Shown: positions 1 through 64,000 of the stretch, piece after piece | How positions within the stretch are numbered: position 1 is the first letter of the stretch | How the letters are laid out: each line of letters starts with the position of its first letter | Sequence record: NC_054913.1 | DNA: 64,000 bases | From: Escherichia phage F2 | Reading direction: 5' to 3' (one strand) | The notes under the pieces: model-generated | The model's database searches: none | Told to the model about the DNA's origin: nothing | The model's input: the letters and a program-made list of their open reading frames with translations, nothing else | Position numbers and translations under genes: made by a program

Positions 1-337
1 ATCATCTGCCGGTATTAATCTTAAAGATAAGAAAGGTCACCATGCGTATGGAATGTTCCAAAATTATCTACCAACAATGAGGGCAAGAATTAACCGGCTT
101 GGTTATAATATGTCTGATGCCCAAATTAAGAAAATGCTATCTAAGCGGTCTAATTCAGCCAGATGGGCTTATATCGAATTTTCTTATTGGTTAAATATAC
201 ATAACGGGGATATAAGAAAAGCTATATCCTCATATAATGCGGGATGGAAGACGAGTGCTGGAAGTAAATATGCTTCTGAAGTCCTAGAAAAGGCTAATTA
301 CCTTAAATCAAACAAACTACTGGAAATAAAAGAATGA
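1..337 (+). CDS. lytic transglycosylase-like protein, 5'-truncated at window edge
   Basis: Reading frame open from base 2; SLT-like motifs (AYGMFQ, SYNAG); track ORF 53..337 is its 3' part. Confidence 0.5.
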   Translation, partial: SSAGINLKDKKGHHAYGMFQNYLPTMRARINRLGYNMSDAQIKKMLSKRSNSARWAYIEFSYWLNIHNGDIRKAISSYNAGWKTSAGSKYASEVLEKANYLKSNKLLEIKE

Positions 338-681
338 CCAAAATGTTGGCTTTAATAGTTGGCTTGGTTTCATTTAACGCTCTTGCTAATACTACATATA
401 CTGATGTAACGGAGTATACAAACAGAACGGCATCTGATTATTGTGGTCAAAGTCAAGAGTGTAAAGTAGATTTTTCACAAAAATTGTTATATGCGTATAA
501 AGACGGAGAAAAAGATGGGGCGTCTAGTAGGTTCAAGGCGTCTACCTTAATTAAAAGATACTATAAAAAATGGCAAATATTAGAATGCTCGGTGGCGGAA
601 CCTAAAGATAAGGCAGCATGCAATTCTATGGTGGACCGTCTAGTTGACTCTTATACTAGAGGACTTGCAGCAAGTGATTAA
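334..681 (+). CDS. hypothetical secreted protein
   Basis: ATG overlapping upstream stop (ATGA); hydrophobic N-terminal signal-peptide-like segment MTKMLALIVGLVSFNALA. Confidence 0.55.
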   Translation: MTKMLALIVGLVSFNALANTTYTDVTEYTNRTASDYCGQSQECKVDFSQKLLYAYKDGEKDGASSRFKASTLIKRYYKKWQILECSVAEPKDKAACNSMVDRLVDSYTRGLAASD

Positions 682-1141
682 AAACTATATCAAGGGCGAT
701 ATTGTCGCCCTGTTTTCTAAAGGTAATAATATTGCTCATGGGTGTAATTGTTTTCATACAATGGGCGCTGGTGTGGCAGGACAATTAGCAAAGGCTTATC
801 CAAAAATTCTAGAAGCCGATAAACTTCAAACCGAATTCGGAGACGAGTCTAAACTCGGGACTTATTCGGTTTATGAAAAATATTTTAAGACCCATAAAGC
901 TTATTGCTTTAATCTTTATACGCAGTTTGAGCCGGGACCTAATTTTGAGTACTATGCTTTAATGAATTGTATAATAGAATTAAATGAATTCGGAAAGAAT
1001 AAGATAACAAAGCCTGTAATTTATATGCCAAGAATTGGTGCAGGTATCGGTGGTGGAAACTGGGATGTCATCGAAGAGATTTTAGATACGTATTCCACTA
1101 AACTAGAAATTGTGATTGTTGATTGGGAACCGTTATTATGA
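644..1141 (+). CDS. macro domain (ADP-ribose binding/processing) protein
   Basis: Motifs HGCNCFHTMGAGVAGQL and IGAGIGGG typical of macro domains; ORF begins at TTG 644, GTG 674 is an alternative start; no ATG in frame. Confidence 0.6.
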   Translation: MTLILEDLQQVIKNYIKGDIVALFSKGNNIAHGCNCFHTMGAGVAGQLAKAYPKILEADKLQTEFGDESKLGTYSVYEKYFKTHKAYCFNLYTQFEPGPNFEYYALMNCIIELNEFGKNKITKPVIYMPRIGAGIGGGNWDVIEEILDTYSTKLEIVIVDWEPLL

Positions 1142-1350
1142 ATATACATTATCCACATCCATATGACCCAAAGAATAAGGCAGTAATTATTCGTCAATGG
1201 GAACGCATTTGTCGTACCAAATGTCCAATTAATAGTCCACATGATGTAGATAAAGACTACATCGGAACATTCGTTGAATATACCTTTATTGATAAGAAAG
1301 GTCGTAAACAACATGTAGAAGAATATTGCTTAAAGGTGACATGGCTATGA
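1138..1350 (+). CDS. hypothetical protein
   Basis: ATG overlapping upstream stop; ORF track 1123..1350. Confidence 0.5.
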   Translation: MNIHYPHPYDPKNKAVIIRQWERICRTKCPINSPHDVDKDYIGTFVEYTFIDKKGRKQHVEEYCLKVTWL

Positions 1351-1553
1351 GTCAAACAAAAATTCTTACAGGTGCTAAATGCGAAAAATGCGAATGGCCT
1401 GTAGTTTTTGCTTTATGCAATGACGAAATGGCTTGTGATTTTGATTATTGGTGTTACTGTTCGAACAAAGGTTGTAGCAATCATAAAGGTGAAGGGTTTT
1501 ACTCAGGATTTTACCCTTACCCGGATTTCGTTAAAGAAGGTGAACCTAAATGA
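1341..1553 (+). CDS. hypothetical Cys-rich protein
   Basis: ORF track 1326..1553; first ATG at 1341; multiple Cys pairs (CEKCEW, CYCSNKGC). Confidence 0.5.
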   Translation: MAMSQTKILTGAKCEKCEWPVVFALCNDEMACDFDYWCYCSNKGCSNHKGEGFYSGFYPYPDFVKEGEPK

Positions 1554-1732
1554 AATTAACTAAAGAAGAGAAAGCTAAACTGTTCGAACTTATCCATGAC
1601 CTATTGGATGAGCAAGCAGCCACCAATGCGTACGATGAATATGCTCCTTTGACGGATGAAGAATATCAAACATTGTTGGAATCATTTGACAGGAAAGAAC
1701 AAGAACTCATTGACTACGTGAATTCACTATAA
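1550..1732 (+). CDS. hypothetical acidic protein
   Basis: ORF with ATG overlapping upstream stop. Confidence 0.5.
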   Translation: MKLTKEEKAKLFELIHDLLDEQAATNAYDEYAPLTDEEYQTLLESFDRKEQELIDYVNSL

Positions 1733-1741
1733 GGGACTCTT

Positions 1742-2323
1742 ATGGCTAGTTTAATTTTTACATATGCCGCTATGAACGCTGGTAAGTCTGCTTCATTACT
1801 TACTGCCGCACATAACTATAAAGAACGTGGCATGGGTGTATTAGTTCTTAAACCGGCTATTGATACTCGCGATTCAAAAGGTGAAATAGTCTCTCGTATT
1901 GGTATTCGTCAGGAAGCCAATATAATTACAAAAGACATGGATATCTTTGAATTCTATAAATGGGCTGCAGCACAAAAGGATATTCATTGTGTATTTGTTG
2001 ACGAAGCTCAGTTCTTAACTACTGAAAAGGTGTATCAACTTAGTCGTATTGTTGACGTATACAATGTGCCGGTAATGGCATATGGACTACGAACAGATTT
2101 TAAAGGTAATCTATTTGAAGGTTCTCAAGCATTAATGGCTATTGCCGATAAGCTTGTTGAACTTAAAGGTGTCTGTCATTGTGGTAAAAAGGCCACAATG
2201 GTAGCTAGAGTCACGGAAGACGGACTTCCAATTACAGATGGCAGTCAAATTGAAATTGGTGATACCGATAGATATGTGTCATTATGCCGGAAGCATTGGA
2301 ATGATTTGACAGGGTTGTTATAA
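1742..2323 (+). CDS. tk: thymidine kinase
   Basis: P-loop NAGKSASLL, C-terminal CxCG zinc motif, 193 aa; strong resemblance to T4 Tk. Confidence 0.95.
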   Translation: MASLIFTYAAMNAGKSASLLTAAHNYKERGMGVLVLKPAIDTRDSKGEIVSRIGIRQEANIITKDMDIFEFYKWAAAQKDIHCVFVDEAQFLTTEKVYQLSRIVDVYNVPVMAYGLRTDFKGNLFEGSQALMAIADKLVELKGVCHCGKKATMVARVTEDGLPITDGSQIEIGDTDRYVSLCRKHWNDLTGLL

Positions 2324-2350
2324 ATACTAATATCTAACCAAGAGGTATAT

Positions 2351-2563
2351 ATGCAGCAATTAAACGAAAGACAACTTCGTAATCTTACTGTAACCCAATT
2401 GGATGAAATCCGAAGAGAATTAGGACATTCTATTTCTCATTTAAACGAGGATATCCGTCAAACTGGTTCTAAAGCTGATTATACACGCAAGCGCAAGCTG
2501 GAAAAATACCTCACAGATGTTAAGGCCGTCCAAAGGCGAAAAATAAATACTGGCCAAAATTAA
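2351..2563 (+). CDS. hypothetical protein
   Basis: ORF with RBS (GAGG) upstream. Confidence 0.5.
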
Positions 2564-2575
2564 CAGGAGGCCTAT

Positions 2576-2878
2576 ATGGCCTTAAGAGCGATAGCTGTCA
2601 TGGCGATGCTGGGGTTTTTTGCAGCAACAACTCCTATCGTTGGTACTGCGTATACCGACCCATATTTTGATAACTTTATGGAATCAGGGATTAAAAACGT
2701 ATATACTTTGTTTGAAATTCAAAATGTCGAGAATTCTGAAAAATTCTATAAGTATATGGCAAAGCATTACAAAAATAGCCCCTGTGATGATGCATTTGAA
2801 TGTCATGAACAAGGCATAAAAACTGCCAGACAATTTGCCGAGTTCATGAAAATAAAATTAGAGCCTACATCTATCTAA
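2576..2878 (+). CDS. hypothetical secreted/membrane-anchored protein
   Basis: N-terminal hydrophobic segment; RBS AGGAGG upstream. Confidence 0.55.
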   Translation: MALRAIAVMAMLGFFAATTPIVGTAYTDPYFDNFMESGIKNVYTLFEIQNVENSEKFYKYMAKHYKNSPCDDAFECHEQGIKTARQFAEFMKIKLEPTSI

Positions 2879-2884
2879 TTTACT

Positions 2885-2913
2885 AGCCCCTTCCTTACGG
2901 TTGGGGCTTTTTG
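2885..2913 (+). terminator. rho-independent terminator hairpin
   Basis: agcccc...ggggct stem followed by T-run. Confidence 0.6.
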
Positions 2914-2923
2914 GCATCTATCA

Positions 2924-2952
2924 GTTTACTTCTCCTCAGGTTGTGTTATAGT
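2924..2952 (+). promoter_or_regulatory. T4-type early promoter (GTTTAC-N17-TATAGT)
   Basis: -35 gtttac 2924-2929, -10 tatagt 2947-2952. Confidence 0.55.
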
Positions 2953-2979
2953 AGTCCTTACTTACTAGAGGAGAACGTT

Positions 2980-3159
2980 ATGTCACGTAAAGAAAAAATT
3001 TCTAAGTTAATGTTTTTGATTGAAGAGTACGCTAATGCGGTATCTGATTGGGAAAATGCTCATGGTTGCGAAGATGGAGACATCGACATTAACAGAGCTA
3101 TGAAAAAGATGGCTGATACGCACACCGAATTGCAAATGTACGTTAACGAGATTATGTGA
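2980..3159 (+). CDS. hypothetical protein
   Basis: ATG preceded by GAGGAG RBS; ORF track 2911..3159. Confidence 0.5.
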   Translation: MSRKEKISKLMFLIEEYANAVSDWENAHGCEDGDIDINRAMKKMADTHTELQMYVNEIM

Positions 3160-3166
3160 GGACATT

Positions 3167-3373
3167 ATGCTTTACGATTATACTGGAAAATCTGAAGACG
3201 GTGTACTTGAACTTTTACCTGAAAGCGCTGAAGATGATGATATGGTGATGATGTTTTGTAAAAATGGTCCTGGGGATAAGGGATGGATTTATCTTCGCCA
3301 AGAAAATGACTTAATTGTTTTAGACCCTAAACAAGTTGAAGAACTTTATCAACATTTAAAACACAATCGGTAG
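3167..3373 (+). CDS. hypothetical protein
   Basis: ORF, RBS GAGGA upstream. Confidence 0.5.
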   Translation: MLYDYTGKSEDGVLELLPESAEDDDMVMMFCKNGPGDKGWIYLRQENDLIVLDPKQVEELYQHLKHNR

Positions 3374-3402
3374 TTTACGTCTTGGTAGGACTATGTTATA
3401 GT
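3373..3402 (+). promoter_or_regulatory. T4-type early promoter
   Basis: gtttac 3373-3378, tatagt 3397-3402; embedded in perfect 12-bp inverted repeat 3382-3413. Confidence 0.55.
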
Positions 3403-3430
3403 AGTCCTACCAAAACAAATGGAGAACAAA

Positions 3431-3541
3431 ATGAAACTTTTGCTTATCGCTTATGTTGTAGTACAATACAATTATCCGATGTTTACTTATAACATGGTAA
3501 ACGGCATAGTGAATCTTATTGAAACGAGTATGGTAAAATGA
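3431..3541 (+). CDS. small hypothetical protein (36 aa)
   Basis: ATG with GGAGAA RBS; below ORF-track size cutoff. Confidence 0.3.
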   Translation: MKLLLIAYVVVQYNYPMFTYNMVNGIVNLIETSMVK

Positions 3542-3717
3542 CCCGTGAACAAGCTAATAAATTGATGGACCTTATCCGTGACTTACGTGAAGCCGATTCA
3601 GATTTGAATGATGTAGCTTATCATGCTGTAAATGATAACGGAGACTTTTATGAAAATCAGGTTGATGCTTGCCAGAATGCTTTGGTGAATTTTGTCGAAA
3701 CTTTAATTGGTGAATAA
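3538..3717 (+). CDS. small hypothetical protein (59 aa)
   Basis: ATG overlapping upstream stop (ATGA); tightly packed between neighbours. Confidence 0.4.
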   Translation: MTREQANKLMDLIRDLREADSDLNDVAYHAVNDNGDFYENQVDACQNALVNFVETLIGE

Positions 3718-3718
3718 T

Positions 3719-4249
3719 ATGAAAACTGTAATTGAAACAACCGAGTTGTTTGGTGATTTATGTATCGAAAAACGTGGTTATGTGTATGTTCTGACACAAG
3801 AAGATGATGCTGCTACTATTCTTCCTATGGAACTAGACAAGATTTTGAAACTCAATCCACCAGGTCATGCATCTGTAATTAACATTAACGAAGACCTTCA
3901 AGTTCGTTTTTATCATGGACTTTATAGTGGGGTTAATATCGAAACCGAAGACGAATGTTTTTCTATTAATAATTGGAAAACATTCGTCACTAAGGTGAAA
4001 GAATTAATGGAATCTGAAACAGCCAAAAAGGCCAAACTTCAATGGGCTAAATGCCGTAATGCTTTTATTACAAATCAGGACCGCCCTGACTATACAACAG
4101 TCCTAGGCGTTAATCCTTCTTATGAAGATGGTGATGTCGTAGTTATTCGTCAAATTGATGACCTTCGTCAACATATCATTACATTGGACAAAGATGAAGC
4201 AGTTGCTCTTAAAGCTTATCTTGATTCTATTATCCCGACTTTGAAATAA
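3719..4249 (+). CDS. hypothetical protein
   Basis: ORF track 3707..4249; ATG at 3719. Confidence 0.55.
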   Translation: MKTVIETTELFGDLCIEKRGYVYVLTQEDDAATILPMELDKILKLNPPGHASVININEDLQVRFYHGLYSGVNIETEDECFSINNWKTFVTKVKELMESETAKKAKLQWAKCRNAFITNQDRPDYTTVLGVNPSYEDGDVVVIRQIDDLRQHIITLDKDEAVALKAYLDSIIPTLK

Positions 4250-4258
4250 GGAATTATT

Positions 4259-4732
4259 ATGATTATCAATGAAAACTCTTGGCACTTTAAAATTTATGCC
4301 GCGTTCAATAATACATGGAATCGCCCTAAAACGTTGTGTGCTTATTTTTGGAAAACGTTAATCCCGGTATTATCTGTTTCAATTATTGGATTTGCGATTT
4401 TAGCAGCAGTAACAATCATTGGCCAGGAAATTTTAACTAGATTCTTTGTTTTTAGCAGTCTATGGACATTAGTTCCAGCCTCAATTGGCGTAGGCATTTT
4501 AATGGTATCAGTCATGGCTTTTATTTCTGCCGGGTTGATAATTGGTCCGTCTTGGTTGTTAGACAAATATAACGACAGAAAATATTATAAAGAAATTGAG
4601 CTCATTGCGCAAAACCAAGAACGAATTAAAAATGGACTTGAACCTATTGAACGTAAGAAATCATTAATAGGTGAATACCTTAAAGCTCGTAAAGAAAAAA
4701 TCTGTCCTACTCTTGAATATAAGGCTAAATGA
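4259..4732 (+). CDS. hypothetical membrane protein
   Basis: Two long hydrophobic segments. Confidence 0.55.
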   Translation: MIINENSWHFKIYAAFNNTWNRPKTLCAYFWKTLIPVLSVSIIGFAILAAVTIIGQEILTRFFVFSSLWTLVPASIGVGILMVSVMAFISAGLIIGPSWLLDKYNDRKYYKEIELIAQNQERIKNGLEPIERKKSLIGEYLKARKEKICPTLEYKAK

Positions 4733-5742
4733 TGAAAACAATTATGAAAGGCTACTTTGGTAGCCACCTTTATGGAACTTCTACTCCAGAATCTGATGTA
4801 GATTTTAAAGAAATCTTTGTTCCTCCTGCTCGCGATATTCTTATCGGAAATGTTAAAGAGCATATGAGTAAAAACACTAACAACACATCATCTAAAAACA
4901 CCAAAGATGATATTGACCATGAACTGTACAGTCTTAAGTATTTCTTTAAATTAGCAGCAGATGGTGAAACTGTAGCATTGGATATGCTTCACACTCCGCC
5001 TGAACTAGTGGTTAAATCTGATTTGCCTGATGTATGGAAATTTATCCAAGACAATCGTTCACGGTTTTATACAACTAACATGAAATCCTATTTAGGATAT
5101 GTCCGCAAGCAAGCTTCTAAATACGGTGTCAAGGGTTCTCGTTTGGCCGCATTACGTGATGTATTGAAAGTAGTTAATCAAATCCCTGACCAGTGGGTCG
5201 ACTATCAAGAAGGAATCCCTGATAGACTTCGTCGTACTAAGGTAGAAGATATCAAACACAGACTCCCTGAAAACGAGTTCTGTGAATGGGTATTCCATAA
5301 CCATGAGAAAACAGGCCCGCAAACGTTCTATACCGTGTTGGGTCGTAAATATCAGACAACACTTTCTCTTATTGAGCTTAAGCAGTCTTTGAATAAACTT
5401 GATGCTGAATATGGCGAACGTGCTCGTAAGGCTGAAGCGAATGAGGGCATTGACTGGAAAGCTCTAAGTCATGCTTGTCGTGGTGGACTCCAACTATTGG
5501 AAATTTACAAAACTGGTGACTTGGTTTATCCACTTCAAGACGCTCCATTTATTCTCGACGTGAAGCTGGGTAAACACCCATTTAAAACTGTTCAAGAGTT
5601 TTTGGAAGGTGTGGTCGATCAAGTAGAAGCAGCATCCATTGAAGCTTCTAAGAACGGTATGCAGCAAAAAGTAGACATGGGTTTTTGGGATGACTTCCTT
5701 GAACAAGTCTATCTCGAAAATCATAATTCTTACTATAAATAA
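4729..5742 (+). CDS. nucleotidyltransferase (Pol-beta superfamily fold)
   Basis: GS-x9-DVDF motif (GSHLYGTSTPESDVDF) at N-terminus; 337 aa. Confidence 0.65.
   Translation: MMKTIMKGYFGSHLYGTSTPESDVDFKEIFVPPARDILIGNVKEHMSKNTNNTSSKNTKDDIDHELYSLKYFFKLAADGETVALDMLHTPPELVVKSDLPDVWKFIQDNRSRFYTTNMKSYLGYVRKQASKYGVKGSRLAALRDVLKVVNQIPDQWVDYQEGIPDRLRRTKVEDIKHRLPENEFCEWVFHNHEKTGPQTFYTVLGRKYQTTLSLIELKQSLNKLDAEYGERARKAEANEGIDWKALSHACRGGLQLLEIYKTGDLVYPLQDAPFILDVKLGKHPFKTVQEFLEGVVDQVEAASIEASKNGMQQKVDMGFWDDFLEQVYLENHNSYYK
5734..5741 (+). promoter_or_regulatory. T4-type late promoter TATAAATA
   Basis: Exact TATAAATA upstream of 5774 ORF. Confidence 0.4.
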
Positions 5743-5773
5743 GTAGATAAATAACCATTAACTTGAGGTAAAT

Positions 5774-6055
5774 ATGAAAAAATTAGTAATTGGTTTATTC
5801 ACAGTAATGATGGCATTCTCTGTTGGTGCTACCACGGGTGCTGCTGGCGGTAGTGCAGGAGCTGGTGGTAACCAGTCTTCTGGGCCTTCTAATGGTTCGG
5901 TAAATGCATCACATTCTCAGGGTATTGAGAACATTAAATCAAGCTATATTAATAGCACGGCCGGACAAGCAACTGAAGCATGGTCAAAGGGACGAGTAGT
6001 TACTCGCTCCGTATTCTGTGATATGCCTAATTATGTTGCTAAGTGCGATAAGTAA
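5774..6055 (+). CDS. hypothetical secreted Gly/Ser-rich protein
   Basis: Signal peptide MKKLVIGLFTVMMAFSVGA followed by Gly-rich low-complexity region. Confidence 0.55.
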   Translation: MKKLVIGLFTVMMAFSVGATTGAAGGSAGAGGNQSSGPSNGSVNASHSQGIENIKSSYINSTAGQATEAWSKGRVVTRSVFCDMPNYVAKCDK

Positions 6056-6058
6056 ATG

Positions 6059-6080
6059 TGGGGACCTTCGGGTCCCTTTA
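6059..6080 (+). terminator. terminator hairpin (UUCG tetraloop)
   Basis: gggaccttcgggtccc followed by T-rich tract. Confidence 0.5.
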
Positions 6081-6107
6081 GGGGGTTAAAATATTTTTAA
6101 AAAAGTA

Positions 6108-6136
6108 GTGTACATGCTTTTAGGATATGTTATTAT
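6108..6136 (+). promoter_or_regulatory. T4-type early promoter
   Basis: gtgtac 6108-6113, tattat 6131-6136. Confidence 0.5.
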
Positions 6137-6174
6137 AGACCTATCGAAACGAAATGAGTAAATTGGAGAATAAA

Positions 6175-7155
6175 ATGTTCAACGTTCAAATCAAAAAAGG
6201 TATCTATCGTAATAACGAAATCTCTGGTTCTTATGTTGCCACAAAGACCTGGTTCCCGGCAAAGCTTAATCCTGAATGTTCCCACTTAGGTGATGGTAAA
6301 ATCTTCGTTATGATTGACGGTTCTGAACGTGGAGTATGGGTCTTCAAATCAGACATCGTAATGGAAGGAGTTGAGACATCACCAGTTGCAGTCGTTGAAA
6401 GCACTGAAGATATGAAAACTCGTATCAACAAACGCTTTAAAGTAATGAACATGATGACGAATGGCATTATCGATGGTAAAATTCGTTCACTCATTATTTC
6501 AGGTGCAGCTGGTATTGGTAAGACGTATTCTCTGGATAAAGCACTTAATAACGCTAATGATAATGGTTTCATCAAATACAAAAGCATTAATGGTAAAATC
6601 TCTGGTATCGGCCTTTACGAACAACTTTGGCTCAACCGTGATGCAGACAGCGTTCTCTTAATCGACGACGTTGACGTATTCTCAGATATGGACATCTTGA
6701 ACCTTCTTAAAGCAGCATTAGATACTGGAGATAAACGCAAAGTTTGTTGGAGCACTGCGTCATCTTATCTCGATGATAAGGGTATTGATAAAGAATTTGA
6801 GTTTGAAGGTACTATCGTTTTCATTACAAACGTTGATATCGATAAAGAGTTAGAACGCGGTTCGAAACTTGCCCCACACCTTCAAGCTTTAGTATCTCGT
6901 TCAGTGTATCTCGACCTTGGAGTACACTCTAATGAAGAGATTATGGTTCGAGTTGAAGATGTAATATTATCTACTGACATGATGCAGAAACGTGGTCTGA
7001 CGGATGCAGAAACGTATAAAGCATTGTCCTGGATGAAGGCTAACGTATCTCGTCTTCGCAATGTATCATTACGTACGGCTCTTTACGTAGCAGATTTTAT
7101 TTCAACTGATAAAGATGGTTGGGAAGAAATCTCGGAAGTTACTTTATTGAAATAA
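6175..7155 (+). CDS. P-loop NTPase (AAA-like ATPase)
   Basis: Walker A GAAGIGKT, Walker B LLIDDVD; ORF track 6154..7155, ATG 6175 has GGAG RBS. Confidence 0.65.
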   Translation: MFNVQIKKGIYRNNEISGSYVATKTWFPAKLNPECSHLGDGKIFVMIDGSERGVWVFKSDIVMEGVETSPVAVVESTEDMKTRINKRFKVMNMMTNGIIDGKIRSLIISGAAGIGKTYSLDKALNNANDNGFIKYKSINGKISGIGLYEQLWLNRDADSVLLIDDVDVFSDMDILNLLKAALDTGDKRKVCWSTASSYLDDKGIDKEFEFEGTIVFITNVDIDKELERGSKLAPHLQALVSRSVYLDLGVHSNEEIMVRVEDVILSTDMMQKRGLTDAETYKALSWMKANVSRLRNVSLRTALYVADFISTDKDGWEEISEVTLLK

Positions 7156-7293
7156 GCTTATAGGAAGTTCTGAGGTAACAAAAGCCATAAAGATGAATAA
7201 TCATATGGCTTACCTCAAAGAAGGACACCAGGAACCTACTGAGGGCATAGAAATATTTAAAAATAATGATGTACAAATCAAAGAGGATATGTT

Positions 7294-7581
7294 ATGGATT
7301 TTATGCAAAAAATTAAAGCCGCAGTAGAACTCTATGCTCATCGTATGGTTAGTTCTACAATGCAATATAGCGAGGAGGTTCGCCAGGACTCTTCCTTGAA
7401 AGGAAAAACTAAAGCCTTAATTACCTTAGATCGTTTGCAAAAGAATGCCATAGAGATGCTCCAGTACGACAAGGCTGTATATAAGAAAGAACAGGAAGAG
7501 AAACTTAAATCTGAAAAATTACAGAAAGTCCCGAAGTCTGTTTGGTTCAGTGGAAAAAATACCGAAAAAAGTTTCTTTTAG
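7294..7581 (+). CDS. hypothetical protein
   Basis: ORF with AGAGGA RBS. Confidence 0.5.
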   Translation: MDFMQKIKAAVELYAHRMVSSTMQYSEEVRQDSSLKGKTKALITLDRLQKNAIEMLQYDKAVYKKEQEEKLKSEKLQKVPKSVWFSGKNTEKSFF

Positions 7582-7583
7582 TT

Positions 7584-7612
7584 GTTTACAAGGTCTATGG
7601 TTATGTTATTAT
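7584..7612 (+). promoter_or_regulatory. T4-type early promoter
   Basis: gtttac 7584-7589, tattat 7607-7612. Confidence 0.6.
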
Positions 7613-7639
7613 AGACCTATCAACTACTGGAGGTAAAAC

Positions 7640-8188
7640 ATGAACGCTAAAGATATTTTCAACCTGGTAAATTATAACGACGGTAAATTTAAATCTGAAG
7701 CACAAAGCAAGTTCTTTAATGACATTGCTTATGGTAACGAGATTACCGTGGACGGAGGTCAGATTTTCAAATCTCGCTGGAATTGGATTGCTATCATCGA
7801 TTCAGTTGGAATTGTGGAAGTCTACAAAAACACTAACAAAAAACGTACATTATTCTGGTCTCGTGAAACTAACGAGCAGTACAAAAAGGATAAAGCATCT
7901 CGTTTATCCAAAGTAACCCAGGAAGATATCGAGTTTATCAAGAAAGATATCGAGTTTATCAAGAAAGATATCGAGATGTACGAAAATTTAATCGCTGAAG
8001 ACCAGGCAGTACTCGATAAGTTTGATGAAATTAAAGCTTCTCGTGAAATCCCTGACTTCATGAAAGAAACAGTAAACGAACGATACGCTCTCACTTCAGA
8101 ACGTATTGCAAACTATACAAAACAGAAAGCAGAACGTATTAGTACTCTTCGGAAATTTGAAGAACGTTTAAAGACGGTTCACGCATAA
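7640..8188 (+). CDS. hypothetical protein with internal tandem repeat
   Basis: ORF with GGAGG RBS; contains in-frame 21-bp tandem repeat. Confidence 0.55.
   Translation: MNAKDIFNLVNYNDGKFKSEAQSKFFNDIAYGNEITVDGGQIFKSRWNWIAIIDSVGIVEVYKNTNKKRTLFWSRETNEQYKKDKASRLSKVTQEDIEFIKKDIEFIKKDIEMYENLIAEDQAVLDKFDEIKASREIPDFMKETVNERYALTSERIANYTKQKAERISTLRKFEERLKTVHA
7925..7975 (+). repeat. 21-bp direct tandem repeat (about 2.4 copies) inside CDS
   Basis: gatatcgagtttatcaagaaa repeated, encoding DIEFIKK. Confidence 0.9.
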
Positions 8189-8190
8189 AC

Positions 8191-8215
8191 GCTTTACCCA
8201 AGGACGGGTTATAAT
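8191..8215 (+). promoter_or_regulatory. T4-type middle promoter (MotA box + -10)
   Basis: cGCTTTA 12-13 bp upstream of TATAAT 8210-8215. Confidence 0.45.
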
Positions 8216-8250
8216 GGTTTTGAGTTCCAATTCAATCTGAGGAAATAGTT

Positions 8251-9246
8251 ATGAGCATTACATCTGATGCGGTAAAACATGAAATTAACGGTTTATGTGC
8301 TTCACAGATTAAAGTGTGGTTTAAAGACCATAATGATCGCAGAGCACTTAATTATGAGCAAATTGCTATCCAAGTTCATCAATTACTGACTAGTAAATTT
8401 GATTTTCATATGCCGTCTGAAATCTATACTAACCTACCACGAGCGCTTATTAAAGCGTGTAAAGGTTACGGAAAATCAATGGCCGATGGAATCTTCAGCG
8501 CGCTGAATAAACTTAACGTTCTGTCGATGATTAACTCTAACAACATCCTGCGTAATCTAGGACGTACTGATTTGTTCGGCCGTGAACAGTGTAAAATGCC
8601 TTTGAAATGGATTGTTGCTCATCTTAACGAGAATCAAACACGTTTTATGGCCGTATCAGCACGCTTACAAATGGGCCTAGATCGTCAGATGAACTTTAAA
8701 ACTCATCCACGTTATTCAGGTTCAACAGACTTTTATAAATGTGAGCTTCAAAAGGTCGCAGGTAAAACTGTCTTAGTAGTTCGTGTAACGTTTGAAGGAC
8801 GACGTCAAGGATATTTTGACGTAATCGGCTCTGGACTTAAACATTGTGGATTTATCGACGAAGTTGATATCAAGCGAGACAGCATTGGATACCGTATTGG
8901 ATATGTTTGTACTCTTAAAGAAGAGATTTCAGGACCAGCACCAGGACTAAAAGACGTTAGATATAAAGACGAGCTCGTTGAAGAAATAAAAGAAGTTGAA
9001 TATGATATCAACCAAGAAGATGCTCTTAAAGACCTTATTGATGAACTAAACCAAGACGTTATTCCAGTTCAGAAATTTGAATCAAAACATGCTGAGCAAA
9101 TCAAATACTTTGAAGCTTTGATTAACGAACTTAATGTAACTATTCAACAGACTGACGATGAAATCTCACGATTAGCAGGCTTAAACGGTAAAAATAAAAC
9201 AGAACGAGCTAATCTTATTCAGGTAGTAAAACTTCTTAAGGAATGA
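8251..9246 (+). CDS. hypothetical protein with C-terminal coiled coil
   Basis: 331-aa ORF, GAGGAA RBS. Confidence 0.55.
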   Translation: MSITSDAVKHEINGLCASQIKVWFKDHNDRRALNYEQIAIQVHQLLTSKFDFHMPSEIYTNLPRALIKACKGYGKSMADGIFSALNKLNVLSMINSNNILRNLGRTDLFGREQCKMPLKWIVAHLNENQTRFMAVSARLQMGLDRQMNFKTHPRYSGSTDFYKCELQKVAGKTVLVVRVTFEGRRQGYFDVIGSGLKHCGFIDEVDIKRDSIGYRIGYVCTLKEEISGPAPGLKDVRYKDELVEEIKEVEYDINQEDALKDLIDELNQDVIPVQKFESKHAEQIKYFEALINELNVTIQQTDDEISRLAGLNGKNKTERANLIQVVKLLKE

Positions 9247-9275
9247 TGTACAACCAAGGATGGTTGGAGTATAAT
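9247..9275 (+). promoter_or_regulatory. T4-type early promoter (repeated cassette)
   Basis: -35-like atgtac, TATAAT 9270-9275; near-identical copy at 53471-53512. Confidence 0.5.
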
Positions 9276-9303
9276 CTTTCTATCTTAACGAGAGGAAAAT
9301 ATT

Positions 9304-10254
9304 ATGACACGTTCACATTATGTTGATTATTTTGCAGGTCTTATCGCTAACGTTCATGCCCAACGTGCTTCTGGTTCATTAGGATTTGATGTTCCACACC
9401 GAGTTGTAGTAAGTGGTATTCTTCGCGATTTTGGTACATACACAGGCCAAGAAAATCATATCTGTAAAGATACTCAGAATGCGTATTCTCATTCATTAGG
9501 GACACTGCTTCAATGGTTCAAACGTTCTCGTTTATTATCTTCTACTGTAGCTCGCGATAACATTAAAAACTTTATGAAGCCGAGCTTTATTAAATCTGTG
9601 ACATCTAAAACTGATTTAGTTGAATTTACTATTATTAACGATGTTAAAAAGACTCATTTGGCTGATTGGTTATCTACCATTCCTGAAACTAAATTTGCTG
9701 ATAAATTTGCTTGTGAATTCAATAACCAAGTGAATATGCTTTTTAAACATTCTCGTAAATTATTCACGGGCGGTGACGCCCGTACAAATAAAGTTCATGT
9801 TAAAGATTGGGTTACTGCAGTATTCAAACCAACTGGTAATGGTAACGCATCATTATCAATTGATATCCAGGTTCCTTATTACTACTCACGTAATCTCGGT
9901 ACCATGAAAGCCGAAGAAATTAAGAAGCACAATAAAACCGTTCGTTCGCTGTCTTATAAACTTCGTATGATGTTACAGACTATGGATGTTGTTGAAATGT
10001 TCAGCGAAACCGAAGATAATGGTTCAATGTTATACAGTTCTCGCATTCAAATTAAGTTGAAGAACCCTAACGAGTATAAGCCTAAGCCTATTAAAGAGCC
10101 TAAAGCAGAAAAAGTTGATAACTTAAGAGAAGAACGCGAATATCTCAAATCTCGTCTGAAAGAAGTCGAAGCCCAGATTGCAGAACAAACTAAATCGTTA
10201 AAAGCTCTGAATGCGAAAGCGGATGGTTTACGAAATGCCATTGAGGTGTTATAA
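9304..10254 (+). CDS. hypothetical protein with C-terminal coiled coil
   Basis: 316-aa ORF, GAGAGGA RBS. Confidence 0.55.
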   Translation: MTRSHYVDYFAGLIANVHAQRASGSLGFDVPHRVVVSGILRDFGTYTGQENHICKDTQNAYSHSLGTLLQWFKRSRLLSSTVARDNIKNFMKPSFIKSVTSKTDLVEFTIINDVKKTHLADWLSTIPETKFADKFACEFNNQVNMLFKHSRKLFTGGDARTNKVHVKDWVTAVFKPTGNGNASLSIDIQVPYYYSRNLGTMKAEEIKKHNKTVRSLSYKLRMMLQTMDVVEMFSETEDNGSMLYSSRIQIKLKNPNEYKPKPIKEPKAEKVDNLREEREYLKSRLKEVEAQIAEQTKSLKALNAKADGLRNAIEVL

Positions 10255-10559
10255 TGAAACTACGTCTTTTAGAGGATATTGATATGAGCACTAATCATGG
10301 CTTGGTTAAGTTTATTGACGATAGTTCAAAGATTGAATTTGTTCAGCGAGATAAAATCCACGGTGAAGAAGAGTTCGTTCCTCCGGCATGGAACGAAATA
10401 ATGAAAATGGTTGAACGACGTGAAAATGCTGCCAAATCGGCAGCAAAACATCCATGCCCGGAATGTGGAACTATCCAAGTCCAACTGGTTAACTGGACCA
10501 GTGATAACTTGAAATTGAAATGCCGTAAATGCTTCCACAAATTTGAGAGAACATTATAA
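10254..10559 (+). CDS. hypothetical zinc-ribbon protein
   Basis: CPECG...CRKC motif pair. Confidence 0.5.
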   Translation: MKLRLLEDIDMSTNHGLVKFIDDSSKIEFVQRDKIHGEEEFVPPAWNEIMKMVERRENAAKSAAKHPCPECGTIQVQLVNWTSDNLKLKCRKCFHKFERTL

Positions 10560-10972
10560 TGAGATATAGCCTTCGTTGTTTTATCGCAGCTTTAGTTTTT
10601 GCTATTATTCCATTCATTTGGAACAGCCAGAATACTTACATGGAAACTAAAGTAATTCCTGTGGAGGTAGTGGAATTAATCTCAGGCCAATCTACAGGAA
10701 AATATTCTAATTTAGAATTTATTGCAGTTTATAAAGATGAACAAGGCCGTGTTTTTGACAGGCATGTATCACCGTCGTTTTATACGCTTCTGAATAAAGG
10801 TGATACGATAGCTATAGAAATTCGTGAGATGGATATCAAACAAACTACTAAAGATAACTTGATTTGGTTCTTTGGTACAGTGTTGTTGGTTTCTATCTGT
10901 ATCACAGGTTTTATTACATGTATTGTATTTGGCGTTGCATATTTAATCGATGAAAGGAAAAATAATGTTTAA
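10559..10972 (+). CDS. hypothetical membrane protein
   Basis: N- and C-terminal hydrophobic segments. Confidence 0.5.
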   Translation: MRYSLRCFIAALVFAIIPFIWNSQNTYMETKVIPVEVVELISGQSTGKYSNLEFIAVYKDEQGRVFDRHVSPSFYTLLNKGDTIAIEIREMDIKQTTKDNLIWFFGTVLLVSICITGFITCIVFGVAYLIDERKNNV

Positions 10973-11228
10973 AGTGTACGGGTATGACTCTACTATTCAT
11001 AAATGCATTTATTGTGATAATGCGAAACGATTGCTGACTGTTAAGAAACAGCCATTCGAATTCATTAATGTTATGCCAGAAAAAGGTGTGTTCGATGATG
11101 AGAAAATTGCTGAGCTTCTGGTTAAGCTTGGACGTGAATCACAAGTCGGATTGACTATGCCTCAAGTGTTTGCTCCTGATGGAACTTCGATCGGTGGCTT
11201 TGACCAACTACGAGAATATTTTAAATGA
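10965..11228 (+). CDS. nrdC: thioredoxin/glutaredoxin NrdC
   Basis: MFKVYGYDSTIHKCIYCDNAK closely matches T4 NrdC; CxxC active site. Confidence 0.9.
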   Translation: MFKVYGYDSTIHKCIYCDNAKRLLTVKKQPFEFINVMPEKGVFDDEKIAELLVKLGRESQVGLTMPQVFAPDGTSIGGFDQLREYFK

Positions 11229-11581
11229 CATATTCATTAAATCTTAAAGATTTCCAAGATGTATACGAAGTTTGTGCCAATGAACTTGGTCCTGATGCTC
11301 CAACTATTATTGAAGTTTTAAATGTGCTCCCTTCATCATTAACTTACGAAGCCAAATCATGGGGTTGGAACGACACTGTCGTTCGTGATGACCTTTACGT
11401 CCTGATGAATGACATGATGATTAAAAAGGCAGAACCGGTTGCACCAATGGTTACCATTACCGTTGAAGAATATAATCGCCTGCAAGCCATTGAAGAGCTT
11501 CTGTGGAACATTGAATGTGACCTGCCGTCAGGGCTAGAATCCTGGATTGATTATGAAGAGCTCAATAAACTCCGGGGTTAA
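11225..11581 (+). CDS. hypothetical protein
   Basis: ORF overlapping nrdC stop. Confidence 0.5.
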   Translation: MTYSLNLKDFQDVYEVCANELGPDAPTIIEVLNVLPSSLTYEAKSWGWNDTVVRDDLYVLMNDMMIKKAEPVAPMVTITVEEYNRLQAIEELLWNIECDLPSGLESWIDYEELNKLRG

Positions 11582-11709
11582 GCCATGGTATTCTGCTCGT
11601 TGGGAGACTGTCGAGCCAGACGTTGAAACAGTTTATAACGACGAAGAAACGTGTTATGATGAACCTACAGTAAACGATATGATTGATTTGGAAATGGGAA
11701 GAGATTATT

Positions 11710-11880
11710 ATGCAAGTTAAATTATTGTACCGTTTATTAAAAAATGGCAAGCATGATTGGTATTTGCTTATTAAAACAGATCCGAATTTTTTCTCTGGAC
11801 AACCATTTACAGTTCGTCCTACTAAACGTCAGCTTCGCAAAGCTAAACGTTCTCATCGTAACTTTTATAGAGAATATTGA
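11710..11880 (+). CDS. small basic hypothetical protein
   Basis: ATG 11710 in ORF track 11683..11880; C-terminal VRPTKRQLRK tail shared with 43143..43355. Confidence 0.4.
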   Translation: MQVKLLYRLLKNGKHDWYLLIKTDPNFFSGQPFTVRPTKRQLRKAKRSHRNFYREY

Positions 11881-11881
11881 T

Positions 11882-12307
11882 ATGAATATTTCTGAAACTC
11901 GCGGTAAATGGTTCAAGATTGTTAAAGAAGATGAAGAACTACAAGTCAAGTTTCCTGAATTAAAGAAAGGAACAATCATCAAGGTAATTGGTACTACTAC
12001 CGAAGATGGTTATGGTGCCCATGGCATTATCGAAGTGATGTTGAACACAGGTGAGAAACTTTGCATCTATGACCGTGATACTTCTCTTTGGTGCTTCTGG
12101 GAATCACATTCAATAGATGAACTCGAAGAAATTGATTCGGCTGATATTGCGGATGTGCTAGGTAGTAAACTTGGCGAATTCGAAGGTGAACGAATTTCTT
12201 ATGCATTAGCTAAATTAGCCGGACAAGAAAATAACGACGGCTATGAAGGTAACCTGATGCAAGCAGCCGCAGAATACATTGAATATTTAGAAAGACGTTT
12301 AAGTTAA
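11882..12307 (+). CDS. hypothetical protein
   Basis: ATG 11882 right after upstream stop; ORF track 11744..12307. Confidence 0.5.
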   Translation: MNISETRGKWFKIVKEDEELQVKFPELKKGTIIKVIGTTTEDGYGAHGIIEVMLNTGEKLCIYDRDTSLWCFWESHSIDELEEIDSADIADVLGSKLGEFEGERISYALAKLAGQENNDGYEGNLMQAAAEYIEYLERRLS

Positions 12308-12342
12308 TAAATACCCTTATCTATTTAAGGTAAGGGTTTATC

Positions 12343-12816
12343 ATGTTATTATCAGGCGCAAAATATAAAGAAGAAAAACAAAAATTTTATGATGCACAGA
12401 ACGGTAAGTGTCCTATTTGCCACCGTGAATTAGACCCTGATGTTCAAGGTAACCATCTTGACCACGACCACGAATTAAACGGGCCAAAAGCAGGTAGAGT
12501 TCGTGGGTTACTCTGTAATCTGTGCAACGCAGCAGAAGGCCAAATGAAGCATAAGTTCAACCGTTCTGGTCTTAAAGGCCGTGATGTCGACTACCTAGAA
12601 TGGCTTGAAGCTCTTCTCGCTTATTTGAAACAAGATTATTCTGATAATAATATCCATCCTAATTTTGTTCCAGACAAAACTAAAGAGTTCTCAAGACTAG
12701 GTAAAGAGGAAATGATGACCGAGATGCTTCAAAGAGGATTTGAATATAATGAATCAGATACTAAAACACAATTAATAGCTTCATTCAAAAAGCAGCTTAG
12801 AAAGAGTTTAAAATGA
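12343..12816 (+). CDS. 49: recombination endonuclease VII (Holliday junction resolvase)
   Basis: 157 aa, near-identical to remembered T4 gp49 (CPICHRELD...HLDHDHELNGPKAG). Confidence 0.95.
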   Translation: MLLSGAKYKEEKQKFYDAQNGKCPICHRELDPDVQGNHLDHDHELNGPKAGRVRGLLCNLCNAAEGQMKHKFNRSGLKGRDVDYLEWLEALLAYLKQDYSDNNIHPNFVPDKTKEFSRLGKEEMMTEMLQRGFEYNESDTKTQLIASFKKQLRKSLK

Positions 12817-13350
12817 AAATTGAAAAAGAAATTGAAGGATTAATTCATAAAACTAATAAAGATCTTTTGAACGAGAATGCTAATAAAGATTCTCGTGTTT
12901 TTCCAACTCAACGGGACCTTATGGCTGGTATTGTGTCTAAGCACATTGCCAAAAATATGGTCCCGTCTTTTATTATGAAAGCACACGAAAGTGGAATTAT
13001 CCACATGCATGATATTGATTATTCTCCTGCTCTTCCATTTACTAATTGCTGTTTAGTCGATTTAAAGGGGATGCTTGAGAATGGATTTAAATTAGGCAAT
13101 GCTCAAATTGAAACGCCTAAATCGATTGGTGTTGCTACTGCAATTATGGCACAAATTACTGCGCAGGTTGCTTCCCATCAATACGGTGGAACTACATTTG
13201 CGAATGTAGATAAAGTCCTTTCTCCTTATGTTAAACGCACCTACGCAAAACATATTGAAGATGCAGAAAAATGGCAAATCGCTGATGCGCTGAATTATGC
13301 CCAATCTAAAACAGAAAAAGACGTATATGATGCATTCCAGGCGTATGAGT
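12813..13350 (+). CDS. nrdD: anaerobic ribonucleoside-triphosphate reductase NrdD, exon 1
   Basis: Matches T4 NrdD N-terminal part; frame enters intron and terminates at 13358. Confidence 0.85.
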
Positions 13351-13561
13351 TAATTTAATTCAGGCTCATGTAAAACCGGTCTAAACGGGGAACCTCTCTA
13401 GTAGACAATCCCGTGCTAAATGTTCTTTTGAACTAAATGCCTAACGACTAACCGTGATGAATGTAGCGGTGTAGAATAGAAGCTAATGCTATTCGAAACG
13501 GCCGGCATCGAAAGATGAAGATATAGTCTAATCTGCATGGCGACATGCAGCAGTCATCTTG

Positions 13562-13569
13562 TATAAATA
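13562..13569 (+). promoter_or_regulatory. T4-type late promoter TATAAATA inside intron
   Basis: Exact TATAAATA about 30 nt upstream of intron ORF. Confidence 0.45.
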
Positions 13570-13598
13570 AGATTATCTTATGAATACGAGGTGAAACA

Positions 13599-14369
13599 AT
13601 GAAATGGATAAAAAGACGTTGTACTAAAATAAAAGATAAAGACGCATTTACATACTTAGTTAAGTTTTCTAATGGTGACATTTATATCGGTTATAAAAAA
13701 TTTAGAACAATTAAAAACAAGCCCACAAACTGGAAAACTTACACAACGTCATCTAAGTATATAAATGAACGCTTAAAAACTGATACACCTACTAAATGGA
13801 TAATTTTAAAAACATTTGATAGTTATAAAGATGCATTAAAACACGAAGAAGAGGTCATACGTAAATATTTTTATAGCAAAAAATGTTTAAATAAATCCAT
13901 AGGCGGTAAAAAGTTTTATAAGCATCCGGATACTGAAGAACATATTCAAAAATTAAGAGATGCTCATAAGGGTAAAGTGTTATCCGAATCTCATAAAAAC
14001 AATATAAAATCTTCTGTAGCTGAATATTATGCTAAAAACGGAAGATCTAAGGAACATGTGCAAAATAATATCAATAGTCGAAAAAGTAAAAAACAAGTAT
14101 CGATAAAGCTTAAAAATAAAACTTTTAGAAGTTTTAAAAAAGCAGCGGAATATTTAAATTGCACTGAAAGTGAAGTCGAAACTCATCCTCTTGTTTTGAG
14201 TATTAAGACTACTATTCATAAAGTTCCTGAATATGTGGTTGTTGACGGTATTAAGTATACGTCTTATATAGAAGCAGCTAAAGCGCTAAATTTTCATCCT
14301 AGCACTATAAAAGAACGTTGCATATCTATGGACTATCCAAATTTTGTTGTTTCATATAAACGGGCATGA
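13599..14369 (+). CDS. GIY-YIG homing endonuclease (I-TevII-like, intron-encoded)
   Basis: GIY-YIG-like motif DIYIGY near N-terminus; Lys-rich DNA-binding C-terminal half; located within nrdD intron as I-TevII is in T4. Confidence 0.75.
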   Translation: MKWIKRRCTKIKDKDAFTYLVKFSNGDIYIGYKKFRTIKNKPTNWKTYTTSSKYINERLKTDTPTKWIILKTFDSYKDALKHEEEVIRKYFYSKKCLNKSIGGKKFYKHPDTEEHIQKLRDAHKGKVLSESHKNNIKSSVAEYYAKNGRSKEHVQNNINSRKSKKQVSIKLKNKTFRSFKKAAEYLNCTESEVETHPLVLSIKTTIHKVPEYVVVDGIKYTSYIEAAKALNFHPSTIKERCISMDYPNFVVSYKRA

Positions 14370-14383
14370 ATTTGCGACTCATG

Positions 14384-15675
14384 CTGAATATAATGATGAA
14401 GTAAATACACTTTTCAGCTCTAATGGACAGACGCCTTTTGTAACAATTACATTTGGTACTGGAACTGACTGGACTGAACGAATGATTCAGAAGGCAATTC
14501 TTAAAAACCGCATTAAAGGTCTTGGTCGCGACGGAATAACTCCTATTTTCCCTAAACTTGTTATGTTCGTTGAAGAAGGTGTTAATCTTTATAAAGACGA
14601 TCCGAATTATGATATTAAGCAGCTTGCTCTAGAGTGTGCAAGCAAAAGAATGTATCCTGATATTATTTCAGTTAAGAATAATAAAGCTATCACTGGTTCA
14701 TCTGTTCCTGTTTCTCCAATGGGCTGTCGTAGTTTCTTGAGCGTATGGAAAGATTCGACTGGTAATGAAATTCTTGATGGACGTAATAATCTTGGTGTTG
14801 TAACACTGAATCTTCCTCGTATTGCGTTAGATTCTTATATTGGAACACAGTTCAATGAACAGAAATTTGTTGAATTATTCAATGAACGAATGGATTTATG
14901 TTTTGAAGCATTGATGTGCAGAATTAGTTCCTTAAAAGGAGTTAAAGCTACTGTTGCTCCTATTCTTTACCAAGAAGGTGCATTCGGGGTTCGTCTTAAA
15001 CCTGATGACGATATAATTGAGTTATTTAAAAACGGCAGAAGTTCAGTGTCCCTAGGATACATTGGTATTCACGAATTGAATATTCTTGTCGGACGTGATA
15101 TTGGACAGGAAATTTTAACTAAAATGAATGCTCGTCTTAAGCAGTGGACTGAAAGAACCGGTTTTGCTTTTAGCCTGTATTCTACTCCTGCTGAAAACCT
15201 GTGCTATCGCTTCTGTAAACTTGATACTGAGAAATATGGAAGTGTAAAAGATGTTACTGATAAAGGCTGGTACACTAATAGTTTCCATGTTTCAGTAGAA
15301 GAAAATATCACTCCGTTTGAAAAGATTTCTCGCGAAGCCACATATCATTTCATTGCGACTGGCGGACATATTTCTTATGTTGAACTTCCTGATATGAAAA
15401 ATAACCTAAAAGGTCTTGAGGCTGTATGGGATTATGCTGCACAACATTTAGATTATTTTGGTGTTAATATGCCAGTAGATAAATGTTTTACATGCGGAAG
15501 TACTCATGAAATGACTCCTACTGAAAACGGATTTGTTTGTTCTATTTGTGGAGAAACTGATCCTAAAAAGATGAACACAATAAGAAGAACATGCGGATAT
15601 CTTGGAACTCCTAGCGTTGTTCCATGGAATTTAGGTAAAATGAAAGAAATGGTAAAACGAGTAAAACATGCATAG
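14384..15675 (+). CDS. nrdD: anaerobic ribonucleoside-triphosphate reductase NrdD, exon 2
   Basis: Glycyl-radical C-terminal region with C-terminal Zn ribbon CFTCG...CSICG. Confidence 0.85.
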
Positions 15676-16498
15676 GTATTATATAATTTATAAAATAACA
15701 AATATAATTAATTCAAAGGAATATATCGGTGCGCATAGCACCGATAACATAAATGACGGTTATATGGGGTCAGGAACATTGATTCGTGCCGCTTTATTAA
15801 AATATGGTAGAAAAAATTTTAATAAAGAAATTTTACATGTTTTTGATAATGAAAAACAAATGTATGATAAAGAAGCTGAACTTGTAACCGAAGAGTATTG
15901 TCTAAAAGAAAATACATATAATATTAAACCTGGTGGAAAAGGTGGAACTGCCTATGAACAGACACTTGAACATCGCCGCAAAAATAGTTTAGCAAATAAA
16001 GGTAAAAAGAGAACAGAAGAAACTAAAATAGCTATTTCACGTGCTTTAAAGAAATATAAACGTACGCCAGAGCATCAAGCAAATTTAAATAAAGCCGTAA
16101 GCATAGCTATGAAGCGAAAAGATGTTAGAAGTAAATTAGCTGGAGAGCGGTCTGAGAAAGATAAATTATCTATATCAAACGGTGTTAAAAAATATTACAA
16201 TTCTTTGAGTGAAGAAGAACGCGAACTTCATCGCAAGCGAATTATTGAAGGTAAAAAGAATTCTCCCATGTCATTGGAATCTAGACAAAAGCTTTCAAAA
16301 GCTTTAAAAGGACTTCAAGTTGGTTCAAAAAATCCAATGTATGGAAAAATTTCTCCAACTAGCAAAACCGTTTCAGTTGACGGTATTAAATATGATTCAA
16401 TTAAAAAGTGCTCAAATGCCATAAAAGTTTCTAGACATCTTATACTAAAACGCTGTAATTCTACTGATGAAGCTTGGAAAAATTGGATATTATTATGA
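15668..16498 (+). CDS. free-standing GIY-YIG homing endonuclease (Seg-like)
   Basis: N-terminal GIY-YIG motif (YYIIYKITN...EYIGAH); basic C-terminal repeats; inserted between nrdD and nrdG. Confidence 0.75.
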   Translation: MHRYYIIYKITNIINSKEYIGAHSTDNINDGYMGSGTLIRAALLKYGRKNFNKEILHVFDNEKQMYDKEAELVTEEYCLKENTYNIKPGGKGGTAYEQTLEHRRKNSLANKGKKRTEETKIAISRALKKYKRTPEHQANLNKAVSIAMKRKDVRSKLAGERSEKDKLSISNGVKKYYNSLSEEERELHRKRIIEGKKNSPMSLESRQKLSKALKGLQVGSKNPMYGKISPTSKTVSVDGIKYDSIKKCSNAIKVSRHLILKRCNSTDEAWKNWILL

Positions 16499-16965
16499 AT
16501 TATGACAGAATATACCCGTGCTGCTTTGTTAATGGCCCTGGTTGCAGGGTCGTTCTTTTCGTTACGGGTTGTTTGCATAAATGCGAAGGGTGTTATAATA
16601 AATCAACATGGAATGCTAGAAATGGTATTCCATTCACTGGTGAAACACTAGAACAATTGATTGAATGTTTGAATAATGATTATATAGAAGGATTAACTAT
16701 AACCGGAGGAGACCCTCTCTATCCTGATAACCGAGATGTTATTCATCGCATTGCTCAAACAGTAAAAAATCTTTATCCCAATAAAAGCATTTGGTTGTGG
16801 ACAGGATATAAGTTTGAAGATATTAAACAACTAGAAATGCTTAAATATGTTGATGTTATTATTGATGGTAAGTATGAGAAAAATCTTCCGACCAAAAAGT
16901 TGTGGCGAGGATCAGATAATCAGCGACTTTGGTCAAATACCAATGGGGTGTGGAAACATGATTAA
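16495..16965 (+). CDS. nrdG: anaerobic ribonucleotide reductase activating protein (radical SAM)
   Basis: Cys cluster CLHKCEGC, TITGGDPL; position after nrdD. Confidence 0.9.
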   Translation: MNYDRIYPCCFVNGPGCRVVLFVTGCLHKCEGCYNKSTWNARNGIPFTGETLEQLIECLNNDYIEGLTITGGDPLYPDNRDVIHRIAQTVKNLYPNKSIWLWTGYKFEDIKQLEMLKYVDVIIDGKYEKNLPTKKLWRGSDNQRLWSNTNGVWKHD

Positions 16966-17079
16966 ATTGAATTATATTATGGATACTATAAATGATATGA
17001 TTTTTCATTTTGGTCCAGAATTTTATTCACAGTGTAGTTTAGTGCTTATCAATGCTTGGTTAACCAATTAAGGGTAAAT

Positions 17080-17295
17080 ATGTATAAATTTCGTAAAGGT
17101 TTAGCTGATTTTCTTACAACTGTAACGTTCTTTTTGTTTATGGCAGTTGGAGCTATTTTTCTTATTCCTTTTACTGGTGTATTTTTCGTGATTGGTTTAA
17201 TTTCTCCAGAAAAGGGTTTATCCTCCAGCGAATTCAATGAACGTTTGGACAAAATTACTAATAAACTGAATTCTGTTCTTGATAAAAAGGCTTAA
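17080..17295 (+). CDS. small hypothetical membrane protein
   Basis: ATG 17080 within track ORF 17056..17295; hydrophobic core. Confidence 0.45.
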   Translation: MYKFRKGLADFLTTVTFFLFMAVGAIFLIPFTGVFFVIGLISPEKGLSSSEFNERLDKITNKLNSVLDKKA

Positions 17296-17297
17296 TT

Positions 17298-17615
17298 ATG
17301 ATTAGTTTTGAGCGGTATGTAGTAGAGAGTTGGAATGGTTTTGATATGTTCGGTAATGACTATTATTTCTATGAATGTAGTCTGAACCCAAGCTTCTGGG
17401 CTGGACGTGAACAAGACCTCGAAGAAATCAACGCTCGTGCCGATTTGTTAGGTGAACTGCCTACGGTTTATTTTACCTTTGATGAATCCGGCTTCGTTAT
17501 CCAGGTTTATTTTCCTGAAGAAAACTCTGGTGAGGATCCTGTTAATCCTCCTTATTGGGCTTACCAAGGAATTATTTCTCGTGGAACAAAACTCGAACTT
17601 AAAGAACAAGATTGA
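17298..17615 (+). CDS. hypothetical protein
   Basis: 105-aa ORF. Confidence 0.5.
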   Translation: MISFERYVVESWNGFDMFGNDYYFYECSLNPSFWAGREQDLEEINARADLLGELPTVYFTFDESGFVIQVYFPEENSGEDPVNPPYWAYQGIISRGTKLELKEQD

Positions 17616-17904
17616 AATCTATGGCATCCCTGAAGAAGTAGGACGTTGTCCAGGATGTTATACTGTTACAAAACTTTTAAAGGAGCTCAATGCTCCTTAT
17701 ACATTTTATAAAGTCCTCACTAATAATGGTAAGATTGAATACGACCGTCCTTTAATCGTATCTCTTGCTAAACGTGCAGGATTCACTTCACTTAATATTC
17801 GTTATCCTGTCATATTTTTAAATGATAAGAAACAAAAGAATATTGCAGAGTTTAAAAAGTCCTTGATTTCATTAGGATACGACTCTGATATCATAGAAGA
17901 TTGA
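17581..17904 (+). CDS. NrdH-like glutaredoxin/thioredoxin-fold protein (start codon uncertain)
   Basis: IEIYGIPEEVGRCPGC redox motif; no in-frame ATG, candidate starts GTG 17581 or ATT 17611. Confidence 0.55.
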   Translation: MEQNSNLKNKIEIYGIPEEVGRCPGCYTVTKLLKELNAPYTFYKVLTNNGKIEYDRPLIVSLAKRAGFTSLNIRYPVIFLNDKKQKNIAEFKKSLISLGYDSDIIED

Positions 17905-17921
17905 CCAGGTGCCGCCTGGTC
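17903..17921 (+). terminator. terminator-like hairpin
   Basis: gaccaggtgccgcctggtc followed by T-rich tract. Confidence 0.45.
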
Positions 17922-18070
17922 TTCTTTATCTCATTTCTAATATAATCCATTGGAATCTTCACTTCACTATCTCCTTGTGCCCCTCTCAAATCAAAAATAT
18001 TTTTCATAAAACAGTTTACATCCTCGATAGATATGTTAAGATTAAACCATCTGCTATAGAGGAAAACAAA

Positions 18071-18253
18071 ATGACAATTGAAGATAAAGAAATTAAGGTT
18101 GACCAGTATTATTCTGTCAATGGTAATGCAGTACGGATAACCAGAATTTCAAGCCTGGATGTTTGGTACCGTTCAATCAAATATCCAGAAATTGGTGAAA
18201 TGCTTTGTGACCGTAGTATCTTCTGTTCAATTGCGAAGGAAATTAAGCCATGA
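18071..18253 (+). CDS. small hypothetical protein
   Basis: ATG 18071 with GAGGAAAA RBS; track ORF 17909..18253. Confidence 0.4.
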   Translation: MTIEDKEIKVDQYYSVNGNAVRITRISSLDVWYRSIKYPEIGEMLCDRSIFCSIAKEIKP

Positions 18254-18498
18254 TTAGTTTAGATTCAAAGAAGGTTGTTCTAACCCTTAAAGTTAATGAC
18301 GAGCATCCGGTATTCATTACCATTTCCGATTTGCATGTTGAAATTGCTAATGGCGTTCGTACTTATCAAGCAAATAAAACTCAATGGGATTATATCCCGA
18401 TGTTGACGCTTACTCAGCGTTTAGAATCAATCGGTCTTAAAGACCTTTCAGTAAGTGAAGTGAATTTTATCAAACGCGTTGTATCGATCAACCTCTGA
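18250..18498 (+). CDS. hypothetical protein
   Basis: ORF overlapping upstream stop. Confidence 0.5.
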   Translation: MISLDSKKVVLTLKVNDEHPVFITISDLHVEIANGVRTYQANKTQWDYIPMLTLTQRLESIGLKDLSVSEVNFIKRVVSINL

Positions 18499-18505
18499 GG
18501 TACTT

Positions 18506-18799
18506 ATGGGTAAAACATATCGTCGTAAAGATTTGAAAGTTCGTGATTATGACTATTTTGGTAAGCGTAAAGCTCCTGATGGTGTTAGCCACAAAGACAT
18601 GGTTGAAAACATCTTCCGCTCAGATAAATGGAAACGTATGAAAGGCGTTGATTCTGAAGTCAAGAATGAAATGAATCGACAACTCCGCAAAGAAGTTCGT
18701 AAGTTGAAAAAAGATGTTTACAGTAAAGAAGATTATGATTATAATACTTCTCATACTGAAGCCAAACGTAAAGCTAACGAATGTTATCGTTACAGTTGA
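18506..18799 (+). CDS. hypothetical basic protein
   Basis: ATG 18506 with GAGG RBS; track ORF 18479..18799. Confidence 0.5.
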   Translation: MGKTYRRKDLKVRDYDYFGKRKAPDGVSHKDMVENIFRSDKWKRMKGVDSEVKNEMNRQLRKEVRKLKKDVYSKEDYDYNTSHTEAKRKANECYRYS

Positions 18800-18806
18800 G
18801 GAAATT

Positions 18807-18941
18807 ATGAATATCAAACGAATGCTTTTTAAGCAGGGATTATATACTTTAAATGTTAATCCAAAGGGTGATACAACTAAATGGTCTGTAAATGACTGGA
18901 TTAAGTTCATCGATGAAAATGGGACGTGGAACACAAAATGA
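18807..18941 (+). CDS. small hypothetical protein (44 aa)
   Basis: ATG 18807 with GAGGAAA RBS. Confidence 0.35.
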   Translation: MNIKRMLFKQGLYTLNVNPKGDTTKWSVNDWIKFIDENGTWNTK

Positions 18942-19138
18942 ATCCTGAAAATATTGTGTCATGGCAACTTCGTGAAGAACGTGCCGAATTCTTTGCCAAT
19001 ATGAAACTCAACGGCGTTGAGGATGAAGACTTTTTACGTTGGTTCTGGATTTACAAATACAAAGAATGTCAACATGCTGTGCTATTGACTTGCGCAACTA
19101 TGTACGAAGGCTGGAAAGGCGCTAAAAAGTTCGGTTAA
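18938..19138 (+). CDS. hypothetical protein
   Basis: ATG 18938 overlapping upstream stop. Confidence 0.5.
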   Translation: MNPENIVSWQLREERAEFFANMKLNGVEDEDFLRWFWIYKYKECQHAVLLTCATMYEGWKGAKKFG

Positions 19139-19150
19139 TAATATACAACG

Positions 19151-19182
19151 ATAGGAAGATAATAACATTCGTCTTCCTATCG
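19151..19182 (+). terminator. terminator-like hairpin
   Basis: gataggaagat...tcttcctatc inverted repeat. Confidence 0.4.
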
Positions 19183-19203
19183 TCTTAAAATGAGGAAAAT
19201 ATC

Positions 19204-19443
19204 ATGGCCCAAGAATTAGATTTTATCAAATTCAAAAAACACCTCGACGTTAAAATTTGGGATTCAATTGTTAGGATTGAGTATGACATTTTAACAGATG
19301 CTATTACTGTTAGTTGTGATGGAAATAGTTTCAGCTTCGATACAACCGAAAACAAATACCCAATCTATAAAGGCATCTTTGATATGGGTGTTGATATTAC
19401 TCCACGTGATACAAATTACTTACTTTTCATGCTTAAAAAATAG
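19204..19443 (+). CDS. hypothetical protein
   Basis: ORF with GAGGAAAA RBS. Confidence 0.5.
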   Translation: MAQELDFIKFKKHLDVKIWDSIVRIEYDILTDAITVSCDGNSFSFDTTENKYPIYKGIFDMGVDITPRDTNYLLFMLKK

Positions 19444-19509
19444 TATACAAACTCTTGAGAGCAGAGTATAATGCTCTCGTTGGATAATAAAATAACCGAG
19501 GAAAATAAT

Positions 19510-19842
19510 ATGTCTACTAAAATCAAAAACGTAGTTAATTCTTTCGCTTTCGATAAAGTTGTTGCTCTTCTGGAATCCGGCAATATTGTTACTCCTCAAG
19601 TTCTTGACGCATGGGAATTCCGTCTTTATGAAATCATGCAAAAACACGACCAGAAAATTGGACGTAATTCTATTCGTGAAATTCTAGTACAATATATTCT
19701 TTCTGAATTTGACGTTGCTGCATTTGGTGTTGAATCTAAAGCTTATCAGAAACATGAAATCTCTGAAAAGACCATCCGTCGTATGAAAAATCAACGTAAG
19801 AAAAAATTCGTTGACCTGAAAATTGTTAAGGCGGTAAAATGA
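19510..19842 (+). CDS. hypothetical protein
   Basis: ATG 19510 with GAGGAAAA RBS; track ORF 19471..19842. Confidence 0.5.
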   Translation: MSTKIKNVVNSFAFDKVVALLESGNIVTPQVLDAWEFRLYEIMQKHDQKIGRNSIREILVQYILSEFDVAAFGVESKAYQKHEISEKTIRRMKNQRKKKFVDLKIVKAVK

Positions 19843-20066
19843 GCGTATTAACAGAAACTTTGATTAATGACCTGCGTCTAGCTGGTTACGAAGTTGGTAC
19901 AAATAGCCTAGGTCTTCCTCAGATTGAAGGTCCTGGATTTATTCTTGAATACGAATTCAAACAATGGTGGTTATATGCTACGGTTGACGATGCGTTGAAT
20001 ATTGATTTCGTTGACCAATTTGATTCGTTGGATGCTGCCTTATTTGCAGCAAAGGAAATAGAATGA
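19839..20066 (+). CDS. hypothetical protein
   Basis: ORF overlapping upstream stop. Confidence 0.5.
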   Translation: MSVLTETLINDLRLAGYEVGTNSLGLPQIEGPGFILEYEFKQWWLYATVDDALNIDFVDQFDSLDAALFAAKEIE

Positions 20067-20156
20067 AACTATCTTGAATCGCTATAACCGAAGAAAAGTT
20101 TGGTGAATTTTAAGTCGACAACTTTATGAAAGTTACGTATCTTTGATAGTATCTCG

Positions 20157-20192
20157 TGCTTTAAGATAGGTCTCTAAATATTATGATATAAT
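20157..20192 (+). promoter_or_regulatory. promoter region upstream of gene 55 (MotA-box-like TGCTTTA and TATAAT elements)
   Basis: tgcttta 20157-20163, tataat 20187-20192; spacing not canonical. Confidence 0.3.
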
Positions 20193-20221
20193 AGACCTAT
20201 GAATTGAGCTAAGAGGTACTT

Positions 20222-20779
20222 ATGACTGAACAAAAACCTAAAAATAACTATGTGAATAATAAAGAGCTTCTCGCCGCTATAATCGAGTGGAAAAAGGAGC
20301 TCTTAAATAATAAAGACCCAAACAAAATTATTCGTCAGAATGATACCATCGGTTTAGCAATTATGCTTATCGCCGAAGGCCTGTCCAAACGTTTCAACTT
20401 TTCAGGATATACCCAGTCTTGGAAGCAGGAGATGATTGCAGATGGGATTGAAGCCTCTATTAAGGGACTTCATAATTTCGACGAAACTAAGTACAATAAC
20501 CCACATGCATACATAACTCGAGCTTGTTTTAATGCTTTTGTCCAACGTATCAAAAAAGAACGTAAGGAAGTTGCAAAGAAATATAGTTACTTCGTTCATA
20601 ATGTCTACGACAGTCATGACGATGATATGGTAGCGTTGGTAGATGAAACGTTTATTCAAGACATCTACGATAAAATGACGCATTATGAAGAATCCGCTTA
20701 TAAAGCTCCTGGGGCTGAAAAGAAGGAAGTTGTTAGCGATTCGCCTAGTTTGGATTTTTTATATGAGGATGACAATTGA
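20222..20779 (+). CDS. 55: late-transcription sigma factor gp55
   Basis: 185 aa, near-identical to remembered T4 gp55 ([10 protein letters not shown]...[28 protein letters not shown]). Confidence 0.95.
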
Positions 20780-20978
20780 CATCTCTAACTACTTAGAAGA
20801 ACCTTTTGACGAAGCAATCCCTTATTTGGTAAAACTGTTGGGTCGTGAATTTAAAATTAATTTTGACATCGACCCTTTGAACCCACATGACGTGTCATTT
20901 TCGATAAATGGGACTCCGGTTGAGTATGAGTTCTGTATTGAAGAGGATGGACGTTTTTATTTTAATTTAATGAGATAA
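20763..20978 (+). CDS. hypothetical protein
   Basis: ATG 20763 overlapping gene 55 end; track ORF 20685..20978. Confidence 0.45.
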
Positions 20979-20979
20979 T

Positions 20980-21303
20980 ATGACTACCGAGATTATTGAA
21001 AATAAAGAAGCAGAAGATGCAGTAGCTAAAATGCTACAAGAAATCCAAAAGAAAAATGAAGCTGAAGCACGTAAAAAATCCGAAAAGATTCTTAAAAAGA
21101 ATCGTTTTGAACTAAACCGTCTTTATGCTCATGCTCAAGAAGCAGCAATTCAAAACAACTTCGAAGCTTACGAATATGCTATTAAGAAATCTCGGGATAT
21201 TCTACGACAACCATACAATGACAAGTTAATTAAAATCCAGTGGGTTACTACTCGTCAGGCTATTGAGGACATCATTAATGGCGCTAGTTCAAACAAAGTT
21301 TAA
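20980..21303 (+). CDS. hypothetical protein
   Basis: 107-aa ORF. Confidence 0.5.
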   Translation: MTTEIIENKEAEDAVAKMLQEIQKKNEAEARKKSEKILKKNRFELNRLYAHAQEAAIQNNFEAYEYAIKKSRDILRQPYNDKLIKIQWVTTRQAIEDIINGASSNKV

Positions 21304-21484
21304 ACGTCTGAAGCTGAACGCAGGGTTCACCCTTAAATTGGGAGGTCCTCTTTGTGTTAAAATCTCTGAAAAGGAATATCACGACGGTTCTATTACAGAA
21401 ATTTGTCCACCTATTGTAAAGGCAGACCCAAAACAACTCGTATGGGTTGATTCATTTCAAGTTAAGAAATGGTGGAAACGATGA
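21278..21484 (+). CDS. hypothetical protein
   Basis: ATG 21278; track ORF 21263..21484. Confidence 0.45.
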   Translation: MALVQTKFKRLKLNAGFTLKLGGPLCVKISEKEYHDGSITEICPPIVKADPKQLVWVDSFQVKKWWKR

Positions 21485-21523
21485 GAGAAATCGATTTAGG
21501 TATTTTCTGAGAGGTGATTATGC

Positions 21524-21697
21524 ATGACGAACATCCCGACTTCTGAAAATTTCGATAAAATCCGTAAAGGCAAAGCAGAAAGAATGAGACGTTTTAAAGA
21601 GTCTTATGATAAAGCTAAAGCCGAAGGAACTATTACGTACAAGCCCATTCGATTTAAAAGTTCAAATGAGCCTCTGTACGGTGTACTATGTGGATAG
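21524..21697 (+). CDS. small hypothetical protein (57 aa)
   Basis: ATG with GAGGTGA RBS; followed by terminator. Confidence 0.4.
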   Translation: MTNIPTSENFDKIRKGKAERMRRFKESYDKAKAEGTITYKPIRFKSSNEPLYGVLCG

Positions 21698-21720
21698 GAA
21701 CTCTTCGGAGTTCCTTTTTT
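21697..21720 (+). terminator. rho-independent terminator (UUCG tetraloop)
   Basis: ggaactcttcggagttcc + tttttt. Confidence 0.7.
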
Positions 21721-21743
21721 GCTTTATAAACGGATGATAGAAT
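21720..21743 (+). promoter_or_regulatory. T4-type middle promoter
   Basis: TGCTTTA 21720-21726, 11-bp spacer, tagaat 21738-21743. Confidence 0.55.
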
Positions 21744-21766
21744 GAATTAACTAATGAGGAAATAAT

Positions 21767-22786
21767 ATGAAAATTTTGCACTTAGGCGACTTCCATATCG
21801 GAGTCAAACAGGACGACCCATGGGTTCAAGATATTCAACGTGATGGTATTCGTCAAGCAATTGAATACTCTAAGAAACACGGTATTAAAACTTGGATTCA
21901 GTACGGTGATTGGTTTGACGTCCGTAAAGCAATAACACATCGTACAATGGAATTCAATCGTGAAATCGTTGATATGATTTCTAAAGCAGGCATTCACGTT
22001 CATGTCACGATAGGAAACCATGACATGGCGTTTAAGAATACAATAACACCTAACACTGTTTCTGAATTGTTAACTCAATTTGAAAACTTTACTATTTACG
22101 AGCATCCAACTACTGTAGATTTTGACGGATGTCTGATTGATATCGTTCCATGGATGTGTGAAGAAAATACAGGTGAAATCTTAGAGCACATCAAGACTTC
22201 TTCTGCTGCGTATTGTGTTGGTCACTGGGAACTGAACGGCTTTTATTTCTATAAAGGAATGAAGTCTCATGGGCTTGAACCTGATTTCTTAAAGACCTAT
22301 AAACAAGTCTGGTCTGGCCACTTCCACACAATCTCTGAAGCTGCTAACGTCAAATATATTGGGACACCGTGGACCCTTACTGCAGGCGATGAGAACGACC
22401 CTCGCGGATTCTGGGTATTTGACACTGATGTTGAACGTATGGAATTTATTCCTAATGAAACAACATGGCATCGACGAATCACTTATCCATTTAAAGGCAA
22501 AATCAATTATTCTGATTATACTAATCTAGCCGTACGTGTTATAGTATCAGAAATTGATTCAGAGTTGACTAAGTTTGAATCTGAACTTGAAAAAGTAGTT
22601 CACTCTCTTCGTATGGTTTCTAAAGTTGATAACAGTGTTGAATCTGATGACGACCAGGAAATCGAGATTAAATCACTTCAAGATATCATTAAAGAATATA
22701 TTGACGCGATTCCAGATATCTCAGACGAAGACAGAGAAGCGCTGGTCAAATATTCCAACGAACTTTATATTGAGGCAACACAATGA
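21767..22786 (+). CDS. 47: recombination nuclease subunit gp47 (Mre11/SbcD-like)
   Basis: Phosphoesterase motifs LGDFHIG, GNHD; 339 aa. Confidence 0.95.
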   Translation: MKILHLGDFHIGVKQDDPWVQDIQRDGIRQAIEYSKKHGIKTWIQYGDWFDVRKAITHRTMEFNREIVDMISKAGIHVHVTIGNHDMAFKNTITPNTVSELLTQFENFTIYEHPTTVDFDGCLIDIVPWMCEENTGEILEHIKTSSAAYCVGHWELNGFYFYKGMKSHGLEPDFLKTYKQVWSGHFHTISEAANVKYIGTPWTLTAGDENDPRGFWVFDTDVERMEFIPNETTWHRRITYPFKGKINYSDYTNLAVRVIVSEIDSELTKFESELEKVVHSLRMVSKVDNSVESDDDQEIEIKSLQDIIKEYIDAIPDISDEDREALVKYSNELYIEATQ

Positions 22787-23040
22787 CTTTAGATGAATTT
22801 AACAATGCTGGGCTTGGGCTTGAAGTTGAAATGGACGTTAAAGATGACGATGGATTCGAGAACACTATCAAGTATTGGATTGAGCCATTATGCGTTGAAG
22901 GTAATGAAGTTAAAGCAGTTCATGTCTGCACCGACTGGGCTATTGAATTTAGCTTTAATATAATGGACAACGATACTCCTGGCTCTATTCTTAAAATGGC
23001 TGAAGCGTGTATTGAGGACGCGTATAATGACGAAGACTGA
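22783..23040 (+). CDS. hypothetical acidic protein
   Basis: ORF overlapping upstream stop. Confidence 0.5.
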   Translation: MTLDEFNNAGLGLEVEMDVKDDDGFENTIKYWIEPLCVEGNEVKAVHVCTDWAIEFSFNIMDNDTPGSILKMAEACIEDAYNDED

Positions 23041-23887
23041 TTATGAAACTCAAATTTATAAAATTCTTAAAACCTCCTTCCCTTCGTGGGAAGGACTTGA
23101 TGAGTATTTAAACTTTATAAAAACTAATTCCACTAATAAAGTAAAAGGACTGACTCAGGTTCACCATATACTACCAAAATCTATTTTTCCAGATTTTAAA
23201 ACATGTAAATGGAACTTGTGTCATTTAAGTCATTATAACCATTTTATTGCACATAGCATTTTGGCAAAAACTGGCAACCACAAGATGATTAACGCGCTTC
23301 AAAGAATGTATACCGGGCGATTTAATTTAAATTGTACAACGCATGAACTAAATAATATAGCCGAGGCGTATTCTTTAGAATTCGAAAATGTTTGTAAAGT
23401 TAATTCTATAAAAATGACATTATACTATTCCAATCAGGATAATAGAATTAAGATTAGTCAAGCTTTAAAAGCATGGTTTAAAAATCCGGAAAATTTAAAG
23501 AAACACAGAATTATGACAAGTTCAAAGGAATTTAAAGAAACCGTCTCTATTATGACCCAAAAGTGGTTTAGTGACCCTATTAATAAACAAAAACATTTGG
23601 ATGCTTGTCGTAAAATATCTAAAACAGCCGAATATAGAGAATCATTATCGGCTGGAGTTTCACGCAGTTGGAAAAATCCTAAAGTTAGAGACACTCAATT
23701 GAAATCTAGAAGAAAAGGATATCATTGGGAAAATTTTGATATGCTTTACGTTGAATGGGTTAAAATGAACAAACCTAAATATGTGACTTTTTCTAAAAAT
23801 TTAGTCAATTTAGGATATCCTATACAAAGTTCTTTACAGGCTTTAGTTTCTGAATTCATGAGGAAAAATTTAAGTGAAAACATTTAA
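23027..23887 (+). CDS. free-standing HNH homing endonuclease (Mob-like)
   Basis: HNH-like motif VHHILPKS...WNLCHLSHYNHFIAH; inserted between genes 47 and 46. Confidence 0.7.
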   Translation: MTKTDYETQIYKILKTSFPSWEGLDEYLNFIKTNSTNKVKGLTQVHHILPKSIFPDFKTCKWNLCHLSHYNHFIAHSILAKTGNHKMINALQRMYTGRFNLNCTTHELNNIAEAYSLEFENVCKVNSIKMTLYYSNQDNRIKISQALKAWFKNPENLKKHRIMTSSKEFKETVSIMTQKWFSDPINKQKHLDACRKISKTAEYRESLSAGVSRSWKNPKVRDTQLKSRRKGYHWENFDMLYVEWVKMNKPKYVTFSKNLVNLGYPIQSSLQALVSEFMRKNLSENI

Positions 23888-25562
23888 ATTAAATCGTGTT
23901 CGTTATAAAAATATAATGTCTGTTGGGCAAAATTTTATCGATATCCAATTAGATAAAGTCCAAAAGACCTTAATCACAGGTAAAAATGGTGGTGGTAAAT
24001 CTACGATGTTAGAAGCCATTACTTTCGGACTTTTCGGTAAACCATTTCGTGATGTTAAGAAAGGGCAAATCATTAATAGCACGAACAAGAAAGAGCTCTT
24101 AGTTGAGCTTTGGATGGAATTCGATGGTAAAAAATACTTCATTAAACGTGGCCAAAAACCCAATATTTTCGAAATCTCCGTTGACGGTGTTCGTCTTGAT
24201 GAATCTGCCAGCAGTCGTGACTTCCAAGAAGAATTTGAACGTAGCATCGGAATGTCATACGCGTCTTTTAAACAGATCGTTGTGCTTGGGACGGCAGGGT
24301 ATACCCCTTTCATGGCTCTTAGCACCCCTGCTCGCAGAAAGCTTGTTGAAGACCTTTTAGAAGTCGGCACACTCGCTGAAATGGATAAAATCAATAAGTC
24401 TCAAGTTCGAGAACTTAATTCCCAGGGACAAGTTCTCGATGCCAAGAAAGATGGTGTTATCCAACAAATTAAGATTTATAACGAGAATATCGAACGTCAA
24501 AAGAAATTATCTGGTGATAATGTAGCGCGTCTACAGAATATGTATGACGACCTAGCCAAAGAAGCTCGTTCATTAAAAGCAGAAATCGAAGAAGCTAATG
24601 AGAGACTACTTAATATAGTTCTTGACGAAGACCCTACTGAGGCATTCAACAAGATCGGACAAGAAGCATTCTTGATTAAATCTAAAATCGACTCATATAA
24701 CAAAGTTATTAAGATGTATCATGACGGTGGTACATGTCCTACTTGTGCATCACAGTTGCACCAGGGTGATCCTATTGTCTCTAAGATTACCGATAAGCTT
24801 CATGAATGTAATCACTCATTCGAGCAACTTACATGTCACAGAGATAATCTGAGTGTCCTAGTGGACGAATATAGAGCTAATGTTAAGACTAAACAGGACC
24901 TTGCATCTGATATTCGTACCAAGAAACAAGCAATGATTGCCACTATTGATAAAGCTAAGAAAGTTAAAGCTGCAATAGAACAAGCCTCGGCGGAATTTAT
25001 CGACCATGCTGATGAGATAGCTTTGCTTCAAAAAGAACTTGATAAAATCATTAAAACAAAATCAGATATCGTTCTTGAAAAATACCATCGTGGTATTATC
25101 ACAGATATGTTAAAAGATTCTGGTATTAAAGGTGCTATCATTAAAAAATATGTGCCTCTGTTCAACAAGCAGATTAACTATTATCTTAAAATCATGGAAG
25201 CTGATTACGTGTTTTCTATTGACGAAGAATTCAATGAATCTATAAAATCACGTGGTCGTGAAGATTTTAGCTATGCTTCATTTAGTCAAGGTGAAAAGGC
25301 ACGTATCGATATCGCATTGTTGTTTACATGGCGAGATATTGCTGAAAAGGTTTCTGGTGTTAGAATCAATACATTAATTATGGACGAAGTCATGGATTCC
25401 GCGACTGATTCTGAAGGTATTAAAGCTATTTCAACAATTCTTAACTCTCTAACCGATGCAAACGTGTTTATAATTAGCCACAGAGACCATGACCCACAAG
25501 CTTATGGACAACATTTGCAAATGAGCAAAGTTGGACGATTTACTGTAATGAAAGCCTCTTAA
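23874..25562 (+). CDS. 46: recombination ATPase subunit gp46 (Rad50/SbcC-like)
   Basis: Walker A GKNGGGKST, coiled coil, signature/Walker B at C-terminus; GTG start as in T4. Confidence 0.95.
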   Translation: MKTFKLNRVRYKNIMSVGQNFIDIQLDKVQKTLITGKNGGGKSTMLEAITFGLFGKPFRDVKKGQIINSTNKKELLVELWMEFDGKKYFIKRGQKPNIFEISVDGVRLDESASSRDFQEEFERSIGMSYASFKQIVVLGTAGYTPFMALSTPARRKLVEDLLEVGTLAEMDKINKSQVRELNSQGQVLDAKKDGVIQQIKIYNENIERQKKLSGDNVARLQNMYDDLAKEARSLKAEIEEANERLLNIVLDEDPTEAFNKIGQEAFLIKSKIDSYNKVIKMYHDGGTCPTCASQLHQGDPIVSKITDKLHECNHSFEQLTCHRDNLSVLVDEYRANVKTKQDLASDIRTKKQAMIATIDKAKKVKAAIEQASAEFIDHADEIALLQKELDKIIKTKSDIVLEKYHRGIITDMLKDSGIKGAIIKKYVPLFNKQINYYLKIMEADYVFSIDEEFNESIKSRGREDFSYASFSQGEKARIDIALLFTWRDIAEKVSGVRINTLIMDEVMDSATDSEGIKAISTILNSLTDANVFIISHRDHDPQAYGQHLQMSKVGRFTVMKAS

Positions 25563-26275
25563 TGAGGCTTATGTTTACAGTTATCAAAATGCCAACGATG
25601 CATATTAGCAGGGATCCCTATTTTATCGCAATGAGGACATTTAATTTTCTTGTCCTCTTTTTTCTTTCTGTTAGGATTTGATTTACAGAATTTTATATGC
25701 GGCTTTAACGCCGATAACTTAGTAGTTAAGCCACAAAACGGGCAAGAATCTTCTTTCCAAATTTTCGTGGCCATGGTTTTAATTATTTTATCCTTTGTTT
25801 CTTGATCAAGTTTTACTATTTTAGGTGTTGGACCTTGTTTACAATTATCGAAATGCCAACGTCGCATGTTTCCTTCAGTTCCAGTTAAACCACAATGTGG
25901 ACAGGTAATCTTTGGTTTATTTTTTGCCGACTCGGACATTTTCTTACGAGTTTCAGCAGTGAATTCTTTGTTCTTTTGAACTTCTTGATTCTTACGTCGA
26001 AGCCATCCAAATAATTTGTTTTTGCTTCTATCTGCTTTAGGAGATGAGATAGTCATCATACGAGCAGCATATATTAAAGAGGCATTATCTGGATGGATTT
26101 TTACCAACAGTTGATGTGCCAAATAATGTTCTTCTGGTGTTAAGTCTACTAAGTTTAAAGCATCATCACTTCCACCTAAACATTGTGGTATAATGTGATG
26201 ACGTTCTGTATAACCATCTAAACTTCTTGATTTAGCATTGGCGATAAGCTTTTCGTATATTGAGTTATAATTCAT
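25559..26275 (-). CDS. HNH homing endonuclease with three C-terminal zinc-finger repeats
   Basis: ERHHIIPQCLGG...LVDLTPEEHYLAH HNH motif; three CPHCG...RRWHFDNCK repeats; only large minus-strand gene in the block. Confidence 0.75.
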   Translation of the reverse strand: MNYNSIYEKLIANAKSRSLDGYTERHHIIPQCLGGSDDALNLVDLTPEEHYLAHQLLVKIHPDNASLIYAARMMTISSPKADRSKNKLFGWLRRKNQEVQKNKEFTAETRKKMSESAKNKPKITCPHCGLTGTEGNMRRWHFDNCKQGPTPKIVKLDQETKDKIIKTMATKIWKEDSCPFCGLTTKLSALKPHIKFCKSNPNRKKKEDKKIKCPHCDKIGIPANMHRWHFDNCKHKPH

Positions 26276-26320
26276 TTACTAAATCCTTATTTGATACAGC
26301 AACAGATAAATTGATAAACC

Positions 26321-26328
26321 TATTTATA
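26321..26328 (-). promoter_or_regulatory. T4-type late promoter TATAAATA (minus strand)
   Basis: TATAAATA on minus strand about 45 nt upstream of HNH gene ATG. Confidence 0.35.
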
Positions 26329-26352
26329 TTGCTTTAAACACGGAGATTTATA

Positions 26353-26544
26353 ATGGCGGAGTATTCAACTGGCCAACATCTTCTCGTTGTCCCTGAAATT
26401 AAAAAATATGTTTTGACCAATACGTTTTCAGGTGAAGAACATATTGTTACTGAACAAATGCTCAAATCTGCTTTTAAAGACGAGTATAATAAAATAATGT
26501 CTAATCGCAATTCCGCATGGACAGTTACCGACTTCTACGAATAA
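26353..26544 (+). CDS. hypothetical protein
   Basis: ORF with GGAG RBS. Confidence 0.5.
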   Translation: MAEYSTGQHLLVVPEIKKYVLTNTFSGEEHIVTEQMLKSAFKDEYNKIMSNRNSAWTVTDFYE

Positions 26545-26556
26545 GAGAGAAATAAT

Positions 26557-26973
26557 ATGTTTACTACTGCTAAAGGTTTCACTGCTGCTGATCTGAAAGT
26601 TACTTCTATCCGTACTGACGCTAACCCACATAACCATAATCGTGTTCGTAAAGCATGGGTCCTGCATTGTGATGACGCAAGTGCTAAAAAACTCCAATCT
26701 TTGCCACAAGAAACTCGTTTTATGATTTATGGTTTTATTGATAACGATGTATCTGATATGTGGATTCATCTGATGCGTAAGCACTATAAAGATTCTATTG
26801 AAGCCGGCGGAAAGATCGTTCTTGATAAAGATGGTTCTGAGCGTCTGGAAGATCTCTACTGTGTTGATGCCGACGAACAACTAATTGCAGCTGGCGAAAT
26901 TGTTGCTTCTAAAATTCCAGAATATATTGAATCACTGCCTGAAGCTATTAAAAAGCAAATGGTTGCTGCATAA
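26557..26973 (+). CDS. hypothetical protein (RpbA position between 46 and 45)
   Basis: Gene order only. Confidence 0.45.
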   Translation: MFTTAKGFTAADLKVTSIRTDANPHNHNRVRKAWVLHCDDASAKKLQSLPQETRFMIYGFIDNDVSDMWIHLMRKHYKDSIEAGGKIVLDKDGSERLEDLYCVDADEQLIAAGEIVASKIPEYIESLPEAIKKQMVAA

Positions 26974-27015
26974 TAAATTTGTTATAAACTTTGAATTGTC
27001 TTGAAAGGAAATAAA

Positions 27016-27702
27016 ATGAAACTGTCTAAAGATACTATCGCTATTCTGAAAAACTTTGCCTCTATTAACTCCGGTATTCTGCTGAGTCAAGGTAAATTTA
27101 TTATGACTCGTGCAGTTAATGGCACCACTTATGCGGAAGCAAATATCTCTGATGAAATTGATTTTGACGTAGCACTTTATGATTTGAATAGCTTCTTAAG
27201 CATTTTGAGTCTAGTGTCTGATGATGCTGAAATTTCAATGCACACCGATGGCAATATTAAAATTGCAGATACACGTTCCACGGTTTATTGGCCTGCCGCT
27301 GACAAGAGCACCATTGTTTTTCCTAATAAGCCAATTCAATTCCCAGTGGCTTCTGTGATTACTGAAATTAAAGCTGAAGACCTTCAACAATTGCTTCGAG
27401 TTTCACGTGGTCTTCAGATTGATACAATTGCTATTACAAATAAAGATGGTAAAATTGTTATCAATGGTTATAATAAAGTTGAAGATTCTGGTCTAACTCG
27501 TCCTAAGTATTCTTTGACTCTTACCGATTATGATGGTTCTAACAACTTTAACTTCGTAATCAATATGGCTAATATGAAAATCCAGCCAGGTAACTATAAA
27601 GTAATGTTGTGGGGAGCTGGTGATAAAGTTGCAGCCAAGTTTGAAAGCTCTCAAGTAAGTTATGTTATTGCGATGGAAGCCGATTCTACTCACGACTTCT
27701 AA
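27016..27702 (+). CDS. 45: sliding clamp gp45
   Basis: 228 aa, matches T4 gp45; ATG 27016 with AAGGAAA RBS. Confidence 0.9.
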   Translation: MKLSKDTIAILKNFASINSGILLSQGKFIMTRAVNGTTYAEANISDEIDFDVALYDLNSFLSILSLVSDDAEISMHTDGNIKIADTRSTVYWPAADKSTIVFPNKPIQFPVASVITEIKAEDLQQLLRVSRGLQIDTIAITNKDGKIVINGYNKVEDSGLTRPKYSLTLTDYDGSNNFNFVINMANMKIQPGNYKVMLWGAGDKVAAKFESSQVSYVIAMEADSTHDF

Positions 27703-27777
27703 GTCAAAGCTTTACGTTTATTGTGATACGATTATGGAGGAGAAATCCTCCAGTTTAATGATAATGAGGAAAATTAC

Positions 27778-28740
27778 ATGATTACTATCAATTCTAAAGA
27801 ACACATTCTAGAACAGAAATATCGTCCTTCTTCCATTGACGAATGTATTCTGCCTGCGTATGACCATGAAACATTCAAGTCTTTAGTATCTAAAGGAAAA
27901 CTTCCTCATATTATTTTGCACTCTCCTTCTCCTGGTACAGGTAAAACAACCGTAGCAAAAGCATTATGTAATGATATCAATGCCGAAATGATGTTCGTCA
28001 ACGGTTCTGATTGTAAGATTGATTTTGTGCGGGGTCCGTTAACCGCATTCGCTCGTTCAGTCTCAATGGAAGGAAAGCCTAAAGTTATTGTTATTGATGA
28101 ATTTGACCGTAGTGGCCTCGCCGAATCACAACGACACCTTCGTACGTTTATGGAAGAATTCTCTAGTAACTGCTCTATTGTTATTACTGCTAACAACATC
28201 GATGGAATTATTGAACCGTTACGTAGTCGTTGTCGAGTTATCGAATTCGGACGTCCAACCGAAGAAGATAAAATCTCTATGATGAAGAAAATGATTCATC
28301 GTATGGTTGAAATCTGTAAGAACGAAAATATCGAAATCGCTGATATGAAAGTTGTTGCAGCTCTGGTTAAAAAGAACTTCCCGGACTTTCGTCGCACAAT
28401 TGGTCAATTAGACCAGTACTCGTCTAAAGGTGTTCTTGATGCGGGTATTTTGTCTATCGTAACTAATGACCGTGGCACAGTCTCTGATGTTATCGAAGCA
28501 ATGAAGAACAAAGATATTAAACAGCTTCGTGCATTAGCTCCAAAATATGCCGCAGATTATTCATGGTTCATCGATAAATTAGTTTCAGAATGTTATGACC
28601 AAGTTGCACCTGGTAAAAGTATTATTTCGCTTTATGAAATTGCAGGCGAAAATAATAAGTTTCATGGATTAGCAAGTAATATTGAATTACATGTTATGTA
28701 TATGCTTCTTCAACTGACCTGCGAACTGACTTGGAAATAA
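27778..28740 (+). CDS. 44: clamp loader large subunit gp44
   Basis: Walker [13 protein letters not shown] box, SRC motif. Confidence 0.95.
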
Positions 28741-28741
28741 T

Positions 28742-29305
28742 ATGAACTTATTCGATGATGACGTCCAGCTTAACGAGCACCAAATTGCATGGAAGTCTAA
28801 TGACGCTGATGCGATTCAAAAATGTGCTGATATGTTTAAAGAAAAACCTGAGAATGAATTCTTTAAAATCATTAATGCTATTAATGAAAAGAAATCTATG
28901 TCAATTGCTCAGGTCGACTACTCAAAATTTATGGTTGAGAACTCATTATCCCAGTTCCCGGAATGTATGCCAGCTGTTTACATGATGAACTTAGTCGGTT
29001 CTGAATTAAGTGATGAAGCGCACTTCAACTATATGATGGCGGCAATTCCGCGTGGTCGTCGATTCTCTAAATGGGCTAAACTAGTCGAAGACACTTCAGA
29101 GTTACTAGTTATCAAACTGTTGATGAAACATTACACAATCAACATGAATGACGCTACCGAGTATAAGCGGCTCCTTGAAAAAAATAACAAGTTGCCAATA
29201 GTCCTTAAAGAACTGAAGGCCATGGTCACTGATGAATTTCTCAAAGAAGTTACCAAAAACGTGAAAGAACAAAAACAATTTAAAAAATTAGCATTGGAAT
29301 GGTAA
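28742..29305 (+). CDS. 62: clamp loader small subunit gp62
   Basis: 187 aa, position after gene 44. Confidence 0.8.
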
Positions 29306-29307
29306 AA

Positions 29308-29676
29308 ATGATTGAAATTAAATTGAAGAACCCTGAAGATTTTCTGAAAGTCAAAGAGACTTTGACCCGTATGGGCATCGCTAATAACAAGGATAAAGTC
29401 CTTTACCAGTCTTGTCATATCCTCCAAAAGCAAGGTAAGTACTATATTGTCCACTTTAAAGAAATGTTGCGTATGGATGGACGTCAGGTTGATATTGATG
29501 GTGAAGACTATCAGCGTCGTGATTCGATTGCTCAGTTGCTTGAAGACTGGGGCTTGATTGTTATTGAAGACTCTGCTCGTGAAGATCTGTTTGGCCTGAC
29601 TAATAACTTCCGTGTTATCTCTTTTAAACAGAAAGATGACTGGACTTTGAAAGCAAAATATACAATTGGTAATTAA
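29308..29676 (+). CDS. regA: translational repressor RegA
   Basis: 122 aa, matches T4 RegA; position before gene 43. Confidence 0.9.
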   Translation: MIEIKLKNPEDFLKVKETLTRMGIANNKDKVLYQSCHILQKQGKYYIVHFKEMLRMDGRQVDIDGEDYQRRDSIAQLLEDWGLIVIEDSAREDLFGLTNNFRVISFKQKDDWTLKAKYTIGN

Positions 29677-29679
29677 AGC

Positions 29680-29703
29680 AATGGGACTTCGGTCCCATTT
29701 GGA
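29680..29703 (+). terminator. terminator hairpin (UUCG tetraloop)
   Basis: atgggacttcggtcccat. Confidence 0.55.
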
Positions 29704-29758
29704 GTATAATAAGTTCCATCAACAAACAAAAGACAATAACTCGTCTAAAGGAAATTAA

Positions 29759-32470
29759 ATGAAAGAATTTTACTTAACGGTTGAACAGATTGGTGATTCA
29801 ATTTTTGAACGTTACATCGATTCTAACGGCCGTGAACGTACTCGTGAAGTAGAATATAAACCATCACTGTTTGCTCATTGTCCGGAAAGTCAGGCTACGA
29901 AATATTTCGATATCTACGGTAAGCCGTGTACTCGTAAGTTGTTCGCTAATATGCGTGATGCCTCACAATGGATTAAACGCATGGAAGATATCGGTCTTGA
30001 AGCACTTGGCATGGACGATTTCAAATTGGCGTATTTGTCTGACACTTATAACTATGAAATCAAATACGACCATACAAAAATTCGTGTGGCTAACTTCGAC
30101 ATCGAAGTAACATCTCCGGATGGGTTCCCTGAGCCATCACAAGCAAAACATCCGATTGATGCTATCACCCATTATGACTCAATTGACGACAGGTTCTACG
30201 TATTTGATCTATTGAATTCTCCATATGGTAATGTAGAAGAATGGTCTATCGAAATTGCGGCTAAGCTTCAAGAACAAGGTGGAGATGAAGTTCCATCTGA
30301 AATTATCGATAAAATCATTTATATGCCGTTCGATAACGAAAAAGAATTGTTGATGGAATATCTCAACTTCTGGCAACAGAAAACTCCTGTCATTTTGACT
30401 GGATGGAACGTTGAGTCATTTGATATTCCATATGTGTATAACCGAATCAAGAATATTTTTGGTGAATCTACTGCGAAACGTTTATCACCACATCGTAAAA
30501 CTCGTGTTAAAGTTATCGAAAACATGTATGGTTCTCGTGAAATCATTACATTGTTCGGTATCTCTGTTCTTGATTACATTGACCTTTACAAAAAATTCTC
30601 TTTTACCAATCAACCGTCATATTCTCTTGATTACATTTCAGAATTTGAATTGAACGTTGGTAAACTGAAATATGACGGCCCTATTTCTAAGCTTCGTGAA
30701 AGCAATCACCAACGATATATTTCTTATAACATTATCGACGTGTATCGTGTATTGCAAATTGATGCTAAGCGTCAGTTCATCAACTTGAGTTTGGACATGG
30801 GTTATTATGCTAAGATACAGATTCAATCTGTTTTTAGCCCAATTAAAACATGGGATGCTATTATTTTTAATAGCCTTAAAGAGCAGAACAAGGTGATTCC
30901 ACAAGGTCGTTCTCACCCGGTTCAACCTTATCCTGGCGCTTTTGTTAAGGAACCTATTCCAAATCGATACAAATATGTAATGAGTTTCGACCTTACATCT
31001 CTGTATCCAAGTATTATTCGCCAAGTGAATATTAGCCCAGAAACAATAGCAGGAACGTTTAAAGTAGCTCCATTGCATGATTATATTAACGCTGTTGCTG
31101 AACGTCCTTCTGATGTGTACAGTTGTTCTCCTAACGGCATGATGTATTATAAAGACCGTGATGGTGTTGTTCCAACTGAAATCACTAAGGTCTTTAATCA
31201 ACGTAAAGAACATAAAGGTTACATGCTTGCAGCTCAACGTAATGGTGAAATAATTAAAGAGGCATTGCATAATCCTAATCTTTCTGTTGACGAACCATTA
31301 GATGTTGATTATCGTTTCGACTTCAGTGATGAGATTAAAGAAAAGATTAAAAAGTTGTCTGCTAAATCTCTTAATGAAATGTTGTTTAGAGCTCAACGTA
31401 CTGAAGTTGCAGGTATGACTGCCCAAATTAACCGTAAATTGCTTATCAACTCACTTTATGGTGCACTTGGCAACGTTTGGTTCCGTTATTATGATTTGCG
31501 TAATGCTACTGCAATCACAACATTTGGTCAAATGGCTTTACAGTGGATTGAACGTAAAGTTAATGAATATCTGAATGAAGTTTGTGGCACAGAAGGTGAA
31601 GCTTTCGTTCTTTATGGTGATACAGACTCTATTTACGTATCTGCTGATAAAATTATCGATAAGGTTGGTGAATCTAAATTCCGTGATACCAACCATTGGG
31701 TAGACTTCTTAGATAAGTTTGCACGTGAACGTATGGAACCAGCTATTGATAGAGGTTTCCGTGAAATGTGTGAATACATGAACAATAAACAACACTTAAT
31801 GTTCATGGACCGAGAAGCTATCGCTGGGCCTCCACTCGGTTCTAAAGGTATTGGTGGATTCTGGACTGGTAAGAAACGTTATGCATTAAACGTGTGGGAT
31901 ATGGAAGGTACTCGTTACGCTGAGCCTAAACTCAAAATCATGGGTCTAGAGACTCAGAAATCTTCGACTCCTAAAGCAGTACAGAAAGCTCTTAAAGAAT
32001 GTATTCGTCGTATGCTTCAAGAAGGTGAAGAATCATTACAAGAATATTTTAAAGAGTTTGAAAAAGAATTCCGTCAATTGAATTATATTAGCATCGCGTC
32101 GGTATCTTCTGCGAATAACATTGCTAAATATGATGTAGGTGGATTCCCTGGTCCCAAATGTCCATTCCATATTCGTGGAATTCTGACGTATAACCGGGCT
32201 ATCAAAGGTAATATCGATGCACCGCAAGTTGTAGAAGGTGAAAAAGTATATGTTCTGCCTTTACGTGAAGGAAACCCATTCGGTGATAAATGTATCGCAT
32301 GGCCTTCTGGTACTGAAATCACAGATTTAATTAAAGACGACGTACTTCATTGGATGGACTACACTGTTCTCCTTGAGAAGACATTTATTAAACCACTTGA
32401 AGGATTCACATCAGCAGCGAAACTCGATTATGAGAAGAAAGCATCTCTGTTCGATATGTTCGATTTTTGA
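29759..32470 (+). CDS. 43: DNA polymerase gp43 (family B)
   Basis: 903 aa; N-terminus MKEFYLTVEQIGDSIFERY and exo/pol motifs (DIE, YGDTDS) match the RB69 polymerase as remembered. Confidence 0.98.
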   Translation: MKEFYLTVEQIGDSIFERYIDSNGRERTREVEYKPSLFAHCPESQATKYFDIYGKPCTRKLFANMRDASQWIKRMEDIGLEALGMDDFKLAYLSDTYNYEIKYDHTKIRVANFDIEVTSPDGFPEPSQAKHPIDAITHYDSIDDRFYVFDLLNSPYGNVEEWSIEIAAKLQEQGGDEVPSEIIDKIIYMPFDNEKELLMEYLNFWQQKTPVILTGWNVESFDIPYVYNRIKNIFGESTAKRLSPHRKTRVKVIENMYGSREIITLFGISVLDYIDLYKKFSFTNQPSYSLDYISEFELNVGKLKYDGPISKLRESNHQRYISYNIIDVYRVLQIDAKRQFINLSLDMGYYAKIQIQSVFSPIKTWDAIIFNSLKEQNKVIPQGRSHPVQPYPGAFVKEPIPNRYKYVMSFDLTSLYPSIIRQVNISPETIAGTFKVAPLHDYINAVAERPSDVYSCSPNGMMYYKDRDGVVPTEITKVFNQRKEHKGYMLAAQRNGEIIKEALHNPNLSVDEPLDVDYRFDFSDEIKEKIKKLSAKSLNEMLFRAQRTEVAGMTAQINRKLLINSLYGALGNVWFRYYDLRNATAITTFGQMALQWIERKVNEYLNEVCGTEGEAFVLYGDTDSIYVSADKIIDKVGESKFRDTNHWVDFLDKFARERMEPAIDRGFREMCEYMNNKQHLMFMDREAIAGPPLGSKGIGGFWTGKKRYALNVWDMEGTRYAEPKLKIMGLETQKSSTPKAVQKALKECIRRMLQEGEESLQEYFKEFEKEFRQLNYISIASVSSANNIAKYDVGGFPGPKCPFHIRGILTYNRAIKGNIDAPQVVEGEKVYVLPLREGNPFGDKCIAWPSGTEITDLIKDDVLHWMDYTVLLEKTFIKPLEGFTSAAKLDYEKKASLFDMFDF

Positions 32471-32510
32471 TATAATGTCATGGACGGTAAACTAATTAAA
32501 TGAGAGAAAT

Positions 32511-33146
32511 ATGAAAACTACTCCTATTACTATCGCTATTGACGCAATCATAAAACAAGCTTCTTCTTTGGCCGCTATGGCCAAAGTAATTAGTCAAAAC
32601 CCTGCTCGTTATAATGCTATTCTAGAAACTCTTCGACGCCCAGGACTTAGTAATTATGAAAGCCGAGTAATTATTACAGGTGTTGGTAAGAATGCTAATA
32701 TTGCAACTAAAGCTTCTGAGACATTTGCTTCACTCGGTATCCCGAGTATGTACTTGAACACTGGACATTATTCTCACGGTGATGCAGGATTCATTGCGCC
32801 TAATGATGTGTTGATTCATATTAGTCGTTCTGGTAAAACTGAAGAAATGATAGGCGTGGCTAAGCATCTTAAAATGATTCGTCCGAACGTCAAACAGATT
32901 CTGTTGCATTGTAACCCGGACATTCCACAAGAATACGAAGCTCTTTTTGATTATACGTTCTGTACAGGCATCGCAGTAGAGGTTGATGAGAATTCTCTGG
33001 CTCCGACCATGTCCACTACATTGTTGTTAGCGCTTATCGATACGTTTGCTATCAACCTTTCGTCTGAACGTGGATTTACCTCTAATGACTTCCTTAAGTT
33101 CCACCCTGGCGGTGCACTAGGTGCCATGTTACGAGGCGAACAATGA
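32511..33146 (+). CDS. SIS-domain sugar-phosphate isomerase (arabinose-5-phosphate isomerase-like)
   Basis: SIS motifs VIITGVGKNANIATKA and HISRSGKTEE. Confidence 0.75.
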   Translation: MKTTPITIAIDAIIKQASSLAAMAKVISQNPARYNAILETLRRPGLSNYESRVIITGVGKNANIATKASETFASLGIPSMYLNTGHYSHGDAGFIAPNDVLIHISRSGKTEEMIGVAKHLKMIRPNVKQILLHCNPDIPQEYEALFDYTFCTGIAVEVDENSLAPTMSTTLLLALIDTFAINLSSERGFTSNDFLKFHPGGALGAMLRGEQ

Positions 33147-33286
33147 AAGCAATAACAATAGGACTTTTACTATTGATGCTTGTCATGACTATCTACTGGA
33201 GCTTAACGGCTCCAGTAATGATTCCGACTCTTATAATCGGATGGATTATGATTGGACTACAAGCAAAGTATGAATGCTTTAACTAG
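33143..33286 (+). CDS. small hydrophobic protein (47 aa)
   Basis: ATG overlapping upstream stop; two predicted TM segments. Confidence 0.35.
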   Translation: MKAITIGLLLLMLVMTIYWSLTAPVMIPTLIIGWIMIGLQAKYECFN

Positions 33287-33299
33287 AATAGTGTACAAT
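33275..33299 (+). promoter_or_regulatory. T4-type middle promoter
   Basis: TGCTTTA 33275-33281, 12-bp spacer, tacaat 33294-33299. Confidence 0.55.
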
Positions 33300-33327
33300 A
33301 CTCCTACTTACCAATGAGGACCACAAC

Positions 33328-35013
33328 ATGAAAAAAGCTGTTATTCTTGGTGCTGGACTGGCAACTCGTTTGTATCCAATAACGCATCATATTCCTAAGG
33401 TGCTTGTTAACTATAAACAAGACACTATTCTGAGCAATTTGTATACAATTTATTCTGACCTTGGCGCAGATGAAATTATTGTAGTAGTTCATTCAAAATT
33501 TGCTGAAACTGTTCGAGCTTATTGTGAGCAAGAAGGGTTCAATGTGACTATTCGTACAGTTGATGAAGCGTATGGTTCTGCTTATGCTCTTGCTAAATTG
33601 CACAAAGATTTAGACGGCCATAATGTAATTGTTAACTGGTGTGATATTATTCCTGATTTTGGTTCATGGTCTTGGAATGTTAACGCAATCTATGTTAAGG
33701 GTGACGAATGTCGATATAATTTCGACGGTGAAAATATCACTAATGTAGGTTCAACAGGTGGTAATGTTGTAGGAATTTATCAGTTCAAAGACTGGGAATT
33801 CTATATGGGTTCTACTGATGAGGAAATTCATGAATACTGCAAAGGACGTGATTTCGTAGAATTCCTTTACGGCAGCGCATTCAATAAATCAGAGCTTATG
33901 AATCTAATTGATTTAGGTGATATGCCTAAACTTGAAAAAGCTCATGAAGTTCGTGAACTTAATCGTAGTTTTAATGCAGTTGAAATTGGTGAAGAAACTG
34001 TAACTAAATTCGCATTAACCGAACAGGGCCGAGCTCTTCAGAAAGATGAGATTTCATGGTATCTTAAAGTGAAATCAGATTCAGTTCCTCAGTTAGTTTC
34101 TGTTAATGAAAATAACTTTGAAATGGAACGCATTAAAGGTAAGCCGGCATTTGAATATATTAAATCCAAATCAAGTCTTGCTCGTCCACAAATTGTTGAT
34201 GCAATTTTAGATGCACTGAAATTCAGCACAGACACTTATTTTGTAAGTCCTGAAACTGTTCGTCGTGATTTCACTAAAGAATTCTATACTAAAGTTATTG
34301 ATCGTTGTGAAAGTATTCAACCATTGATTGATTCATTTGGTAAAATCACACATGTGAACTACACTAAGATCGGACGTCTGAAGCCAATGTTGAAACAAGC
34401 TTTAGAACACCTTATTCGTTATCATAACCGTTCTCAGGGACAGTACTCTGTTATTCATGGTGACCCGAACTTCAGTAATACTATGATTACTGATAACGGC
34501 GAAGTCAAGTTTATCGACCCTCGTGGATATTTTGGTGAAACCAAGATTTACGGGCCAAAATTGTATGATGAAGCTAAAGTGCTTTACGCTGTTTCAGGTT
34601 ATGATGAATTCAACGCTAATCCGACTTGGGGACAGTTTACTATTGATGAAACAACTTGTAATGTGACTATTAACATCAATCCATTAGTTTACAAATATGG
34701 AAAGATGAGTTCGTTTAACGAGTATCATCATTTGGCAGTGGCAATTATCTGGATTGCATTAGGTGGTTATTTCAAGAATAATCCACTTAAAGCGGTAGCC
34801 GCATATTATAAAGGTATGGAACTTCTGACTAAGCAATTACGTAATATGGGCCGTGTACTTCAAGACGGCTCTATTAGTTATGACGTAGCAGAACCTGTAA
34901 CGGCTACTCTGATTACAAAAAATCCTGGTAAATGGGTACTAACTGATAAAGAAACTGGTGTTTCCTATCGTCCAATCGGTGGCGATATCACTCATCAATG
35001 GGAACGAATCTAA
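33328..35013 (+). CDS. bifunctional sugar-1-phosphate nucleotidyltransferase / sugar kinase
   Basis: N-terminal GAGLATRLYPIT (RmlA-type NTP-transferase signature); C-terminal kinase-like HGDPNFSNTMI...KFIDPRG (APH/choline-kinase-like). Confidence 0.8.
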   Translation: MKKAVILGAGLATRLYPITHHIPKVLVNYKQDTILSNLYTIYSDLGADEIIVVVHSKFAETVRAYCEQEGFNVTIRTVDEAYGSAYALAKLHKDLDGHNVIVNWCDIIPDFGSWSWNVNAIYVKGDECRYNFDGENITNVGSTGGNVVGIYQFKDWEFYMGSTDEEIHEYCKGRDFVEFLYGSAFNKSELMNLIDLGDMPKLEKAHEVRELNRSFNAVEIGEETVTKFALTEQGRALQKDEISWYLKVKSDSVPQLVSVNENNFEMERIKGKPAFEYIKSKSSLARPQIVDAILDALKFSTDTYFVSPETVRRDFTKEFYTKVIDRCESIQPLIDSFGKITHVNYTKIGRLKPMLKQALEHLIRYHNRSQGQYSVIHGDPNFSNTMITDNGEVKFIDPRGYFGETKIYGPKLYDEAKVLYAVSGYDEFNANPTWGQFTIDETTCNVTININPLVYKYGKMSSFNEYHHLAVAIIWIALGGYFKNNPLKAVAAYYKGMELLTKQLRNMGRVLQDGSISYDVAEPVTATLITKNPGKWVLTDKETGVSYRPIGGDITHQWERI

Positions 35014-35399
35014 TGCACCGTGTAGAAAACATGCTTAATCTTTGTTTTGATGTCGACGATTGTATAACAGAGTGGAATAACAATCGTGATTACGTGAACT
35101 TCAAGCCAGACGTCGAAATGGTGACTGCCATTAATGCCCTGTATGATGCAGGGCATACCATAACGCTTTACACTGCTCGCGGTATGAAGTCAGTCGGTCC
35201 TGGTCGTATAGCAATTGACATTCTCCCAAGTCTGATTCAGAACTTGGCAAACATTGGATTGAAGTACCATAATTTGCTAACACATAAACCAGTATATGAT
35301 TGGATTATCGACGACAAAGCTATGCGTCCTGACGAATTCAAAGCTCTTATGAATAAAGGCGAATTCGAAACATTTAAATCATATAAACCGAATCTATAA
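35013..35399 (+). CDS. HAD-superfamily phosphatase
   Basis: Motif I FDVDDCIT; motif II TLYTARG; ATG 35013 overlaps upstream stop. Confidence 0.65.
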   Translation: MHRVENMLNLCFDVDDCITEWNNNRDYVNFKPDVEMVTAINALYDAGHTITLYTARGMKSVGPGRIAIDILPSLIQNLANIGLKYHNLLTHKPVYDWIIDDKAMRPDEFKALMNKGEFETFKSYKPNL

Positions 35400-35446
35400 T
35401 AATTTAAGTAAGACCTGCAAAAACCATCGCATCAATTAACGGCGAG

Positions 35447-36616
35447 ATGCAAAAAATGAATACCTTTAAAATCGGAACGAATTTTGATTTAGCTCTTCTT
35501 GATAAAATCGTAGAGCTCAATAAAACTTATCCTAATAGCTTGATAAACGAAGTATACGGCTCTACAAGAGAAATGGCTTTTGTAGCAGCCAGACCTGATT
35601 TTAGGCTTCCTGACGTTGACAAAAAGATGTTAGAAGATTACGTTAAACGTTGTAACGAATTAGGTATTTGCTTTAACTATACACTCAACACGATAAATCC
35701 TGGTTCAAAAAGAGAACTAGTTGAGTGGAAGAAGAAAGCTATTCAGGACTATGTTCAGTATCTTTGGTCAATAGGCGTATGGCGTATTACTATCGCTAAC
35801 CCTGTTGTTATGGAAATTGTTCGTGAAGTCAATAAAGACATTGAGATTGAAGTTTCAACAATTCTACATGTCGATGCTGTAACTCAAATCAAATACTTGC
35901 ATGACCAATATAATATCAAAAAGGTCTGCTGTGGAATTCATAAGAACCGTTCAGTTTCTTTCCTGAAGCGTGCAGCAGAGTTTTGTAATAAGAACAATAT
36001 AATATTTGAAGTTCTTGTAAATGAGTTCTGTTCTAATGCTGGTAAAGGGTATACAACACATTGTAGCTATCGTGACTCTTGCTATATTTTCCATAGCACC
36101 GATGTTACAGTAGATGATGCCAAATCCTTAAATGGATATCCAATGCAGCACTGTATTAAAGCTCGTGATACAGACCCATTTAACTGGTTGAGAACTCGTT
36201 TTGTTCGTCCTCAAGATTTGAAACTTTATAATGATATTGGTATCACTCAATTCAAAGTTTCAGGACGTACAGGTAGCACCGACTACATTTTGAAAGTTCT
36301 TGAAGCTTACGCTTCTGAAAAGTTTGAAGGTAATTTGTTGGAATTGTGGAAGCCTTTAGAGACCATTTTCACTCTTGAAAATGAGACTGAGTTTTCACAT
36401 ACGGTAAATATTGAAACCTCTTTGTTAGATGGCTTTTTAGAAAAAAGGTGGTTCAAACATCCAGATTTCGATTGTGCTAATGAAATCTGCGGGACGACGT
36501 GTACATATTGTGAAAGATATTATAAACGTCAGTTATCTAAAAATGGGTTATCAGAAAACTCTATATCTATTATTGATATAACTAACTCTGATGACGCTTT
36601 GAGGTACCCAGAATGA
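35447..36616 (+). CDS. hypothetical enzyme, Cys-rich (function unassigned)
   Basis: 389-aa ORF with GGCGAG RBS; C-terminal Cys cluster CANEICGTTCTYCERYY. Confidence 0.55.
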   Translation: MQKMNTFKIGTNFDLALLDKIVELNKTYPNSLINEVYGSTREMAFVAARPDFRLPDVDKKMLEDYVKRCNELGICFNYTLNTINPGSKRELVEWKKKAIQDYVQYLWSIGVWRITIANPVVMEIVREVNKDIEIEVSTILHVDAVTQIKYLHDQYNIKKVCCGIHKNRSVSFLKRAAEFCNKNNIIFEVLVNEFCSNAGKGYTTHCSYRDSCYIFHSTDVTVDDAKSLNGYPMQHCIKARDTDPFNWLRTRFVRPQDLKLYNDIGITQFKVSGRTGSTDYILKVLEAYASEKFEGNLLELWKPLETIFTLENETEFSHTVNIETSLLDGFLEKRWFKHPDFDCANEICGTTCTYCERYYKRQLSKNGLSENSISIIDITNSDDALRYPE

Positions 36617-36762
36617 TTTCTAGAAAAACTTTTAACCACCAACTTAACGAAGAGATTTTGACTATTAAAATTAACAGCAACGAACAAATTCTTAAAAAGG
36701 CCCTTATGGGCCTGTTTGAAACTAAAGCGGCTAAAGTGATTAAAGAACCTGTTCAATTGTAA
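36613..36762 (+). CDS. small hypothetical protein (49 aa)
   Basis: ATG overlapping upstream stop. Confidence 0.3.
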   Translation: MISRKTFNHQLNEEILTIKINSNEQILKKALMGLFETKAAKVIKEPVQL

Positions 36763-36850
36763 TACTACGCTGATGCATTTCTTCATAGTGTTCTTGGAAG
36801 TATCGATGCTGAAGCTTTACGTTATATCAACATCGCTAAGAAATTCAAAT

Positions 36851-36875
36851 AAGCTTTATGAATTGAGTATATAAT
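36851..36875 (+). promoter_or_regulatory. T4-type middle promoter
   Basis: aGCTTTA 36851-36857, 12-bp spacer, tataat 36870-36875. Confidence 0.5.
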
Positions 36876-36894
36876 AAATTGTATTGAGGTAAAC

Positions 36895-37611
36895 ATGGGA
36901 AAACATAACACAATGAAATATATTAAAGCCGCAGATTTTCAATCCGCATTTAAAGCTGTCAATCGTGAAATTTTAGAAAACCCGGAATTCGTTACTGATT
37001 CTCGTATTGGACGTTGTAATGAAATTGGGTCTATGACAGTAGTTGTTGATACCCCTTCATCATTCAAAATGACAGACCCACGTATTAATCGCATCTCTTA
37101 TGAATATGCTGAAGATTTCTGGAAATTTATGATTTCTGGTGGTACTGATGCAGAAGAAGCATTTAAGGCATATCCTAACGTTGCTAAATTTATTTCTAAA
37201 CCTAAATCAGATGCTTTGCCTGCAAACTTCAACACTTTCTACGGTCCACGAATTGCGGCCCAGTTACCAACTCTTCTAAAAGAACTTAAAGAAAAACCTA
37301 ACTCTCGAAGAGTTGTGTTCCAAATTCTAGAAAGTTCTGATCAGGCTTTGCTTGATTCAGACGAAACACTTGAATATCCATGTACTGACTCAGTGACTTA
37401 TTATATTCGTGATGGTAAGCTTTATACCCACTGTCATATGCGTTCTCAGAACTGTGCTGTTGTTATGCAGTTGGATTTTTATCTCCAAGGAAAATTACTT
37501 CATTATATCGCTAACGAATGTGGTGTAGAAGTTGGTGATTATACTCATACCATGGTAAGTGCCCATGTGTTTGAACGTGATTTTGATTATGTTAAAGGAT
37601 TCCTTGTCTAA
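36895..37611 (+). CDS. 42: dCMP hydroxymethylase (thymidylate-synthase fold)
   Basis: Position and conserved pattern NSRR...CTDSVTYYIRD...MRSQN...SAHVFERDF resembling T4 gp42. Confidence 0.7.
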   Translation: MGKHNTMKYIKAADFQSAFKAVNREILENPEFVTDSRIGRCNEIGSMTVVVDTPSSFKMTDPRINRISYEYAEDFWKFMISGGTDAEEAFKAYPNVAKFISKPKSDALPANFNTFYGPRIAAQLPTLLKELKEKPNSRRVVFQILESSDQALLDSDETLEYPCTDSVTYYIRDGKLYTHCHMRSQNCAVVMQLDFYLQGKLLHYIANECGVEVGDYTHTMVSAHVFERDFDYVKGFLV

Positions 37612-38510
37612 TGGCTATTTTCCGCGTACCTATCTTGAGTATGCGGTCTTATGAAACTGGACAGTATGCTATCCTTAAGGATGGCAACTTCCAACTTCAT
37701 TTGCACCGTGCTAATCCGGGTGATGTGATTACATATCCACGTAATGCATCTGATATTAAAGAATGCGAACGTCTTTTCCCAGAATTTAAGTTTGTTCCAT
37801 TATGGTATAAAGATAACGCATATAACACTCGTAAATATTTCTGGTCTGAAAATGAATTTGTGGTTGATTCATTAATTGATTATTATGATTGTGATTTTCT
37901 AATCACAGATATCACTGGATATGACGGCAATTTTGACGTAGAATTCAATTTCAATATCACTGCAGACCCTAATAAACCACGTTTTTATATTGACGAATTC
38001 TTAAAAACCGACATGTTGTCTGTTAATCGTTCACTTCAAACTACTGTGTTGAATGAACGTCAAAAAGAAGTGCTGGTTAACGCAGGTGCAGATGGTAATA
38101 AGATTATCGTAACGCAGAAAGTTATACGTCCTTCCATCATGCAGCGTCTTGTAGGTGATTTGGCTCCTATTCATCTAGATGGTATTTTTCATCCATTTCG
38201 AATTAGTGACCCGTGCTATCGTTTTGAACAAGTGGTTGAATGTGCAATTCAATTAGGTCAACCGCTTTATATAACCGATCCAAATAATAGCTTCGACAGA
38301 AATAAGTATCCTGAAGAAGCGCTGATTCGAATTTTTAAACCAACTAAAACTGAGTACTATCAAATTCTTAAAGGACGTCCGAAGATTCAATACTTCGAAA
38401 ATCCTGAAGAAGTATTCCATCCAGGTCTTGGCGAGTTCATCTACTTTAATGCTTTAATTTCTTCGCCGTATAATATACCTAAATATGAAGATGTCGTAAT
38501 CGAGGAATAA
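37611..38510 (+). CDS. hypothetical protein in beta-gt position (candidate DNA sugar transferase)
   Basis: 299-aa ORF replacing T4 beta-gt between 42 and uvsX; no recognisable beta-gt similarity. Confidence 0.5.
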   Translation: MAIFRVPILSMRSYETGQYAILKDGNFQLHLHRANPGDVITYPRNASDIKECERLFPEFKFVPLWYKDNAYNTRKYFWSENEFVVDSLIDYYDCDFLITDITGYDGNFDVEFNFNITADPNKPRFYIDEFLKTDMLSVNRSLQTTVLNERQKEVLVNAGADGNKIIVTQKVIRPSIMQRLVGDLAPIHLDGIFHPFRISDPCYRFEQVVECAIQLGQPLYITDPNNSFDRNKYPEEALIRIFKPTKTEYYQILKGRPKIQYFENPEEVFHPGLGEFIYFNALISSPYNIPKYEDVVIEE

Positions 38511-38511
38511 A

Positions 38512-39060
38512 ATGGCTAAAATTATTTTAGTAGATGGCCCGGATAATGCTGGTAAAACAACTTTCATTAATGACATAATGGAAATTAGTGAAAGATATGT
38601 AAAGATTGATTTCCCTAAACGAACAGTTGATGGACGTTTCGATGTTAAGTCTCGAAATGAAGTTGGCTGTTTCGAAACGATGTTGAATTATTTAGACCCT
38701 ACTAAGATTTATCTGTTAGACCGTGGATATATTAGTAACTGGGTTTATGGACGTATTCGACAAGATGCGGACTCGGTTCTTGACGTTTATGAACAGGATT
38801 ATGTTCGTCTTTGCCAAAACCATGATGTGTTCACAATTATTTTAACACGTAACGAAATGACTGAAAGTTTTGAAGACGACCTTATTACTTTGTCTTCATT
38901 CAGGTTTAATACAGTCATTTCGTATTTTGAAGAGTTTGCAATTCATAACGAAATCCAAACGTATCAATTACTTAATCATGATGGTGCTAACAAAGTTATA
39001 GGATTTAATGCAAGCGAACGTAATAATTTGATTACAGAAATTATCAAATGGGCTCGTTAA
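38512..39060 (+). CDS. P-loop nucleoside/nucleotide kinase-like protein
   Basis: Walker A VDGPDNAGKTT at N-terminus; 182 aa. Confidence 0.6.
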   Translation: MAKIILVDGPDNAGKTTFINDIMEISERYVKIDFPKRTVDGRFDVKSRNEVGCFETMLNYLDPTKIYLLDRGYISNWVYGRIRQDADSVLDVYEQDYVRLCQNHDVFTIILTRNEMTESFEDDLITLSSFRFNTVISYFEEFAIHNEIQTYQLLNHDGANKVIGFNASERNNLITEIIKWAR

Positions 39061-39159
39061 GAGCCTGTTTAAAGTTTTAAATGCTGTATAACCCTTAGTA
39101 TATAATCGTCTTATCTTTTAAACATGAGTAAAATATAATGATGCCTATGGAAAAATACA

Positions 39160-40332
39160 ATGTCTGATTTAAAATCTCGTCTGATTAAAGCTTCTACTTC
39201 TAAAATGACTGCAGACTTGACTAAGTCTAAGCTGTTTAATAATCGTGATGAAGTCCCTACTCGTATTCCGATGTTGAATATTGCATTAGGTGGTGCACTG
39301 AATGCTGGGTTGCAATCAGGCTTAACTATTTTTGCTGCTCCTTCTAAACACTTTAAAACGTTGTTTGGACTGACCATGGTTGCAGCATATATGAAGAAAT
39401 ATAAAGATGCAATTTGTTTGTTCTATGATTCGGAATTTGGTGCTTCAGAATCTTATTTTCGTTCAATGGGTGTTGATTTAGACCGTGTAGTTCATACTCC
39501 GATTCAATCTGTCGAACAACTTAAAGTTGATATGACTAATCAGCTTGACGCGATTGAACGCGGTGATAAAGTTATTATCTTTATCGATTCAATCGGTAAT
39601 ACTGCATCTAAGAAAGAAACTGAAGATGCATTGAACGAGAAAGTTGTAGGTGATATGTCTCGTGCTAAGGCACTTAAATCTCTGTTCCGCATTGTGACTC
39701 CTTATCTGACTATTAAAGATATTCCATGTGTTGCAATCAACCATACAGCAATGGAAATCGGTGGATTGTATCCTAAAGAGATTATGGGTGGTGGTACAGG
39801 TATTCTTTACTCTGCTAACACTGTATTCTTTATCTCTAAACGTCAGGTTAAAGAAGGTACAGAATTGACCGGTTATGACTTCACGTTGAAAGCAGAAAAA
39901 TCTCGCACCGTTAAAGAAAAATCTACTTTCCCAATCACGGTTAATTTCGATGGTGGTATTGACCCATTCAGTGGCTTGTTAGAAATGGCAACTGAAATCG
40001 GTTTTGTAGTTAAGCCTAAAGCCGGGTGGTATGCTCGAGAATTCCTTGACGAAGAAACAGGCGAAATGATTCGTGAAGAGAAATCATGGCGTGCTAAAGC
40101 TACTGATTGTGTAGAATTCTGGGGACCGTTGTTTAAACACAAACCTTTCCGAGATGCAATTGAAACTAAATATAAACTAGGTGCTATCTCTTCTATTAAA
40201 GAAGTTGATGATGCTGTTAACGACCTTATTAATTGCAAAGCAACAACTAAAGTTCCGGTTAAAACTTCTGATGCTCCTTCTGCAGCAGATATAGAAAACG
40301 ACCTTGACGAAATGGAAGATTTCGATGAATAA
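39160..40332 (+). CDS. uvsX: recombinase UvsX (RecA-like)
   Basis: 390 aa; Walker A GAPSKHFKT; matches T4 UvsX. Confidence 0.95.
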   Translation: MSDLKSRLIKASTSKMTADLTKSKLFNNRDEVPTRIPMLNIALGGALNAGLQSGLTIFAAPSKHFKTLFGLTMVAAYMKKYKDAICLFYDSEFGASESYFRSMGVDLDRVVHTPIQSVEQLKVDMTNQLDAIERGDKVIIFIDSIGNTASKKETEDALNEKVVGDMSRAKALKSLFRIVTPYLTIKDIPCVAINHTAMEIGGLYPKEIMGGGTGILYSANTVFFISKRQVKEGTELTGYDFTLKAEKSRTVKEKSTFPITVNFDGGIDPFSGLLEMATEIGFVVKPKAGWYAREFLDEETGEMIREEKSWRAKATDCVEFWGPLFKHKPFRDAIETKYKLGAISSIKEVDDAVNDLINCKATTKVPVKTSDAPSAADIENDLDEMEDFDE

Positions 40333-40666
40333 TCTCGATGATTTAAATCTAGAAATCGTTGATGAATCCCCTTCTTCGGAAGGGGAAGACATTCGCAAAG
40401 AACGAGTGTTTAATGAATCTCTTAAAATTATCCGTTCAGCAATGGAAAATGTCATTCAAGAGATTCTGATTACACTTGAAGATGGTTCTCATCATATAGT
40501 CTATATTACAAAACTAGACTGGGTTGATGGTAAAATCGTAATGGACTTTGCAGTTCTTGACCAAGACAGAAAAGCAGAACTTGCACCACATGTTGAAAAA
40601 TGTGTTACAATGCAAGTACAACAAGCTTTTAATGAACGGACCAAGAAAAAATTTAAATTCTTTTAA
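40325..40666 (+). CDS. 40: gp40-like protein (positional)
   Basis: ATG 40325 overlapping uvsX end; between uvsX and 41 as in T4. Confidence 0.45.
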   Translation: MNNLDDLNLEIVDESPSSEGEDIRKERVFNESLKIIRSAMENVIQEILITLEDGSHHIVYITKLDWVDGKIVMDFAVLDQDRKAELAPHVEKCVTMQVQQAFNERTKKKFKFF

Positions 40667-40675
40667 GGAGTTATC

Positions 40676-42118
40676 GTGGTAGAAATTATTTTGTCTCATC
40701 TAGTATACGACCAGGCTTATTTTTCTAAGGTCTGGCCTTATATGGATTCTGAGTATTTTGAGCGTGGACCGGCAAAAAATGTCTTTAAAATTATAAAGAG
40801 CCACGTTAACGAATATAATGCAATGCCGTCTATCAATGCATTAAAGGTGGCTTTAGATAACAGTTCTTTAACTGAAGCCGAATATAAAGGAACTTCAGAC
40901 CTAATTGAAAAATTGGCTGATACTCCTGAAGACCACGAATGGTTGGTTAAAGAAACTGAGAAATATGTCCAGCAAAAAGCGATGTATAATGCTACATCCA
41001 AAATCATTGAGATTCAGTCTAATGCTGAACTACCTCCAGAACAACGTAACAAGAAAATGCCTGACGTAGGAGCTATTCCTGATATTATGCGTCAAGCACT
41101 TTCAATTTCGTTTGATAGTTATGTTGGACATGACTGGATGGAAGACTATGAAACCCGCTGGCTTTCTTATCTGAACAAAGCACGTAAGGTCCCGTTCAAA
41201 TTAAACATTTTGAATAAAATCACTAAAGGTGGTGCAGAAACAGGTACACTGAATGTTTTAATGGCCGGTGTTAACGTTGGTAAATCTTTAGGCCTTTGTT
41301 CACTTGCTGCAGATTATCTTCAAACAGGTCATAATGTTCTTTATATTTCTATGGAAATGGCTGAAGAAGTTTGTGCTAAGCGTATAGATGCAAACATGCT
41401 TGACGTATCGCTCGATGATATCGATGATGGTAACGTATCTTATGCTGAATATAAAGCCAAGATGGAAAAATGGCGTTCAAAAACAACATTAGGACGTTTA
41501 GTAGTTAAACAGTATCCTACTGGTGGAGCTAATGCTAATACATTCCGTGCATTGCTTAATGAATTGAAACTCAAGAAGAACTTTGTGCCATCTGTAATCA
41601 TGGTTGATTACTTAGGTATTTGTGGGTCTTGTCGTATCAGAGTTTACACTGAAAATAGTTACACATTAGTTAAAGCTATCGCAGAAGAACTTCGTGCATT
41701 AGCAGTAGAATCTGAAACAGTTCTATGGACTGCAGCTCAAGTAGGACGTGCAGCATGGGATGCGTCGGATATGAACATGAGTGATATTGCAGAATCAGCA
41801 GGTTTACCAGCAACGGCAGATTTCATGTTGGCTGTAATTGAAACCGAAGAACTTGCACAAGCTGAACAACAACTTATCAAACAAATCAAATCACGATATG
41901 GTGATAAGAATAAGTGGAATAAATTCCTGATGGGTGTACGTAAAGGCAACCAGAAATGGATTGAGATTGAGCAAGAAGGCATGAACACACCTAACACAGT
42001 AAATGAAAACGCAGGTGCTCAGATGCGTCAGGCAGAGGTGAATCGTACGGAACGCGTAGGTAAAGCCAAAGCAACACGTGCTGACCTAGATAGCTTAGCC
42101 AATGAGTTAAAATTTTAA
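40676..42118 (+). CDS. 41: replicative DNA helicase gp41 (DnaB-like)
   Basis: Walker A GVNVGKS; GTG start with MVEIILSHL N-terminus as in T4. Confidence 0.95.
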   Translation: MVEIILSHLVYDQAYFSKVWPYMDSEYFERGPAKNVFKIIKSHVNEYNAMPSINALKVALDNSSLTEAEYKGTSDLIEKLADTPEDHEWLVKETEKYVQQKAMYNATSKIIEIQSNAELPPEQRNKKMPDVGAIPDIMRQALSISFDSYVGHDWMEDYETRWLSYLNKARKVPFKLNILNKITKGGAETGTLNVLMAGVNVGKSLGLCSLAADYLQTGHNVLYISMEMAEEVCAKRIDANMLDVSLDDIDDGNVSYAEYKAKMEKWRSKTTLGRLVVKQYPTGGANANTFRALLNELKLKKNFVPSVIMVDYLGICGSCRIRVYTENSYTLVKAIAEELRALAVESETVLWTAAQVGRAAWDASDMNMSDIAESAGLPATADFMLAVIETEELAQAEQQLIKQIKSRYGDKNKWNKFLMGVRKGNQKWIEIEQEGMNTPNTVNENAGAQMRQAEVNRTERVGKAKATRADLDSLANELKF

Positions 42119-42123
42119 TAAAA

Positions 42124-42150
42124 GGAGACTTCGGTCTCCTTTCGGGGTTT
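42124..42150 (+). terminator. terminator hairpin (UUCG tetraloop)
   Basis: ggagacttcggtctcc + T-rich. Confidence 0.6.
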
Positions 42151-42205
42151 ACATCTTCCTCTAGGCATGATATGATGTACTTACACAAACCAAGAGGAAA
42201 ACACT

Positions 42206-42580
42206 ATGAATATGTCTCAAGCAATTTTTACTGCAATCACCGAAAACACAACTGTTGAAGTAGCTTCTCCGCTGGCAACCTACGTTATTCTTGCTCCTAA
42301 AACCATTGTATCTCGTATGGAAAACATGGGCAAACGTATCGTACAAATTGTTGGAGCCGGAAATCAAAAACTTGATTATCTGCGAACCATCAAAGCTTAT
42401 GAACATTTCCAACTCGAAAAAGGTTCTCCTATCCAGGTAGAACTCGTAAATGGTGATATCGTTCGAGCAATGTTCCATCATTTCTATGCATTGAATGACC
42501 CATCTAAAGCGGTTCGTTTAATTGCATACGACGCAAACCAAAACGAAATCAACGCAGATGTATCTAAATTACGTTTTTAA
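42206..42580 (+). CDS. hypothetical protein
   Basis: ORF with AGAGGAAAA RBS. Confidence 0.5.
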   Translation: MNMSQAIFTAITENTTVEVASPLATYVILAPKTIVSRMENMGKRIVQIVGAGNQKLDYLRTIKAYEHFQLEKGSPIQVELVNGDIVRAMFHHFYALNDPSKAVRLIAYDANQNEINADVSKLRF

Positions 42581-42609
42581 GTTTACTTCTCCAGCAGTTG
42601 TGTTATTAT
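42581..42609 (+). promoter_or_regulatory. T4-type early promoter
   Basis: gtttac 42581-42586, tattat 42604-42609. Confidence 0.6.
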
Positions 42610-42635
42610 AGACCTATCAACTACTGGAGAACAAA

Positions 42636-42953
42636 ATGAAAACCATTGATTGTAAAGCAGAATTTAAGATTTTTTATCACGGTTCAAGCAGTTCAGCTAA
42701 CATTGAAAACATGCTTTGTCCTCCTGAGGAAACAGGAGTTCTGTCTGAAACTGGACGTAAGAAAAACTTGGACCGTGTATTCTTTACCGAAGATATCGGT
42801 TTAGCAAAGATTTATGCAGGACGAGCAGCACGCTCTTATGGAGGTGAACCACGTCTCTATCGAGTAATTTCTCCGGTAGACGTAGTTCAAATGAATAATA
42901 CTAAAGGTGCTACAGTTTATCACGCTGAATGGGCATTTTGCGAGGAAATATGA
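42636..42953 (+). CDS. hypothetical protein
   Basis: ORF with GGAGAA RBS. Confidence 0.5.
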   Translation: MKTIDCKAEFKIFYHGSSSSANIENMLCPPEETGVLSETGRKKNLDRVFFTEDIGLAKIYAGRAARSYGGEPRLYRVISPVDVVQMNNTKGATVYHAEWAFCEEI

Positions 42954-43141
42954 GCAAATTAACTAAAGTTACTTTTATTGGTTGGTTTAAAAGCGGTGAG
43001 ATGTTCACTAAAGATATCATGTTATCAGGTGATCGCGAAGAAATCGAGTGGGTTGCTGTACAACTTGCTGAAGTGAACAACGCATTAGTTAAAGCATTTG
43101 TTAATGACGAGAAAGTTTTTGAAGCTGATTTCAGAGGATAA
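42950..43141 (+). CDS. hypothetical protein
   Basis: ATG 42950 overlapping upstream stop. Confidence 0.45.
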   Translation: MSKLTKVTFIGWFKSGEMFTKDIMLSGDREEIEWVAVQLAEVNNALVKAFVNDEKVFEADFRG

Positions 43142-43142
43142 T

Positions 43143-43355
43143 ATGTATTCAACTGTGTTTAAACCATCAACATACGAATTTGCATCAACTACACAATGGA
43201 AAGCTCTTATTCTGGAAGGATGGGAACTAATGATGGACTGTGAAGCATCTGAAAAGTTTCCACACGGCAAAGTGGACTTCGTTAAATTTGCTGTACGTCC
43301 GACTAAACGACAGATTCGTCAAGAAAAACGCAAATTTCGCAAAAGTTTAAAATAA
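43143..43355 (+). CDS. small basic hypothetical protein
   Basis: ATG 43143; C-terminal VRPTKRQIRQ tail shared with 11710..11880. Confidence 0.45.
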   Translation: MYSTVFKPSTYEFASTTQWKALILEGWELMMDCEASEKFPHGKVDFVKFAVRPTKRQIRQEKRKFRKSLK

Positions 43356-43415
43356 CTGTTTACAAGCACCACATACTGTGTTACTATCTTTTTATCAACT
43401 ACAGAGGAAATTGAA

Positions 43416-43784
43416 ATGAAAAAATTAATCGCTTTAGCAATGGTATTTGGATTAACCGGATGTGGTGCCCATGGCTTTATCCCTAATAACGTTGGCCAAC
43501 TGATTTACAATCCTAATGTTAAACAGTATGACCAACCTAAAGTTGAAGTGGAAGACCCGGTTACTGTAGGTAATCGAATGATTCAAGCTGATGCCCATGC
43601 TCAACGTTATCGTGACTCTGATACTGTAGCATTGTCAAAAGAACAACGCGTTAAAGAACATTGTCTACAGGCTACTGAAATCGCATTCATTCGCTATGTT
43701 GAAACAACTGGTAAAGAGCCTTCCAAGAAACAAATCGCGAATAACTACGTCCAGTGTATTGAACGTTTAAACAAATTTAATTAA
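43416..43784 (+). CDS. hypothetical lipoprotein
   Basis: Signal peptide with lipobox LTGC. Confidence 0.6.
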   Translation: MKKLIALAMVFGLTGCGAHGFIPNNVGQLIYNPNVKQYDQPKVEVEDPVTVGNRMIQADAHAQRYRDSDTVALSKEQRVKEHCLQATEIAFIRYVETTGKEPSKKQIANNYVQCIERLNKFN

Positions 43785-43844
43785 TTGGTTACACCAAAGT
43801 TAAAATAAGATACTATAAACATAACAAATCAAGAGGAAATTAAC

Positions 43845-44093
43845 ATGGAATTATTCGTAGCTAGTTCAGTAGCAGTTTTAATCGCAGGTATTGGTTCAAT
43901 CATCATTTACATGTTGCCTTGGGTAATCGCACTTATTCGTGGCACAAAAAGCACAACAGCAATCTTCTTTGTATCTTTACTCTTTAACTGGACGATGATT
44001 GGTTGGATTGGAACTTTAATTTGGTCTATCGTTGCCGAAAAGAAATCTGCTCAGCAGCCTCAACAAGTAATTATTATTCGCGAAAAAGAATAA
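43845..44093 (+). CDS. superinfection-immunity-like membrane protein (Imm-family motif)
   Basis: YMLPWVIALIRG...NWTMIGWIGTLIW resembles the Imm superinfection-immunity domain. Confidence 0.55.
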   Translation: MELFVASSVAVLIAGIGSIIIYMLPWVIALIRGTKSTTAIFFVSLLFNWTMIGWIGTLIWSIVAEKKSAQQPQQVIIIREKE

Positions 44094-44097
44094 AGTT

Positions 44098-44127
44098 GTT
44101 TACATTATAGATGGACTATGGTATAGT
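44098..44127 (+). promoter_or_regulatory. T4-type early promoter
   Basis: gtttac 44098-44103, tatagt 44122-44127. Confidence 0.55.
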
Positions 44128-44156
44128 AGTCCTATCAAATCAACTAAGGAGTTAAA

Positions 44157-44450
44157 ATGAAAAAGTTATCATTGGCAGCAATCTTACTTGCGGTATCATG
44201 TGCACCAGCTCCAGTTACAGCAGGTTATGATAAAGACCTCTGTGAGTGGTCAATGACTGCAAATCAAGAAGATGTTGAACAACAAATCTTCTCTGATATC
44301 ATGAACATCACTAAACGAGACCGTCCTAATATGGTTAATAAAGTTGTTGAACAACTTAAGTCTGGTGGTATTATGCAGTACAATTATGTTTTGTATTGTG
44401 ACCCTAATTTCGATAACAAAGATATCGTAACCGAAATCACAGGTGAATAA
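44157..44450 (+). CDS. sp: spackle-like periplasmic protein
   Basis: 97 aa, signal peptide, GYDKDLCEWSMTA...MQYNYVLYCD matches remembered T4 Sp. Confidence 0.7.
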   Translation: MKKLSLAAILLAVSCAPAPVTAGYDKDLCEWSMTANQEDVEQQIFSDIMNITKRDRPNMVNKVVEQLKSGGIMQYNYVLYCDPNFDNKDIVTEITGE

Positions 44451-44451
44451 T

Positions 44452-45102
44452 ATGATTTATTACATGCACAAAAACGCACCATTTAAATATGGTAAATTTC
44501 CTAATGCACAATGTTATAATATAACGCCGAATGAAAATAATAACGGATACCGTATTGGTGTAATTTTTGTAATTGTTAAAGATAACGAAATCGTTGCCTG
44601 GGCAGATTTTAAAGGTACAACATATGATGTTAATCCTGTGCCTTTCACATATTACAATATAATGGATTTGGCATATGATTATAATTGGTTTACTCATGAC
44701 ACGTTGGCTCATATTGAAGGTGTAGGATTTGACATCTCTTATTCTAGCTATTCATTATGTCCTATGAGCCGAGCTCACGGTAAAGATGTATCATATCTTT
44801 CAATTCGGAAACGTGTAAACTTCAAACGTAGTACAGAGTATGTTGGTGGACTCTTTGTTAAAGATAATAAAATAACCCGTATTAGTTATCCTTTAAGTGT
44901 AGGTCAAAAAGATGTTGATGTTGATTTAGACTTAACTGAAAGTAACATTAATCGTATTGCTTCTGTATATTTTGATATCGATGAAAAAATTGTAGTGTGT
45001 GGATACGAATTACCACCTGAAGAAAAGGCTGAAACAATTGAAGTCGAATTAGAAATTTCTGTTGATGACCAAATATTTAACGCATTTATGAATCGAGGTT
45101 AA
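44452..45102 (+). CDS. hypothetical protein
   Basis: ATG 44452; track ORF 44443..45102. Confidence 0.5.
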   Translation: MIYYMHKNAPFKYGKFPNAQCYNITPNENNNGYRIGVIFVIVKDNEIVAWADFKGTTYDVNPVPFTYYNIMDLAYDYNWFTHDTLAHIEGVGFDISYSSYSLCPMSRAHGKDVSYLSIRKRVNFKRSTEYVGGLFVKDNKITRISYPLSVGQKDVDVDLDLTESNINRIASVYFDIDEKIVVCGYELPPEEKAETIEVELEISVDDQIFNAFMNRG

Positions 45103-45103
45103 A

Positions 45104-45301
45104 ATGACTACTGCAATTTGCACTGGTTCTAAAATTAGTGTTTTTACAAGTTTTGAAGATTATGGAGTTGTTTCAAAACACCAATGCCATATTAGCGTAA
45201 AAGCTAATGGTGGTGTAATTTGGAATATTCCGCACTATGAAGACACTACATATGAAGTCACAGATGCGAACGGTGATAAAGCGATCTTTGTGATTGATTA
45301 A
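45104..45301 (+). CDS. hypothetical protein
   Basis: 65-aa ORF. Confidence 0.45.
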   Translation: MTTAICTGSKISVFTSFEDYGVVSKHQCHISVKANGGVIWNIPHYEDTTYEVTDANGDKAIFVID

Positions 45302-45320
45302 ATATACTCAGGAGGTACCT

Positions 45321-45788
45321 ATGGGTATTATTAACACTGCAATAGATTCTGTTTACGCATATAAGTTTATTCGACTAATGCAAAAACCTTTTACCGAATG
45401 GAAAGCATACGAAGCCAAAATCATCGATGAACGTGGAAGTGTTCTTAAACGTCCTTCTACTCCCGAAGAAAAAGCGGCTTATACACCTTTTCATGCTTCA
45501 GTTCGTTCAATGAAGCGAATGATGAGCACTGTTCCAGGTCTTAATGGAATGGCCTCAATGATGTCTGCCTGGAGTGCTGTAGCTTCACGCTATAACATTA
45601 CGGAAGAACAACAGAAAGAAATATTTAAAGAACTCCCTTTATTTGAGGATATGGTTGCTGGTGATTCAGGCGGTAGTCCTCAAGCTATTGCATCAGGAAC
45701 AACTACAGGTGCAGTCGTAAATAAAGGTCCAGAACAAATTCCTTCCAAGAAAAGAAAGCGAATTAAAGTAAATATTAATAAGTTGTGA
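45321..45788 (+). CDS. hypothetical protein
   Basis: ATG 45321 with AGGAGG RBS. Confidence 0.55.
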   Translation: MGIINTAIDSVYAYKFIRLMQKPFTEWKAYEAKIIDERGSVLKRPSTPEEKAAYTPFHASVRSMKRMMSTVPGLNGMASMMSAWSAVASRYNITEEQQKEIFKELPLFEDMVAGDSGGSPQAIASGTTTGAVVNKGPEQIPSKKRKRIKVNINKL

Positions 45789-45827
45789 TATGATGGCCTT
45801 ATTAATTTAAGGCCTCTGGAGAATACT

Positions 45828-46850
45828 ATGGCTGAATGGATAGATAATGAATTTGCTTATCGTGCGTTTTCTCACCTACCTCGTTTTAGACAAATCAATA
45901 ATTCAAGTACATTTAAATTAACATTTCGATGTCCAGTTTGTGGCGACTCCCAGACAGATGCAATGAAAGCTCGTGGATGGTATTATGGCGGTACTCCTGG
46001 TAATGTACATTGCTATAATTGTCAATACCACAATACAATTTCCGGATACTTAAAAGAGTATGATGAAGAGCTTTACCGCGAATATCTAATGGAAGTTCGT
46101 AAAGAAAAAGCTAGAATGGAACCAAAGATTGAAAAGGTTCCTGAACATAAACCAGAACCGGAGAAAAAGACTATAAATTCTTTGCCGTCTTGTTCTCGTC
46201 TGGACAAGCTGCCTGAAGAGCATCCTATTGTGAAATATGTTAAGTCTCGATGCATTCCTAAAGAATCATGGAACAGATTATGGTTCACATTAGAATGGCC
46301 TAAATTGGTCAACAAGATTCAACCAGGCACATATAAGAAAGAGATTCCAGAACCACGTTTAGTGATTCCTATTTTTAATAAAGACGGGAAGGCTGAGTCA
46401 TTCCAAGGACGTGCACTTCGTAAAGATGCTCCTCAGAAATATATCACTATTAAAGCGTTTGAGTCCGCAACAAAAATTTATGGTGTTGAACGTGTTAAGG
46501 AAGGGGACGTCTGGGTAATGGAAGGCCCTATTGATAGTTTATTCATACCCAATGCAATCGCTATTACAGGCGGCTCAATAGATTTAGATGTGGTACCATT
46601 TAAAGAACGTCGGGTATGGGTAATGGATAATGAACCTAGGCATCCAGATACTATAGCTCGCATGAAGCGATTAGTTGATGCAGGCGAACGTGTCATGTTC
46701 TGGGACCGAGCTCCGTGGAGATCAAAGGATGTGAATGATATGGTAATGAAAGAAAATGCAACACCACAAGAAATTTTAGAATATATGAAACAGAATATTT
46801 CAAGTGGGTTGCATGCTAAAATGAGATTATCTCGTTATTCGAAGATTTAA
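45828..46850 (+). CDS. 61: DNA primase gp61
   Basis: N-terminal zinc ribbon CPVCGDS...CYNC, TOPRIM-like C-terminal region; 340 aa. Confidence 0.9.
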   Translation: MAEWIDNEFAYRAFSHLPRFRQINNSSTFKLTFRCPVCGDSQTDAMKARGWYYGGTPGNVHCYNCQYHNTISGYLKEYDEELYREYLMEVRKEKARMEPKIEKVPEHKPEPEKKTINSLPSCSRLDKLPEEHPIVKYVKSRCIPKESWNRLWFTLEWPKLVNKIQPGTYKKEIPEPRLVIPIFNKDGKAESFQGRALRKDAPQKYITIKAFESATKIYGVERVKEGDVWVMEGPIDSLFIPNAIAITGGSIDLDVVPFKERRVWVMDNEPRHPDTIARMKRLVDAGERVMFWDRAPWRSKDVNDMVMKENATPQEILEYMKQNISSGLHAKMRLSRYSKI

Positions 46851-47044
46851 ACAAGCCCTATAATAGCAAAGGCCAAATCAACTACAGTATCCAATGGAAC
46901 AGAAGGAACTATAATACCATGGGCAACTAACAATGGTGCAATCCAGAAGTTCCATGAAATAATGCCACCTACAACTATTGCAGCGATAGCAGTTTTCTTT
47001 TTATTGCCTTTAATAGCGTTGATTAACGATGGAAGTTTAAACAT
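46847..47044 (-). CDS. small hypothetical membrane protein (minus strand)
   Basis: Strong RBS AAGGAG 5 nt upstream on minus strand; hydrophobic. Confidence 0.5.
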   Translation of the reverse strand: MFKLPSLINAIKGNKKKTAIAAIVVGGIISWNFWIAPLLVAHGIIVPSVPLDTVVDLAFAIIGLV

Positions 47045-47075
47045 AATATCTCCTTAGTTACCTTATTATTTATTA

Positions 47076-47100
47076 TGCTTTATAAAATTAATGTTAGAAT
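47076..47100 (+). promoter_or_regulatory. T4-type middle promoter
   Basis: TGCTTTA 47076-47082, 12-bp spacer, tagaat 47095-47100. Confidence 0.55.
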
Positions 47101-47133
47101 TAACTCTCTTATACTGAATTGAAAGGAAAAATA

Positions 47134-47655
47134 ATGGCACACTTTAACGAATGTTCACAACTTATTTCTGGTGTTGATAAAGCAGAAGAAGCTTATTTTA
47201 ATGCCCTGATTCACGAAGATAAAGACCCGCTGCAGGTAATGCTTGATATGCAGAAATCTTTACAGGTTCGTCTGGCAAATGACAAGCCTGAACATAACAA
47301 ACATCCTGATGAATTGGCTACTGCTGGTGATGTTGTTGATTGGCTGCGTAATCAGAAAGATTATATTGATGATGAATTCCGTGAACTGCTGACTTCACTT
47401 GGTGGTATGAGCAATGGTGAAAAGGCCGCTAGCTCTGTATGGAAGCCGTGGAAGGCCCAGCATGCTGAATATCGAAATCGTCGTATCGATGAACTGTCTC
47501 CTGAAGACCAGCTTGAAATTAAATTCGAGATGATTGATATTCTGCATTTCGTTCTAAATATGTTCCAAGGTCTAGGACTTTCTGCTGAAGAAATCTTCAA
47601 ACTGTATTACCTGAAAAACCAACACAACTTTGAACGCCAGGATAATGGTTACTAA
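47134..47655 (+). CDS. 56: dCTP pyrophosphatase gp56
   Basis: MAHFNEC...DPLQVMLDMQ...LEIKFEMIDILHFVLNMF matches T4 gp56. Confidence 0.95.
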   Translation: MAHFNECSQLISGVDKAEEAYFNALIHEDKDPLQVMLDMQKSLQVRLANDKPEHNKHPDELATAGDVVDWLRNQKDYIDDEFRELLTSLGGMSNGEKAASSVWKPWKAQHAEYRNRRIDELSPEDQLEIKFEMIDILHFVLNMFQGLGLSAEEIFKLYYLKNQHNFERQDNGY

Positions 47656-47661
47656 TTAAGT

Positions 47662-47669
47662 TATAAATA
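47662..47669 (+). promoter_or_regulatory. T4-type late promoter TATAAATA
   Basis: Exact TATAAATA upstream of 47701. Confidence 0.3.
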
Positions 47670-47700
47670 CACCTGTAATTAAACAACAAAGGAGTTAATT

Positions 47701-47937
47701 ATGGGTGGTTATGTAAACATCAAAACCTTTACGCATCCTGCAGGTGAAGGCAAAGAAGTTAAAGGTATGGAAGTTTCTGTACCGTTTGAGATTTATTCAA
47801 ACGAACATCGGATTGCAGATTCTCATTATCAGACTTTCCCGTCTGAAAAAGCTGCTTATACAACGGTAGTAACTGATGCTGCTGACTGGAAGACCAAGAA
47901 CGCAGCAATGTTCACGCCTACACCAGTAAGCGGTTAA
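47701..47937 (+). CDS. hypothetical protein
   Basis: ORF with AGGAG RBS. Confidence 0.5.
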   Translation: MGGYVNIKTFTHPAGEGKEVKGMEVSVPFEIYSNEHRIADSHYQTFPSEKAAYTTVVTDAADWKTKNAAMFTPTPVSG

Positions 47938-47946
47938 ATAATTTAA

Positions 47947-47970
47947 GGAATCCTTCGGGATTCCTTTTTT
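47947..47970 (+). terminator. rho-independent terminator (UUCG tetraloop)
   Basis: ggaatccttcgggattcc + tttttt. Confidence 0.7.
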
Positions 47971-48037
47971 GTTTCTACAGTTTACAACCACTAAAAACTG
48001 TGTTAAGATATTCTTACTTACTCAAGAGGAGAACAAT

Positions 48038-48265
48038 ATGTTAAATCGTTGGATTAAACCTAATAACACATTAGGTGCTTTGATTGCTCAAGAAGTTTCG
48101 TTGAAATACGGCCTTGGATATTATGATGATGTAGTCGTACACTCGTTCATGATGGATGGTGAAGACGTCAAATTTAATGCCGAAATCCGTTGGGATGACG
48201 GTGGTGTTCGTTTTGTTCGAGGAACAATTAATGCTTACGATGCTGAAGAAGTTGTTTGCTGTTAA
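48038..48265 (+). CDS. hypothetical protein
   Basis: ATG 48038 with AGAGGAGAA RBS. Confidence 0.5.
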   Translation: MLNRWIKPNNTLGALIAQEVSLKYGLGYYDDVVVHSFMMDGEDVKFNAEIRWDDGGVRFVRGTINAYDAEEVVCC

Positions 48266-48278
48266 ACCAGGCGAAGGT

Positions 48279-48479
48279 ATGATGCCGATTCCTGATACAC
48301 ACGAAAAAAGTTGGGAATATATCGGCGACGGAATGATGGAAGAAGTTGTTCGTCCAAAAACAAAACAGGTTAATGCTTCAAGCTCTTCCGATTATAATCA
48401 TTCATACGTATCGTCTTGGCCTGGTGATTCCGGGTCAAGTTATTCTGATTGTGGTTCAAGCTCAGGGAGCTGCGAATGA
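48279..48479 (+). CDS. hypothetical Ser-rich protein
   Basis: ATG 48279 in track ORF 48156..48479. Confidence 0.4.
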   Translation: MMPIPDTHEKSWEYIGDGMMEEVVRPKTKQVNASSSSDYNHSYVSSWPGDSGSSYSDCGSSSGSCE

Positions 48480-48655
48480 ACAAGATAGTTAAATGGTTTA
48501 AAAGCTGGGACGATGGTGTCGGTCCAGAAGATTGGCTGGATGTTCTTGAAGAGAATATGGCTAAAGAATTCCAGAAACATGAAGAGAAGCTCGTCGAAGA
48601 TGAAGGCGAACGTATTGTAAAACTTTATATGGGTGAACCATCGAGGAAATTATAA
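48476..48655 (+). CDS. hypothetical protein
   Basis: ATG overlapping upstream stop. Confidence 0.45.
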   Translation: MNKIVKWFKSWDDGVGPEDWLDVLEENMAKEFQKHEEKLVEDEGERIVKLYMGEPSRKL

Positions 48656-49119
48656 TGGATGCTATGCTATTTAAAATGTATTTGCTTGAAGCCAAGTCAT
48701 TTAAACATATACCAGTGGAAGATAAGACTCCACTAGAAATAGCTATTCTCATTAACAAAAGTCTAAATAATCCGCAATATATCGTAGAAGAATTCTGCAA
48801 ATTGCAGATTCCTAAAGGTTACAAAATTCGTGTAGAGCGAGTTGGAGCTATTACTCGTTCTAAAAATTCTCCGTTTAGTCTTGAAGAAGGCATAAAGGAC
48901 TTAGGTTATGAATCTACGGAAAATGCCGTTTATGTGAATCCTGAAAAGCGTTTAGACTTGTTTGAAAAGCGAGATCACAAGTATTTTGCCAAAAAATACT
49001 TTATTACATCATTAGCAGATTTAATCCACTTGCAACGGGCTATTTGGAAATTTTTTAAGACAAAAGGCGTAGCACTAGAAACATTCTCTGAACCTGCTAG
49101 TTTTTATCTCGGTGAATAA
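48655..49119 (+). CDS. hypothetical protein
   Basis: 154-aa ORF. Confidence 0.5.
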   Translation: MDAMLFKMYLLEAKSFKHIPVEDKTPLEIAILINKSLNNPQYIVEEFCKLQIPKGYKIRVERVGAITRSKNSPFSLEEGIKDLGYESTENAVYVNPEKRLDLFEKRDHKYFAKKYFITSLADLIHLQRAIWKFFKTKGVALETFSEPASFYLGE

Positions 49120-49120
49120 T

Positions 49121-49300
49121 ATGGACCTGATGAGTATGTTTGATGAGCCCGAAGTTGAGGCTCCTAAAGTGCATCGTAGTGAACTTGTTGATGAACTAGA
49201 TAGTATTATACAACGTCACGGCTTTAGTTTACCTGTCGAAGCCCTGAAAGACCTTGCATCTTATTATGACGACCCTCCACCATGGAGTCCTTGGAAATGA
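49121..49300 (+). CDS. hypothetical protein
   Basis: ATG 49121. Confidence 0.45.
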   Translation: MDLMSMFDEPEVEAPKVHRSELVDELDSIIQRHGFSLPVEALKDLASYYDDPPPWSPWK

Positions 49301-49461
49301 AAGAGAAATTTAAAGAGAAATTCTTACTAGAAATCAAGGAAAAAGACTTTGAGATATGGTATCGAATGGTGAAAGGGTTGACATTGCTTTTTAAAGCATC
49401 CTTATTCATGTTAGAACAACCTGGCCCTGATGGGCCTTTAGTAGGAAAGCTTAAAAAGTAG
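49297..49461 (+). CDS. small hypothetical protein (54 aa)
   Basis: ATG overlapping upstream stop; below track cutoff. Confidence 0.3.
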   Translation: MKEKFKEKFLLEIKEKDFEIWYRMVKGLTLLFKASLFMLEQPGPDGPLVGKLKK

Positions 49462-49647
49462 TTTACATTCCCTCCTCTCGTGTTATGATAGGCTTATCTT
49501 TAAATGGAGGTCTATCATGACATGTCAATCTGAACTTCAAGAACGCGAATACCTAACAAAATCATTCATTTAAAAATGTTGAATTTTTAGTGTACAAACT
49601 CTTCCGATGATGATACTATACCTTTATCAACCACAGGAGAAACCTAA

Positions 49648-50256
49648 ATGTTTATGCCGTATAACGAGTGTGAAATTGAAGAAATGGTTCGTCGTGCTCA
49701 AAACCCAGAATATCAAGATGTATTGCAGTATGAAATTGATAGTCAATTCAGCGACATTGAACAAAGTGTACTGTGGCAGTGTATGGAAAACAAGCCAGAC
49801 TGTATTCAACAGGAGTTAAGTTCAATCGTTCGTAGAAATTGGACGTCTTCTGTTCCTGAGACAATGTATCGTGGAATCTCTAAGAAAACTATGGCCACAC
49901 TCGATGATAAAGGCATTGGTAGTATTATTAAATTTGACAGAGTAATGAGCTTCAGTCCGGTGTTTGGTGTAGCACGTAACTTCGCTTCATATAATTTTTA
50001 TGGAACATTTAATATGTTCTGCATCAAAGATGCACCATTTGCTTTCAACTTCCGTGAACATATGCTTAATATGATTCTGGCTGCACCATCTTGTGAGTTC
50101 AATGGAGCTTTCCCTGAAGCGACAAGACGGTCTAATGCTAGACTTATATCTGACGAATGTGAATTTATGCTCCCTATAGGGACTACACTGCGTGTAGATT
50201 CTATTATTCAAGATGGACGTTATACAATCTGGAATCTGTCTATTGTTGGTTACTGA
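49648..50256 (+). CDS. ADP-ribosyltransferase (ModA/ModB-like)
   Basis: R-S-ExE triad candidates: MYRGIS, SFSPVFGVA, DECEF; about 200 aa as T4 Mod proteins; GGAGAA RBS. Confidence 0.65.
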   Translation: MFMPYNECEIEEMVRRAQNPEYQDVLQYEIDSQFSDIEQSVLWQCMENKPDCIQQELSSIVRRNWTSSVPETMYRGISKKTMATLDDKGIGSIIKFDRVMSFSPVFGVARNFASYNFYGTFNMFCIKDAPFAFNFREHMLNMILAAPSCEFNGAFPEATRRSNARLISDECEFMLPIGTTLRVDSIIQDGRYTIWNLSIVGY

Positions 50257-50407
50257 CTGGATTGGAATAACCGGATGGAACTCAGAACCATTATAACACA
50301 TAAAAAATTAAAGCATTTTATGAAAAAGAGTGTACACTACCTGAGGGCATGATATTATAGACCTATCAGCTAAATGACCTAACGTCCGTAAGACAGAGGA
50401 AAATATT

Positions 50408-51154
50408 ATGTTATCAAATAATAAAATTAACAAAATCAATCGTCGTCTTGACCACACCAGAGCTTCTGCGAAGAGACGCTCTAAGGATTTTAACTTAGAC
50501 TTTAATTACCTTAAAAACATTCTTGATCAAAAGGTCTGCGCTTACTCAGGTGAATCTTTCAATAACTCTGTTGAAGGTGAGAAATTATCCTTAGAACGTT
50601 TTAATAACGATATAGGCTACATTAAAGGTAATGTTATCCCAGTTAAGAAAAAATATAACACGGCTCGTTCTGATTTAACATTAGAAGAACTTATTGAAAA
50701 ACGTGATGCCATTGCAAGACGTATCGCTAATCCTTCTGCCCGTAAAGTAGAGAAACTTAATCTCGACGAGAAGAAATGGGCCCAAATTAAAAAGGTTTAT
50801 GGTACTATTTTAAAAATCCGAGCAAAACGTGAAAATCGTGTTAAGCATATGGCGAACATGATGAAAAATCAACCTTTATCTAACGAATCTAAACTTAGAA
50901 TTGTTGCTTTGAAAGCACGCATTAATGGCTCACATCAAGCAGAAGGCCATGAACTTACTAAACTCAACGTTCTTCTTAAAGGCTCTGACTGGAAAACTAA
51001 AACTAAATTAACTGACGCTGAATCGCTTTTCGATACATATGATAAAGTTATCCAAGGTCTGCAACGTTTTGAAAAGATTGGTTTCATTGGTAAATTAAAA
51101 TTGAAACGTGGCTTACCACTTAGCGCATCATTATTCCAACTGATTAAAGGTTAA
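50408..51154 (+). CDS. hypothetical basic protein (Srd position)
   Basis: Gene order (between mod and dda) only. Confidence 0.5.
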   Translation: MLSNNKINKINRRLDHTRASAKRRSKDFNLDFNYLKNILDQKVCAYSGESFNNSVEGEKLSLERFNNDIGYIKGNVIPVKKKYNTARSDLTLEELIEKRDAIARRIANPSARKVEKLNLDEKKWAQIKKVYGTILKIRAKRENRVKHMANMMKNQPLSNESKLRIVALKARINGSHQAEGHELTKLNVLLKGSDWKTKTKLTDAESLFDTYDKVIQGLQRFEKIGFIGKLKLKRGLPLSASLFQLIKG

Positions 51155-51156
51155 TT

Positions 51157-51468
51157 ATGGTTTATGTATATGCAATAGTTTATCGAGATATGGAAGGATT
51201 TACTGTCCCGGTTCCACTTGATGAGCATCGTCCTGCAGTATTTTTTAGAAAGGATATTGCAGATAAAGTTTTTGATACTTTGAAAACACAGTATAAAACA
51301 GATTTAAAAATGGGAGTTCTAAGAATGGTCGAAACTCCGCGTAAGTTCTGGTTTAATAAGCTTGAAATGAAACACGTTAAACTAGATGCGGAGACGCAAA
51401 AATTGTATCAACGAATCCTGGACACAGGCCGTATTGTTAGTATTCCAATTGCAGGGACTTTACGATGA
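51157..51468 (+). CDS. hypothetical protein (dda.1 position)
   Basis: Gene order only. Confidence 0.45.
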   Translation: MVYVYAIVYRDMEGFTVPVPLDEHRPAVFFRKDIADKVFDTLKTQYKTDLKMGVLRMVETPRKFWFNKLEMKHVKLDAETQKLYQRILDTGRIVSIPIAGTLR

Positions 51469-52778
51469 CATTTGATGATTTGACTGAAGGTCAGAAAAAC
51501 GCCTTCAACGTTGTTATGAACGCTATTAAAGAAAAGAAACATCACGTAACTATTAATGGGCCTGCCGGTACAGGTAAAACAACCCTTACTAGATTCATCG
51601 TTGAAGCCCTTATTTCTTCTGGAGAATCAGGTATTATTTTAGCAGCCCCTACACATGCTGCTAAAAAGGTTCTAAGCAAACTCGCTGGTCAAGAAGCATC
51701 GACTATTCATAGCATTCTTAAAATCAACCCAACTACATACGAAGAAAACGTATTGTTTGAACAGAAAAAGGTCCCAGACTTAGCCTTGTGTCGTGTACTG
51801 TTATTTGATGAAGCGTCAATGTGCGACCGTTCTCTGTTTAAAATAATGTTAGCTAGTATCCCTAAATGGTGTACAGTAATTGGAATCGGCGACCGTTGCC
51901 AGATTCGTCCGGTAGACCCAGGCGAATCAACTGCGTATCTAAGTCCTTTCTTCACTCACAAAGACTTCGTGCAATGCAACCTTACAGAAGTTAAACGTAG
52001 CAATGCACCAATTATTGATGTTGCGACTGATATTCGTAATGGGAAATGGATTTACGATAAAGTAGTTGATGGACATGGTGTTCACGGATATACCGACCTT
52101 AAATCGTATATGATGAACTATTTTAACGTCGTTAAAACTCCTGAAGACCTTTTCGAAAATCGAATGATGGCATTCACAAATAAGTCGGTGGACAAGTTAA
52201 ATTCAATTATTCGCCGAAAACTTCTTGAAACAGAAAAACCATTTATTAAAGACGAAGTCATTGTTCTACAAGAGCCGTTTACTAAGACATATAAGCTAGA
52301 TGGTAAAAATATGACCGAAATGCTTTTCAATAACGGCCAATTCGTTCGTATTCGAGATGCTGTAGAAACGTCTACATTCGTTAAAGCACGTGGTGTTTCA
52401 GGCGAATATATGATACGATACTGGAATCTTACAGTAGAAACATACGGGGATGATGAAGAATACATCCGCGAAGATATAAAGGTTATTTCTTCTGAAGAAG
52501 AGCTTTATAAATTCAATTTGTTTTTGGCTAAGACCGCAGAAACATACAAATTTTGGAATAAAGGTGGTAAAGCTCCATGGAGCGAATTCTGGGATGCTAA
52601 ACGTATGTTCACTAAGGTGAAGGCACTACCAGTATCGACCTTCCATAAGGCCCAGGGTATGTCTGTTGACACGGCCTTTGTTTATACACCGTGTATCCAT
52701 TATGCTGATTCAGAATTAGCTAAACAGTTATTGTATGTTGGCACAACTCGTGGTCGGTTTGACGTCCATTTTATTTGA
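51465..52778 (+). CDS. dda: SF1 DNA helicase Dda
   Basis: Walker A GPAGTGKTT, Walker B LLFDEASM; 437 aa. Confidence 0.9.
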   Translation: MTFDDLTEGQKNAFNVVMNAIKEKKHHVTINGPAGTGKTTLTRFIVEALISSGESGIILAAPTHAAKKVLSKLAGQEASTIHSILKINPTTYEENVLFEQKKVPDLALCRVLLFDEASMCDRSLFKIMLASIPKWCTVIGIGDRCQIRPVDPGESTAYLSPFFTHKDFVQCNLTEVKRSNAPIIDVATDIRNGKWIYDKVVDGHGVHGYTDLKSYMMNYFNVVKTPEDLFENRMMAFTNKSVDKLNSIIRRKLLETEKPFIKDEVIVLQEPFTKTYKLDGKNMTEMLFNNGQFVRIRDAVETSTFVKARGVSGEYMIRYWNLTVETYGDDEEYIREDIKVISSEEELYKFNLFLAKTAETYKFWNKGGKAPWSEFWDAKRMFTKVKALPVSTFHKAQGMSVDTAFVYTPCIHYADSELAKQLLYVGTTRGRFDVHFI

Positions 52779-52787
52779 GAGAAAATT

Positions 52788-53465
52788 ATGAGCACTGATG
52801 TTATTATAGATTTTGAAACATTCGGCAATACATCAAAAGCGGCTGTTATTGACCTTGCGGTTATTGCATATGATTCCGACCCTGAAGTTGTTGAATCATT
52901 TGAAGAACTTGTTCAACGAGGTAAGCGAATTAAATTTAATTTAGCTTCTCAGAAAGGGAAGCGAGTTTTCGCTAAATCCACTATGAAATGGTGGAAAGAA
53001 CAATCGGCCGAAGCACGTAAAAACTTGGCTCCGTCTGAAGACGATGTCACTACGCTTGAAGGCATTAAAATCTTTTTAGATTATTGCCGAGCTAATAAAG
53101 TTGACCAATGGAAATCACAGATGTGGTGCCGTGGTATGAGCTTTGACTTCCCGATCTTGGTCGATTTGATTCGTGACCTCTATCGTGATGAAGGTGTTCT
53201 TGAACCAGATATTGATACTGATAAATTAGAACCGGTTAAATTCTGGGCTCAACGCGATATTCGTACTGCAATCGAAGCTTACTCGTTGACACGAGGATTA
53301 AGTATGTGTCCATTACCGATGGGTACGCTAAAAGGATTCGTTGCCCATGATAGTATTCATGATTGTGCTAAAGATATTTTGATGTTAAAATATGCTCAGC
53401 GTTATGCGCTTGGTCTTGAAGATGTCCCTGAGAATCCTGACCCGTTAAGTGTAAAACAGCGATAA
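52788..53465 (+). CDS. dexA: exonuclease A (DEDD 3'-5' exonuclease)
   Basis: N-terminal IIDFETFG exo motif, 225 aa, position after dda. Confidence 0.85.
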   Translation: MSTDVIIDFETFGNTSKAAVIDLAVIAYDSDPEVVESFEELVQRGKRIKFNLASQKGKRVFAKSTMKWWKEQSAEARKNLAPSEDDVTTLEGIKIFLDYCRANKVDQWKSQMWCRGMSFDFPILVDLIRDLYRDEGVLEPDIDTDKLEPVKFWAQRDIRTAIEAYSLTRGLSMCPLPMGTLKGFVAHDSIHDCAKDILMLKYAQRYALGLEDVPENPDPLSVKQR

Positions 53466-53470
53466 AACCA

Positions 53471-53500
53471 GTTTACAACCAAGGACGGTTGGAGTATAAT
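53471..53500 (+). promoter_or_regulatory. T4-type early promoter (repeated cassette)
   Basis: gtttac 53471-53476, tataat 53495-53500. Confidence 0.55.
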
Positions 53501-53531
53501 CTTTCTATCTTAACCAAACAGGAAAAACATT

Positions 53532-54026
53532 ATGAATATCAATACTACGGCTACTTACATCCTGAAAGACGAAAAACAAATCAACTGGTACGGTGCTTCA
53601 GTGCGAGCTTACGAAAAGTTTTGTGAAATTTTAGGTGCCACTCAAGGTAATAGTTTCACTATTGTTAACTTTATCAAACAAGCTGAAGGCCCTTGGTTAT
53701 TCTTAGAAATTAAAAATTCATACGGTACAATTTCTACTACCGCCATTCCAAGCACCGACTTTGAACTGTTGATTGAAGAAGCACCTGTTAAAGATGGTCT
53801 CCACTTTGATATGGATATCGCTTGTATGTACGGTACTCTGATTAAGCCTATTGAGCCTACTGATTTGTTGTGTAAAGCTGTTTCAATTCGACGACCATTC
53901 GCTGGACCGGTAAGTGGCTGGGTAACTGACCAGTGGATTGAAGATGGGGTTGAACTTCTGAACGTTGTTCATGCCGGTGATTTTAGTGTGGTTCCACGTA
54001 GTGCTGTGGTTAATATCCTTAATTAA
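53532..54026 (+). CDS. hypothetical protein, tandem paralog A
   Basis: C-terminal GWVTDQWIEDGVELLNVVHAGDFSVV shared with two downstream ORFs. Confidence 0.55.
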   Translation: MNINTTATYILKDEKQINWYGASVRAYEKFCEILGATQGNSFTIVNFIKQAEGPWLFLEIKNSYGTISTTAIPSTDFELLIEEAPVKDGLHFDMDIACMYGTLIKPIEPTDLLCKAVSIRRPFAGPVSGWVTDQWIEDGVELLNVVHAGDFSVVPRSAVVNILN

Positions 54027-54028
54027 TG

Positions 54029-54058
54029 TTGTACATCCAAGGATGGATGGAGTATAAT
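54029..54058 (+). promoter_or_regulatory. T4-type early promoter
   Basis: ttgtac -35-like, tataat 54053-54058. Confidence 0.45.
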
Positions 54059-54088
54059 GAATTCAACTTAAACAAAGAGAGAAAAAAT

Positions 54089-54586
54089 ATGATTACTATT
54101 GGTGAAATCCTTCGTGTATCTCCTGCTTCTCGTTCTAAAGCTGCAGGTCGTCTGGTTGAAGTAGCAGGGCTTCGTACTAACGGCATGGGACGTGTTAAAG
54201 AAGTTAAAGTTCGAATCATGCCCAGTTTTGGCGGACAAGATGCCCAGTATGCTTACGTAAGTCCTAAATTCCTGGAAAAACATATACGAGTCCAATTTGC
54301 TTCAAGCGAAGAAGTTGCACCTGCACACTTTGCTTCAAGCGATATCGTTGAGCCTAATGTACAGTTCAAATGGGCCTTGTGTAAAGGCGTTGAATTTATA
54401 ACCGATAAAGAATTCGATTACATCGACGAATACGGTTATCCAAGCACAACCGATACCATGTGTGGCTTCATTAGTGACCAATGGGTAGAAGATGGCGAAA
54501 AGTTATACAATATCGTATTCTTAGGTGACTTCCGAGTTGTTAAAGAATCTGAAATCACTCGCTATGTGTCTCCTCGTAAAGCTTAA
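54089..54586 (+). CDS. hypothetical protein, tandem paralog B
   Basis: ASRSKAAGRLVEV...GFISDQWVEDGEKLYNIVFLGDF shared with paralog C. Confidence 0.55.
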   Translation: MITIGEILRVSPASRSKAAGRLVEVAGLRTNGMGRVKEVKVRIMPSFGGQDAQYAYVSPKFLEKHIRVQFASSEEVAPAHFASSDIVEPNVQFKWALCKGVEFITDKEFDYIDEYGYPSTTDTMCGFISDQWVEDGEKLYNIVFLGDFRVVKESEITRYVSPRKA

Positions 54587-54595
54587 GGAATTATT

Positions 54596-55015
54596 ATGAA
54601 TATTGTAAATCTCTCTACAGGTGATTACGTATATGTATCTGTTGCTTCTCGCTCTAAAGTTGCCGGGAAGTTGGTTGAAGTTCTTTCTGTGAGTGATCCG
54701 GTTTTTGGACGTAACGAAGTTAAAGTTCGTGACGCTGATGGTAACATTGGTTATGTTAAAAGCCAATTCATTGAGCCAGAAGAACGTGTGTTCAAATGGA
54801 AACTGTGCAGGTCTGTTTTAGTTGTAAAAGACCGTGAATTCACTATTGCTGCGGCAACCGATGGAACGCCGTGGAAAACTAAGCAAATCGCCGGATTTAT
54901 TAGCGACCGTTGGGTAGAAGATGGTGTTAAGCTTTATAACATCGTTTTCGCCGGACAGTTCATGGTAGTTCCTGAGTTCCAAATCAAAAAATATTGTCCA
55001 GCATCTTTTGCATAA
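54596..55015 (+). CDS. hypothetical protein, tandem paralog C
   Basis: ASRSKVAGKLVEV...GFISDRWVEDGVKLYNIVFAGQF. Confidence 0.55.
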   Translation: MNIVNLSTGDYVYVSVASRSKVAGKLVEVLSVSDPVFGRNEVKVRDADGNIGYVKSQFIEPEERVFKWKLCRSVLVVKDREFTIAAATDGTPWKTKQIAGFISDRWVEDGVKLYNIVFAGQFMVVPEFQIKKYCPASFA

Positions 55016-55019
55016 AGTA

Positions 55020-55048
55020 GTTTACTTCTCCTCTAGATGTGTTACTAT
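55020..55048 (+). promoter_or_regulatory. T4-type early promoter
   Basis: gtttac 55020-55025, tactat 55043-55048. Confidence 0.55.
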
Positions 55049-55076
55049 AGACCTATCAAAACAAGAGGAGAATATT

Positions 55077-55304
55077 ATGAAACGTCAAATCATTAAAAAC
55101 GTAACTACTGATTCAAACATCGATGAGTTTGAAGATGTTCTGTTTAATCCTGATTTAGTTGTTGTACAGAAAAACTGGACCGAATTTTTATGCTACACCG
55201 AAGTGGTTTACGTTTACGAAAAACTCGGTGATGAAATGCCTATCTATGGCATCTTCCGTGAAATCACTGAAAACGGTACAACTTATTGGAAGGAAACTTA
55301 CTAA
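55077..55304 (+). CDS. hypothetical protein
   Basis: ATG 55077 with AGAGGAGAA RBS. Confidence 0.5.
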
Positions 55305-55714
55305 TGGCTAATAAATTCCGCGTTAACTCATGGTACCAATTTATAGATAAACGTGCCCAAGAAGAGTTTATTAAAGACCACACTGATAATGGGATTTATG
55401 CACGACGTCTTGGCATGGAACCATTTAAAGTATTAGATGTTGACCATCTTGGTCGTCCTACTAAAATTTTAACATCTACTGGCACGGTTGGATACGCAAC
55501 AGGCGGTGATATCCTTGATGAAAACTTTATCTGGCTCTCCACGAATGAAGCAGAGTTCTTTGACGAAGTTGAAAATCCATATCAAGCGTCTGAAGAGCAA
55601 GATTCTGGTGAACTTGGTGAATTGTCTGAATTTCCTGTGATGACGATTACTATCGAAAATAATGACCAGGCATGGTCTTTGTATCAAATGTTGAAAGCAC
55701 ATTTTAAGGAATAA
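55304..55714 (+). CDS. hypothetical protein
   Basis: ATG 55304 overlapping upstream stop. Confidence 0.5.
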
Positions 55715-55716
55715 TA

Positions 55717-55896
55717 ATGCCATTATACGACTATAAATGTCAATCTGAAGATTGTGGCCATGAATATGAAAAAATTAAAAGAATTTCTGAACGAGAAAAC
55801 GATGTTTGCCCTGAATGTCATCGTCTGTCTACTCGTCGGGTTTCTGCTCCTAAACATGTGAACGGTGGTTTTTACGACTTACTTAAGAAGGGTTAA
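55717..55896 (+). CDS. small zinc-ribbon protein (59 aa)
   Basis: CQSEDCG...CPECH two CxxC pairs; below track cutoff. Confidence 0.45.
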   Translation: MPLYDYKCQSEDCGHEYEKIKRISERENDVCPECHRLSTRRVSAPKHVNGGFYDLLKKG

Positions 55897-55898
55897 TT

Positions 55899-56324
55899 AT
55901 GGCTTTTAAAGGTTTTGAAGTTGGTAAGAAATATCGTATTATCAAAGGACAGGAAGATAATTTCTTGAGAATTCTTAATACGACTGGTAAACGTCTTAAT
56001 ACTAATCTGCATACTACTTTATTGTCCAAAGATTTTATTGTAGAAGAGATGATTGGTTACGGTGTTTCGGTTATTGCCGTAGAAGCCGTAGGCGATTATG
56101 GCCGAACTATTCATAGTATGCAAGGTGATATTCTGCTTTATGGTGCAGAATTTAAATTCTTTGAAGAAGTTCCGGAACCAGATACAGCTGTCGATTTCAA
56201 AAAAGGCTCTGTAGAATTTGTTGATGGTTCGGTGATCGTATCAGGTGATGTGGTCATTACAGTTAAAAGTGAACAAGGGCGTTTGGCTGCAATTGATGCA
56301 CTTCAGAAAATTAAATTTAAATAA
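55899..56324 (+). CDS. hypothetical protein
   Basis: 141-aa ORF, followed by terminator. Confidence 0.5.
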   Translation: MAFKGFEVGKKYRIIKGQEDNFLRILNTTGKRLNTNLHTTLLSKDFIVEEMIGYGVSVIAVEAVGDYGRTIHSMQGDILLYGAEFKFFEEVPEPDTAVDFKKGSVEFVDGSVIVSGDVVITVKSEQGRLAAIDALQKIKFK

Positions 56325-56341
56325 GGGCTTCGGCCCTTTTT
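56325..56341 (+). terminator. terminator hairpin (UUCG tetraloop)
   Basis: gggcttcggccc + ttttt. Confidence 0.6.
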
Positions 56342-56365
56342 GCTTTAGATTTCGGATGATAGAAT
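56341..56365 (+). promoter_or_regulatory. T4-type middle promoter
   Basis: TGCTTTA 56341-56347, 12-bp spacer, tagaat 56360-56365. Confidence 0.55.
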
Positions 56366-56387
56366 ACCTTCATAACGAGGAGACAAC

Positions 56388-58205
56388 ATGATTAAAAATG
56401 AAATTAAGGTATTGTCAGATGTAGAACATATTAAGAAACGAAGTGGCATGTATATTGGTTCTTCGGCCAAAGAAGCCCACGAGCGTTTTTTGTTTGGTAA
56501 ATATCAACAAGTTGAATATGTTCCTGGTCTGGTTAAATTAATCGATGAGATTATTGACAACTCGGTTGATGAAGCTATTCGTACATCATTTAAGTTTGCA
56601 AATAAAATTGATGTGCAAATTAAAAATAATCAAGTCTCAGTAGAAGATAACGGACGTGGTATTCCTCAAGGTTTAGTTACCGACCAAACAGGTGAACAAA
56701 TTCCTGGGCCTGTAGCAGCCTGGACTATTCCAAAGGCCGGCGGTAACTTTGGTGATGACTCTGAACGTAAGACCGGTGGTATGAACGGCGTCGGGAGTAG
56801 TTTAACTAATATCTTCTCTACGTTGTTTACAGGCATCACGTCAGATGGCGAAAATGAAATCACTGTTAACTGTTCAAACGGAATGGAAAACAAATCATGG
56901 TCTTCTAAGAAATCTAAAGGTAAAGGCACTAAAGTAATCTTCACTCCCGATTTCTCTTCATTTGAAGAGCATAATTTATCTCAAATTTATTTAGATATTA
57001 CTTTAGACCGACTTCAAACATTGGCAGTCGTTTATCCTGATATCAAGTTCACATTTAATGGTAAAAAGGTTGATGGTAATTTTAAACGATTTGCTAAACA
57101 ATTTGGTGAAGATAACATCATTCAAGAAAATGATAAAGTCTCTATAGCATTCACAACATCACCAGACGGCTTCCGTCATTTAACTTATGTGAATAACATT
57201 CATACTAAAAATGGTGGTCATCATGTTGAATGTGTAATGGATGATATCTGCGAACATCTTTTGCCCGGCATTAAAAAGAAATATAAGGGTATTGAAGTCA
57301 CTAAAGCTCGTGTTAAAGAATGTCTCACAATGTTGATGTTTATTAGAGACATGAGCAACATGCGTTTTGATTCTCAGACTAAAGAACGTTTAACGTCAAC
57401 GTATGGTGATATTCGTAATCATATCCAATTAGATGCTAAGAAAATTGCTCAGGCACTTCTTAAAAATGAAGCTTTGATTATGCCTATTGTTGAAGCAGCA
57501 TTAGCTCGTAAATTGGCAGCAGAAAAGGCTGCAGAAACTAAAGCAGCTAAAAAGGCAACTAAAGCTAAGGTTCATAAGCATATTAAAGCTAACCAATGTG
57601 GTAAAGATGCGGATACGACATTGTTTTTAACAGAAGGTGATTCGGCAATTGGTTATCTCATTGATGTTCGTGACCGTGAACTACACGGCGGATTCCCATT
57701 ACGTGGTAAGGTGATGAATAGCTGGGGTATGTCATATGCTGATATGATGAAGAACAAAGAGCTCTTTGATATCTGTGCTATCACAGGTCTTATTCTTGGT
57801 GAAAAGGCAGAGAATACAAACTATCGTAATATTGCAATTATGACTGATGCCGATCATGATGGTCTTGGAAGTATTTATCCGGCTTTGCTTGCTTTCTTTA
57901 GTAATTGGCCTGAATTGTTTGAACAAGGACGTATTCGCTTTGTTAAAACGCCTGTAATTATTGCACAAATTGGCAAAACACAAAAATGGTTTTATACTGT
58001 AGCTGAGTATGAAGAAGCTAAAGATACACTTCCTAAGCATAGTATTCGATACATCAAGGGATTGGGCTCCCTTGAAAAGTCAGAATATCGTGAAATGATT
58101 CAGAACCCTGTGTACGACGTAGTTAAACTTCCTGAAAATTGGAAAGAACTCTTTGAAATGTTGTTGGGTGATGATTCAGAACTTCGTAAAGAATGGATGT
58201 CCTAA
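56388..58205 (+). CDS. 39: DNA topoisomerase II large subunit (GyrB-like; gp39 and gp60 equivalents in one ORF)
   Basis: GHKL ATPase motifs, TOPRIM region; 605 aa uninterrupted. Confidence 0.9.
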   Translation: MIKNEIKVLSDVEHIKKRSGMYIGSSAKEAHERFLFGKYQQVEYVPGLVKLIDEIIDNSVDEAIRTSFKFANKIDVQIKNNQVSVEDNGRGIPQGLVTDQTGEQIPGPVAAWTIPKAGGNFGDDSERKTGGMNGVGSSLTNIFSTLFTGITSDGENEITVNCSNGMENKSWSSKKSKGKGTKVIFTPDFSSFEEHNLSQIYLDITLDRLQTLAVVYPDIKFTFNGKKVDGNFKRFAKQFGEDNIIQENDKVSIAFTTSPDGFRHLTYVNNIHTKNGGHHVECVMDDICEHLLPGIKKKYKGIEVTKARVKECLTMLMFIRDMSNMRFDSQTKERLTSTYGDIRNHIQLDAKKIAQALLKNEALIMPIVEAALARKLAAEKAAETKAAKKATKAKVHKHIKANQCGKDADTTLFLTEGDSAIGYLIDVRDRELHGGFPLRGKVMNSWGMSYADMMKNKELFDICAITGLILGEKAENTNYRNIAIMTDADHDGLGSIYPALLAFFSNWPELFEQGRIRFVKTPVIIAQIGKTQKWFYTVAEYEEAKDTLPKHSIRYIKGLGSLEKSEYREMIQNPVYDVVKLPENWKELFEMLLGDDSELRKEWMS

Positions 58206-58226
58206 GCTCCTTCGGGAGCTTCATTT
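58206..58226 (+). terminator. terminator hairpin (UUCG tetraloop)
   Basis: agctccttcgggagct + T-rich. Confidence 0.55.
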
Positions 58227-58247
58227 TAATTTTAATAAGGCTTAATT

Positions 58248-59348
58248 ATGAAAGTTATGTTTATCCCATCTCGTGCAGTCCCGTTTAATCCTGACCGTGT
58301 ACAAGGTGGCCTTGAAGCAGTACATTTAAATGTGTTGAAATATCTTGTGTCCATCGGCGCTGATATTGATTATATCGGCTTTGATAATGACACGTTTGGT
58401 GATTGGAAAGTTACACACCATCCTGTTGGTCATCTGACTAAATTCAGTCTAGGTATGAGTTATACTATGGCTCGTAAGATTGTTGAACTAGCCGGCATCC
58501 ATGAATACGATTTTGTTGTTACTATGGAACCGACTAAACTAACCGTTCAGGCAATTAAAGACGCAGGTCTCTCTAAAGTTCATAAGAATTTTATGGCAAC
58601 ACCATTTGAACCGGTATCTCGTGGCATTGTTCAAATTTGGGACCAGACTATTCAAATTCATAAGAATGGTGGTAAGAGTTATGCTCCTACTAAAGCCTTC
58701 CGTGAATTTGAACGCAAATATTGTTATATGACTTCAGGTCTGACTGACAAAATTGATTATGATTATTGGCGAGCAAATCCGTTGTTTGAAGCCGAAGATT
58801 ATCCGGTTATTTGTTTGAATGAGAAACCTGAAGTTCTTCCGGCGACTGATCTGATTATTAGTGCACAACGTTATGACACTAAAATGCGTCGCACTGATGT
58901 TGCTCTTGAAGCAATTAAAGCACTAGGCGAAAATGGTGTAGGATACTGTCCAAGCAAATGGGCACCACCAGCTAAATATCCTGTTATTATTGATGCTCCA
59001 CACAGTGAAATCATGGAACGTCTTAAAACAGCTAAAGCACTTATTAATACTTGTCCTGACACAGGTACAGTAGAGAATAGTTCTATTGAAGCCATCTCTA
59101 AAGGTGTCCCTGTAATCCAGTTAGTTTTTAAGGATTATCCTCATGCGACATTTGAATACGACCCAGATACTGTGCGTGTAGAAATTGATTCCTCTACTCC
59201 TAAGAAAGAAGTAGTTGCGCTTTACACAAAAGCTGTATTAGAATTCACTGATACATACGAAGCTCGAGTTAAACGTGCTGAAGCAGTATGGAAGAAGTAT
59301 AACCGAGATGCAGTTGTTGCGATGTGGGATAAAATCTTCACAGCGTAA
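58248..59348 (+). CDS. putative GT-B-fold glycosyltransferase (candidate hmC sugar transferase)
   Basis: N-terminal GT4-like pattern PDRVQGGLEAVHLNVLKYL; 366 aa; located between 39 and rIIA. Confidence 0.55.
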   Translation: MKVMFIPSRAVPFNPDRVQGGLEAVHLNVLKYLVSIGADIDYIGFDNDTFGDWKVTHHPVGHLTKFSLGMSYTMARKIVELAGIHEYDFVVTMEPTKLTVQAIKDAGLSKVHKNFMATPFEPVSRGIVQIWDQTIQIHKNGGKSYAPTKAFREFERKYCYMTSGLTDKIDYDYWRANPLFEAEDYPVICLNEKPEVLPATDLIISAQRYDTKMRRTDVALEAIKALGENGVGYCPSKWAPPAKYPVIIDAPHSEIMERLKTAKALINTCPDTGTVENSSIEAISKGVPVIQLVFKDYPHATFEYDPDTVRVEIDSSTPKKEVVALYTKAVLEFTDTYEARVKRAEAVWKKYNRDAVVAMWDKIFTA

Positions 59349-59440
59349 ATCCTGAATAGCCTGAGGCACTATTACACATAAGATGATAGATTATATGGTC
59401 TTTAGTAATAGTGCCCTAGGAATCTACTGAAGAGAATATT

Positions 59441-59641
59441 ATGAGAACATATAACGTGGACTTGGAACTTTTTGATAAAGCTGTGCTCCGGGAATTCCGG
59501 CTTATCCAAAGATTTTTTGATATCGAATCAGCTGAAGCCTTTAAAGAACGCTTTAAGGAAATTCGATATAAAATACAAACCGATACAGCTACTAAAGAAG
59601 AACTTCTTGAAGTAGCAGAAATTTTTAAACGTAACTTGTGA
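59441..59641 (+). CDS. hypothetical protein
   Basis: 66-aa ORF with GAAGAGAA RBS. Confidence 0.45.
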   Translation: MRTYNVDLELFDKAVLREFRLIQRFFDIESAEAFKERFKEIRYKIQTDTATKEELLEVAEIFKRNL

Positions 59642-59653
59642 TGAGAGAAAAAT

Positions 59654-61867
59654 ATGATTATTGAAACGGCTAAAGAAACGATTATTGGTTCAGGTGGTAA
59701 GAGCACAGCATTTACTATTCAAGGCAATAGCAAAGTTTATAAGATTTTGTCTAATGACCTTTATACAAACAAAGAATTGGCTTGTGTACGTGAATTAATC
59801 ACAAACTGTATCGATGGTCAAATTCTTAATGGTTGCACTGATAAGTTTATTGTTCAGGCTCCAGGTCGTTTAGACCCACGTTTTGTAGTTCGAGACTTTG
59901 GTCCTGGTATGAGTGATTTCACCATTCGAGGTAATGACGAAGAGCCAGGAATCTATAACTCATATTTCGCTTCAACTAAAACATCGAGTAACGATTTCAT
60001 TGGTGGATTCGGACTCGGCTCTAAAGCTCCACTAGCGTATACCGATACGTTTAACCTTACGTCTTATCACAACGGTGAAGTTCGTGGTTATGTAATTTAT
60101 CAAGATGACAGTGGTCCACAGATTAAGCCGACCTTCGTAGATAAGATGGGCCCTGATGACCGGACCGGCGTTGAAGTAGTTGTGCCTGTTAACCCAGAAG
60201 ATTTTGAAAAGTTCGCATCCGAAATTGCTTATGTTATGCGTCCTCTCGGCGATATTGCAGAAGTTCGTGGTGTTAAAGATATCAAATACTTCCCGGAATT
60301 CGATGATGTATATTTGGCCAAGGAAGCTCCATGGGGTGAACGTGGTAATATCATGGCTGTTTATGGTGGTATTGTATATCCAATCGGAAGTGTTATTAAA
60401 GAACAAACATGGATGATGACGCGATGCACTACAGCTTATATTAAATTCCCTATGGGTGAACTAGATGTAGCCCCGTCTCGTGAAGCATTGTCATTTGATA
60501 AACGTACAGTAGCAAATATCCATAAACGTGTTGCAGAAATCGATGCAAAATTATTTGCTGAAGACTCTAAGAAATGGATTGATTGTGAATATCCACGTCA
60601 TGTATTCCGTGAAATCGATTCTCTTGGTTACTCTGCTCGTAGATACATGGAAAAAGCCGGTTCTAATATTGAATCACTGAAATATTCTAAAGAACAGCTA
60701 ACTTATTCTGAGTTGTACAAACGTTTTAAAATGGGTCCTGAATGGTGCAACCTTGGTGTTGTATACGATATCGTTTCAGATCCACGACTTCGTCGTATTC
60801 GTGAAAGCGGAAGCTCGTCTTCAACTATTTCAATTAATAGCCTGCTAGGTATTAGTCGTAAGCATATTGATATTGTTATTGACGATGTGAAAGGCCGCGT
60901 ACCAATGATGCGTGCTCTGAACGATGCTTTGACTTCCACCGATGCATCAACACTCGTTGATAAGGTTCCTTCCGGATGGGGTAGTAGCGTATTATTCGTT
61001 AATCCGGAAGATGAAGTTGCAATGAAACTTCTAGAACGATTAAAGGTTATTTTCGCTGGTGATAGCCTTAAATTTTATAAGACCTCTGAAATTCTTGCAT
61101 TAGTTAAACCGTGGATTGAAGTTAAAGAACGTTCATCACAGCCTCGTCCTAAATCACCGAGTGCTCATCGGTTCTTTAAGAATGAAAACGATGTTTGGGT
61201 ATCAGAAGATCTCTTTATTCCGGCCGGTAAAGCTGATGAGATTCAAGGTTATGTTGTAATTCGTAATCGTTCTAACGCTGAATGTCTTGACGCAGATAAA
61301 GGTTGGTTGAACTATGATTCTAGTTTCTTGACTCGTATTGCCGATTTATCAGGTATTAAAGAGTTCACTGTAGTCCGTCCACAGATTGCTAAGAAAGTTC
61401 GTAAACTTGGTGAAGTAGAATGCTTGTTCGAAAAATCAATTAATGACTATATTACGCTAATTGATAAAGTGGATTATGATGAGTATGTATCGCCAAGTCG
61501 TAGAGCACAGCCTTATTTGAATCATATTACTCGTAATGAAGAGCTTAACTTCCTTAGTAAGTATTTTAGCTCTAAGAACAAAGAAATCAGTAAAGATTTT
61601 GCAAAACTTTCAACAGTAAATAATCGTTGGGGATGGAATCGATTCGCAGGTGCTGATAATAGAGACCTGAACAGGAAGTTAGAATTGTGTGCTAAAATTT
61701 TCGATAAGCTTAAAGATAATGCTTACGATAATGATGATAAAATGGTTATTGAATTTGAAACCAATTATCATATTGTGTCAGAATACATGGGACGACGTGG
61801 TACTCTTTCTAAAGAACAGGTCGCTCAAATCGTTAAATTCATGAAGGCCGTGGAAGCGGCCAAATAA
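59654..61867 (+). CDS. rIIA: rIIA protein
   Basis: 737 aa; N-terminal region RELITNCID resembles T4 rIIA; gene order 39-rIIA-rIIB. Confidence 0.8.
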   Translation: MIIETAKETIIGSGGKSTAFTIQGNSKVYKILSNDLYTNKELACVRELITNCIDGQILNGCTDKFIVQAPGRLDPRFVVRDFGPGMSDFTIRGNDEEPGIYNSYFASTKTSSNDFIGGFGLGSKAPLAYTDTFNLTSYHNGEVRGYVIYQDDSGPQIKPTFVDKMGPDDRTGVEVVVPVNPEDFEKFASEIAYVMRPLGDIAEVRGVKDIKYFPEFDDVYLAKEAPWGERGNIMAVYGGIVYPIGSVIKEQTWMMTRCTTAYIKFPMGELDVAPSREALSFDKRTVANIHKRVAEIDAKLFAEDSKKWIDCEYPRHVFREIDSLGYSARRYMEKAGSNIESLKYSKEQLTYSELYKRFKMGPEWCNLGVVYDIVSDPRLRRIRESGSSSSTISINSLLGISRKHIDIVIDDVKGRVPMMRALNDALTSTDASTLVDKVPSGWGSSVLFVNPEDEVAMKLLERLKVIFAGDSLKFYKTSEILALVKPWIEVKERSSQPRPKSPSAHRFFKNENDVWVSEDLFIPAGKADEIQGYVVIRNRSNAECLDADKGWLNYDSSFLTRIADLSGIKEFTVVRPQIAKKVRKLGEVECLFEKSINDYITLIDKVDYDEYVSPSRRAQPYLNHITRNEELNFLSKYFSSKNKEISKDFAKLSTVNNRWGWNRFAGADNRDLNRKLELCAKIFDKLKDNAYDNDDKMVIEFETNYHIVSEYMGRRGTLSKEQVAQIVKFMKAVEAAK

Positions 61868-61876
61868 GGAAACATT

Positions 61877-62812
61877 ATGTACAATATCAAATGCTTGTCC
61901 CAAGAAGAACAGTTAGAAGCTTACGACCTGGTCAAATCAGGCAAATGGACCCGTAAAGAAATTGCCGATTACTTTGACATTTCAACAGATACTCTTCGTA
62001 AGATTGTTAAGAATTTTAAAGCTGAAGAGAAAGCAGCTGAATTTGAAGACGAAGAACAGGTCCCAGAAAATAATGAACCTATTATTACAGGTCATCGTCC
62101 AGAAATCGTATGGAACGCGTCATCTAAATTTATTTCAATCATTGAAGGACGCGTAGCATACAATGCGACCCCATCAAGTCATGCAAATTTTGAAGAAATT
62201 AAAGCCAATTTGGTCGCAGGAAACCTTAGTAAAGCTGTCGAACTTATTAACATCAAGAAAGCTATTACTAAGTTTGTTGACGGTAATGTTACTATTGAAG
62301 GTGGTAGTTTATTTTATCAAGGTATAGAGATTCGTTCAGGGCTGGTTAACCGTATTATTGATTCCATGGAAAAAGGCGAAGACTTTAAATTCTATCTGCC
62401 GTTCCTTGAAAACCTGTTAGAAAACCCAAGCGAAAAAGCTGTACAACGTTTATTCGACTTCTTGGTTGCAAACGATATTGAAATCACTGAAGACGGACAT
62501 TTCTATGCGTGGAAAGTAGTTCGTAAAGACTATTTAGATTGCTATAGCGGCACATTTGATAACTCGCCTGGTAAAGTTGTTTCAATGCCTCGTACTCGTG
62601 TTAACGATGATGATACTCAAACCTGCTCTCGTGGTCTACATGTTTGTGCTAAATCATATATTCGTTACTTTGGTTCTAGCTCAGATAAAGTTGTTAAGGT
62701 TAAAGTTCATCCACGTGATGTTGTGTCCATCCCAGTTGACTATGGCGATGCTAAGATGCGTACTTGTCGTTATGAAGTAATTTCAGACGTTACTGAATTA
62801 TTTGCAGAATAA
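61877..62812 (+). CDS. rIIB: rIIB protein
   Basis: 311 aa, MYNIKCL N-terminus, follows rIIA. Confidence 0.8.
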   Translation: MYNIKCLSQEEQLEAYDLVKSGKWTRKEIADYFDISTDTLRKIVKNFKAEEKAAEFEDEEQVPENNEPIITGHRPEIVWNASSKFISIIEGRVAYNATPSSHANFEEIKANLVAGNLSKAVELINIKKAITKFVDGNVTIEGGSLFYQGIEIRSGLVNRIIDSMEKGEDFKFYLPFLENLLENPSEKAVQRLFDFLVANDIEITEDGHFYAWKVVRKDYLDCYSGTFDNSPGKVVSMPRTRVNDDDTQTCSRGLHVCAKSYIRYFGSSSDKVVKVKVHPRDVVSIPVDYGDAKMRTCRYEVISDVTELFAE

Positions 62813-62816
62813 TAAT

Positions 62817-62838
62817 TGGGGACTTCGGTCCCCTTTTT
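62817..62838 (+). terminator. rho-independent terminator (UUCG tetraloop)
   Basis: ggggacttcggtcccc + tttttt. Confidence 0.7.
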
Positions 62839-62853
62839 TCTTTAGGGGTAATT

Positions 62854-63141
62854 ATGATTCATCCATTTGACGTATCAGAATCCAAAATTGCTAATCTTCG
62901 TGGTCATCATAAGTGTAAATCAGTTTATTGTGCTAAATTGGTAAAACATCCTGGCGATGCACACTATGGTTGGTTAGAATGCGACGAAGTTGTTATTGAA
63001 ATCCCACCGGTAGATGCAGAATATCTTGAAGAAGGTGACCGCATTTATTTTGGCGAACTACACATCAGAGGTATCTATGGTAAAGACGAACTTGGGACTG
63101 TTGAGACTGAAGAATCTTCCGACATTTATCCTGTCGAATGA
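62854..63141 (+). CDS. hypothetical protein
   Basis: 95-aa ORF. Confidence 0.5.
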   Translation: MIHPFDVSESKIANLRGHHKCKSVYCAKLVKHPGDAHYGWLECDEVVIEIPPVDAEYLEEGDRIYFGELHIRGIYGKDELGTVETEESSDIYPVE

Positions 63142-63157
63142 GTTTTTGACTAGTGAA

Positions 63158-63634
63158 ATGAAGGTGAAGATTGCTGACACTGCTCGGTACTCGTTGAAAC
63201 AAGATCCAGGCCAAAACAAAGAAGATGTAGTTCGACGTTGTAAGGTTGCGGTCTTTGCAGAGTATGTAGTAGCAAATTGGTTAGACGGATATGTTAATAA
63301 AGGTATTGAAGACGTAGAAGACCCGTACACGTATGCATGGGACGTGTTAGCCCATCCCAAGTATTGTGGAATTCGTGTAGAAGTCAAGACACACCAGATA
63401 GATTCTAAATGGATTTCGGTTACCACAGGATACAGTGGTGATTATCCGGGTGGTAATGGAATCAATATAGGGCCCTTCTTGAACCATCGAGTCGCAGATT
63501 GCATTATTATATTAGATGTCAAAGAAACCTCACCTGACGTCTTCTCCTATTCTATAAAGTTCGTGGGAGACCATGAAGACCTAAAGAAAATCGTCCGCAA
63601 GAGCAACTACAACGGGTGGTATCTTCATCTTTAA
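63158..63634 (+). CDS. hypothetical protein (possible PD-(D/E)xK-like nuclease; start uncertain)
   Basis: D...VEVK pattern; track ORF 63014..63634 begins at an alternative codon and overlaps the upstream gene. Confidence 0.4.
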   Translation: MKVKIADTARYSLKQDPGQNKEDVVRRCKVAVFAEYVVANWLDGYVNKGIEDVEDPYTYAWDVLAHPKYCGIRVEVKTHQIDSKWISVTTGYSGDYPGGNGINIGPFLNHRVADCIIILDVKETSPDVFSYSIKFVGDHEDLKKIVRKSNYNGWYLHL

Positions 63635-63646
63635 TTTCATAAAAGT

Positions 63647-63676
63647 GTTTACAACTAAGTAGGACTATGATATAGT
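63647..63676 (+). promoter_or_regulatory. T4-type early promoter
   Basis: gtttac 63647-63652, tatagt 63671-63676. Confidence 0.55.
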
Positions 63677-63702
63677 AGTCTTATCTAAAAGAGGATAACA
63701 TC

Positions 63703-63966
63703 ATGAAATTTAAATTTTTCTACGCAAAACATAAAGTAACAGGCGAATTTGTTTCAATGTACAACACTGCAGATGACGAAGGGATGATTTATACCCATTT
63801 AGGACTATCTCATTGGGACTCAGACGTGCCTTATATGTCATCTGAAGCAGAAATAACTCGTTTAGTTAATGGACATATGAATGACCATTTTAGTGTTATT
63901 CTTTCTAAAGACCTTAAAGATGTTATCAACAAAGGATATATGGAACTCGCGGAAGTTGAGATATGA
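63703..63966 (+). CDS. hypothetical protein
   Basis: ORF with AGAGGA RBS. Confidence 0.5.
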   Translation: MKFKFFYAKHKVTGEFVSMYNTADDEGMIYTHLGLSHWDSDVPYMSSEAEITRLVNGHMNDHFSVILSKDLKDVINKGYMELAEVEI

Positions 63967-64000
63967 GCTCTAAAATGTGGATCGGAATATGGTTGCTTAG

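What the first reader, a model, noticed from the sequence alone, without database searches (positions are those of the whole stretch)
644..1141. Macro-domain protein in the tk-upstream accessory region
Macro domains bind or hydrolyse ADP-ribose derivatives. The phage also encodes an R-S-ExE ADP-ribosyltransferase (49648-50256), so this could reverse or read ADP-ribosylation, or counter host ADP-ribose/NAD-based defence signalling. The start codon is non-ATG (TTG or GTG).
Basis: partly seen in the sequence, partly recalled or inferred. Interest (0 to 1): 0.5.

Follow-up and report, generated by a model that had tools for sequence, protein, structure and literature searches.

The report
T-even phage anti-DarT2 macrodomain (Tk.4/AdfM)

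Summary
A macrodomain protein is encoded just upstream of tk on the + strand. The real coding sequence is 674-1141 (155 aa, GTG start), not 644-1141. The window comes from a Mosigvirus (RB69/JS09/ST0-like T-even phage).

A 2025 preprint showed that T4 tk.4 (renamed adfM) is the one T4 gene needed to resist DarTG2, whose toxin ADP-ribosylates thymidine in single-stranded DNA. The most likely function here is removal of ADP-ribose from phage DNA. No biochemistry exists for this family.

One detail I did not find discussed: the catalytic lysine of DarG (K80), TARG1 (K84) and PhiKZ AdfM (K78) is an invariant glutamine here (Q84, 261 of 261 relatives). Streptomyces SCO6735 has the same glutamine and also cleaves thymidine-linked ADP-ribose.

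A link to the phage's own Mod-type ADP-ribosyltransferase is not supported. Verdict: already known, low to moderate interest.

The parts
674..1141 (+). tk.4 / adfM ortholog: a stand-alone ALC1-like macrodomain of 155 aa with a GTG start. Key residues in 155-aa numbering: D9, H22, N25, G31-x-G33, D49, N80-L-Y82-T83-Q84, P119-x-I-G122-x-G124-I-G-G-G-x-W130.
658..663 (+). Shine-Dalgarno-like AGAGGA, 10 nt before the GTG start; it lies inside the 3' end of vs.
   Evidence: GAGG is invariant in the alignment of the window, T4, JS98 and SA79RD.
334..681 (+). vs (valyl-tRNA synthetase modifier). Its stop codon overlaps the tk.4 start by 8 nt (GTGATTAA), an arrangement that suggests translational coupling.
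   Evidence: PHROG 1256 at E=6.7e-35. ORF list. The same adjacency occurs in T4, JS98 and SA79RD.
693..711 (+). Conserved 8-bp GC-rich hairpin (AGGGCGAT-ATT-GTCGCCCT) inside codons 7-13 of tk.4. Its role is unknown.
   Evidence: Terminator-like hit. The stem is the same in T4, JS98 and UPWr_E1 (one U.G to U-A change in UPWr_E1). It is built from rare codons.
956..980 (+). MotA-type middle-promoter-like sequence (GCTT-N15-TAGAAT) inside tk.4. It would drive the downstream small ORFs and tk.
   Evidence: Annotated at the homologous position in phage SA79RD. The sequence was read. Not tested.
1742..2323 (+). tk (thymidine kinase), the landmark that fixes the synteny.
   Evidence: ORF list. Annotation in relatives.

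Best explanation
Window 674-1141 encodes the Mosigvirus ortholog of T4 Tk.4, recently renamed AdfM (anti-DarT factor, macrodomain). It is a 155-aa stand-alone macrodomain in the regB - vs.1 - vs - tk.4 - tk gene block, and it is probably translationally coupled to vs.

Proposed mechanism: the host DarT2 toxin, activated by infection, transfers ADP-ribose from NAD+ onto thymidine in single-stranded phage DNA and so blocks replication. The phage macrodomain binds that ADP-ribose in its glycine-rich pocket (GAG at 31-33 and GAGIGGG at 122-128). It then hydrolyses the ribose-thymine bond, restoring normal DNA.

It acts as an orphan antitoxin. It has no DarT-binding domain and no toxin gene beside it. 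Catalysis probably does not use DarG's lysine. The equivalent residue is an invariant glutamine (Q84), as in Streptomyces SCO6735, where the glutamine positions the substrate for a water-mediated reaction.

Shown here: the fold, the binding motifs, orthology and synteny with T4 tk.4, and the glutamine-for-lysine substitution. Shown in the literature: the T4 tk.4 knockout is sensitive to DarTG2. Inferred: that this ortholog does the same, that the activity is enzymatic, and that the mechanism is of the SCO6735 type.
For: Orthology:
- 84% identity over the full length, without gaps, to T4 Tk.4.
- Same gene order in T4, JS98 and a Mosigvirus relative.

Fold:
- pLDDT 94.4.
- Foldseek gives the same set.
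- DarG is the only hit in both PADLOC (31.8 bits) and NCBIfam (30.2 bits).

Function of the T4 ortholog:
- tk.4 was the single significant hit in a transposon screen on a DarTG2 host, and a clean knockout was sensitised (bioRxiv 10.1101/2025.11.20.689424).
- T4 lacking adfA and adfN stays DarTG2-resistant, so another factor was expected (PMC11825919).

Active site:
- N25 aligns with DarG N22 and PhiKZ AdfM N23; the N23A mutation reduces PhiKZ AdfM activity.
- Q84 aligns with DarG K80, TARG1 K84 and PhiKZ K78 (MAFFT and hhalign).
- Q84 also aligns with SCO6735 Q85 (hhalign probability 98.7%).
- SCO6735 removes DarT-made thymidine ADP-ribose, and Q85A/E abolishes this (PMC9411070).
- Q84, Y82 and D49 are invariant in 261/261 relatives, and N25 in 260/261.

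Association: one relative is a fusion of this macrodomain type with a NADAR domain, the eraser of guanosine-linked DNA ADP-ribosylation.
Against: - No biochemistry exists for any Tk.4-type protein. The T4 evidence is genetic and comes from a preprint.
- The lysine that DarG and TARG1 need for catalysis is missing, so the family could act differently from DarG.
- SCO6735's DNA-contacting lysines (K34, K89) and its extra mobile loop are not present here (A32; gap in hhalign).
- Sequence similarity to Poa1p, an ADP-ribose-1''-phosphate phosphatase, is as good as to DarG.
- Nothing was tested for this Mosigvirus ortholog itself. I could not retrieve data on RB69-group sensitivity to DarTG2.
Confidence: 0.75

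Rival explanations
1. It is a small-molecule ADP-ribose-derivative hydrolase: ADP-ribose-1''-phosphate phosphatase (Poa1p-like) or O-acetyl-ADP-ribose deacetylase. This is the reading behind the database names 'phosphatase' and 'A1pp'.
Against: The names come from homology only. The residue under Poa1p F152 is G126, by my reading of the alignment of the F152A mutant chain. The only phenotype found for the T4 ortholog is specific to DarTG2. I know of no T4 pathway that produces ADP-ribose-1''-phosphate (my own knowledge, not tested). Such an activity could still exist as a side reaction.
Confidence: 0.1
2. It blocks DarT2, or another ADP-ribose-based defence, without catalysis. It could bind the toxin, mask ADP-ribosylated DNA, or sequester an ADP-ribose-derived signal.
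For: Catalytically dead SCO6735, DarG and TARG1 still inhibit DarT in vitro (PMC9411070). The DarG/TARG1 catalytic lysine is absent here. Pfam's ThsA_Macro model hits a relative.
Against: The active-site-equivalent residues N25 and Q84 are invariant or nearly so across 261 relatives, which fits catalysis or precise substrate positioning. Q85 in SCO6735 is required for hydrolysis. Masking ADP-ribosylated DNA would not relieve a replication block. The protein has no counterpart of DarG's C-terminal toxin-binding domain; it is 155 aa and a single domain.
Confidence: 0.1
3. It reverses or tunes the phage's own protein ADP-ribosylation by Alt/Mod enzymes.
For: A Mod-type transferase is present in the same genome at 49648-50256. 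SCO6735 and TARG1 also act on protein substrates.
Against: T4 Alt and Mod enzymes modify arginine (my own knowledge). The protein substrates reported for ALC1-like macrodomains are acidic-residue-linked. The two genes are about 48 kb apart with no linkage. The T4 screen reported tk.4 as conditionally required only on the DarTG2 host.
Confidence: 0.04

Closest known systems
T4 Tk.4 = AdfM (anti-DarT factor, macrodomain; bioRxiv 10.1101/2025.11.20.689424)
   Same: 84% identical over all 155 residues, same length, same position between vs and tk, and the same motifs including Q84.
   Different: GTG start instead of ATG, and an 8-nt rather than 4-nt overlap with vs. The DarTG2 phenotype was shown only for T4.
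DarG2 antitoxin macrodomain (T. aquaticus 5M31/5M3E, M. tuberculosis 5M3I)
   Different: About 21% identity. Catalytic K80 is replaced by invariant Q84. There is no C-terminal DarT-binding domain and no adjacent darT. It scores 30 bits against the 250-bit equivalog cut-off.
Streptomyces coelicolor SCO6735 (5E3B) and Bacteroides BT1257 (2FG1/2AFC)
   Different: About 22-30% identity. The SCO6735 group has a 4-5 residue insertion after the glutamine (the mobile loop region) and lysines K34/K89, which are absent here. It is bacterial, not viral.
PhiKZ gp104 'AdfM' of chimalliviruses (PMC13309987)
   Same: A phage-encoded stand-alone macrodomain that counters DarTG2. Its removal of ADP-ribose from DNA was demonstrated biochemically.
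   Different: Only 18% identical. It is of the DarG lysine type (N23, K78), is imported into the phage nucleus and is expressed late. It appears to be a separate lineage that received the same name.
T4 AdfN (gp30.3), a NADAR orphan antitoxin against DarTG1 (PMC11825919)
   Same: The same strategy: a T-even phage carries a stand-alone eraser of DNA ADP-ribosylation. NADAR and this macrodomain type occur fused in one protein.
   Different: Unrelated fold, specific for guanosine-linked ADP-ribose, and encoded elsewhere in the genome, outside this window.

Membership tests
Macrodomain superfamily (Pfam PF01661) | Profile score above the curated threshold | tested here: met
   27.4 bits against a gathering cut-off of 22, E=3.4e-6, covering profile positions 2-117 of 118.
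Macrodomain superfamily (Pfam PF01661) | Three-layer alpha/beta macro fold with glycine-rich ADP-ribose-binding loops | tested here: met
Macrodomain superfamily (Pfam PF01661) | Binds ADP-ribose | not testable with these tools
   Needs ITC, a crystal structure or a dot-blot with purified protein.
ALC1-like macrodomain class (TARG1, DarG, SCO6735, Poa1p, ALC1) | Closest structural and profile neighbours belong to this class rather than to MacroD, macroH2A or PARG types | tested here: met
T4 Tk.4 / AdfM orthologous group | High full-length identity and conserved position between vs and tk | tested here: met
   84% identity, 155/155 aa, no gaps. The order regB - vs.1 - vs - tk.4 - small ORFs - tk is shared.
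T4 Tk.4 / AdfM orthologous group | Required for plaque formation on a DarTG2 host | not testable with these tools
   Shown for T4 only. It needs a deletion of 674-1141 in this phage.
DarG2 antitoxin (NCBIfam NF048014, PADLOC DarG) | Equivalog-level profile score | tested here: not met
   30.2 bits against a cut-off of 250. Only the N-terminal macro part of the 338-position model is matched. PADLOC DarG gives 31.8 bits over model positions 4-145 of 329.
DarG2 antitoxin (NCBIfam NF048014, PADLOC DarG) | Catalytic lysine (K80 of T. aquaticus DarG) | tested here: not met
   Q84 occupies that column in MAFFT and hhalign alignments. It is Q in 261/261 relatives.
DarG2 antitoxin (NCBIfam NF048014, PADLOC DarG) | Active-site asparagine (N22) | tested here: met
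   N25 aligns with N22 and is conserved in 260/261 relatives.
DarG2 antitoxin (NCBIfam NF048014, PADLOC DarG) | C-terminal DarT-binding domain and an adjacent darT toxin gene | tested here: not met
   The protein is 155 aa and a single domain. Its neighbours are vs, DUF7202, a zinc-binding ORF and DUF7438.
TARG1-type hydrolase | Lys84/Asp125 catalytic dyad | tested here: not met
   Q84 sits at the K84 position and G126 at the D125 position.
SCO6735-type thymidine-ADP-ribose hydrolase | Glutamine at the catalytic-lysine position (Q85), essential for activity | tested here: met
   Q84 aligns with Q85 in hhalign, probability 98.7%. Q85A/E is inactive in SCO6735 (PMC9411070).
SCO6735-type thymidine-ADP-ribose hydrolase | Extra mobile loop and DNA-contacting lysines K34 and K89 | tested here: not met
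   hhalign needs gaps of 2 and 4 columns in the query (about 5 more residues in SCO6735) after Q84. A32 sits at the K34 position, and there is no lysine at the K89 position.
Poa1p-type ADP-ribose-1''-phosphate phosphatase | Residues probed by the deposited Poa1p mutants (H23, S30, F152) | tested here: inconclusive
   H22 aligns with H23. T29 aligns with S30, a conservative change. G126 lies under the F152 position (alignment; mutant list). The activity itself cannot be tested here.

The most novel reading that the evidence does not exclude
Tk.4-type AdfM may not be a captured DarG antitoxin. It may instead be a distinct, very large, mostly viral branch of ALC1-like macrodomains. It combines DarG-like loop architecture with the SCO6735/ALC1-type glutamine, and it has its own invariant residues (D49, Y82). 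If so, T-even phages and chimalliviruses reached anti-DarT2 activity through different catalytic solutions under the same name. The glutamine type, like SCO6735, might also erase other ADP-ribose linkages (acidic-residue protein marks, possibly RNA marks), giving broader counter-defence than DarTG2 alone.
Probability: 0.35. Interest if true: 0.45.

Novelty: already known. Interest (0 to 1): 0.25.

Why it matters
DNA ADP-ribosylation by DarT toxins is a widespread anti-phage defence, and phage-encoded erasers decide which phages escape it. Recognising this gene as the adfM ortholog predicts that RB69-group phages resist DarTG2 because of it. This matters for host-range prediction and for choosing therapeutic phages. 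The invariant glutamine at the position of DarG's catalytic lysine gives a concrete mutational test of how this very common phage macrodomain works. It also cautions against assuming that the two proteins now called AdfM share a mechanism.

Tried and rejected
- TTG at 644 as the start. Rejected: T4 has an in-frame stop immediately before its ATG, which aligns with the GTG at 674. Matches from more distant relatives start at about residue 11.
- DarG membership. Rejected: the score is far below the equivalog cut-off, the catalytic lysine is missing, and there is no toxin-binding domain or neighbouring toxin.
- The gapless HMMER and MAFFT placement of BT1257 'IYKD' under 'LYTQ'. Replaced by the profile-profile alignment, which puts the BT1257/SCO6735 'MIGQ' glutamine under Q84 with an insertion after it.
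- Shine-Dalgarno sequestration by a long-range stem around the hairpin. It appeared in the single-sequence fold but not in the four-genus consensus, so I dropped it.
- Genomic context of the Macro-NADAR-DUF4326 fusion. The neighbours are almost all unannotated, so it was uninformative.
- The original DarTG phage-defence paper (Nat Microbiol 2022) was not held. RB69's behaviour on DarTG2 could not be checked.
- No biochemical study of Tk.4 was found in three further literature searches.
I reran it without that sequence.

Full report
**What is there.** The window matches RB69-group T-even phages (genus Mosigvirus) at 98.8-99.2% nucleotide identity over its first 2.4 kb. It begins at position 1 of the phage ST0 record. 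The mechanical ORF 644-1141 (+) exists. The coding sequence actually used is 674-1141, which gives 155 aa from a GTG start.

The evidence for the GTG start is as follows.
- The GTG aligns base for base with the ATG of T4 tk.4, and T4 has an in-frame TAG immediately upstream of that ATG.
- A GAGG Shine-Dalgarno 11-14 nt upstream is invariant in the window, T4, JS98 and SA79RD.
- tblastn matches from more distant relatives (below about 85% identity) start at about residue 11 of the long ORF.
- A close relative is annotated from this GTG.
- Positions 644-681 belong to the preceding gene vs (334-681; PHROG 1256). The vs stop overlaps the GTG by 8 nt.

The gene order is vs.1 (partial), vs, this gene, three small ORFs (DUF7202, a phage zinc-binding domain, DUF7438), then tk at 1742-2323. 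T4 and JS98 have the same block, and there the gene is called tk.4.

**It is a macrodomain.**
- Pfam Macro scores 27.4 bits against a cut-off of 22.
- PHROG 335 matches at E=2.7e-66.
- By sequence, the best solved relatives are Bacteroides BT1257, yeast Poa1p, Streptomyces SCO6735, human TARG1 and DarG.
- An AlphaFold2 model built on 65 relatives has mean pLDDT 94.4 and pTM 0.90.
- Foldseek agrees.

The protein therefore belongs to the ALC1-like class of macrodomains.

**What the ortholog does.** The protein is 84% identical to T4 Tk.4 over all 155 residues, with no gaps. A preprint of November 2025 (bioRxiv 10.1101/2025.11.20.689424) screened a T4 transposon library on E. coli expressing DarTG2. 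The single significant hit was tk.4. A clean knockout became sensitive to DarTG2, and the gene was renamed adfM. This fits an earlier result that T4 lacking both adfA and adfN is still fully DarTG2-resistant (PMC11825919).

DarT2 ADP-ribosylates thymidine in single-stranded DNA. Its cognate antitoxin DarG2 is a macrodomain that removes the mark. The preprint infers enzymatic removal by Tk.4 but shows no biochemistry. I found none elsewhere. [quoted passage not shown] It is only 18% identical to the window protein.

**Active site.** I recovered the DarG, SCO6735, BT1257 and ALC1 sequences from PDB alignments. I then aligned them with the Tk.4 family by MAFFT and by profile-profile comparison.
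- N25 matches DarG N22, PhiKZ N23 and SCO6735 N27.
- H22 matches SCO6735 H24 and Poa1p H23.
- The motif N80-L-Y-T83-Q84 aligns without gaps with DarG's N-F-P-T-K. So Q84 occupies the position of the catalytic lysine of DarG (K80), TARG1 (K84) and PhiKZ AdfM (K78).
- The TARG1 partner D125 corresponds to G126.
- The same column holds Q85 in SCO6735 (hhalign probability 98.7%).

SCO6735 efficiently removes DarT-made thymidine ADP-ribose. It rescues E. coli from DarT and is inactivated by Q85A or Q85E. Its authors propose that the glutamine positions the substrate for a water-mediated reaction (PMC9411070).

In 261 relatives (the window protein, 120 word-index hits and the rest of the 150 best representatives), Q84, Y82 and D49 are invariant, and N25 and N80 are conserved in 260. 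The family is equally close to the DarG group and to the SCO6735/BT1257/ALC1 group (hhalign scores 97.9 and 98.1). It has DarG-like loop lengths, but it lacks SCO6735's post-glutamine insertion and its lysines K34 and K89. D49 has no counterpart in DarG, TARG1 or SCO6735.

**Family size and association.** A profile search of 1.84 billion representatives found 18,134 proteins at E<=1e-3 and 1,193 at E<=1e-30. tblastn finds the gene in 2,791 phage records across many myovirus groups. One relative of 472 aa fuses this macrodomain type to a NADAR domain and DUF4326. NADAR is the eraser of guanosine-linked DNA ADP-ribosylation used by T4 AdfN. The fusion therefore ties the family to reversal of DNA ADP-ribosylation, although its genomic context was uninformative.

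**Mechanism and rivals.** The best-supported reading is an orphan antitoxin that hydrolyses thymidine-linked ADP-ribose placed on phage DNA by DarT2, using a glutamine-based SCO6735-like active site (confidence about 0.75). Three rivals remain.
- A small-molecule phosphatase or deacetylase, which is the source of the database name 'phosphatase'. This rests on homology only.
- Non-catalytic inhibition or sequestration. This is possible because dead macrodomains still inhibit DarT in vitro. It is disfavoured by the invariance of the active-site residues.
- Reversal of the phage's own Mod/Alt marks. The ORF at 49648-50256 is a Mod-type transferase. However, those enzymes modify arginine (my own knowledge), which is not a known substrate of this macrodomain class, and the two genes are about 48 kb apart.

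**Verdict.** The gene is annotated as a macrodomain protein or phosphatase in many GenBank records, and its T4 ortholog already has an assigned function. It is therefore already known, and interest is low to moderate. The only point I did not find discussed in the papers read is the invariant glutamine in place of DarG's lysine. This separates T-even AdfM from PhiKZ AdfM and gives a simple mutational test.

**Seen in passing.** An 8-bp GC-rich hairpin at 693-711, inside codons 7-13, has the same stem in T4, JS98 and the Krischvirus UPWr_E1, with one U.G to U-A change in UPWr_E1, although those proteins are only 44-84% identical. It is built from codons that are rare in this genome (AAG 0.26, GGC 0.18, GTC 0.11, GCC 0.13). 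It shows no covariation and is absent from four other genera. Its role is unknown.

Noticed in passing
window 693-711 (+), inside tk.4 codons 7-13: An 8-bp GC-rich hairpin, AGGGCGAT-ATT-GTCGCCCT, followed by GTTTTCT. The stem is the same in T4, JS98 (Dhakavirus) and UPWr_E1 (Krischvirus, one U.G to U-A change), although the proteins are only 44-84% identical. It uses rare codons: AAG 0.26, GGC 0.18, GTC 0.11, GCC 0.13. It is absent in Gelderlandvirus, Jiaodavirus, Roskildevirus and an Acinetobacter phage. There is no covariation and its function is unknown.
   Followed up: partly
window 956-980 (+), inside tk.4: A MotA-type middle-promoter-like sequence, GCTT-N15-TAGAAT, annotated at the homologous place in phage SA79RD. 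It would drive the small ORFs and tk downstream.
   Followed up: no
protein P0235; loci L011/L012 6001-7419: A 472-aa protein from metagenomic contigs fuses a Tk.4-type macrodomain to a NADAR domain and DUF4326. That puts erasers of thymidine- and guanosine-linked DNA ADP-ribosylation in one chain. Its neighbours are almost all unannotated.
   Followed up: partly
window 818-820 (codon D49 of the 155-aa protein): D49 is invariant in 261/261 family members. It has no counterpart in DarG, TARG1 or SCO6735, although Poa1p has an aspartate at that position. I could not examine its place in the model relative to the ADP-ribose pocket.
   Followed up: partly
window 49648-50256 (+): This is the only Mod-type ADP-ribosyltransferase ORF in that stretch. 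It is about equally distant from T4 ModA (30%) and ModB (31%). T4 has the two genes in tandem. About 530 bp upstream (49120-49647) hold no ORF of 80 aa or more.
   Followed up: partly
window 334-681 (+), vs: The adjacent gene vs overlaps tk.4 by 8 nt. The same preprint reported it as the most strongly depleted T4 gene in minimal glucose medium compared with LB. Its start overlaps the vs.1 stop by 4 nt.
   Followed up: no
window 1-337 (+), vs.1 C-terminal part: The window opens inside vs.1 (PHROG 600). Its C-terminal sequence contains an SSYNAGW stretch that recalls lytic transglycosylase motifs. This resemblance is from memory, and Pfam gave no hit.
   Followed up: no

What the first reader, a model, noticed from the sequence alone, without database searches (positions are those of the whole stretch)
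3382..3413. Perfect 12-bp palindrome centred on the -10 of an early promoter
ttggtaggacta - tgttatag - tagtcctaccaa has perfect 12-bp arms around the -10 region. Weaker versions (ggacta...tagtcc, aggtctat...atagacct) recur at the promoters near 44111, 63661 and 7590. This could be an operator for a dimeric regulator or a cruciform-prone site.
Basis: seen in the sequence. Interest (0 to 1): 0.4.

Follow-up and report, generated by a model that had tools for sequence, protein, structure and literature searches.

The report
Promoter-embedded RNA stem-loop (PeSL cassette)
The perfect 12-bp palindrome around the -10 box is real, but it is best read as an RNA hairpin that forms in transcripts reading through from upstream, a member of the published "promoter-early stem-loop" cassettes of T4-like phages, and not as a binding site for a regulator.

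Summary
TTGGTAGGACTA (3382-3393), tgttatag, TAGTCCTACCAA (3402-3413) is a perfect 12-bp dyad. Its loop holds the TGn and most of the -10 of a T4-type early promoter (-35 TTTACG at 3374-3379, -10 TATAGT at 3397-3402). This promoter lies upstream of the mobD.2 homolog of an RB69-like (Mosigvirus) phage. Chance expects 0.135 such repeats in 64 kb.

The orthologous T4 promoter has a perfect 13-bp dyad at the same place, with four base pairs replaced by compensatory double changes. Among about 38 orthologs (22 distinct sequences), one-sided changes are almost all G·U on the sense strand, roughly 7 events against 1 A·C. In the common RB27 allele the sense RNA folds at -21.6 kcal/mol and the antisense RNA at -5.3. 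As DNA the two strands fold at only -3.8 and -1.2 kcal/mol. Other promoters in the same genomes carry dyads with unrelated arm sequences.

So base pairing in sense RNA is conserved, not a DNA half-site. The promoter's own transcript is predicted to start inside the right arm, so only read-through RNA can form the hairpin. This matches the published PeSL cassettes (Arbiol 2010; Comeau 2014). What the hairpin does is still inferred: there is no U-tract after the stem, and the ribosome-binding site is not occluded. This is a new member of a known kind, of modest interest.

The parts
3167..3373 (+). Upstream 68-aa ORF. Its stop codon TAG (3371-3373) directly abuts the -35 hexamer, so the promoter fills the whole intergenic space.
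3351..3368 (+). A-rich stretch upstream of the -35 (ATTTAAAACACAA), in the UP-element-like position. Inferred, not tested.
   Evidence: [quoted passage not shown]
3374..3379 (+). -35 hexamer TTTACG. With the preceding G it gives GTTTAC, the T4 early-promoter signature.
3382..3393 (+). Left arm TTGGTAGGACTA, lying in the promoter spacer (about -27 to -16). Extends to 3379 with one mismatch.
3394..3402 (+). TGt + TATAGT, the extended -10. Bases 3394-3401 form the 8-nt loop.
3402..3413 (+). Right arm TAGTCCTACCAA (about -7 to +5). Extends to 3416 with one mismatch. It overlaps a downstream motif shared by many early promoters (TAgNCCTATCAA).
3409..3409 (+). Predicted transcription start: an A, 7 nt after the -10. 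It lies inside the right arm, so the promoter's own RNA lacks the left arm. Inferred.
   Evidence: inference from -10 spacing
3421..3431 (+). Shine-Dalgarno GGAG within GGAGAACAAAA. This is a perfect match to the strong RegB/S1 cleavage consensus GGAGRAYARAA and begins 8 nt after the stem.
   Evidence: consensus from PMC3014915
3431..3541 (+). mobD.2 homolog, 36 aa (MKLLLIAYVVVQYNYPMFTYN...). This is the gene served by the promoter.
44099..44136 (+). Paralogous promoter with dyad (GAT)GGACTA tggtatag TAGTCC(t)ATC, upstream of the sp (spackle) homolog.
63648..63687 (+). Paralogous promoter with dyad AAGTAGGACTA tgatatag TAGTCTTATCT. It has two G·U pairs on the sense strand.
7585..7618 (+). Promoter of the nrdC.8 homolog with dyad AGGTCTAT (7591-7598) / ATAGACCT (7611-7618) around the -10.
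19444..19478 (+). Promoter (TATACA-N17-TATAAT) with dyad GAGAGCA / TGCTCTC around the -10. It resembles the T4 motB promoter (GGGACCA / TGGTCCC) with two compensatory changes.
19148..19183 (+). Perfect 12-bp palindrome ACGATAGGAAGA / TCTTCCTATCGT with a PeSL-like right arm but no properly spaced -35/-10. The hairpin is retained without a promoter.

Best explanation
The palindrome is the stem-loop part of a 'promoter-early stem-loop' (PeSL) cassette, a compact intergenic unit of T4-like phages. The unit runs: stop codon, A-rich stretch, strong sigma-70 early promoter, ribosome-binding site, start codon. The only sequence-free parts of the promoter are the -35/-10 spacer and the first transcribed bases, and these have evolved to be complementary.

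The structure that is conserved is an RNA hairpin on the sense strand. It has 12 bp and an 8-nt loop that contains the -10, with a minimum free energy for the surrounding 81-nt region of about -21 to -23 kcal/mol. It can form only in transcripts that start upstream, for example at the promoter at 2925, and read through. RNA started at this promoter is predicted to begin at about 3409, inside the right arm, and so lacks the left arm.

Shown: the dyad, the promoter geometry, conservation of pairing through compensatory changes, the sense-strand G·U tolerance, and its recurrence with different arms at other early promoters.

Inferred: the hairpin acts on read-through RNA as an intercistronic insulator. 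It may attenuate or pause read-through polymerase, as claimed for PeSLs. It may also leave a 3'-terminal hairpin that protects the upstream message once the RNA is cut at the perfect RegB site 8 nt downstream. It does not work by hiding the ribosome-binding site. As a by-product, the repeated cassettes and their palindromes are substrates for recombination and inversion.
For: Geometry:
- The dyad and promoter positions are as described.

Orthologs:
- The T4 ortholog is GTTGACAAGATTA-tggtatag-TAATCTTGTCAAC.
- In 18 distinct orthologous sequences, 95.3% of cells are paired and 4 pairs show double changes. No shuffle of 500 reached this, and slid controls gave 26-57%.
- One-sided variants are G·U or U·G at 5 positions, about 7 independent events. 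Only one C·A (HX01) and one U·U occur within the 12-bp stem.
- In Tequatrovirus, left-arm positions 5 and 10 toggle between A and G in all four combinations while the right arm stays constant.
- The RB27 allele folds at -21.6 kcal/mol as sense RNA (z -5.2) and -5.3 as antisense RNA (z -0.2). As DNA it folds at -3.8 / -1.2 kcal/mol.

Paralogs:
- In the paralog alignment, 11 of 13 pairs show double changes, and no shuffle of 500 reached this.
- Each promoter's spacer pairs better with its own downstream sequence than with those of other promoters: 0 of 5000 permutations in both the window and T4.
- Arm sequences differ among T4 ipI, ipII, ipIII, motB, dmd and mobD.2.

Context:
- No terminator-like site lies on the + strand between the promoter at 2925 and 3374, so read-through is expected.
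- A hairpin is retained at 19148 without a usable promoter.

Literature:
- PeSL stem-loops 'overlapping the -10 box', drawn with G-T pairs, are proposed as attenuators. One RB49 stem-loop lowered lacZ expression as strongly as rrnB T1 (PMC2839356).
- PeSLs were reported for the T4/PST pair with the promoter consensus TTTACW-N17-TAYWAT (PMC4122927).
Against: - No U-tract follows the stem in any ortholog (AACAAAUGG; T4 CUGCCAAGG). The terminator scan does not flag the site. Canonical intrinsic termination is therefore unlikely, and the attenuator role rests on one RB49 stem-loop of different composition.
- No transcript 5'/3' end data for this locus were found.
- The sense-over-antisense folding bias across all promoters is significant in T4 (-3.07 against a background of -1.10, p = 0.012) but not in the window (-0.35 against -0.80).
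- G·T tolerance on the top strand is also compatible with a hairpin in the non-template DNA strand.
- Compensatory changes in a palindrome can arise by templated (quasi-palindrome) mutation without selection.
- The legend to Fig. 3 of Comeau 2014 places the PST stem-loops 'just upstream of' the promoter. This does not literally describe the present geometry.
Confidence: 0.6

Rival explanations
1. The dyad is a DNA operator. A dimeric phage or host protein would bind the two half-sites across the -10 and switch the early promoter off. The factor that shuts off T4 early promoters is unknown, so such a protein could exist.
For: - The dyad is perfect and covers the -10.
- Three promoters in the window share the core GGACTA-N8-TAGTCC.
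- In T4, the mobD.2 and dmd promoters share GACAAGAYTA.
- The mechanism of early-promoter shut-off is unknown (PMC2988021 and PMC3014915).
- Coordinated change of both half-sites between genera could in principle reflect co-evolution with a protein.
Against: - Arms differ completely among promoters of one genome: T4 ipI TGATGAGGTAGT, ipII TCCTAGAATTGTGA, motB GGGACCA, mobD.2 GTTGACAAGATTA.
- The dyad axis shifts by 2-3 bp in ipII and ipIII.
- Asymmetric variants are tolerated only when they give G·U on the sense strand.
- The most common Tequatrovirus allele has 2-3 of 13 positions asymmetric.
- The shared right arm is explained by a downstream promoter motif that is also present in promoters with no dyad.
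- A hairpin persists at 19148 without a promoter.
Confidence: 0.06
2. The structure matters at the DNA level. One possibility is cruciform extrusion. Another is a hairpin in the non-template strand that presents the -10 as a single-stranded loop and so modulates promoter opening. A third is that the palindrome serves mainly as a recombination or inversion site for cassette shuffling.
For: - Window top- and bottom-strand DNA hairpins fold at -10.6 and -11.8 kcal/mol.
- Phage F25 carries an exact inversion of the hairpin top.
- PeSLs are reported to recombine and to form mini-circles, with one crossover mapped inside the loop (PMC2839356).
- Near-identical cassettes sit in front of unrelated genes, for example Dhakavirus L015 and the extra ORF at 19204 flanked by such elements.
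- G·T is the least destabilising DNA mismatch, so a top-strand hairpin is not excluded.
Against: - A cruciform needs both strands. The RB27-type allele gives only -3.8 (top) and -1.2 (bottom) kcal/mol as DNA, yet is the commonest allele.
- An 8-nt loop disfavours extrusion.
- Recombination between cassettes needs homology, not intrastrand pairing, and would not select for compensatory changes.
Confidence: 0.12
3. The hairpin lowers translation of mobD.2 from read-through mRNA by blocking the ribosome standby region. The gene would then be made mainly from its own promoter's transcript. This would be a weak version of the RBS-sequestering hairpins of T4.
For: - The geometry matches the known T4 principle: a promoter sits inside the hairpin, so its own transcript lacks the 5' arm (PMC2988022).
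- Sister promoters at 2925, 42582 and 55021 do pair their spacers with the SD. Their P(unpaired) falls from 0.38-0.72 in the own transcript to 0.11-0.13 in read-through RNA.
- The stem ends only 8 nt before the GGAG.
Against: - Predicted SD accessibility at 3374 is the same in the own and read-through RNA (0.56 against 0.52). The same holds for 44099, 63648 and 7585.
- The distance from stem to SD among paralogs ranges from 1 nt (T4 motB) to more than 30 nt (ipII, ipIII).
Confidence: 0.12
4. The palindrome has no function of its own. It would be maintained by templated quasi-palindrome mutation and by gene conversion among repeated promoter cassettes.
For: - Palindromes can self-correct by intrastrand template switching. 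This is established knowledge from T4 rII studies, recalled and not tested here.
- The F25 inversion shows that such strand switching occurs at this site.
- The cassettes are repeated and similar to one another.
Against: - It does not explain why dyads with unrelated arms arise around the -10 of many promoters in two genera.
- It does not explain the excess of G·U over A·C intermediates.
- It does not explain why the pairing has been kept since Mosigvirus and Tequatrovirus diverged.
Confidence: 0.08

Closest known systems
PeSL (promoter-early stem-loop) cassettes of T4-like phages (Arbiol et al. 2010, PMC2839356; Comeau et al. 2014, PMC4122927)
   Same: Both have the order: upstream stop codon, A/T-rich stretch, strong sigma-70-type early promoter, stem-loop, SD and ATG. 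'Overlapping the -10 box' is a named PeSL subclass, and G-T pairs are drawn in the published stems. The T4/PST consensus TTTACW-N17-TAYWAT fits this site. Both are repeated in hyperplastic regions of small ORFs, and both are associated with gene insertion and replacement.
   Different: The published functional test used one G/C-rich RB49 stem-loop. The stem here is mixed-sequence with no U-tract. RB69-like phages were not analysed in those papers. The covariation, the sense-strand G·U asymmetry, and the split into -10-only and SD-reaching hairpins come from this analysis and are not taken from those papers.
T4 RBS-sequestering hairpins with an internal promoter (e, soc, 49, I-TevI, segB, mobE; reviewed in PMC2988022)
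   Same: A promoter lies inside the hairpin, so only longer upstream transcripts can fold it.
   Different: Those cases involve late or middle promoters, and the stem contains the SD. Here the promoter is early and the SD (3421-3424) lies outside the stem and stays accessible. The closest analogue in that review is the phage 25 seg43(25) hairpin, which lies just upstream of a free RBS and whose function is also undetermined.
Rho-independent (intrinsic) terminators
   Same: A stable hairpin in nascent RNA, in an intergenic position.
   Different: There is no U-tract after the stem in any ortholog, the loop is 8 nt, and only 5 of the 12 pairs are G-C.
Palindromic repressor operators overlapping the -10 (for example LexA or lambda-type operators)
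   Same: Dyad symmetry across the -10.
   Different: The arm sequence is not conserved between orthologs or among sites. The tolerated asymmetry is strand-specific (G·U).

Membership tests
PeSL cassette | Sigma-70-like early promoter with -35 and -10 about 17 bp apart (T4/PST type TTTACW-N17-TAYWAT) | tested here: met
   TTTACG-N17-TATAGT with TG extended -10. The consensus is from PMC4122927.
PeSL cassette | Sequence able to form a stable stem-loop within or overlapping the promoter | tested here: met
   12-bp perfect stem. The MFE of the 81-nt region 3360-3440 is -22.8 kcal/mol, z -4.05. It belongs to the 'overlapping the -10 box' subclass (PMC2839356).
PeSL cassette | Bounded by the upstream gene's stop codon and an AT-rich stretch at the 5' end, and by SD + ATG at the 3' end | tested here: met
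   TAG at 3371-3373, A-rich stretch at 3351-3368, GGAG at 3421-3424, ATG at 3431.
PeSL cassette | Repeated in the genome, in regions of small variable ORFs, and associated with gene gain, loss or replacement | tested here: met
   There are about 10-14 such promoters in the window. A near-identical cassette lies before an unrelated gene in a Dhakavirus. An extra ORF at 19204 is flanked by such elements between the orthologs of T4 55.3 and 55.2. The same gene (nrdC.8) carries different cassette types in T4 and the window.
PeSL cassette | The stem-loop attenuates or terminates transcription coming from upstream | not testable with these tools
   The only test reported is a lacZ assay for one RB49 stem-loop. 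Here no U-tract follows the stem.
Intrinsic terminator | G+C-rich hairpin followed directly by a U-rich tract | tested here: not met
   The stem is followed by AACAAAUGG (T4: CUGCCAAGG). The site is not listed by the terminator scan.
Dimeric-protein operator | Half-site sequence conserved in orthologous promoters and shared by all regulated sites | tested here: not met
   4 of 12 pairs are replaced between the window and T4. Other promoters of the same genomes have unrelated arms.
Dimeric-protein operator | No strand preference in the tolerated half-site changes | tested here: not met
   About 7 G·U events against 1 A·C. The RB27 allele folds only as the sense strand.
T4-type RBS-sequestering hairpin | The promoter lies inside the hairpin, so its own transcript lacks the 5' arm | tested here: met
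   The predicted start at about 3409 is inside the right arm. The start site is an inference.
T4-type RBS-sequestering hairpin | SD and/or start codon base-paired in the long transcript | tested here: not met
   P(unpaired) of the SD window is 0.56 in the own transcript and 0.52 in read-through RNA at 3374. In contrast it falls to 0.11-0.13 at 2925, 42582 and 55021.

The most novel reading that the evidence does not exclude
The -10-type hairpins and the RegB sites just downstream of them (a perfect GGAGRAYARAA at 3421-3431) could together form a punctuation system. RegB would cut read-through polycistronic early RNA in the SD. The hairpin 8 nt upstream of the cut would then become a 3' cap that stabilises the upstream cistron, while the downstream cistron is inactivated. 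Each small early gene would then be expressed essentially only from its own promoter, with its message lifetime set separately. A more radical reading is also not strictly excluded: the sense-strand hairpin forms in the non-template DNA strand and presents the -10 as a loop to sigma-70.
Probability: 0.15. Interest if true: 0.5.

Novelty: new member of a known kind. Interest (0 to 1): 0.27.

Why it matters
The finding places a conspicuous perfect palindrome in an already described class, the PeSL cassettes, so it should not be pursued as a new operator.

The comparative data add one point to that class. What is conserved is pairing in the sense-strand RNA, not a DNA site. The hairpins fall into two types. 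In one type the SD is left free, as here. In the other the promoter spacer pairs with the SD and should silence the gene on read-through transcripts. If confirmed experimentally, this would show how T4-like phages insulate dozens of tightly packed early genes from one another, using only the sequence-free parts of their promoters.

For annotation and phage engineering, there is a practical consequence. Changing a promoter spacer in these phages may also change the RNA structure of the upstream message.

Tried and rejected
- Relatives via the neighbouring MobD.1 protein in IMG/VR gave only one locus. I switched to a degenerate DNA pattern on the mobD.2 coding sequence and to GenBank phage records.
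- Rfam found no family anywhere in the window.
- Literature searches for T4 transcript-end maps (Term-seq, dRNA-seq) found nothing usable for this locus. The T4 genome review (PMC150520) is not held.
- Intrinsic terminator: rejected because there is no U-tract.
- SD occlusion: rejected for this site by pairing probabilities.
- Operator: disfavoured by arm diversity and strand asymmetry.
- A specific link between -10-type hairpins and RegB consensus sites was checked by eye on the promoter lists. RegB-like SDs occur with all promoter types, so no specific association can be claimed.
- The genome-wide sense/antisense folding bias was significant in T4 but not in the window. It is reported as mixed evidence.
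- The Jiaodavirus loci L013 and L014 have no mobD.2 homolog and gave no early-type promoter with my pattern.

Full report
**What is there**

The window is a T4-like phage read opposite to the conventional T4 map. Its closest GenBank records are Mosigvirus (RB69-like) phages at 95-99% identity. Thymidine kinase lies at 1742-2323 and rI at 2576-2878.

The finding lies in the 57-nt gap between a 68-aa ORF (stop TAG at 3371-3373) and the homolog of T4 mobD.2 (ATG at 3431, 36 aa). The gap reads:

G-TTTACG-tc-TTGGTAGGACTA-tgt-TATAGT-AGTCCTACCAA-aacaaat-GGAG-aacaaa-ATG

- The promoter scan gives a -35 at 3374-3379, a 17-nt spacer, a -10 at 3397-3402 and a TG extended -10.
- The arms are 3382-3393 and 3402-3413. 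They are perfect over 12 bp, and 15 nt at 93% if extended.
- The loop therefore contains TGn and five bases of the -10. The left arm is the promoter spacer. The right arm runs from the last base of the -10 to about +5.

**Is it more than chance?**

- The window contains three perfect inverted repeats with arms of at least 12 nt and loops of 3-12 nt. The expectation from 200 Markov-1 randomisations is 0.135.
- GGACTA-N8-TAGTCC with at most one mismatch occurs exactly three times (3388, 44113, 63662), against 0.03 expected.
- All three copies sit in GTTTAC-N17-TATAGT promoters followed by an SD and an ATG.
- The fourth site (7585) has AGGTCTAT / ATAGACCT around its -10.

The observation and the claim of recurrence are both confirmed.

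**Orthologs**

The T4 promoter of mobD.2 reads TTTACA-a-GTTGACAAGATTA-tggtatag-TAATCTTGTCAAC. This is a perfect 13-bp dyad in the same register, but four pairs are replaced by compensatory double changes.

I collected the orthologous region from 31 loci: GenBank phages, IMG/VR and metagenomes. Seven more were added later.

- On 18 distinct sequences the 13-pair helix is 95.3% paired and has 4 pairs with changes on both sides. No shuffle of 500 reached the observed pairing or covariation. Slid controls gave 26-57% paired.
- One-sided changes are nearly all G·U or U·G on the + strand. They occur at five positions, in about seven independent events. One is the classic G-C, G·U, A-U series at one pair.
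- Within the 12-bp stem there is only one C·A (phage HX01) and one U·U.
- In Tequatrovirus, two left-arm positions toggle between A and G in all four combinations, while the right arm never changes.
- The commonest allele (RB27 type) folds at -21.6 kcal/mol as sense RNA (z -5.2) and -5.3 as antisense RNA (z -0.2). As DNA it gives -3.8 and -1.2 kcal/mol.

This pattern is expected for a hairpin in sense-strand RNA. It is not expected for a symmetric protein site or for a two-strand cruciform.

**Paralogs and generality**

A covariance model built from the orthologs finds the same promoter-plus-hairpin unit at other early promoters.

- In the window: 63625, 44076, 19421, 7562 and others.
- In T4: dmd, ipI, motB, trna.4 and dexA.
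- In a Dhakavirus: upstream of an unrelated gene.

Nine promoters share the same register. In their alignment 85.5% of cells are paired and 11 of 13 pairs have double changes, which no shuffle of 500 reached.

T4 ipII has a perfect 14-bp dyad (TCCTAGAATTGTGA / TCACAATTCTAGGA), and ipIII has a related 8-bp one. Their axes are shifted by 2-3 bp.

In both genomes each promoter's spacer pairs better with its own downstream sequence than with those of other promoters (0 of 5000 permutations). The promoter regions also fold better than random segments (p about 0.001).

Arms are thus diverse within a genome. The partial similarity of the right arms (TAGTCCTAYC) reflects a downstream motif, TA-g/c-N-CC-TATCAA(CTAC). 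This motif is also present in promoters without a -10 dyad.

**Two hairpin types**

In a second set of promoters the spacer is complementary to the Shine-Dalgarno region, and the two covary: TCTCCTC / GAGGAGA, TCTCCAG / CTGGAGA, TCTCCTCT / AGAGGAGA. This set includes window 2925, 42582 and 55021, and T4 regB, denV, nrdC.8 and dexA.

Pairing probabilities separate the two types.

| Type | Sites | P(unpaired) of SD, own transcript | P(unpaired) of SD, read-through RNA |
|---|---|---|---|
| SD-type | 2925, 42582, 55021 | 0.38-0.72 | 0.11-0.13 |
| -10-type, this site | 3374 | 0.56 | 0.52 |

At the other -10-type sites (44099, 63648, 7585) read-through folding likewise does not lower SD accessibility.

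The hairpin under study therefore does not act by hiding the ribosome-binding site.

**Mechanism**

Shown: the structure, its position, its conservation by covariation and its sense-strand character.

Inferred from geometry:
- The promoter's own RNA starts at about 3409 and cannot form the hairpin.
- RNA from the promoter at 2925 can form it. No terminator-like site lies on the + strand between the two.

Inferred from literature: Arbiol et al. described exactly this kind of unit as a PeSL. Stem-loops 'overlapping the -10 box' are one of their five subclasses, and G-T pairs are drawn in their stems. They proposed that the stem-loop attenuates transcription from upstream, and one RB49 stem-loop reduced lacZ expression as much as rrnB T1 (PMC2839356). 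Comeau et al. extended PeSLs to T4/PST with the promoter consensus TTTACW-N17-TAYWAT (PMC4122927).

Against canonical termination, no ortholog has a U-tract after the stem.

An alternative or additional role is suggested by the sequence itself. The SD 8 nt after the stem is a perfect match to the strong RegB/S1 consensus GGAGRAYARAA (PMC3014915). Cleavage there would leave the hairpin near the 3' end of the upstream message, where it could block 3' exonucleases. This is speculation. RegB-like SDs occur with all promoter types in the lists.

The retention of a perfect 12-bp hairpin at 19148-19183 without a properly spaced promoter fits a role for the hairpin that is independent of promoter activity.

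**Rivals**

- *Operator.* This idea is attractive because the mechanism of T4 early-promoter shut-off is unknown (PMC2988021). It is disfavoured by the diversity of arms, the shifting axis and the strand asymmetry.
- *DNA-level roles.* These are not excluded as side effects. In phage F25 the top of the hairpin (GGTTA-tggtatag-TAATC) is exactly inverted, which moves the -10 to the other strand. PeSLs are also reported to recombine.
- *Templated palindrome correction.* This could produce compensatory changes without selection. It does not explain the G·U bias or the independent origin of many unrelated dyads.

**Comparison and novelty**

The site meets every sequence-level feature that defines a PeSL. 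The one functional feature, attenuation, cannot be tested here. It fails the defining features of an intrinsic terminator (no U-tract), of an operator (no conserved half-site) and of the T4 RBS-sequestering hairpins (the SD is not in the stem).

It is therefore a new member of a known kind, in an RB69-like phage. The comparative evidence for an RNA-level structure and the split into two hairpin types are modest additions.

**Verdict**

The operator and cruciform interpretations are largely not supported. Interest is about 0.27.

Noticed in passing
window 2925-2982, 42582-42638, 55021-55079 (also 18015 and 42148; T4 regB, denV, nrdC.8, dexA promoters): In a second class of early promoters the -35/-10 spacer is complementary to the downstream Shine-Dalgarno region, and the two covary: TCTCCTC 2931-2937 / GAGGAGA 2968-2974; TCTCCAG 42588-42594 / CTGGAGA 42624-42630; TCTCCTCT 55027-55034 / AGAGGAGA 55064-55071. 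The predicted P(unpaired) of the SD falls from 0.38-0.72 in the promoter's own transcript to 0.11-0.13 in read-through RNA. This is the RBS-sequestering principle known for T4 late genes, applied here to early promoters.
   Followed up: partly
L012 (Escherichia phage vB_Eco_F25, OP870144) about 1455-1485: The top of the orthologous hairpin is exactly inverted relative to RB27-type phages (GGTTAtggtatagTAATC becomes GATTActataccaTAACC). This puts TATAGT on the other strand. mobD.2 is not annotated there. It is either a palindrome-mediated inversion or an assembly artefact.
   Followed up: partly
window 19148-19183 and 19204-19443: A perfect 12-bp palindrome ACGATAGGAAGA / TCTTCCTATCGT (loop 12) lies in an intergenic gap with no properly spaced -35/-10. 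It precedes a 79-aa ORF that is absent from T4. That ORF is inserted between the orthologs of T4 55.3 and 55.2 and is followed by another promoter-hairpin unit at 19444-19478. The arrangement looks like a cassette insertion.
   Followed up: partly
window 3421-3431 and 42626-42636: GGAGAACAAAA matches perfectly the consensus for strong RegB/S1 endoribonuclease sites, GGAGRAYARAA (PMC3014915). In T4 the promoters at 73571, 70695 and 55383 carry GGAGAATAAAA.
   Followed up: partly
L015 (Dhakavirus CLBP2, OZ035781) 1502-1560: A nearly identical promoter-hairpin cassette (CGGTAGGACT g tggtatag t AGTCCTACCG) lies upstream of an unrelated 184-aa gene. The outer pair has changed from T-A to C-G. This is consistent with cassette mobility between genera.
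   Followed up: partly
window 7585-7642 compared with T4 53942-53885 (nrdC.8): The same gene carries different hairpin types in the two phages. The window has a -10-centred dyad. In T4 the spacer GTTCCTCTGT pairs with the SD region ACGGAGGAAC. The sp (spackle) promoter has a dyad in the window (44099) but none in T4 (20108).
   Followed up: partly
window promoters at 7585, 42582, 55021, 44099, 3374; T4 promoters at 73571, 70695, 65412, 55383, 53942, 27079: A conserved motif lies directly after the -10, approximately TA-N-N-CC/AC-TATCAACTAC. It is shared by many early promoters of both genera regardless of hairpin type, and its function is unknown.
   Followed up: no
window 15792-15827: A perfect 12-bp AT-rich palindrome CTTTATTAAAAT / ATTTTAATAAAG (loop 12). 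It appears to lie inside a coding region.
   Followed up: no
window 3950-3988: A 19-nt inverted repeat, 89% complementary, with a 1-nt gap (GACGAATGTTTTTCTATTA / TAATTGGAAAACATTCGTC). It lies inside the MobD.1 homolog coding sequence.
   Followed up: no
L001 1440-1494 (T4) and L007 5018-5072 (RB27): In Tequatrovirus the predicted fold adds an outer 4-bp helix. UGGU, just upstream of the -35, pairs with GCCA, immediately before the AGGAG of the SD. The structure therefore ends flush with the ribosome-binding site.
   Followed up: no

What the first reader, a model, noticed from the sequence alone, without database searches (positions are those of the whole stretch)
4729..5742. Pol-beta-type nucleotidyltransferase of unknown substrate
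An N-terminal GS-x9-DxD nucleotidyltransferase motif is followed by a roughly 250-aa helical region. The gene lies in the accessory block between tk and nrdC, where anti-defence or nucleotide-signalling functions commonly sit.
Basis: inference. Interest (0 to 1): 0.5.

Follow-up and report, generated by a model that had tools for sequence, protein, structure and literature searches.

The report
T4 nrdC.11 RlaP-type RNA nucleotidyltransferase

Summary
The ORF at 4729-5742 (+) is real. It encodes a protein 95% identical to phage T4 NrdC.11, which RefSeq calls "nucleotidyltransferase".

- **Family:** it passes the Pfam gathering score for RlaP (PF10127, RNA-ligase-associated Pol-beta). A December 2025 preprint names T4 NrdC.11 as an RlaP member of unknown function. 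It shows that two Pseudomonas RlaPs add 1-2 NMPs to RNA 3'-OH ends.
- **Active site:** G11-S12, D23, D25 and D63 are invariant across 68 diverse relatives. dN/dS against T4 is 0.066.
- **Structure:** a confident AlphaFold model shows an NTase core and a helical domain.
- **Fold searches:** kanamycin-NTase-like and HalB-like NTases come up. No cGAS/CD-NTase or CCA-adding enzyme appears in the listed hits.
- **Context:** full-length bacterial relatives lie next to Hen1-Pnkp, RtcB or a polynucleotide kinase in 7 of 50 loci and on two plasmids. They are often in tandem with a canonical RlaP.

**Most likely function (inferred):** restoring nucleotides lost from cleaved tRNA before ligation by T4 Pnkp and Rnl.

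**Caveats:** the T4 subfamily aligns significantly with canonical RlaP only in the NTase core, no ligase is adjacent in the phage neighbourhoods examined, and no experiment exists.

**Verdict:** already known, modest interest.

The parts
4729..5742 (+). nrdC.11 ortholog: RlaP-family (PF10127) Pol-beta nucleotidyltransferase. 337 aa from the first ATG, probably 336 aa from the ATG at 4732.
   Evidence: ORF list. 95% identity to T4 NrdC.11 over 336 aa. Pfam RlaP 43.3 bits against cutoff 23. PHROG 388 "nucleotidyltransferase" E = 3e-136, full length. dN/dS 0.066 against T4.
4721..4724 (+). Shine-Dalgarno-like AAGG. The upstream ORF's stop codon (TGA, 4730-4732) overlaps both candidate start codons, which suggests translational coupling.
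   Evidence: Read directly from the sequence. The upstream ORF 4259..4732 is.
4729..5181 (+). N-terminal NTase core plus the first helices (residues 1-151): strands 3-10, 24-31, 45-49 and 62-68; helices 69-150.
   Evidence: AlphaFold model, pLDDT 94. Pfam RlaP match covers residues 7-136. hhalign to canonical RlaP covers the core (query-profile columns 7-95): 81 aligned columns, E = 1.4e-4.
4759..4764 (+). G11-S12 of the Pol-beta hG[GS] motif.
   Evidence: Invariant in 68 relatives.
4795..4803 (+). D23-V24-D25, the metal-binding DxD.
   Evidence: D23 and D25 are invariant in 68 relatives and align with the canonical RlaP "DYDVR".
4909..4917 (+). D61-I62-D63. D63 is the probable third catalytic carboxylate.
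   Evidence: D63 is invariant and D61 99% conserved. D63 lies on strand 62-68 and aligns with the invariant Asp of canonical "LDxNGWD".
5182..5364 (+). Beta-rich insert (residues ~152-212: five strands and one short helix). It is specific to the NrdC.11 subfamily and absent from the canonical RlaP model. Its function is unknown.
   Evidence: Secondary structure of the model compared with the canonical RlaP model. Residues 156-169 are gapped in 34-94% of relatives, while residues 170-212 are present in most (gap fraction 0.35 or less). Deleting the insert extends the Pfam RlaP match.
5365..5739 (+). C-terminal helical domain (residues 213-337), a HEPN-like or kanamycin-NTase-like bundle whose last helix carries the FWDDF motif.
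5458..5481 (+). K244-x3-H248-x2-R251, an invariant basic motif of the helical domain and a probable NTP- or RNA-binding site.
   Evidence: Invariant in 68 relatives and in relatives embedded in RNA-repair operons. Same spacing as canonical RlaP K149-x3-Y153-x2-R156.

Best explanation
The gene encodes the T4 NrdC.11 ortholog, an active template-independent nucleotidyltransferase of the RlaP family.

**Proposed mechanism**
- D23, D25 and D63 hold two divalent metal ions. By analogy with the Pseudomonas enzymes these are probably Mn2+.
- The enzyme transfers one or two NMPs from NTPs to the 3'-OH of a broken RNA.
- The most likely substrate is the 5' half of a tRNA that a host anticodon nuclease has both cut and trimmed, as RloC does when it excises the wobble nucleotide.
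- Phage Pnkp (PseT) first removes the 2',3'-cyclic phosphate. The NTase then refills the gap. Rnl1 or Rnl2 seals the nick.
- The result would extend T4's classical tRNA-repair counter-defence to nucleases that remove nucleotides.

**Shown here:** a real, conserved gene under purifying selection; an intact Pol-beta catalytic signature; the fold; Pfam membership; and RNA-repair neighbours for full-length bacterial relatives.

**Inferred:** the RNA substrate, the order of steps, and the biological target.
For: - **Family membership.** Pfam RlaP is above the gathering score, and 67 of 68 diverse relatives also hit it. The preprint places T4 NrdC.11 in RlaP sequence-network cluster 5.
- **Active site.** The catalytic residues are invariant. 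dN/dS is 0.066.
- **Biochemistry of the family.** Pseudomonas RlaPs add 1-2 NMP to RNA 3'-OH, prefer the 5' half of a cleaved tRNA mimic, do not use DNA or protein, and partly rescue aminoacylation of a tRNA missing one nucleotide.
- **Genomic context of full-length NrdC.11-type relatives.**
  - An Asticcacaulis plasmid carries Hen1 - Pnkp - NrdC.11-type (35.6% identity, 97% coverage) - canonical RlaP on one strand.
  - On a Deferribacter plasmid RtcB lies about 2.6 kb upstream.
  - Among 50 bacterial and archaeal loci, 7 have RtcB, Hen1+Pnkp, a PseT-like kinase or an RnlA-like ligase within 8 kb. Two of them have the kinase immediately upstream.
  - RlaP, RtcB and Hen1_L are among the recurring Pfam families in co-directional neighbours.
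  - These relatives keep D25, D63, K244, H248 and R251.
- **Partners in the phage.** T4 encodes the needed enzymes elsewhere in its genome: rnlA, rnlB and pseT.
- **Phage distribution.** NrdC.11 and RnlA have almost identical counts across T4-like phage groups: Escherichia 639/637, Klebsiella 295/287, Shigella 83/83, Acinetobacter 69/69.
- **Published view.** In jumbo phages, RlaP distribution mirrors that of RNA ligases (PMC7824862).
Against: - The T4 subfamily is distant from the characterised enzymes. Profile-profile alignment is significant only over the 81-column NTase core (E = 1.4e-4, probability 52%).
- The C-terminal half aligns only weakly, and only after the insert is removed (E = 9.5e-4, probability 22%). 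On its own it is not significant.
- The protein carries a ~60-aa beta-rich insert that the canonical RlaP model lacks. This insert could change specificity.
- The PfRlaP crystal structure is not in the PDB copy, so no direct structural comparison was possible.
- None of the seven phage neighbourhoods examined has an adjacent ligase or Pnkp. The 64-kb window holds none either.
- 43 of 50 bacterial loci show no RNA-repair neighbour at BLAST sensitivity.
- The co-distribution with RnlA is not diagnostic, because both are near-core genes of T4-like phages.
- T4 tolerates deletion of nrdC.11-mobD.3 in the laboratory (PMC9825161).
- No experiment exists on any NrdC.11-type protein.
Confidence: 0.55

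Rival explanations
1. tRNA 3'-end (CCA) repair or maturation. The enzyme would top up damaged or incomplete 3' termini of phage or host tRNAs rather than refill anticodon-loop gaps.
For: - Pseudomonas RlaPs label full-length tRNA-sized species in total E. coli RNA and add only 1-2 nucleotides.
- T4-like phages encode their own tRNAs (established knowledge).
- The chemistry is the same as in the best explanation, so the sequence alone cannot separate the two readings.
Against: - Aeromonas phage AS-sw carries a separately annotated tRNA nucleotidyltransferase about 4 kb from its NrdC.11 homolog, so the two are not redundant there.
- Bacterial relatives sit next to Pnkp/Hen1 and RtcB, which heal internal breaks.
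- In the annealed cleaved-tRNA mimic, RlaP preferred the break-site 3' end (Asp-34) over the 3' end of the other half (Asp-42).
Confidence: 0.15
2. Nucleotidylylation of a protein or a small molecule, in the manner of the MNT antitoxin or kanamycin nucleotidyltransferase. For example, it might AMPylate a host toxin or defence protein.
Against: - All matches are weak (TM about 0.3 or less; no Foldseek hit below E = 1e-3) and reflect the shared NTase-plus-bundle architecture.
- NCBIfam MntA scores 12.9 bits against a cutoff of 60.
- There is no Rx4-6H motif. No neighbouring window ORF scanned against Pfam matched a HEPN family.
- Characterised RlaPs did not label E. coli proteins.
Confidence: 0.08
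3. Synthesis of a nucleotide or oligonucleotide signal or decoy, in the manner of CD-NTases or Hailong HalB, to trigger or silence a host immune pathway.
For: - The gene lies in a variable accessory region.
Against: - The resemblance covers only about 145-155 residues (NTase core plus adjacent helices) at 13-16% identity.
- No cGAS, DncV or OAS-type structure is among the listed hits.
- PADLOC finds nothing.
- The family's neighbours are RNA-repair genes, not effectors or receptors.
Confidence: 0.05

Closest known systems
Phage T4 NrdC.11 (NP_049709; RefSeq product "nucleotidyltransferase")
   Same: Ortholog: 95% identity over 336 aa with no gaps. It has the same position between mobD.1 and nrdC.10 in the tk-nrdC block.
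   Different: In this phage the adjacent mobD homing endonuclease is absent. A 157-aa membrane-protein ORF precedes the gene, and a 93-aa ORF with a signal-peptide-like N-terminus follows it. Amino-acid differences cluster in the insert loop at residues 162-167.
Pseudomonas fluorescens / P. aeruginosa RlaP (PF10127; preprint 10.64898/2025.12.29.696909)
   Same: - Same Pfam family.
- Same GS / DxD / third-Asp signature.
- The same order of elements as described for PfRlaP: N-terminal NTase, then a helical domain, then a terminal helix. This was compared using an AlphaFold model of a canonical RlaP.
- Shared K-x3-[HY]-x2-R spacing.
- Association with RNA-repair genes in bacteria.
   Different: - About 80 aa longer than the ~254-aa canonical RlaPs compared here, which were taken from bacterial MAGs. 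The Pseudomonas sequences themselves were not available.
- It has a beta-rich insert (residues ~152-212) and lacks the N-terminal helix of the canonical model.
- Only the NTase core aligns significantly.
- It lies in a separate cluster (5, against 1a) of the authors' sequence network.
- It is not in an RtcB operon in phages.
- Its activity has not been tested.
Kanamycin nucleotidyltransferase ANT(4') and the uncharacterised NTase 3c18
   Different: 8-12% identity and TM about 0.3. These enzymes have small-molecule substrates and no RlaP Pfam membership.
Hailong HalB
   Different: 15% identity, a different C-terminal organisation, and membership of a host defence pair with HalA. There is no evidence of such a partner here.

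Membership tests
RlaP (Pfam PF10127, RNA-ligase-associated Pol-beta NTase) | Sequence matches the family HMM above the curated gathering score. | tested here: met
   43.3 bits against cutoff 23, E = 4.6e-11, residues 7-136. 67 of 68 diverse relatives also match. With the insert deleted, the match extends to original residue ~270.
RlaP (Pfam PF10127, RNA-ligase-associated Pol-beta NTase) | Pol-beta catalytic signature: hG[GS], DxD and a third carboxylate. | tested here: met
   G11, S12, D23, D25 and D63 are invariant in 68 relatives. They align with the canonical RlaP GS / DYD / LDxNGWD.
RlaP (Pfam PF10127, RNA-ligase-associated Pol-beta NTase) | Architecture of the PfRlaP crystal structure: N-terminal NTase, C-terminal helical domain, and a last helix packing back on the NTase. 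| tested here: inconclusive
   Secondary-structure order is collinear between the NrdC.11 model and a canonical RlaP model, and motif spacing is shared. However, NrdC.11 has an extra beta-rich insert. The C-terminal profile alignment is not significant on its own. The PfRlaP coordinates are not in the PDB copy, AFDB50 was unavailable, and the BFVD hits could not be identified as NrdC.11-type.
RlaP (Pfam PF10127, RNA-ligase-associated Pol-beta NTase) | Gene neighbourhood with RNA ligase or end-healing genes (RtcB, Pnkp/Hen1, Rnl). | tested here: inconclusive
   Met for bacterial full-length relatives: Hen1-Pnkp-NTase on the Asticcacaulis plasmid, RtcB nearby in Deferribacter, and 7 of 50 genome loci. 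Not met in this window or in the seven phage neighbourhoods examined. In T4 the ligases and Pnkp are encoded elsewhere in the genome.
RlaP (Pfam PF10127, RNA-ligase-associated Pol-beta NTase) | Adds 1-2 NMP to RNA 3'-OH and prefers Mn2+. | not testable with these tools
   Shown only for PfRlaP and PaRlaP. It needs biochemistry on NrdC.11.
cGAS / CD-NTase signalling enzymes | cGAS/DncV-type fold and family-profile matches. | tested here: not met
MNT antitoxin (type VII toxin-antitoxin, MntA) | A minimal NTase matching the MntA model, paired with a HEPN toxin carrying Rx4-6H. | tested here: not met
   NCBIfam MntA scores 12.9 bits against a cutoff of 60. There is no Rx4-6H motif in the protein. 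No neighbouring window ORF scanned against Pfam matched a HEPN family.
Class I/II CCA-adding tRNA nucleotidyltransferases | PolyA_pol-type head domain with neck and body domains. | tested here: not met
   No such Pfam match. None among the listed structural hits. Phage AS-sw encodes a separately annotated tRNA nucleotidyltransferase alongside its NrdC.11 homolog.
Hailong HalB | Close structural and sequence similarity to HalB, with a HalA partner. | tested here: inconclusive

The most novel reading that the evidence does not exclude
NrdC.11 may not be an RNA-repair enzyme. Its closest solved fold is Hailong HalB, which makes oligodeoxyadenylate. The phage enzyme could therefore synthesise a nucleotide or oligonucleotide decoy that keeps a host immune effector switched off. 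That would be a new anti-defence principle.

A milder and more probable novel reading (about 0.3) is that the beta-rich insert gives NrdC.11-type enzymes a specificity distinct from the canonical RlaPs they pair with in bacteria. On this reading the T4 enzyme is the missing third component of the Pnkp-Rnl1 pathway and defeats nucleotide-excising anticodon nucleases such as RloC.
Probability: 0.04. Interest if true: 0.8.

Novelty: already known. Interest (0 to 1): 0.3.

Why it matters
T4's Pnkp-Rnl1 tRNA repair is the textbook case of a phage undoing host RNA damage. Nucleases such as RloC, which also excise a nucleotide, are thought to defeat simple religation. If NrdC.11 refills that gap, then many T4-like phages (the gene is in 1,572 phage records) carry a three-enzyme repair pathway, and a long-unassigned T4 gene gains a role.

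The hypothesis can be tested directly with T4 genetics and simple RNA-extension assays.

The finding itself adds no new family. The gene, its family and the proposed role are already in the literature, and RefSeq already labels it a nucleotidyltransferase.

Tried and rejected
- **Sequence search of the PDB.** Neither the single sequence nor a 68-sequence profile gave a meaningful hit. The PfRlaP crystal structure is evidently not in the copy.
- **AFDB50 fold search.** The library was not installed.
- **Structure prediction of canonical RlaP from locus translations.** It worked after a protein search made the sequences admissible.
- **BFVD search with the canonical RlaP model.** It was meant to give a TM-score against NrdC.11-type phage proteins. 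It returned 318-344-aa viral NTases at TMq 0.56-0.69, but they could not be identified, so the test is inconclusive.
- **Genome-contig scan with the 68-sequence alignment.** It failed because no stretch was conserved enough. A 10-sequence alignment worked.
- **NrdC.10 as a functional partner.** The adjacent P-loop ATPase is conserved next to nrdC.11 in T4, a Mosigvirus and an Acinetobacter phage. It is absent from the KVP40, KPN8 and Atu_ph07 loci, is not annotated in the AS-sw or phiKp_8 neighbourhoods, and is absent from all 50 bacterial loci. I rejected it as an obligate partner.
- **Promoter and terminator scan.** The number of sites was no greater than in shuffled sequence, so it was uninformative.
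- **Burroughs & Aravind 2016, the paper that defined RlaP.** It is not held in the library and is cited only through PMC7824862, PMC6514570 and the preprint.
- **HEPN RNase reading of the C-terminal bundle.** Rejected, because there is no Rx4-6H motif.
Full report
**1. What is there**

A second in-frame ATG at 4732 is the start annotated in T4. It lies 7 nt after an AAGG at 4721-4724, against 4 nt for the first ATG. The stop codon of the upstream ORF (TGA, 4730-4732) overlaps both candidate starts. The product is therefore probably 336 aa and translationally coupled to the upstream gene.

The window comes from a T4-like phage. A 3.2-kb segment around the gene matches 793 phage records, and the best matches are Escherichia and Shigella T4-like phages. 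Gene order follows T4: vs, tk.4, tk.3, tk.2, tk, rI.1, rI, mobD.1, nrdC.11, nrdC.10, and so on to nrdC. The protein is 95% identical to T4 NrdC.11 over 336 residues with no gaps. RefSeq already names that protein "nucleotidyltransferase".

**2. Checking the observation**

- *Motif.* It reads G11-S12-x10-D23-V24-D25.
- *Conservation.* A search of 1.84 billion cluster representatives found 3,375 relatives at E ≤ 1e-3 and 809 at E ≤ 1e-30. The listed best hits are mostly full length. In an alignment of 68 of them (34-55% identity to the query), G11, S12, G16, S22, D23, D25, N57, D63, Y132, K244, H248, R251 and P268 are invariant. D61, D85, D242, W243, R110, K135, R138, R231 and K279 are at least 90% conserved.
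- *Selection.* dN/dS against the T4 gene is 0.066, with dS = 0.53. The high protein identity therefore reflects purifying selection rather than recent transfer.
- *Structure.* The AlphaFold model is confident (pLDDT 94, pTM 0.83). It shows the NTase strands (3-10, 24-31, 45-49, 62-68), helices 69-150, a beta-rich insert of five strands and a short helix at ~152-212, and helices 214-336. The "roughly 250-aa helical region" is thus interrupted by a beta module.

**3. Family**

Pfam assigns the protein to RlaP (PF10127, "RNA repair pathway DNA polymerase beta family") at 43.3 bits against a gathering score of 23. The match covers only residues 7-136. PHROG 388 "nucleotidyltransferase" matches at full length (E = 3e-136). 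NCBIfam and PADLOC give nothing meaningful.

RlaP was defined by Burroughs and Aravind (2016). Later papers cite it as predicting that these enzymes restore nucleotides lost from cleaved RNA ends before ligation, for example after RloC removes the wobble base (PMC7824862, PMC6514570).

A December 2025 preprint (10.64898/2025.12.29.696909) reports the following for two Pseudomonas RlaPs:
- They add one or two NMPs, or dNMPs, to RNA 3'-OH ends.
- They prefer Mn2+.
- They do not act on DNA or protein.
- They prefer the 5' half of a cleaved-tRNA mimic.
- They partly rescue aminoacylation of a tRNA lacking one nucleotide.

The crystal structure has an N-terminal NTase, a C-terminal helical domain and a last helix packing back on the NTase. 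The authors place "T4NrdC.11" in a separate cluster of their sequence network and call its function unknown.

**4. How good is the transfer of function?**

I obtained canonical RlaPs (about 254 aa; Pfam E down to 2.3e-81) as tandem neighbours of NrdC.11-type genes in bacteria.

- Profile-profile comparison of the two subfamilies is significant only across the NTase core: 81 columns, E = 1.4e-4, probability 52%. It aligns GS, DxD and D63 with the invariant Asp of "LDxNGWD".
- Removing the insert lets the Pfam match run on to original residue ~270.
- It also gives a full-length but weak profile alignment (215 columns, E = 9.5e-4, probability 22%). That alignment pairs K244-x3-H248-x2-R251 with canonical K149-x3-Y153-x2-R156, and the terminal FWD.F helix with FD.VF. 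The C-terminal half alone is not significant.
- A model of a canonical RlaP (pLDDT 89) is collinear in secondary structure with the NrdC.11 model. It lacks the insert and has an extra N-terminal helix.
- A direct superposition was not possible. PfRlaP is not in the PDB copy, AFDB50 was unavailable, and the BFVD hits of 318-344 aa at TMq 0.56-0.69 could not be identified.

My conclusion is that membership of PF10127 is met and the catalytic core is shared. A shared overall architecture is likely but not demonstrated. The subfamily also has its own extra module.

**5. Fold comparisons against the rival ideas**

- *Foldseek against the PDB* gives nothing below E = 1e-3. The best hits are 3c18, kanamycin nucleotidyltransferase and Hailong HalB, at TM about 0.3.
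- No cGAS/CD-NTase, OAS or CCA-adding enzyme is among the listed hits.
- The protein has no Rx4-6H HEPN motif.
- The MntA model scores 12.9 bits against a cutoff of 60.

**6. Genomic context**

*In phages.* The gene is in 1,572 of 50,697 records. These span many T4-like (Straboviridae) genera and some jumbo phages. None of the seven neighbourhoods I examined has an adjacent ligase or Pnkp: Mosigvirus 348Ecol098PP, KVP40, Atu_ph07, KPN8, Acinetobacter DLP3, Aeromonas AS-sw and Klebsiella phiKp_8. The 64-kb window holds none either. T4 encodes rnlA, rnlB and pseT elsewhere in its genome. Record counts per host group are almost the same for NrdC.11 and RnlA. That agrees with co-occurrence but is not diagnostic, because both genes are near-core in this lineage.

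*In bacteria.* The picture is more telling.
- The closest plasmid homolog (Asticcacaulis; 35.6% identity over 97% of the query) follows Hen1 and Pnkp directly. A canonical RlaP follows it.
- A Deferribacter megaplasmid has RtcB about 2.6 kb upstream on the same strand.
- Among 50 genomic loci with full-length relatives, 7 have RtcB, Hen1+Pnkp, a PseT-like kinase or an RnlA-like ligase within 8 kb. In two of these the kinase is immediately upstream. Nine loci have a canonical RlaP immediately downstream.
- An unbiased Pfam scan of 129 co-directional neighbours ranks RlaP first. RtcB and Hen1_L are among the few families that recur, and the rest are heterogeneous.
- By my own rough estimate (an inference, not a computed control), RtcB within 16 kb of a random gene should occur well under 1% of the time. 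Five of 50 would therefore be a large enrichment.
- The operon-embedded relatives keep D25, D63, K244, H248, R251 and the middle insert region.

**7. Most likely mechanism**

[quoted passage not shown] The most plausible substrate is a tRNA 5' half that a host anticodon nuclease has trimmed. The enzyme would act after Pnkp has healed the end and before Rnl1 or Rnl2 seals it.

My rough estimates:
- Active NTase: about 0.9.
- RlaP family member: about 0.85.
- RNA 3'-end substrate: about 0.6-0.7, counting the CCA-end variant.
- The specific anticodon-gap-filling counter-defence role: about 0.55, of which part is shared with the 3'-end repair variant.

Points against, in brief: the distance from the characterised enzymes, the extra insert, no ligase adjacency in phages, most bacterial loci lacking repair neighbours, dispensability in the laboratory (PMC9825161), and no experiment on this subfamily.

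**8. Rivals**

- *CCA-end repair.* The chemistry is the same but the end is different. It is weakened by AS-sw encoding a separate tRNA nucleotidyltransferase and by the Pnkp, Hen1 and RtcB neighbours.
- *Protein or small-molecule nucleotidylylation.* It rests on fold resemblance only. Characterised RlaPs do not label proteins.

**9. Novelty and verdict**

The gene, its family assignment and the proposed role are already in databases and in the literature. This copy is 95% identical to T4's. My rating is "already known".

- The NrdC.11 subfamily carries a beta-rich insert.
- It is linked to canonical RlaP significantly only through the NTase core.
- It recurs in tandem with canonical RlaP.
- It sits in Hen1-Pnkp, RtcB and kinase operons in bacteria.

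Interest is 0.3. The hypothesis is specific and easy to test in T4, but the expected answer would not surprise a specialist.

Noticed in passing
window 4729-5742, and relatives in public records: Many GenBank and UniRef records label NrdC.11 homologs "thioredoxin", and one labels it "putative HNH homing endonuclease". This is probably name propagation from the neighbouring genes nrdC and mobD. The protein has no thioredoxin fold.
   Followed up: partly
L008 7001-8790; L015, L017, L023, L024, L031, L035, L037, L056 (immediately downstream of the match): In 9 of 50 bacterial loci and on the Asticcacaulis plasmid, an NrdC.11-type NTase is followed directly by a canonical ~254-aa RlaP (Pfam E down to 2.3e-81). 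This recurrent tandem pair of RlaP paralogs suggests a division of labour between the two. I did not find it described in the papers I could read.
   Followed up: partly
window 1-11300: nrdC.11 is 95% identical to T4 at the protein level, while its neighbours are far more diverged: tk 82%, nrdC.10 77.5%, rI 52%, mobD.1 46%, nrdC.9 35%, nrdC.6 29%. tk.3 is 100% identical. Close DNA relatives of the window (Mosigvirus-type records) carry a different 328-329-aa allele at about 80% identity. Together this points to a mosaic or unusually constrained locus.
   Followed up: partly
window 4259-4732 (+): T4 has the mobD HNH homing endonuclease upstream of nrdC.11. This phage instead has a 157-aa ORF with hydrophobic stretches (annotated "membrane protein" in related records) and no Pfam match. 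Its stop codon overlaps the nrdC.11 start.
   Followed up: no
window 5774-6055 (+): A 93-aa Gly/Ser-rich ORF with a signal-peptide-like N-terminus lies between nrdC.11 and nrdC.10. It has a weak YbgS-like Pfam hit (E = 6.5e-4, below the cutoff). T4 has only a 114-nt gap there. A terminator-like hairpin follows at 6071-6087.
   Followed up: no
window 5182-5364 (residues ~152-212 of the protein): A beta-rich insert of unknown function sits inside the helical domain. A T4-group-specific extra hairpin (residues 156-169) is gapped in 34-94% of relatives. Most differences from T4 NrdC.11 fall in this loop. No fold search of the isolated module was possible.
   Followed up: partly
window 6154-7155 (+): The NrdC.10 ortholog is a P-loop ATPase with AAA_22 and AAA_16 Pfam hits below their cutoffs. 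It stays next to nrdC.11 in T4, a Mosigvirus and an Acinetobacter phage. It is absent near the homolog in KVP40, KPN8 and Atu_ph07, is not annotated near it in AS-sw or phiKp_8, and is absent from all 50 bacterial loci.
   Followed up: partly
window 644-1141 (+): The Tk.4 ortholog is a Macro-domain protein (Pfam Macro E = 3.4e-6). The jumbo-phage review links Macro domains to processing of ADP-ribose phosphate by-products of RNA repair. No link to nrdC.11 was tested.
   Followed up: no
L065 1-863 (Aeromonas phage AS-sw): This phage encodes a separately annotated tRNA nucleotidyltransferase about 4 kb upstream of its NrdC.11 homolog, and a metal-dependent phosphohydrolase nearby.
   Followed up: no
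BFVD hits of the canonical RlaP model: The canonical RlaP fold also matches baculovirus HE65 proteins and 515-596-aa giant-virus proteins (Terrestrivirus, Yasminevirus). This suggests RlaP-like domains fused to other modules in eukaryotic viruses.
   Followed up: no
L003 4316-4732 (KVP40.0151): In KVP40 a small ORF annotated by a match to PF00406 (adenylate-kinase-type P-loop kinase) lies two genes upstream of the NrdC.11 homolog. It could be a nucleotide or polynucleotide kinase. This was not examined.
   Followed up: no
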